Shown one piece after another: positions 1 through 17,622 of a stretch of 17,622 nucleotides of DNA; position 1 is the stretch's first letter, and the number at the start of each line of letters is the position of its first letter. Below the pieces are notes generated by a model. That model was not told the origin of the DNA, ran no database searches, and was given only the letters and a program-made list of their open reading frames with translations. Position numbers and translations under genes: made by a program. Where the stretch lies: positions 1 to 17,622 of the forward strand of contig JAYVCD010000350.1 of NCBI GenBank assembly GCA_043750125.1, in the 5' to 3' direction. Source of the DNA: Archangiaceae bacterium. Its GTDB lineage: Bacteria > Myxococcota > Myxococcia > Myxococcales > Myxococcaceae.

Positions 1-1
1 G

Positions 2-1162
2 GACGTGAGCCCCTCGAACATTTTCATCAGCTACACCGGCCAGGTGAAGGTGCTCGACTTCGGCATCGCGCGCGCCGAGTCGCGGGTGACGACCACCACT
101 GCCGGAATCGTGAAGGGAAAGTACCAGTACATGTCGCCCGAGCAGGCGCGCAGCGGTCAGGTCGATCGCCGCGCCGACATCTATTCGTTGGGGGTGAGCT
201 TGTACGAGGCATGCACCAACGTGCGGCCGTTCGCGCGGGAAAATGATCTGGCGATCCTCAACGCGGTGTTGAACAGCGAGTTCAAGAGGCCCAGGGACGT
301 GCGGCCGGATCTTCCCGAGGAGATCGAGCGGATCATCATGAAGGCGCTGGCCCCGGAACTCTCAGTGCGGTACCACACGGCGGCGGCGTTCGCGCTCGAC
401 CTCGAGCGTTACCTGCAGGCCACCAGTGCGGGCGAAAGCACCATGGGGATGGCGGCATTCATGGCCGCGTTCTTTGGACCTGACCGCGTGGCGAGCAAGA
501 CCCGCATTGATTCCCTGGCCGAGTTGGCCACCAAGGGGGTCGACGTTCCGGGGTTCGAAAACCCGACGGCCCTGAAGACCGACATGGTCGAGCAGAGGGA
601 TGCGAAGTTCCTCGAGGGAGCGACGAAGGCGACCTCGCCCCCCAGGGGGGCCGACGACAAGTTGCCGGGCCGTCGGGTGGGAATGATCGCGATCGGTGCT
701 GCGGGACTGTTGCTGGTGGGTGCGGCGGCGGCCGCGTACGGGGTCTGGCACACCCGGCCGGTGGTGGTTCCTCTGCCGGTCGAAGGGGTGAACGTGCAGA
801 CGGTCGACTCGGGAGAGCCGGTCAGCGTGGATGCCGGGCCGCCGCCCCCGCTTGCGTGGGTGCCCCCGGTGGGGCCGGTGACGCTCACTCCGGCGTTGAT
901 CATGAAAGTGGTCCGACAGCACACCAGCGCAGTGTCGCGGTGCTTCGAGCAGAACAAAGAGGATCTGCCCAGCGAGAGCGGTCAGCTGTCGGTAAACTTC
1001 ACCATCAACGGCTCGGGGAAGGTGAGCTCGGCGAAGAGCCAGCTGTCAGACGAAAAGGTCGGGAAGTGCGTCGAGCAGGTGGTGTCTGCGATGCGGTTCC
1101 CGAAGCACAAAGACAAAGAGGTCTCGTTGACGTTGCCCTTCTCGTACCAGGTGAAGCACTAA
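2..1162 (+). CDS. Membrane-anchored Ser/Thr protein kinase (5'-truncated by window) with C-terminal AgmX/PglI (TonB_C-like) domain
   Basis: Frame begins DVSPSN (end of the HRD catalytic loop), followed by VKVLDFGIA, GKYQYMSPEQ and DIYSLG. A hydrophobic TM segment (MIAIGAAGLLLVGAAAAAYGVW) and a Pro-rich linker follow. The C-terminal domain has a Cys pair (SRCFE...GKCVE), FTINGSGKV and LPFSY. Confidence 0.92.
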   Translation, partial: DVSPSNIFISYTGQVKVLDFGIARAESRVTTTTAGIVKGKYQYMSPEQARSGQVDRRADIYSLGVSLYEACTNVRPFARENDLAILNAVLNSEFKRPRDVRPDLPEEIERIIMKALAPELSVRYHTAAAFALDLERYLQATSAGESTMGMAAFMAAFFGPDRVASKTRIDSLAELATKGVDVPGFENPTALKTDMVEQRDAKFLEGATKATSPPRGADDKLPGRRVGMIAIGAAGLLLVGAAAAAYGVWHTRPVVVPLPVEGVNVQTVDSGEPVSVDAGPPPPLAWVPPVGPVTLTPALIMKVVRQHTSAVSRCFEQNKEDLPSESGQLSVNFTINGSGKVSSAKSQLSDEKVGKCVEQVVSAMRFPKHKDKEVSLTLPFSYQVKH

Positions 1163-1224
1163 CCCCGGGTCGGCGCGCTGCCGGCCAGTCGCCGAGGGGC
1201 GAGGTCGGTTTCGGTGTCGAGGGA

Positions 1225-1827
1225 CTAAATTTCGCGGCGCGCAGTAATCGCGCGAGCGAGCGTGGCCTGGTCCGCGTACTCGAGATCGCCGCCCATCGGA
1301 ATTCCCTGAGCCAGGCGGGTGACCTTGAGGCCCATCGGCTTGAGCAGGCGGGTGAGGTAGAGCGCGGTGGCTTCGCCTTCGATGTCGGGGTTGGTGGCGA
1401 TGATCACTTCTTCGACCGGAGTGTCCTGCAGTCGCAGCAACAGCTCGCGAATCTTCAATTGCTCGGGGCCGACGCCTTCGAGCGGCGAAAGCACTCCGTG
1501 GAGCACGTGGTAGCGGCCCTTGAATTCGCGGGTCCGCTCGAGAGCCAGCTGGTCGGCGATGCCTTCGACGACACAGACTTGTCGGTCGTCGCGCCGTGCG
1601 TCGGTGCAGTAGCCGCAGACGGTGTCGCGGGGCCCGTCGGTGAGGCTGAAGCAGCGCGGGCACAGTCGGACCTTGTCGACGACCTCGAGCAGGGCGGCGG
1701 CGAGGGCGCGGGCGTAGTCGGGCTGAGAGCGGAGGACATGAAACGCCAGCCGCTGAGCGGTCTTCTCGCCGATGCCCGGCAGCTTCGCCAGTTGCGCCAC
1801 CAGGCGATTGATCGCGTCGGGAGTCAG
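1225..1827 (-). CDS. recR: Recombination mediator RecR
   Basis: HhH motif LPGIGEKTAQRLAF, C4 zinc finger (CPRC...CGYC), Toprim region ATNPDIEGEATA and GIPMGGDLEYAD. It lies downstream of ybaB. Start placed at CTG 1827 (see findings). Confidence 0.96.
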   Translation of the reverse strand: MTPDAINRLVAQLAKLPGIGEKTAQRLAFHVLRSQPDYARALAAALLEVVDKVRLCPRCFSLTDGPRDTVCGYCTDARRDDRQVCVVEGIADQLALERTREFKGRYHVLHGVLSPLEGVGPEQLKIRELLLRLQDTPVEEVIIATNPDIEGEATALYLTRLLKPMGLKVTRLAQGIPMGGDLEYADQATLARAITARREI

Positions 1828-2141
1828 GTGATGCCCGGAATCTTGATCCCGCCGGAGATCTTGCCGAGCTCTTTTTGCATGTGATTCTTGCTGGCAGTGA
1901 GAGCGGCGTTGACTGCGGCGGTGACGAGGTCTTCGAGCATCGCGATGTCGTTCGAATCGACGAGCGCCTTGTCGATTTTGATCGTCTTGAGCTCCTGGAC
2001 CCCGTTGGCGACCGCGACCACCCGCCCGTCGCCGGCCTGACCTTCGACCGTTTCGTTCGAGAGCTCGGTCTTCCGGGCCTCGATCTTCTCGGTCAGCTTG
2101 TTGGCCTGCCGAATGAAATAGTTGAGGTCGACACCGGGCAT
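1824..2141 (-). CDS. ybaB: YbaB/EbfC family nucleoid-associated protein
   Basis: 105 aa with VEGQAGDGRVVAVANG and MLEDLVTAAVNAA. Canonical dnaX-ybaB-recR synteny. GGAG lies upstream of the ATG. Confidence 0.95.
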   Translation of the reverse strand: MPGVDLNYFIRQANKLTEKIEARKTELSNETVEGQAGDGRVVAVANGVQELKTIKIDKALVDSNDIAMLEDLVTAAVNAALTASKNHMQKELGKISGGIKIPGIT

Positions 2142-2186
2142 TGAGATTCACTCCGTTGAAAAGGTGGCCTTCCTATATCCGACTCT

Positions 2187-2987
2187 TCAGGACTCGTCTT
2201 CCGCAGGTGGCGCAGTCTCTGCGCCCGCGGGCGGCAGGGGGTCGAGCACCTGCACATGCTCCACTTGCCCGCCAAAGTATTTGAGGATGTTCTGCACTGC
2301 CGGATGCACCCGAACCCGGGCATCGATGCTGTGTTCGCGCGCGGTGCGGTCGGACAATTCCTGTTCGGCGATGCTCTTGGGCGCAGCGGCCAGCGAGGCG
2401 TTGGAAGTGTCTTCTTGCAGGCGGGTGGCCTGCCCGAGGGTGGCGGAGATTCGTTTCTCGATCTCGGCCTTCGCACCGCCGAAGACAGTGGCGCGGTGGA
2501 AGCCGGCTTCGGGAGGGAAGGCGATCTTCAGCAGCCCGGGCTCGAACAGGACGACCCGCGCGAACGAGAGCGACTTGCCAAAGCGGGTCGATTCCGCACG
2601 GACGGCTTCGACTGCGCGCCTCCAGACGTCCTGGGAAGTGGGCTCAGGGGGAGGAGGGCCGGGGACTTCTTCCGGAAGGCAATCGCCCGAAGCGCAACCT
2701 TCGGCGGACCCTTCCGGAGCAAACAGCCGTTCGTCGGGGGACGAGGGCTCTTCGGAGATGGGAGGCGCGCGCCGAGGCTCAGCGGGACCCGGTGGCTGCA
2801 CGGGGCTGGGAGGTACGGGAGTGGGGACCGTCCCTCGACTGCTCTCGGGATGAGCGGGGGTGCTCTCGGGATGAGCGGGAGTGACGTGGGGTGGGACGGG
2901 CCCGAGTGTGGGCGGGGCGGGCCTGCTCTCGGGGGGGACCGCCCGGGCCGGGGGAAGAGCGGGGCGCGAAGGCTCAGGAAGGGCGAA
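2187..2987 (-). CDS. dnaX: C-terminal part of DnaX (Pro-rich linker plus tau-like C-terminal domain) in the +1 frame relative to 2974..4152
   Basis: This frame is open from 3047 to the stop at 2187. It encodes a Pro-rich linker, then WRRAVEAV...LKIAFP...HPAVQNILKYFGGQVEHVQV, which resembles tau C-termini. It sits between the dnaX core and ybaB. The 5' boundary is set at the candidate shift codon. Confidence 0.75.
   Translation of the reverse strand, partial: FALPEPSRPALPPARAVPPESRPAPPTLGPVPPHVTPAHPESTPAHPESSRGTVPTPVPPSPVQPPGPAEPRRAPPISEEPSSPDERLFAPEGSAEGCASGDCLPEEVPGPPPPEPTSQDVWRRAVEAVRAESTRFGKSLSFARVVLFEPGLLKIAFPPEAGFHRATVFGGAKAEIEKRISATLGQATRLQEDTSNASLAAAPKSIAEQELSDRTAREHSIDARVRVHPAVQNILKYFGGQVEHVQVLDPLPPAGAETAPPAEDES
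2840..2881. repeat. 21-bp tandem repeat x2, with a partial third copy at 2924-2933
   Basis: tgctctcgggatgagcggggg and tgctctcgggatgagcgggag (1 mismatch). It encodes TPAHPES x2 in the +1 dnaX frame. Confidence 0.9.
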
Positions 2988-4152
2988 AGCTCGGGGTGCC
3001 GGAGCGACCTCCTGGCGCCCCGGCGGACAACTTTTCGATGCGGGCGATCAGCTCGGGGATTGCCGCGGCAGGGGCGAGGTAGACGCCTTTGAGCAAAGTC
3101 ATTTCGAAGGCGAGGCGAGGCTGCGCCGCGCGGGCAATTTCCCAGACACTGCCGTGCACCACATCGAACAGGCGGGCCAGTTGGGCCGCATCTGCCTCGC
3201 GCGCGAGCAGCACGACCGCGTCGCGATCGGTCTCGGCCAGTTCCTCGGGGGCCGCGCCGGTGCTCTTGGCGATGAAGAGGTGCCGCAGCTCGAAGGCCAG
3301 CTCTTCGGCGAGGCGACGCAGATCGACTCCGCGACTCCAGACCTCTTCGATTTTCTGCATCAGCGTCCGCGCGTCCCGCTGAACGAGCGCGGTGGCGAAG
3401 GCGTGAACGAGGGTGCGATCGATGGCGCCGAGCGCTTCGGCGACCTGCTCGTCGGTGGGCGTTTCGCCGCAGGCAGACAACACCTGGTCCAGAAGAGACA
3501 GCGCATCGCGCATGCCGCCTTCCGACTGGCGCACGAGCAAAGACAAGCTGCCGTCGGTGACCTTCACTTTTTCGAGGGCGCAGATCTGCTGCAGCCGCTT
3601 GAGCATCGCGGCCTGGGGAATTCGGCGAAAGTTGTGGCGCTGGCAGCGCGAGAGAATCGTGTCGGGCAGCTTCTGCGGCTCGGTGGTCGCGAAGATGAAC
3701 TTCACGTGGCCGGGCGGCTCTTCGAGCGTCTTGAGCAGTGCATTGAAGGCTGCGCCCGAGAGCATGTGAACTTCGTCGATGATGTAAATCTTGTGGCGAT
3801 CGCGTTGGGGCAGGTACTTCGCGTTCTCGCGAATCTCGCGCACGTTCTCGACGCCATTGTTCGAAGCGCCGTCGATCTCGGCCACGTCGACGCTGATTCC
3901 ATCGCGGATTTCGGTGCAGGCCTGACACACGCCGCAGGGGGTCGCCGTCGGCCCCTTCTCGCAGTTGAGCGCGCGGGCGAGCAGTCGGGCGGCGGTGGTC
4001 TTCCCCGTCCCGCGAGGCCCACAGAACAGGTAGGCGTGGGCGACGCGCCCGAGCTTGATCGCGTTCTCGATCGTGCGGACCACGTGCTCCTGGCCCGTCA
4101 TGTCTTCGAAGGTCTGGGGGCGGTATTTTCGAGCGAGAACCGTGTAGCTCAT
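2974..4152 (-). CDS. dnaX: DNA polymerase III subunit gamma/tau, N-terminal AAA+ core (gamma-sized, 392 aa)
   Basis: MSYTVLARKYRPQTF N-terminus, Walker A GPRGTGKT, zinc module LNC...CGVCQAC, Walker B IIDEVH, SRC motif and GGMRDALSLLDQ. Confidence 0.98.
   Translation of the reverse strand: MSYTVLARKYRPQTFEDMTGQEHVVRTIENAIKLGRVAHAYLFCGPRGTGKTTAARLLARALNCEKGPTATPCGVCQACTEIRDGISVDVAEIDGASNNGVENVREIRENAKYLPQRDRHKIYIIDEVHMLSGAAFNALLKTLEEPPGHVKFIFATTEPQKLPDTILSRCQRHNFRRIPQAAMLKRLQQICALEKVKVTDGSLSLLVRQSEGGMRDALSLLDQVLSACGETPTDEQVAEALGAIDRTLVHAFATALVQRDARTLMQKIEEVWSRGVDLRRLAEELAFELRHLFIAKSTGAAPEELAETDRDAVVLLAREADAAQLARLFDVVHGSVWEIARAAQPRLAFEMTLLKGVYLAPAAAIPELIARIEKLSAGAPGGRSGTPSFRPS
3007..3013 (-). 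promoter_or_regulatory. Internal Shine-Dalgarno-like sequence AGGAGGT near the dnaX frame junction
   Basis: A perfect 7-nt anti-SD complement with no ATG/GTG/TTG at initiation distance downstream. It lies 18 nt upstream of the UUU_CGC codons. Confidence 0.45.
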
Positions 4153-4222
4153 GACCCACGGCTTGTAACCGTTGGGACCCTTCGAGTCGACCCTGCAGAG
4201 CGTCTGAACCCCGGCGCGATTT

Positions 4223-5470
4223 TCAGTGGGTGACGTAGAGGTAGGCGAGACACATTTCGTCTTCCGTGCTCTCGCCCCACGTCACCGTCCTGGGGGTGGG
4301 GTTGTCCCAGGTACAGCTCAACGTGACCTTCTGACCCTGCTTGACCACCTGGGGCTGATTGAAGAAGTACTGCTGTTGCCAGTGGAAGTCCCACTGGGGA
4401 ATGTCGACCAGGCAGGCGTTGGGGCCGGTGACGGTGATGCGCTTCCCCTTCTGGTGCATGTGCGGCAGCACGCCCCACACCTTGGCGTCGAAGCCGAGCG
4501 AGTTCGGGAAGTCCTTCGGCTGGCCCACCGGGGTGAAGGCCATCGAGTTCGGCGGAATCGACCAGAGAAAGTCGGCCAGGGGCAGAAGGGTCGCGGGAAT
4601 GACCGGAGCCCGCGCGTACTGCAGCTTGACGGTGGTGGTGTCGGGCGAGCGGCTCGCGGCGCTGGTGTTGTAGTGAATCTGCATCGCGAACACCTTGCCT
4701 GCAGGGAGCGCGATGCCGGTGCCCGCCGGGTAGCTGACTTTTGCCGTCCCCGGGACCCAGCCGCCAATCAGGACGGCCTTGTCGATGCCTGAGGCGCCAA
4801 AGCAGGTCCACCCTTCGCCCGGCTCGGCGCTGTCTTTGGCCACCGCGTCGGCCTTGTCGACCGCGAAGATCAGCACGTGGTGAACCTCGTTGCGTTGCCC
4901 CGGAATGACTTCGTAGCCGACGACCGATTGGGGGGCAGTCAGGTTCGGGTCGACGAGGAAGCAGTGGTAGTCGTCGGTCAGAGTCGCGCTGGGGGTGTAG
5001 CTGCTTACCGGAGCGACCGTGGCATCGACCCATTCGAGCGCGTCTTGCTTGAACGCGGGGGGGGCGTCGGCCGGGTTTCCTTCCAGCCCGCCGCCCGCGG
5101 CCCAGGCGGCAAAGACGTCGATCTCGGCCTGGCTGAGCCGGCGCGAGTCGCGGTAGCTCATTCCACAAGCTTCATTGGGCATCCACGGCGGCATCCGACG
5201 GCTGCTCGCAGCGTTTCCAATCTGCGCGAACGAGCTCTTCACCGACGCGTAGGTGTCCATTGGGAACGGAGCGATTCCTCCCACCGCGTGGCAGCCCTGA
5301 CAGCGGACCTGGGCCACAGGCAGCACGTCGCGGTACCAGGTGGCCTGCCCGCCGTCCGGGAGCAACGTCGCTTCGACGATGATCCCCGCATCGGGCACCG
5401 CGTCCGGGGCGACCGGAAGACAGCCGACGATGAAAATGAGCGCAGCAGCGAGGGGCAAAAGTCGTGTCAT
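4223..5470 (-). CDS. Lipoprotein with N-terminal c-type heme domain and copper type II (PHM/DBH-like) monooxygenase domains
   Basis: Lipobox IVGC (Cys16), CQGCH heme-binding motif and RRMPPW. CuH-type ligands VHHV and QIHY, CuM-type ligands PHMH and DEMC, plus WDFHWQ. AGGAAG lies upstream of the ATG. Confidence 0.85.
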   Translation of the reverse strand: MTRLLPLAAALIFIVGCLPVAPDAVPDAGIIVEATLLPDGGQATWYRDVLPVAQVRCQGCHAVGGIAPFPMDTYASVKSSFAQIGNAASSRRMPPWMPNEACGMSYRDSRRLSQAEIDVFAAWAAGGGLEGNPADAPPAFKQDALEWVDATVAPVSSYTPSATLTDDYHCFLVDPNLTAPQSVVGYEVIPGQRNEVHHVLIFAVDKADAVAKDSAEPGEGWTCFGASGIDKAVLIGGWVPGTAKVSYPAGTGIALPAGKVFAMQIHYNTSAASRSPDTTTVKLQYARAPVIPATLLPLADFLWSIPPNSMAFTPVGQPKDFPNSLGFDAKVWGVLPHMHQKGKRITVTGPNACLVDIPQWDFHWQQQYFFNQPQVVKQGQKVTLSCTWDNPTPRTVTWGESTEDEMCLAYLYVTH

Positions 5471-5565
5471 GGCTTCCTGTCGGTTGCACTCAAGCGGGGC
5501 GATTGAGAAACAGACACTCCGACACGCTGGAACGCAAACACGGGCGTTGTATGACGGCGTCGCAC

Positions 5566-7764
5566 ATGAAAGTTCTCGCTATGACCTTGCTGACCGCGAC
5601 CGCCGCCACTGCTGCCGATGCTTCCTTTCTGCGCGAGTTTGCCGAAACGCGTCGGTACCTCGCGGGCCGGCCGACCTCGCCCAAATTTTCGCCCGACAGC
5701 AAGACGGTGCTCTTCCTGCGCGCGACGGCCCGGGCGCCCGAGCAGATGCTGTACGAGCTCGAGATCGCGACCGGGCAGACGAAGCAGCTGTTGACGCCCG
5801 AGGCGGTGTTGGAAGGCGCGGCCGCGACGCTGTCGGTGGCAGAAAAGGCGCGAATGGAACGGATGCGGATGACCGCCCGCGGCTTCACGAGCTTCCAGGT
5901 GTCGCCCGACGGTTCGAAGATTCTGCTCGGGCTGTCGGGGCGGCTGTACGTGATTGAGCGGAACAGCGGAAAAGTGCAGCTGCTGAAGACCGGCGCAGGC
6001 GCGGCGATCGACGCGAAGTTTTCTCCCGACGGGCTGCGGGTCGGCTTCGTGCGGGACAACGACGTGAGGGGAGTAGAGCTGAAGACCAATGTCGAGAAGT
6101 CGGTCAGCACGGGCGGCACGGAGCTCAAGCCCCACGGTCTGGCCGAATTCGTGGCTCAAGAAGAGATGTCACGCTTCGAGGGGTTCTGGTTCTCGTCCGA
6201 CAGCAAGACAGTCATTTTCCAGCAGACGGACCACAACGGAATGGAGCAGTTCGGCATACCGGACCCGATGCACCCCGAAGCGCAGCCCGAGCGGTTCTTC
6301 TACCCCCGGCCGGGGAAAGCGAACGCGAAGGTGACGCTGTGGATGACGTCGGTGGCAGGGGGCAAGCCGACCGAAATCAAGTGGGACGCCCAGGCCTTTC
6401 CCTATTTGACGACGGTGAAGGCGCCGAAGATCGGACCCCTGACGCTGGTGGTGCAGAACCGCGAGCAGACGAAGCAACAGGTGCTGCAGGTCGAGCAGAA
6501 GACGGGAAAGACGAAGCTGCTGCTGGCCGAGGAAGACGCGGCGTGGCTGAACATCGCCCAGGAATTTCCGCATTGGCTGCCCGATGGGTCCGGCTTTTTC
6601 TGGATGACCGAAAAAAGCGGGTGGCCCGAGGTCGAGCTGCGCAACGCCGATGGCTCTTTCAATGCGACCTGGGTGAAGGGCACGGCCCGCTATGGCGCGG
6701 CGGTGCGACCGGGCGGCGGATTTTCCGAGCTGGTCGGGTACGACGAGGCAAACCAGTCGCTGTGGTTTCTGGGTGGGACCCACCCGGTCGAGACGCACGT
6801 GTACCGGGTCAAGGCCTTGGGCCCGGTCGAGCGGGTGAAGTTGTTTGCCGATGAGAACAGCAATGAAGCGGCGGTGCTTTCGCCCGATGGAAAATCGGTG
6901 GTGGCGACGATGACGTCGCTGACCGCGATGCCCCGGTCGGCGGTGTTCTCGGCGGAAGGAAAGCAGCTCGTGCCGTTGCCGTCGGTGGCGATCGAGCCTT
7001 CGCTTGCCGTCCACGCCGAGGTGAAGAAGATCGGCGGCGCGCCGGGGTACTGGGCGACGATCCTCAAGCCCGCTTCGTTCAAGGCCGGCCAGAAGCTGCC
7101 GGTGATCCTCAATGTCTACGGCGGGCCGGGGCACCAGGAAGTGCTCTATTCGCTGCGCGAGAACCTGCTGCTGCAGTGGCTGGCGGATCAGGGTTTTCTG
7201 GTGGTGAAGTTGGACGGGCGGGGCACGCCGAACCGCGGGCGCGATTGGGAACGGGCGATCAAGTCCGACTTCGCGACGTTGGCCGCGGACGACCAGGTGG
7301 CGGGGTTGAAGCTGTTGGGGAAGGAAGTGCCCGAAGCCGACTTGAGCCGGGTGGGTGTCTACGGCTGGTCGTTTGGGGGGTACATGGCGGCGCTGCTGGC
7401 GATGCGCAATGGCGAGGCGGTGAAGTCAGCGGTCTCGGGCGCTCCGGTGGTCGACTGGCTGGACTACGACACCCACTACACCGAGCGCTTTCTCGGGGTG
7501 CCTCCGGCGGCCGCCCACGCCTACGATGTGAGCAATCTTTTGACCTACGTGCCGAAGGCGCAGCGTCCGATCTTGTTCATGCACGGCACCGCGGACGACA
7601 ACGTCTATTTCTTCCACACGCTGAAATTGTCGGACGCGTTGTTCCGGGCGGGCAAGCAGCACTCGGTGCTTCCGCTCGCGAACTTCACTCACATGGTGCC
7701 CGAGCCACTGGTGCTCCAGAGGCAGTGGGAATGGATCGCGCGGTACTTCAAGGACACGTTGTAG
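5566..7764 (+). CDS. S9B family dipeptidyl peptidase IV-like serine peptidase, secreted
   Basis: Signal peptide MKVLAMTLLTATAATAA, beta-propeller FSPD repeats, FVAQEEM di-glutamate, VYGGPG, nucleophile motif GWSFGG, HGTADDNV and a C-terminal His (FTH). Alternative start at 5551. Confidence 0.93.
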   Translation: MKVLAMTLLTATAATAADASFLREFAETRRYLAGRPTSPKFSPDSKTVLFLRATARAPEQMLYELEIATGQTKQLLTPEAVLEGAAATLSVAEKARMERMRMTARGFTSFQVSPDGSKILLGLSGRLYVIERNSGKVQLLKTGAGAAIDAKFSPDGLRVGFVRDNDVRGVELKTNVEKSVSTGGTELKPHGLAEFVAQEEMSRFEGFWFSSDSKTVIFQQTDHNGMEQFGIPDPMHPEAQPERFFYPRPGKANAKVTLWMTSVAGGKPTEIKWDAQAFPYLTTVKAPKIGPLTLVVQNREQTKQQVLQVEQKTGKTKLLLAEEDAAWLNIAQEFPHWLPDGSGFFWMTEKSGWPEVELRNADGSFNATWVKGTARYGAAVRPGGGFSELVGYDEANQSLWFLGGTHPVETHVYRVKALGPVERVKLFADENSNEAAVLSPDGKSVVATMTSLTAMPRSAVFSAEGKQLVPLPSVAIEPSLAVHAEVKKIGGAPGYWATILKPASFKAGQKLPVILNVYGGPGHQEVLYSLRENLLLQWLADQGFLVVKLDGRGTPNRGRDWERAIKSDFATLAADDQVAGLKLLGKEVPEADLSRVGVYGWSFGGYMAALLAMRNGEAVKSAVSGAPVVDWLDYDTHYTERFLGVPPAAAHAYDVSNLLTYVPKAQRPILFMHGTADDNVYFFHTLKLSDALFRAGKQHSVLPLANFTHMVPEPLVLQRQWEWIARYFKDTL

Positions 7765-8238
7765 ATGTTGGATTCCGCGTTCGTTGCCGACTGTCCCTAC
7801 GGCCCGGGGGGCCTGCTGATCGATGAGGTCCTCGAGGTGAATCTCGAGCAATCGATGGTGCGGGTGCAGATGCCGTCCCACCTGGACCTTCCGCTGACCC
7901 GCGAGCAGAAGAACCACCCGGTGCTGCATCCTCCGCACGTCTCGGGCGGGCTGATGGTGCACATGACGGGGATGGTGGGGTTCGTTCACGCCTACTACGT
8001 CTTTGGGCTGCGCCACGCCGAAGGCTGGGTCGGGTACGGAGTGCGCATTCACCACGCGCGGTTTCACAACCTGGCTCAAGTGGACGTCCCGCTGGAGCTC
8101 AAGGGCTGGTCGACCCACGCGCGCAAGAGCCCGACGAAAATCCTGGCGCGCTACTCGTTCGAGTTCACCCAGGGAAAAAAGCTGATCTACGAGGGAGATC
8201 AGACGGCGCTGTGGACCAGGCTGACGACTGACAAATGA
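7765..8238 (+). CDS. Hotdog-fold protein, FabA/FabZ-like (dehydratase/thioesterase-like)
   Basis: 157 aa. PY...LLIDEVLEV resembles the FabZ N-terminal motif, and IHHARFHNL...VPLEL resembles the FabZ ARF..PV strand. The ATG directly follows the peptidase stop. Confidence 0.6.
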   Translation: MLDSAFVADCPYGPGGLLIDEVLEVNLEQSMVRVQMPSHLDLPLTREQKNHPVLHPPHVSGGLMVHMTGMVGFVHAYYVFGLRHAEGWVGYGVRIHHARFHNLAQVDVPLELKGWSTHARKSPTKILARYSFEFTQGKKLIYEGDQTALWTRLTTDK

Positions 8239-8306
8239 GCCCACCGTCGGCGCTGGCGCAGCTCTTCGCTCCGAAGCAGGTCGACTAGAAGACGACTCAG
8301 CCATCG
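8220..8306 (+). repeat. 87-bp direct repeat, copy 1 (degenerate copy of the 3' end of the 9222..9770 gene)
   Basis: 81/87 identical to 9217..9303 with no gaps. On the minus strand it reads DG*VVF*STCFGAKSCASADGGLICQS. Confidence 0.97.
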
Positions 8307-8363
8307 CGCTCAACGACACGAAGATTGGGTGCAACTGAGCGGGCGGGCCGCTAATCGGTAGAA

Positions 8364-8804
8364 ATGAAAACGATTCTGCGAAGGGCGACTGCGAAGTGGA
8401 GTGGCACCGGTCTTGAGGGCAAAGGCTCGCTCTCAACGTTCAGCGGCGCGTTGGCTGATCGTCCCTACTCGACGTTCGCGCGCTTCGGCGACGAGGCGGG
8501 CAAGGCGGGCACGAACCCCGAAGAGTTGATCGCCGCCGCGCACGCGGGGTGCTTCGCGATGGCGCTCTCGTTCGTGCTCAGCGGCGCCGGTCATCCGCCC
8601 GAGTCGCTCGAGGTGAAGGCCACGCTGAAGGCCGAGTCTCCCGACGTGAACTGGACCATCACCCAGGTGAAGCTCGAGCTCGTCGGGAAGGTGCCGGGCA
8701 TCGACCAGGCGAAGTTCCAGGAGCTCGCCGAGCTGGCGAAGAAGACGTGCCCGGTGTCCAAGGTGCTCAACGCCGAGATCGTTCTCGACGCGAAGCTGAT
8801 TTGA
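8364..8804 (+). CDS. osmC: OsmC family peroxiredoxin
   Basis: ATAKWSG, YSTFARF, GTNPEELIAAAHAGCF and AKKTCPVSK (both catalytic Cys present). Confidence 0.95.
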   Translation: MKTILRRATAKWSGTGLEGKGSLSTFSGALADRPYSTFARFGDEAGKAGTNPEELIAAAHAGCFAMALSFVLSGAGHPPESLEVKATLKAESPDVNWTITQVKLELVGKVPGIDQAKFQELAELAKKTCPVSKVLNAEIVLDAKLI

Positions 8805-8942
8805 GCGCGTGATTCGATCATCTTCTCGCTGAGCGCCGAAGGGATGAGCCCGGTGAAGTACGAAGACACCGAGCACTACAGGCTGACCCGCGATTTTCTG
8901 CTCAACCGTGAGCGGTACATGAAGCGGCTGTTTGCGGACTGA
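8805..8942 (+). pseudogene. Orphan 3' remnant resembling the C-terminus of COG3910-type predicted ABC/AAA ATPases
   Basis: Translates as ARDSIIFSLSAEGMSPVKYEDTEHYRLTRDFLLNRERYMKRLFAD*. The YEDTEHY.LTRDFL motif is recalled from that family's C-terminus. No Walker motifs or upstream part are present. Confidence 0.6.
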
Positions 8943-9082
8943 TCAGAACAGGTAGTCCACGGTGAGCGCGAGATTGCCAGCCCTCGTCCTGGCGAATGTT
9001 TTCTATCCTGGCGACCAGTGCACTGTTGGTTCGCGCCGGTCCGGGCAGGCTTCGCAAGCCGCACGGGGTTTCATCGCCGATT

Positions 9083-9128
9083 TGCATCGCCGGAAGATCG
9101 GCGATATCGCCGATCTTCTGGCGATGCA
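9083..9128. repeat. 46-bp near-perfect palindrome with no spacer
   Basis: TGCATCGCCGGAAGATCGGCGAT|ATCGCCGATCTTCTGGCGATGCA. The arms are 23 bp with one mismatch (a G-U pair in + strand RNA). Confidence 0.95.
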
Positions 9129-9216
9129 CATTGTGCAGCCGGCGATTTGAACGCCCGGAGGTCGCCATTGCTGTGGGCGACCCAGGCATTGAACGTGGCA
9201 TCGAACGCTGATTTCA

Positions 9217-9303
9217 GCTGACTACTGACAAATGAGCCCACCGTCGGCGCTGGCGCAGTTCTTCGCTCCGGGGCAGGTCGAGTAGAAGACGACTCCGCCA
9301 TCG
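9217..9303 (+). repeat. 87-bp direct repeat, copy 2 (functional 3' end of the Cys-rich lipoprotein gene)
   Basis: Matches 8220..8306 at an offset of 997 bp with 6 mismatches. Confidence 0.97.
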
Positions 9304-9770
9304 GTGCACCTGGCGACCTTCTGAATGTCGACCGAGTCACAGAAGTAGCGGGCCTCGTAGACCGCAGGACAGCTGTCGCCGACCGTTACGTCGCACCCGG
9401 TCTGACCGTTTTCAGAGAAGCACTGGCGCGGACCGCTGCAGGTGCGGAACAGCCGCAGCTGTCCGGAGACACAGGACAGCAGCTTCGCGCCGATCAACGC
9501 GTCGCACTGGGACGCGCTGCCGTAGCAGCCGTCGCCCACGCTGTGGGTCGAGCTGTCGCACTTGTTTCCGGTGCAGCCCAGCGGCCCTTTGCAGGCGACG
9601 GTTCGCAAGGTGTGGGTGGGAAGGTCACAGAACGTCAGCGAGGTCCCTTCGCAGGTCGCGCTCGCGGTCGAGCACGTCGTCGAGGTGCCGCCGCCCGAAC
9701 AGCCGGAAAGGATCAAGAGCGCGCTGACTGCGCTCATCACCCGGTGTCTGCGGAGGTCCGTGTTCGCCAT
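9222..9770 (-). CDS. Cys-rich lipoprotein with three 6-Cys repeats
   Basis: Lipobox LSGC (Cys24). 18 further Cys fall into three units, with VGD.C at the start of units 2 and 3 and C.G...C in each. Confidence 0.85.
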   Translation of the reverse strand: MANTDLRRHRVMSAVSALLILSGCSGGGTSTTCSTASATCEGTSLTFCDLPTHTLRTVACKGPLGCTGNKCDSSTHSVGDGCYGSASQCDALIGAKLLSCVSGQLRLFRTCSGPRQCFSENGQTGCDVTVGDSCPAVYEARYFCDSVDIQKVARCTDGGVVFYSTCPGAKNCASADGGLICQ

Positions 9771-9778
9771 GGGGCGCG

Positions 9779-9784
9779 AGTATA
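9779..9784 (-). promoter_or_regulatory. Putative -10 box TATACT of a leaderless or near-leaderless promoter
   Basis: The minus strand reads TATACT-CGCGCCCC-ATG with no SD. It is an AT-rich hexamer in a 21-bp GC-rich gap. Confidence 0.5.
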
Positions 9785-9791
9785 GGGGGCT

Positions 9792-10976
9792 TCAGATCTC
9801 GAGCAGGATTCGCTCGGGCGCTTCGAGGCACTCTTTGATTCGCACCAGGAACTGAACGGCTTCACGGCCGTCGATTAGCCGATGGTCGTACGAGAGCGCC
9901 AGGTACATCATCGGGCGAATCACGATCTGTCCGTCGCGCACCACCGCCCGCTCGACGATGTTGTGCATTCCGAGGATCCCCGTCTGCGGCGGGTTGAGGA
10001 TCGGCGTGGACAGCATCGAGCCGAAGATTCCGCCGTTGCTCAAGGTGAAGGTGCCGCCCTGCAGATCCCCCAGGGTGAGCTTGTCGGTCTTGGCCTTGGT
10101 TCCGAGCTCGGCGATTGCCTTCTCGAGCTCAGCCAAAGACTTCTGGTCTGCGTCGCGCACGACGGGGACGACGAGCCCGCGGCTGCCGGACACCGCCACT
10201 CCGATGTCGTAGTAGTGGTGGAAGACCACGTCTTCGCCGTCGATGCTGGCGTTGACGGCCGGAAATTGTTTCAGAGCTTCGATCGCGGCGCGGACGAAGA
10301 GGCTCATGAAGCCGAGCTTCACTCCGTGCTTCTTCTCGAACTTCTCGCCGTAGGTCTTCCGCAGCGCCATCACCTCGAACATGTCGAGCTCGTTGAAGGT
10401 GGTGAGGATCGCCGCGTTGTTCTGCGCCTGCAGCAGCCGTTCGGCGACGCGCTTGCGAAGGGGGCTCATCGCGACCCGTTCCTCGCGCGCGCCGGCGGTG
10501 CGCTGCAGCACCTGAACGGGAGCGAGGGGAGCGGCTCCCGCCCGGACCACGTCTTCTTTCATCACCCGCCCGTTGGTCCCGCTGCCCTGAATGCTCGCGG
10601 GGTCCAAGCCTTTGTCCGCGGCGATCGCGCGCGCGACCGGAGTCGCAAGCTTCGGCTTCTCGTCGTTGTTCTTCACCGGAGCCGCCGCAACGGGGGCCAC
10701 CGCAGCAACCGGGGCAGCGGCCGTACCCGCACTCGCGCCCGAAGGGTTGATCGACCCGAGGGTGTCGCCGATCTTCACCTTCGAGCCTTCCTTGAACGTG
10801 ATGGCATCGATCGACCCGGCTGACGGAGCCTGGACGTCGATGGTGACCTTGTCGGTCTCGAGCACCACCACCGGCTCATCGGCCTTCACCGAATCGCCGA
10901 CTTTCTTGTGCCACTTCCCGACGACGGCCTCGGTGATCGACTCGCCCAGCGCTGGGACTTTCAACTCGACGGACAT
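9792..10976 (-). CDS. sucB: 2-oxoglutarate dehydrogenase E2, dihydrolipoamide succinyltransferase
   Basis: Lipoyl domain LETDKV, E3-binding domain ATPVARAIA...[13 protein letters not shown] and catalytic [13 protein letters not shown]. Confidence 0.97.
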
Positions 10977-11026
10977 GGTTTTCCTTGTCTAACCCCAGAA
11001 GGGCTCGAAGGGGCTTCTCGATTGGA

Positions 11027-13885
11027 CTAGCTCTTTGCCAAAGCTTCTTCGACCAGCAGCTTCTGTTCATACTCGTGCGCCTTCACATAGCCGGTCGCAG
11101 GGCTGGCGCTCTCGACTCGACCGACGTAGCTGAGCTTCACCTTCGGGTGGGTGGCTTCCACCAACCGGGTGATGGGCTCGACCAGAGCGTGCCAGGCGCC
11201 GGCCTTCTTAGGCTCTTCCTGGACCCACCGAACCTCGGTGAGCTTCGGCAGGCTGGTCAGCACCTCGTTGAGCTCAGGGACGGGCAGCGGGTAGAGCTGC
11301 TCGAGGCGGACGATGGCGATGTTCAGGTCTTTGGCGGCGTCACGGGCCTTGCGCAAGTCGAAGTACACCTTGCCGCTGCACAGCAGCAGCCGGGTGACCT
11401 TCTTCGGGTCGATCGCGGCGTTGGTCTCGCCGATGACCCGCAGGTAGGTGCCGCGGGTGAAGTCCGTCCACGCCGAGCTCGCTTCGGCCATGCGCAGCAT
11501 GCTCTTGGGAGTCATCACCACCAGCGGTTTGCGAATCGGGCGTTCCACCTGTCGGCGCAAGAGATGAAAAATCTGGGCGGCGTTGGTGGGGTAGCAGACC
11601 TGAATGTTGTCCTCCGCGGCCAGCTCGAGGAACCGTTCGAGCCGCGCGGTGGAATGTTCGGGCCCCTGGCCTTCGTAGCCGTGGGGCAACAGCAAGGTGA
11701 GCCCCGACAGCCGCTTCCACTTGTCTTCAGCGGCGGCGATGAACTGGTCGATGATCACCTGGCCGTTGTTGGCGAAGTCGCCGAACTGCGCTTCCCACGC
11801 CACCAGCGCGTCCGGGTAGTCGAGCGAGTAGCCGAACTCGAAGCCCATGCACGCCATCTCGGACAGCGGGCTGTTGAGAATCACGGTGCGGCCCTGCTTG
11901 GAGCCCAGCGCGCCCAGCGGGAACGCAGTTCTGCCGGTCAGCGTGTCGTGGAGCACGGCGTGGCGATGGGCGAAGGTGCCGCGCTCGGTGTCTTGCCCGG
12001 TGACGCGCAGGGCATAGCCCTCGCTGACCAGGGTCGCGTAGGCGAGCATTTCACCCGCCCCCCAATCGAGCGGCTCTTCGCCGGTGACCATCTTCTTCCG
12101 CTTGTCGATCACGTTCTTCTGAACGTTGGGGTGAAGGACGAAGCCCTCAGGGGTCTGCGCGAGCATGTTGAGCAGGGCCTTGAGCTTGGCCTCGTCGAGG
12201 CCGGTGGGCATCTGCGGAACCTCGGCGTCGGCGCCGCCCTTGTAGCGGGCCCAGATGCCCAGGTTGTGGCTGGGATCTTTGACCTTGTTGTCGGTCTTGC
12301 TGCGCGCGTGCGCTTCGGAAAAATCGTCCACGCACTTCTTGAGGATCTCGGCCGACTCTTCGAGGGTGACCCGACCCAGCTTCGCCAACTGCGCCGAGTA
12401 GAGCTGCCGCGCGGTGGGGTGGGCGCGGATCAACTTGTACATCACCGGCTGGGTGAACGCGGGCTCGTCCCCCTCATTGTGGCCGTACTTCCGGTAGCAG
12501 ACGAGGTCGATCACCACGTCGGTGTGGAAGCGCTGGCGGTACTCGGTCGCCAGCTGCATCACGTGAACGCACGCTTCGGCGTCGTCTCCGTTGACGTGGA
12601 AGATCGGGATGTCGAGCATCGCCGCCATGCCGGTGCAGTACAGCGGGGTGCGGCCCTGCTCGGCTTCGGTGGTGTAGCCAAGCTGGTTGTTGATGACGAG
12701 GTGAATGGTTCCACCGGTGTCGTAGCCGGGCAGTCCTCCGAGGTTCAGGGTCTCGGCGACCAGCCCCTGACCTGCGAAGGCCGCATCGCCATGAATGACC
12801 AGCGGTACGATCGCGTGCCGACCCACTTCCCCGACGCGATCCTGTTTGGCGCGAACGCGACCTTCGACGACAGGGTGCACGACGCCCAGGTGGCTGGGGT
12901 TGAAGGCCATCGTGAGGTGGATGTTCTGCCCCCCGCGGGTCTGCCAATCGCTCGAATACCCCATGTGGTACTTCACATCGCCGCGGTTCAAGAACTTGGT
13001 CGGGTCGGTGGGGCCCAGGAACTCGCTGAAGATTTCGTCGGCGGGCTTGCGGCAGATGTTCGCCAGCACGTTGAGCCGCCCACGGTGGGCCATGCCGATC
13101 ACGATCTCGCGAATGCCGAGCGCACCGCCCACCTCGAGCATCGCCTCGAGCATCGGCAACATGGTCTCGCCGCCTTCAGCCGAGAACCGCTTGGCGGCCT
13201 GGAACTTGGTGTGAATCGTCGTCTCGAACGTCTCGGCGAGGGTGAGCCGGGTGAGGATCCGCTTTTGTTCTTCGACGGTGAAGTCGGTGCGGTTCTCGCT
13301 GTGCTCCATGCGTCGCATCAGCCAGCGGCGCCGTTCGCTGTTGAGCATGTTGACGTACTCGACGCCGACGTGATCGCTGTAGGTGCGGCGCATTCGCTCG
13401 AGCACCCGGCGCACCGACACGCGGGGCTCATCGAACGCGCCCTGGGTGTCGACGAGCGCCTCGAGCTCGGCTTCCGAGAAATGGGCGGGGCTGACCATTC
13501 CGATGTCGGCCACGTGGTCCAGCGGAGGGCGGGGGGTGCCCAGCGGATCCAGCTGGGTGAGCAGGTGGCCGCGAAGCCTGAAGCTGAAGATGGTCTGGTC
13601 GACCTTGCTCTGCAGGTCGATGCTCTGAGAGGCGACTGCCGCCGTCACCAGGCCCTGGGCCACGACTGCCGCCCCGTTGCCGTTGCCGTTGCCCTGGGGG
13701 GCGGGCTTTCGGGGCTTGAGCTGCAGCCCGTCGATGATCAGCGGTCTGCCTTTGCCGGCCGAGGACGCGAACAAATCGACCCAGCTGGGGTCGACGCTTT
13801 GGGGATCATCGAGCCAGCGTTGGTACTGCGCTTCGATGAAGTCGATGTTCTGCCCGGTGAGGTACGTGTCTTGAGGAATCGACAT
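11027..13885 (-). CDS. sucA: 2-oxoglutarate dehydrogenase E1
   Basis: GMAHRGRLNVL, GDVKYHMG, TPP motif HGDAAFAGQG, WEAQFGDFAN and LLLPHGYEGQGPEHS. GAAAGG lies upstream of the ATG. Confidence 0.98.
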   Translation of the reverse strand: MSIPQDTYLTGQNIDFIEAQYQRWLDDPQSVDPSWVDLFASSAGKGRPLIIDGLQLKPRKPAPQGNGNGNGAAVVAQGLVTAAVASQSIDLQSKVDQTIFSFRLRGHLLTQLDPLGTPRPPLDHVADIGMVSPAHFSEAELEALVDTQGAFDEPRVSVRRVLERMRRTYSDHVGVEYVNMLNSERRRWLMRRMEHSENRTDFTVEEQKRILTRLTLAETFETTIHTKFQAAKRFSAEGGETMLPMLEAMLEVGGALGIREIVIGMAHRGRLNVLANICRKPADEIFSEFLGPTDPTKFLNRGDVKYHMGYSSDWQTRGGQNIHLTMAFNPSHLGVVHPVVEGRVRAKQDRVGEVGRHAIVPLVIHGDAAFAGQGLVAETLNLGGLPGYDTGGTIHLVINNQLGYTTEAEQGRTPLYCTGMAAMLDIPIFHVNGDDAEACVHVMQLATEYRQRFHTDVVIDLVCYRKYGHNEGDEPAFTQPVMYKLIRAHPTARQLYSAQLAKLGRVTLEESAEILKKCVDDFSEAHARSKTDNKVKDPSHNLGIWARYKGGADAEVPQMPTGLDEAKLKALLNMLAQTPEGFVLHPNVQKNVIDKRKKMVTGEEPLDWGAGEMLAYATLVSEGYALRVTGQDTERGTFAHRHAVLHDTLTGRTAFPLGALGSKQGRTVILNSPLSEMACMGFEFGYSLDYPDALVAWEAQFGDFANNGQVIIDQFIAAAEDKWKRLSGLTLLLPHGYEGQGPEHSTARLERFLELAAEDNIQVCYPTNAAQIFHLLRRQVERPIRKPLVVMTPKSMLRMAEASSAWTDFTRGTYLRVIGETNAAIDPKKVTRLLLCSGKVYFDLRKARDAAKDLNIAIVRLEQLYPLPVPELNEVLTSLPKLTEVRWVQEEPKKAGAWHALVEPITRLVEATHPKVKLSYVGRVESASPATGYVKAHEYEQKLLVEEALAKS

Positions 13886-13922
13886 GGGGGGGCCTTTCTA
13901 TTACGCAGCGGCACGGCTCTCC

Positions 13923-14582
13923 ATGATGCGTCCGCTTTTCTTCATTGTTGCGTTGTTGAGTCTGTCCGCCTGGGCGGATCCTCCGAAGTTCTCTAGCGGA
14001 GGAGTAATCTTCGGGCTGCAGTACGGCCCGGTCGGTTTCTGGTCTTTCGACCGGACCTTCATCGGCGGGCAGGTCGGGCAGGGAAACGCCGACGCCTACA
14101 TCGCTGATCTCCAGAACACCCACACCATCGGCGTTCGGCTTGGGTACAACATTCTGGGGCATGTCTCGATCGAGGCGAACCTGGTCGCGACGGGCTGGAA
14201 TCTTTCAGACACCTCGCGCGGCGGGGGCGGATTCCTGACCGGAATCGTGGCGTGGCACCCGCTCGAGCTGGTCTTCATCAAGAAAGAAAAGCGGCCGATT
14301 CCCATCGACGCTTCGATCTTCTTCGGAGCGGGCTACGGGATCGTTGGCCAGCGCCTGGGAATGGACGGCCTGGTCTGGCAGTGGGGCATGACCGCCGACT
14401 ACTGGTTCAACCGCTTCATCGGGCTGGGGCTGTTCGTTCGGGGCACGTTCCCGCGATTCGGCGCGATGTACCTCGACTACGACCACCGGACTTCGGCCGG
14501 AAATACGTTGTCGCTGCCCAAGACCAGCGGAGGCCAGTTCTGGCACCCCGGCTTCGAAGTGCTGCTGCGCTTCGGCGACTGA
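13923..14582 (+). CDS. Putative outer-membrane beta-barrel protein
   Basis: Signal peptide MMRPLFFIVALLSLSAWA followed by amphipathic Gly/aromatic strands (VRLGYN, FFGAGYG, MTADYWF). It ends FEVLLRFGD. Confidence 0.75.
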   Translation: MMRPLFFIVALLSLSAWADPPKFSSGGVIFGLQYGPVGFWSFDRTFIGGQVGQGNADAYIADLQNTHTIGVRLGYNILGHVSIEANLVATGWNLSDTSRGGGGFLTGIVAWHPLELVFIKKEKRPIPIDASIFFGAGYGIVGQRLGMDGLVWQWGMTADYWFNRFIGLGLFVRGTFPRFGAMYLDYDHRTSAGNTLSLPKTSGGQFWHPGFEVLLRFGD

Positions 14583-14593
14583 AAGGTCGGGCG

Positions 14594-15613
14594 TTACACC
14601 AGACGGGCGGCGAGCAGGTCCTGAACGTCGAGCAAGCCGACCGCCCGACCGTCCCCGTCCACCACCGGAAGTTGATCGACCTGGTGCTCGCGCATGCGGG
14701 CCGCAGCAAAGAGGACCAGGTCATCGGGCAAGACGAAGCGAGGGTTTTTCCCCATCACCTCACGGACCTGCACCTTGAAGTCCAGCCGGTCTTGCTCGGC
14801 GAGGCGGCGAAGATCTCCATCGGTGAAGATCCCCACGAGCAGCCCTTTGGAATCGACGACGTTGGCCGCTCCGGGGCGGCCTTTGGTGTTGGTCATCACG
14901 ACCACCACTTCTGAAAGACGGGCGGTCTGCTTTACCACCGGGTGGGCGTCCCCTGCTCGCATCACCTCGCGGACCTTGAGCACGCTGCGGCCGAGCTTTC
15001 CCCCGGGGTGAAGCAGGGCGTACTGCTCGGCGGTCAGCTCGCGCTGGTGGGCGACGCACATCGCCAGGGCATCGGTCATCGCGTGGAGGGCGGCGGACGA
15101 CGCGGTGGGAATGAGGCCGAGCGGAGAGGCTTCGTCGAGGACTCCGATGTCGAGCAGGAGATCCGAGGCCAGCGCCAGGGGGCTGCGGGGGTCGGAAGTA
15201 ATCGCCACCAGGGTGACGCCCACCCGCTTGAGCGGGGTGAGCAGCACCAGCAGCTCGGCGGTGGTCCCCGAGTTCGAGAGCGCGACTACCACATCGCCGC
15301 GCCTGACCCGACCCAGGTCTCCGTGGGCGGCTTCGGCAGGGTGAAGATAGAGAGAAGGAACGCCGACCGAGGCGAGGGTGGCCGAGAGCTTCTGGGCGAT
15401 GAAGCCCGGCTTGCCCATCGCGGTGACGATCACGTGCCCGCGACAGGTGAGGATCGCATCGACGGCGCGAACGAAATGGCCATTGATTCTGCGCTCGAGC
15501 GACGCGATGGCGCGGCTCTCGGTGCGGAGGACTTTCCTGGCGTAGGCGAGGGTCGAACGGGAGCTCACGGGTTTGACGCTTGTATCCGAGGCGACGCGAT
15601 CGAAGGTCGACAC
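14594..15613 (-). CDS. kdsD: KpsF/GutQ/KdsD family arabinose-5-phosphate isomerase (SIS + 2 CBS)
   Basis: MGKPGFIAQKLSATLAS, HPAEAAHGDLG, LSNSG, HPGGKLG and CBS motif GIFTDGDLRR. Start is uncertain (GTG 15613 or GTG 15568). Confidence 0.92.
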   Translation of the reverse strand: MSTFDRVASDTSVKPVSSRSTLAYARKVLRTESRAIASLERRINGHFVRAVDAILTCRGHVIVTAMGKPGFIAQKLSATLASVGVPSLYLHPAEAAHGDLGRVRRGDVVVALSNSGTTAELLVLLTPLKRVGVTLVAITSDPRSPLALASDLLLDIGVLDEASPLGLIPTASSAALHAMTDALAMCVAHQRELTAEQYALLHPGGKLGRSVLKVREVMRAGDAHPVVKQTARLSEVVVVMTNTKGRPGAANVVDSKGLLVGIFTDGDLRRLAEQDRLDFKVQVREVMGKNPRFVLPDDLVLFAAARMREHQVDQLPVVDGDGRAVGLLDVQDLLAARLV

Positions 15614-15641
15614 AAATGAGGTGCGGGATTAAACGACCCTC

Positions 15642-16292
15642 ATGAAATTCTTCATCGACAGCGCAGACGTGAAGGAAATCCGGGCCGCCCACGCGATGGG
15701 CTGTGTCGACGGAGTCACCACCAACCCCTCACTGCTGGCCAAGGTCGGCAGGCCCCTGGTCGAGACGATCAAAGAGATCTGCTCGATCGTCGATGGTCCG
15801 ATTTCGGCCGAGTGCGTCTCGATGACCGCCGAAGAGCTGGTGGTCGAAGGGCGGGGCCTGGCCAAGATTCACAAGAACGTGGTGGTGAAGGTCCCGATGG
15901 GCGTCGAAGGAATGAAGGCGACCAAGATTTTGACCGCCGAGGGCATCAAGACGAACGTCACGCTCGTCTTCTCGCCGAACCAGGCGCTGCTGTGCGCGAA
16001 GGCCGGCGCCACCTACGTCTCTCCGTTCGTCGGCCGGCTCGACGACATCTCTCAAGACGGCATGGAGATGGTGCGGCAGGTGCTCGAAATCTTCCGCGCG
16101 TACGACTTCAAGACCCAGGTGCTGGTGGCCAGCGTGCGCCACCCGATTCACGTGCTCAGCGCCGCGCGCATGGGCGCCCACGTGGCGACGCTTCCGCTGT
16201 CGGTGATTCAGCAGCTCGCGCAGCACCCGCTGACCGATGCTGGCATCAAGAAGTTCCTCTCCGACTGGGAAAAGGTTCCGCAGCCCAAATAG
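15642..16292 (+). CDS. tal: Small transaldolase (TalC/MipB family)
   Basis: [16 protein letters not shown], Schiff-base VVKVP and NVTLVFS. ISAE (Glu) and SPFVGR (Phe) are the transaldolase-type residues; FSA has Gln and Tyr at these positions. Confidence 0.92.
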
Positions 16293-16321
16293 CCCCCGCG
16301 TCTGCTAGACGCGCGCCCGAC

Positions 16322-17461
16322 ATGAACTTCGATCTGTCGGACGAGGAAAAGGGCATTCAGGCAACGGCGCACAAGTTCTCGAAGGACATCGTTCGCCCCA
16401 AGGCGGCGCACTTCGACGAGACCTCGACGTTCCCCAAAGACATCATCAAGCAGGGCTGGGAGCTCGGCTTGATGAACATGACCATCAGCGCCGAGCTCGG
16501 CGGAGCGGGCCTGTCGCACATGGCCCAGGTGCTCGTCGCCGAAGAGCTCGCGTGGGGCTGCGCGGGCGTCGCGACGTCGATGATCGCCAACGACCTCGCG
16601 CTGCTGCCGATCATCCTGGGTGGCTCGAAGGAACAGCACGAGAAGTTCGTGAAGCCCTTCACCGAGTCGTTCAAGTTGTGCAGCTTCGCGCTCACCGAGC
16701 CGTCGGCCGGAAGTGACGTCGCCGGCGTGACGACCACCGCACGGCGCGAGGGTGATTTCTACATCGTCAACGGCCAGAAGCAGTGGATCACCAACGGCGA
16801 ATACGCCGACCAGTTCTCGCTGTTCTGCACGACGGACAAGGCCAAGCGCCACAAGGGCCTGATGTGCCTCGTCGTCGAGGGCCGCCCGAAGGGCCTCACC
16901 GTCGGCAAGCACGAGAACAAGATGGGGCAGCGCGCGTCGAACACCGTCACGCTGACGTTCGAAGACGTGAAGGTCCCGGTCGCGAACCGCATCGGGCAGG
17001 AAGGCGAGGGCTTCGCGATCGCGATGGCGACGCTCGACAACAGCCGCCCGCTGACCGCGATGTTCGCCGTCGGCATCGCCCGCGCCGCGCTCGAGCACTC
17101 AATTGAGTACGCGAAGACCCGCACCCAGTTCGGCAAGCCCATCGCCGACTTCCAGGCGATTCAGTTCATGATCGCCGACATGGCGAAGGACACCCACGCC
17201 GCCCGGCTGCTCGCCTACCAGAGCGCGTGGATGCTCGACAACGGCCAGCGCAACACGCTCGTCTCCAGCTACGGCAAGTGCTTCGCGGCCGACACGGCGA
17301 TGCGGGTCACCACCGACGCGGTCCAGGTGTTCGGCGGCTACGGCTACAGCAAGGAATACCCGGTCGAGAAGCTGATGCGTGACGCGAAGCTCATCCAGAT
17401 CTACGAGGGCACCAGCCAGGTGCAGCGGCTCGTGATGGCGCGCGAGCTGCTCAAGACCTGA
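16322..17461 (+). CDS. Acyl-CoA dehydrogenase
   Basis: MNFDLSDEE start, FALTEPSAGSD, NGQKQWITNG, KMGQRAS, QVFGGYGY and IYEGTSQVQR. Confidence 0.96.
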   Translation: MNFDLSDEEKGIQATAHKFSKDIVRPKAAHFDETSTFPKDIIKQGWELGLMNMTISAELGGAGLSHMAQVLVAEELAWGCAGVATSMIANDLALLPIILGGSKEQHEKFVKPFTESFKLCSFALTEPSAGSDVAGVTTTARREGDFYIVNGQKQWITNGEYADQFSLFCTTDKAKRHKGLMCLVVEGRPKGLTVGKHENKMGQRASNTVTLTFEDVKVPVANRIGQEGEGFAIAMATLDNSRPLTAMFAVGIARAALEHSIEYAKTRTQFGKPIADFQAIQFMIADMAKDTHAARLLAYQSAWMLDNGQRNTLVSSYGKCFAADTAMRVTTDAVQVFGGYGYSKEYPVEKLMRDAKLIQIYEGTSQVQRLVMARELLKT

Positions 17462-17472
17462 CTCATAACCGC

Positions 17473-17526
17473 TTGCTTCCGCGAACCTTGATTTGTATGT
17501 CAACGCGAGCGGACGCACTGCGTCAA
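17473..17526 (+). promoter_or_regulatory. Possible sigma70-like promoter and operator-like dyads upstream of etfB
   Basis: TTGCTT-N17-TATGTC. Dyads TTGA-N8-TCAA (17488-17503) and GACGCA-c-TGCGTC (17512-17524). Confidence 0.35.
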
Positions 17527-17548
17527 TTTCAACCCAGCAGAGGTCACC

Positions 17549-17622
17549 ATGAAGATTCTCGTCACTGCGAAGCGCGTCGAAGATCCTGAGTCGAAGATCA
17601 AAGTGAAGCCCGACGGCACCGG
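17549..17622 (+). CDS. etfB: Electron transfer flavoprotein beta subunit (3'-truncated by window)
   Basis: GAGG RBS, then MKILVTAKRVEDPESKIKVKPDGT, a typical EtfB N-terminus. It follows an acyl-CoA dehydrogenase and is not in the ORF track. Confidence 0.85.
   Translation, partial: MKILVTAKRVEDPESKIKVKPDGT

What the first reader, a model, noticed from the sequence alone, without database searches (positions are those of the whole stretch)
2187..3047. Split dnaX: candidate programmed +1 frameshift required to make full-length tau
Seen: the zero frame ends ...GGRSGTPSFRPS* at 2974 (392 aa). The +1 frame is open from 3047 to 2187 and encodes a Pro-rich linker plus a tau-like C-terminal domain, so the frames overlap by about 74 nt. 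The overlap reads CC-AGGAGGT-CGC TCC GGC ACC CCG AGC TTT CGC CCT TCC TGA. Known: E. coli makes tau by default and gamma by a -1 shift at A_AAA_AAG, and Thermus uses transcriptional slippage on a homopolymer run. UUU_CGN is a +1 shift motif in influenza PA-X and amalgaviruses, UCC_UGA is the antizyme +1 site, and internal SDs stimulate bacterial frameshifts. Inference: here gamma is the default product and tau (~654 aa if tRNA-Phe slips UUU to UUC at 2988) needs a +1 (or -2) shift, which inverts the E. coli logic. The 18-nt SD spacing is much longer than in prfB, so the mechanism would be different.
Basis: partly seen in the sequence, partly recalled or inferred. Interest (0 to 1): 0.85.

Follow-up and report, generated by a model that had tools for sequence, protein, structure and literature searches.

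The report
Conserved +1 frameshift makes myxobacterial tau
In this bacterium and nearly all its family, the DNA-replication gene dnaX stops early, and the essential long form of its protein can apparently be made only if ribosomes slip forward one base at a conserved signal that genome annotations do not record.

Summary
dnaX (minus strand, 4152-2974) ends after 392 codons, and a tau-type C-terminal part lies in the +1 frame (2984-2187).

It is not an assembly error:
- The same break and signal occur in 196 of 208 genomes of the family. Public names of the closest proteins are Myxococcaceae, Archangium, Stigmatella, Corallococcus and Myxococcus.
- That count includes 20 single-contig genomes.
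- Independent contigs of two sequencing runs span the site without an indel.

The signal has three parts: a stable 5' hairpin carrying GGAGGU, an 11-12 nt spacer, and C_UUU_CGC followed by a nearby stop.
- The hairpin shows compensatory base changes.
- A sister family has a stem of different sequence at the same distance.
- UUU is otherwise rare in these genes (27 UUU against 320 UUC).

Best reading (about 0.8): a programmed +1 ribosomal frameshift in which peptidyl-tRNA-Phe moves from UUU to UUC. Gamma is then the default product and tau the shifted one. Two genera of the sister family use the same CCCUUUC block in another phase, as a classical -1 heptamer.

Public annotation shows two separate ORFs. 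I found no paper on this. Earlier notes of this scan describe reversed dnaX only with -1 slips, in other lineages.

I rate it a new variant of a known kind. No expression data were available.

The parts
2974..4152 (-). dnaX zero-frame ORF of 392 aa: clamp-loader domains I-III, the gamma-like default product
   Evidence: ORF list. Pfam DNA_pol3_delta2 E 4e-42, DNAX_ATPase_lid, DNA_pol3_gamma3 E 4e-19.
2998..3024 (-). 5' hairpin GCCGGGGCGCC-AGGA-GG(U)CGCUCCGGC
   Evidence: Local fold -20.6 kcal/mol in the window; mean -16.6 over 54 relatives, with the core stem in the minimum-energy fold of 52 of 54. Covariation at pairs 12-28, 13-27, 14-26 and 9-31; 0 of 500 shuffles reach the observed score.
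3007..3012 (-). GGAGGU, a Shine-Dalgarno-like hexamer inside the hairpin loop and 3' side, 18 nt before UUU
   Evidence: Invariant G19, G20, G22, G23, T24 in alignment A1; present in 24 of 24 loci chosen by protein search alone. The rare Gly codons GGA and GGT are fixed here, against 8% and 12% elsewhere in the same genes.
2989..2997 (-). Spacer between hairpin and shift site. Its sequence varies, its length is fixed, and its last base C is invariant.
   Evidence: Columns 31-42 of alignment A1; C42 is invariant in 54 of 54 and was not part of the search pattern.
2983..2988 (-). Shift site UUU_CGC: proposed slip of peptidyl-tRNA-Phe from UUU (2988-2986) to UUC (2987-2985); the next codon read is GCC (2984-2982)
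   Evidence: TTT-CG is invariant. CGN is CGC in 48, CGT in 5, CGA in 1 and never CGG. One variant genome has TTT_CTG. The genome holds a single tRNA-Phe(GAA). Outside this site, UUU is 27 against 320 UUC in 22 dnaX genes.
2974..2976 (-). Zero-frame stop (UGA) that ends gamma three codons after UUU
   Evidence: In 54 relatives the stop follows CGN after 1 sense codon (42 cases) or 2-7 codons (12 cases).
2187..2984 (-). +1-frame continuation (265 codons plus stop): Pro-rich linker, Cys motif and tau C-terminal domain
   Evidence: Translation. Alignment of 21 relatives. No stop in this frame against 70 and 86 in the other two frames over 24 loci.
2670..2732 (-). Conserved motif ERLFAPEGSAEGCASGDCLPE in the linker
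   Evidence: Alignment A2. The same motif, SPEGCATGECLPD, lies in the continuous dnaX ORF of a neighbouring family (L025).
2235..2624 (-). Tau C-terminal domain (DnaX_C / DUF3646-like)
   Evidence: Pfam DUF3646 E 0.0011 in the window; DnaX_C in 9 of 21 and DUF3646 in 4 of 21 relatives. Invariant residues listed.
1824..2141 (-). ybaB/ebfC, next gene of the dnaX-ybaB-recR operon
   Evidence: Pfam YbaB_DNA_bd E 1.4e-24.
1225..1824 (-). recR
   Evidence: Pfam Toprim_4, RecR_HhH and RecR_C.

Best explanation
dnaX of this organism and of its whole family (publicly named relatives are Myxococcaceae) is a recoded gene.

Ordinary decoding stops at 2974 and gives a gamma-like clamp-loader subunit of 392 aa (domains I-III). 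A fraction of ribosomes shift +1 at C_UUU_CGC. With UUU (2988-2986) in the P site, peptidyl-tRNA-Phe (anticodon GAA, which reads UUU only by G.U wobble) re-pairs with UUC (2987-2985). GCC is read next, and translation continues for 265 codons to give a full-length tau of 654 aa. Tau carries the linker and the C-terminal domain that, in studied bacteria, tie the clamp loader to the polymerase and helicase.

The shift is most likely stimulated by a stable hairpin (3024-2998) whose 3' end lies 11-12 nt before UUU. That is where RNA leaves the ribosome when UUU is in the P site, so the hairpin can re-fold at that moment. Its loop holds GGAGGU, whose part is not clear.

Shown: the anatomy, its conservation, the covariation of the stem, and the lack of another route to tau. 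Inferred: that the event is ribosomal, the exact slip, the role of the hairpin, and the efficiency.
For: 1. The break is real and old.
- The zero frame stops at 392-406 codons and the C part is in +1 in the window and in 21 of 22 family loci.
- The cassette pattern is in 196 of 208 family genomes, and in 155 of 160 high-quality ones. This count includes one unpublished genome, G148, on which nothing depends.
- 20 single-contig family genomes all have the short frame.
- Of the 12 genomes without the pattern, 5 were examined. Four lack an assembled dnaX, and one (G206) has the hairpin plus CCC_UUU_CUG with the C part in +1.
- Contigs of two runs span the site without an indel.

2. The site.
- C-UUU-CG is invariant in 54 of 54 cassettes, 24 of which were chosen by protein search alone.
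- Elsewhere in 22 of these genes UUU is 27 against 320 UUC.
- +1-frame stops 14-20 codons upstream in L008, L011 and L023, together with the zero-frame stop, confine the shift to about 50 nt.
- There is one tRNA-Phe(GAA).
- UUU_Y is described as prone to +1 shifting in bacteria (passage of PMC5009743).

3. RNA-level selection.
- The hairpin has compensatory changes (pair 12-28: AU 35, GC 8, GU 8, CG 1; 0 of 500 shuffles reach the score; slid controls are far lower).
- The local fold averages -16.6 kcal/mol.
- The upstream 27 nt have mean z -2.73, against +0.44 for the downstream 60 nt.
- Rare Gly codons are fixed in the cassette.
- The sister family f4 has a stem of different sequence, 100% paired with 2 compensatory pairs, and the same 12-nt spacer.

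4. Continuous reading.
- The +1 frame has 0 stops, against 70 and 86 in the other frames.
- The first possible start codon is 25-280 nt downstream, is not conserved and has no SD.
- The order GG(R/T)S...F, Pro-rich linker, GCA(S/T)GECLP motif is collinear with the continuous ORF of a neighbouring family.

5. No other dnaX copy is in the genome, so tau has no other source.

6. Two genera of f4 carry the same CCCUUUC/U block in another phase, as the canonical -1 heptamers C_CCU_UUC and C_CCU_UUU, with the C part in the -1 frame. That fits slippage on the ribosome.

7. An upstream re-folding hairpin stimulated +1 frameshifting on 70S ribosomes in vitro (PMC6321510, sections 2.1 and 3.1).
Against: - No protein, Ribo-seq or RNA evidence was available; no RNA run holds the stretch.
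- CGC, the A-site codon, is the commonest Arg codon in these genes (756 of 1158 Arg codons). The usual slow A-site codon of +1 sites is therefore missing.
- GGAGGU lies 18 nt before UUU. That is far from the 3-nt spacing that stimulates +1 in prfB (recalled), and longer spacings are associated with -1.
- In the published hairpin experiments the hairpin adjoined the E site. Here 11-12 nt intervene.
- A fold of 81 nt of the window alone is not better than shuffles (z -0.92) and prefers another pairing.
- 30 of the 54 cassettes were chosen by the pattern, so the columns in the pattern are invariant by construction in those 30.
- Related genomes are not independent samples.
- Public annotation treats the two parts as two genes.
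Confidence: 0.8

Rival explanations
1. A truly split gene. Gamma and the C-terminal part are made as two separate polypeptides, the second from its own start (for example GTG 2801) or by re-initiation after the gamma stop. They may then associate without a covalent link.
For: Gene callers annotate the C part as a separate ORF of 165-360 aa, named 'hypothetical protein' or 'gamma/tau'. Each relative has some ATG/GTG/TTG in the +1 frame. A GGAGG lies upstream.
Against: - The first +1-frame start lies 25-280 nt after UUU. It is not conserved in place or kind and has no SD before it.
- The 3282 nt between UUU and those starts hold no stop, where about 13 are expected from the stop density of the other two frames. 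This estimate is my arithmetic on the numbers.
- GGAGGU is 27 nt or more before the stop, and no start follows it within 5-13 nt.
- The conservation of UUU, of the base before it and of the hairpin would be unexplained.
- Tau's known role needs a covalent link between the clamp-loader part and the C-terminal part (established knowledge).
- The -1 heptamers in two sister genera have no meaning under this reading.
Confidence: 0.08
2. The frame is corrected at the RNA level: RNA polymerase slippage or editing changes the length of some transcripts, as in Thermus dnaX and the poly-A dnaX genes.
For: dnaX uses transcriptional slippage in other lineages (PMC3711429 and PMC5009743, passages). Two Opitutaceae loci seen here have A10 and A9 just before the stop.
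Against: The overlap has no homopolymer run of 8 or more. The conserved run is only UUU, and the spacer varies in sequence. Conserved features are a slip-compatible codon pair and a 5' hairpin, not a run. No RNA data could be examined.
Confidence: 0.03
3. Ribosomal recoding at another place in the overlap, for example at the codon before the stop (antizyme- or prfB-like), or a -2 shift or short hop.
For: A stop follows within 1-7 codons, and stops stimulate +1 shifts elsewhere. The window has UCC_UGA.
Against: The codon before the stop varies (GCC, GUC, AGC, UCC, CAC and others) and cannot re-pair in +1. The distance from UUU to the stop varies from 1 to 7 codons. No -2 re-pairing partner exists for tRNA-Phe (CCU or NCU). 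The only invariant slip-compatible site in the permitted 50 nt is UUU_C.
Confidence: 0.05
4. An artefact or decay: a 1-nt assembly error in this metagenome-assembled genome, or a pseudogenised dnaX.
For: The genome is a draft of 460 contigs, 89% complete.
Against: - The same break is in 196 of 208 family genomes, including 20 single-contig ones.
- Independent contigs show no indel.
- The C-part frame is open and conserved, with invariant residues.
- dnaX is a single copy.
Confidence: 0.01

Closest known systems
Two-ORF ('reversed') dnaX genes in which tau needs recoding (Antonov et al. 2013, PMC3711429; noted in Atkins et al. 2016, PMC5009743)
   Same: The zero frame gives gamma with a stop just after the shift site. 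Tau needs a frame change. The arrangement is unannotated in public records.
   Different: Those 17 genes need a -1 change, 12 of them at poly-A runs read as transcriptional slippage (passages seen). Here the change is +1 at UUU_C with a 5' hairpin and no homopolymer. Neither paper mentions myxobacteria in its main text. The supplements could not be seen.
E. coli dnaX -1 programmed frameshift (A_AAA_AAG, SD 10 nt upstream, 3' stem-loop; Rfam DnaX element)
   Same: Same gene, same place (just after domain III), the same two products, and an SD-like element upstream.
   Different: The logic is opposite (there tau is the default product) and so is the direction. There is no heptamer. No 3' structure is present (downstream mean z +0.44) and no Rfam match. 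Details of the E. coli cassette are partly recalled and partly.
prfB (RF2) +1 frameshift, CUU_UGA with SD 3 nt upstream
   Same: A bacterial chromosomal +1 P-site slip that is needed for the full-length product, with a 5' stimulator containing an SD-like sequence.
   Different: Here the A-site codon is a sense codon (CGC), the SD-like sequence is 18 nt away and embedded in a hairpin, and no autoregulatory logic is evident.
UUU_Y +1 shift-prone sites in bacteria, and influenza A PA-X UCC_UUU_CGU
   Same: The same tetranucleotide UUU_C and the same tRNA-Phe re-pairing. The window and its relatives read NNC_UUU_CG(C/U), close to the PA-X core (passages of PMC5009743).
   Different: The bacterial UUU_Y cases are low-level or incidental. 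PA-X relies on a rare CGU in animal cells. Here CGC is common and a dedicated hairpin is conserved.
Upstream re-folding hairpins as frameshift modulators (Huang, Cho and Chang 2018, PMC6321510)
   Same: A GC-rich hairpin 5' of the shift site. In vitro, such a hairpin stimulated +1 and attenuated -1 frameshifting on 70S ribosomes (sections 2.1 and 3.1 read).
   Different: Those were engineered hairpins adjoining the E site of CUUUGA. Here a natural element lies 11-12 nt away. I know of no natural bacterial gene reported to use one for +1 (recalled, not a search result).

Membership tests
dnaX (DNA polymerase III gamma/tau) | N-terminal AAA+ clamp-loader domains I-III | tested here: met
   Pfam DNA_pol3_delta2, DNAX_ATPase_lid and DNA_pol3_gamma3.
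dnaX (DNA polymerase III gamma/tau) | Tau-specific C-terminal domain downstream of a linker | tested here: met
   +1-frame product: DnaX_C in 9 of 21 relatives (best E 5e-6), DUF3646 in 4 of 21 and weakly in the window. No solved structure matched by sequence.
Programmed +1 ribosomal frameshifting | Downstream ORF in the +1 frame, overlapping, without its own conserved start | tested here: met
Programmed +1 ribosomal frameshifting | Conserved site where the P-site tRNA can re-pair one base forward | tested here: met
   UUU_C is invariant; there is a single tRNA-Phe(GAA).
Programmed +1 ribosomal frameshifting | Slowly decoded A-site codon (stop or rare codon) | tested here: not met
   CGC is the commonest Arg codon in these genes. 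tRNA levels are unknown.
Programmed +1 ribosomal frameshifting | Conserved stimulatory element under RNA-level selection | tested here: met
   Covarying 5' hairpin in two families, and fixed rare synonymous codons.
Programmed +1 ribosomal frameshifting | Trans-frame protein observed | not testable with these tools
   No proteome or Ribo-seq data; no RNA run listed.
prfB-type cassette | SD 3 nt before CUU_UGA, with a stop codon in the A site | tested here: not met
   The spacing is 18 nt and the A-site codon is a sense codon.
E. coli-type dnaX -1 element (Rfam) | X_XXY_YYZ heptamer, -1 direction, 3' stem-loop | tested here: not met
   No heptamer in phase; +1 direction; no downstream structure; no Rfam match at E up to 1.
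Reversed two-ORF dnaX (Antonov 2013) | Gamma from the zero frame; tau only by recoding | tested here: met
Reversed two-ORF dnaX (Antonov 2013) | -1 change at the DNA level, mostly at poly-A | tested here: not met
   +1 change with no A run. The poly-A type was seen only in two Opitutaceae loci.

The most novel reading that the evidence does not exclude
The hairpin and GGAGG element may be more than a fixed stimulator. The two states (GGAGG paired to 16S rRNA, or locked in the stem) could act as a switch that sets the tau:gamma ratio according to ribosome speed, tRNA-Arg supply or a bound factor. Replisome composition would then be regulated at the level of decoding in a developmental bacterium.

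The lineage has also repeatedly converted the same CCCUUUC block between +1 and -1 use. That would make it a natural experiment on how the direction of frameshifting is chosen.
Probability: 0.2. Interest if true: 0.88.

Novelty: new variant of a known kind. Interest (0 to 1): 0.78.

Why it matters
Few chromosomal bacterial genes are known to need +1 frameshifting; prfB is the classic case. Here an essential replication gene of a whole, well-studied family would depend on it. The family includes model organisms for development and for natural products.

- It corrects the annotation of dnaX in hundreds of genomes, where tau is now missing or split into a 'hypothetical protein'.
- It offers a natural 5' hairpin stimulator of +1 shifting, so far shown only with engineered constructs.
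- It gives sister lineages that use the same slippery block for -1, which makes the choice of direction directly testable.
- It bears on any genetic work that tags or deletes 'dnaX' in these bacteria.

Tried and rejected
- RNA evidence: the look-up of sequencing runs listed no RNA holder for the stretch, so expression and transcript sequence could not be examined.
- Reads: only Logan contigs of one study could be laid, not raw reads, so minor variants cannot be excluded. X3 and X4 cover only 2972-3027 of the cassette.
- Single-sequence folding of 81 nt was uninformative (z -0.92).
- A downstream stimulator was looked for and not found (mononucleotide shuffles only).
- Profile search of the C part against solved structures gave nothing.
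- A four-letter code TTTC=F to print the shifted protein was considered and dropped, because the window has a second in-frame TTT_C at codon 175.
- Protein search for long (over 500 aa) forms of the C part found one unrelated-looking 518-aa protein. The tool warns this is weak evidence.
- Earlier-findings look-ups by place and by sequence returned nothing relevant.
- Literature searches found no paper on a myxobacterial dnaX frameshift. Searches run: dnaX + Myxococcus + frameshift; Myxococcus + ribosomal frameshifting + DNA polymerase III; dnaX + tau + frameshift + UUU; Myxococcus xanthus + dnaX. Subscription journals are not covered.
- Seven family genomes without the pattern (66-82% complete) were not examined.
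Full report
**1. What is in the window**

On the minus strand, an ORF runs from ATG 4152 to TGA 2976-2974 (392 aa). It has the three clamp-loader domains of DnaX: Pfam DNA_pol3_delta2 (E 4e-42), DNAX_ATPase_lid, and DNA_pol3_gamma3 (E 4e-19).

The +1 frame is open from 3047 to 2187. It encodes a Pro-rich linker, a short Cys motif, and a C-terminal domain that weakly matches Pfam DUF3646, 'DNA polymerase III gamma and tau subunits C terminal'.

ybaB (2141-1824) and recR follow, which is the usual dnaX-ybaB-recR operon. The genome is a draft of 460 contigs, 89% complete, and holds no second dnaX; the only other hits are a weak paralogue.

**2. The break is not an error**

A protein search of 40 related genomes found dnaX in 39. 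In the window and in 21 of 22 loci of its own family (f1), the N part stops at 392-406 codons and the C part lies in the +1 frame. The 22nd locus has no C-part hit.

The last 75 nt before the stop show a cassette conserved to the base: GG(A/G)GCG-YCN-GGAGGU-CGC(U/C)CC, then 12 nt, then UUU_CG(C/U/A), then 1-7 codons and a stop.

- A pattern for its 3' half occurs in 196 of 208 family genomes (155 of 160 high-quality ones; 48 of 51 genera), usually once per genome. The reversed pattern is almost always absent. This count includes one unpublished genome, G148; no claim depends on it.
- Of the 12 genomes without a match, I examined five. Four have no assembled dnaX. One (G206) has the hairpin and CCC_UUU_CUG with the C part in +1. 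The other seven are 66-82% complete and were not examined.
- Twenty single-contig family genomes all show the short frame.
- Contigs that Logan assembled from two public runs span 2901-3048 and 2931-3048 with no difference and no indel. These runs may be the source of the genome, so this adds little beyond the conservation.

The closest public proteins are named Myxococcaceae, Archangium, Stigmatella, Corallococcus, Hyalangium and Myxococcus. All 120 best hits are 381-412 aa long.

**3. The C part belongs to tau and is read through from the shift site**

An alignment of 21 +1-frame products shows three regions: a variable Pro/Ala-rich linker, a conserved motif (ERLFAPEGSAEGCASGECLPE), and a conserved domain of about 150 aa with invariant residues. 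Nine of the 21 match Pfam DnaX_C and four match DUF3646.

Over 24 loci, the +1 frame has no stop between UUU and its end, against 70 and 86 stops in the other two frames. The first ATG/GTG/TTG in that frame lies 25-280 nt after UUU, at no conserved place and with no SD before it. From the stop density of the other frames (about 1.2% of codons), about 13 stops would be expected in the 3282 nt that precede those starts. None is seen (my arithmetic).

A neighbouring family (f2, locus L025) has a continuous 634-codon ORF in the same order: GG-T-S...F, Pro-rich linker, SPEGCATGECLPD. So the two frames of the window are collinear with an unbroken tau.

**4. Where and how the frame changes**

+1-frame stops 14-20 codons before UUU in three relatives, together with the zero-frame stop, confine the event to about 50 nt.

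Within that stretch, the only invariant site that allows re-pairing is UUU_C.
- C-UUU-CG is invariant in 54 of 54 cassettes, 24 of them chosen without the pattern.
- The base before UUU, which was not part of the pattern, is C in all 54.
- Outside this site, UUU is rare in the same genes (27 against 320 UUC).
- The genome has a single tRNA-Phe with anticodon GAA.

By established wobble rules, this tRNA reads UUU with a G.U pair and UUC with a G-C pair, so moving one base forward improves its pairing. [quoted passage not shown]

The A-site codon is CGC in 48, CGU in 5 and CGA in 1, and never CGG, although CGG makes up 23% of Arg codons in these genes. G206 has CUG. The stop is not the site: the codon before it and its distance from UUU both vary.

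**5. The hairpin**

GG(A/G)GCG and CGC(U/C)CC are complementary. On 54 sequences:
- 88% of cells pair.
- Six of nine pairs have changes on both sides.
- Pair 12-28 is AU 35, GC 8, GU 8, CG 1, with only 2 unpaired. Pairs 13-27, 14-26 and 9-31 also covary.
- No shuffle out of 500 reaches the observed scores, and sliding the partner by 1-3 columns drops pairing to 38-51%.

RNAalifold finds the same stem and extends it into the loop, leaving a tetraloop NGGA and a bulged U. The local fold averages -16.6 kcal/mol (window -20.6), and the core stem is in the minimum-energy fold of 52 of 54. The upstream 27 nt fold better than shuffles (mean z -2.73). The 60 nt downstream do not (mean z +0.44, none below -2), so there is no sign of a 3' stimulator.

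The two Gly codons in the loop are the rare GGA and GGU (8% and 12% of Gly codons elsewhere in these genes), which points to selection on the RNA. A fold of 81 nt of the window alone is not informative. No Rfam family matches.

**6. The sister family**

In family f4 (13 genomes, 14 loci):
- Eight loci have the +1 arrangement, with GA(G/A/C)-GGAGGG-CG(A/G)-CC(G/A), 12 nt, then UUU_CG(C/U/A) or UUU_CCC.
- One locus is cut by a contig end.
- In seven of the +1 loci, the stem (CGGYCGCC with GGCGRCCG) differs in sequence from that of f1. It is paired in all cells, has two compensatory pairs (UA 4 / CG 3, and CG 6 / UA 1), and ends 12 nt before UUU.

So the structure and its distance are kept while the sequence is not.

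Two genera differ. In g35 (L027, L143) the N frame reads C_CCU_UUC, and in g71 (L150-L152) C_CCU_UUU. In all five loci the long C-part ORF is in the -1 frame. These are canonical -1 heptamers made of the same CCCUUU block. The lineage has therefore changed the direction of recoding at least once without giving up recoding.

The other families of the class (f2, f3, f5, f7-f10) mostly have continuous frames of 575-820 codons. Three short ones that I checked end at contig ends. Among 74 complete dnaX loci from other phyla, only two are short: Opitutaceae MAGs with A10 and A9 before the stop. That is the type already described (PMC3711429).

**7. Mechanism proposed**

Shown:
- two frames
- a conserved slip-compatible site
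- a conserved structured element at a fixed distance
- no alternative start
- no other dnaX

Inferred:
- Ribosomes with UUU in the P site shift +1 and read GCN next.
- The hairpin's 3' end, 11-12 nt before UUU, is about where mRNA leaves the ribosome (established footprint geometry, recalled). The stem could therefore snap shut just as UUU reaches the P site and favour forward movement.
- Engineered upstream hairpins stimulated +1 and attenuated -1 shifting on 70S ribosomes in vitro, although they adjoined the E site (PMC6321510, sections 2.1 and 3.1).

Unexplained:
- The role of GGAGG at 18 nt.
- The invariant C before UUU.
- The avoidance of CGG.
- The lack of a slow A-site codon.
- The efficiency, and hence the tau:gamma ratio.

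**8. What is known, and novelty**

Recoding in dnaX is classic: E. coli -1, Thermus transcriptional slippage. The reversed layout, where tau needs recoding, was described for 17 genes with -1 changes, mostly at poly-A (PMC3711429, abstract and passages; PMC5009743, passages). Neither text mentions myxobacteria; their supplements were closed.

Four full-text searches found no paper on a myxobacterial dnaX frameshift.

Public records carry the two parts as separate proteins. The N part is named gamma/tau. The C part is named 'hypothetical protein' or 'gamma/tau', at 165-360 aa. No joined form was found (weak evidence).

Earlier notes of this scan describe reversed dnaX only with -1 slips, in other lineages.

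I therefore rate this a new variant of a known kind: a known gene, a known class of event and a known shift-prone tetranucleotide, but a new direction for dnaX, a new natural stimulator and a new, large clade. Confidence that the break is real and conserved is about 0.99. Confidence that tau is made by a +1 ribosomal shift at UUU_C is about 0.8. Confidence that the hairpin stimulates it is about 0.65.

Noticed in passing
window 2840-2857 and 2861-2878 (minus strand): The tau linker holds a tandem 21-nt duplication (peptide TPAHPES twice). Its 18-base core occurs 10 times exactly in this genome, on 8 contigs, and a 13-base core occurs 30 times. Summed metagenome contig depth jumps about 30-fold over 2816-2869, with many loose ends. 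This looks like a short dispersed repeat that has landed in frame in the linker.
   Followed up: partly
window 3625-3630 (minus strand), dnaX codons 175-176: A second in-frame AAC_UUU_CGC lies inside the ATPase domain, without any hairpin before it. It is also present in 1 of the 21 relatives examined (L007). It could serve as a natural control for how much the context adds.
   Followed up: no
L027, L143 (genus g35) and L150-L152 (genus g71) of sister family f4: The same CCCUUU block lies in another phase, forming the canonical -1 heptamers C_CCU_UUC and C_CCU_UUU, and the tau C part is in the -1 frame. The direction of dnaX recoding has therefore switched within one family.
   Followed up: partly
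L073 and L085 (Opitutaceae MAGs): dnaX zero frames of 381 and 378 codons end just after A10 and A9 runs. This is the poly-A two-ORF type already described.
   Followed up: no
L008 (G008), +1-frame linker: The tau linker of this relative holds a very long low-complexity stretch of N/A/S/G repeats (NANAS, NVGNA and similar), giving a predicted tau of 848 aa. One member of the alignment matched Pfam Pentapeptide_2.
   Followed up: no
G266:C5:92748-93912 (family f7): The N-terminal ATPase part of dnaX is hit in two pieces that meet at residue 138-141 of the query, which suggests a frame break inside the domain. It may be an assembly error or a broken gene.
   Followed up: no
own genome G000: ARAGORN finds tRNA-Arg genes with both ACG and GCG anticodons, so CGC could be read by two tRNAs. 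This bears on why CGC/CGU, but never CGG, follows UUU at the shift site.
   Followed up: no
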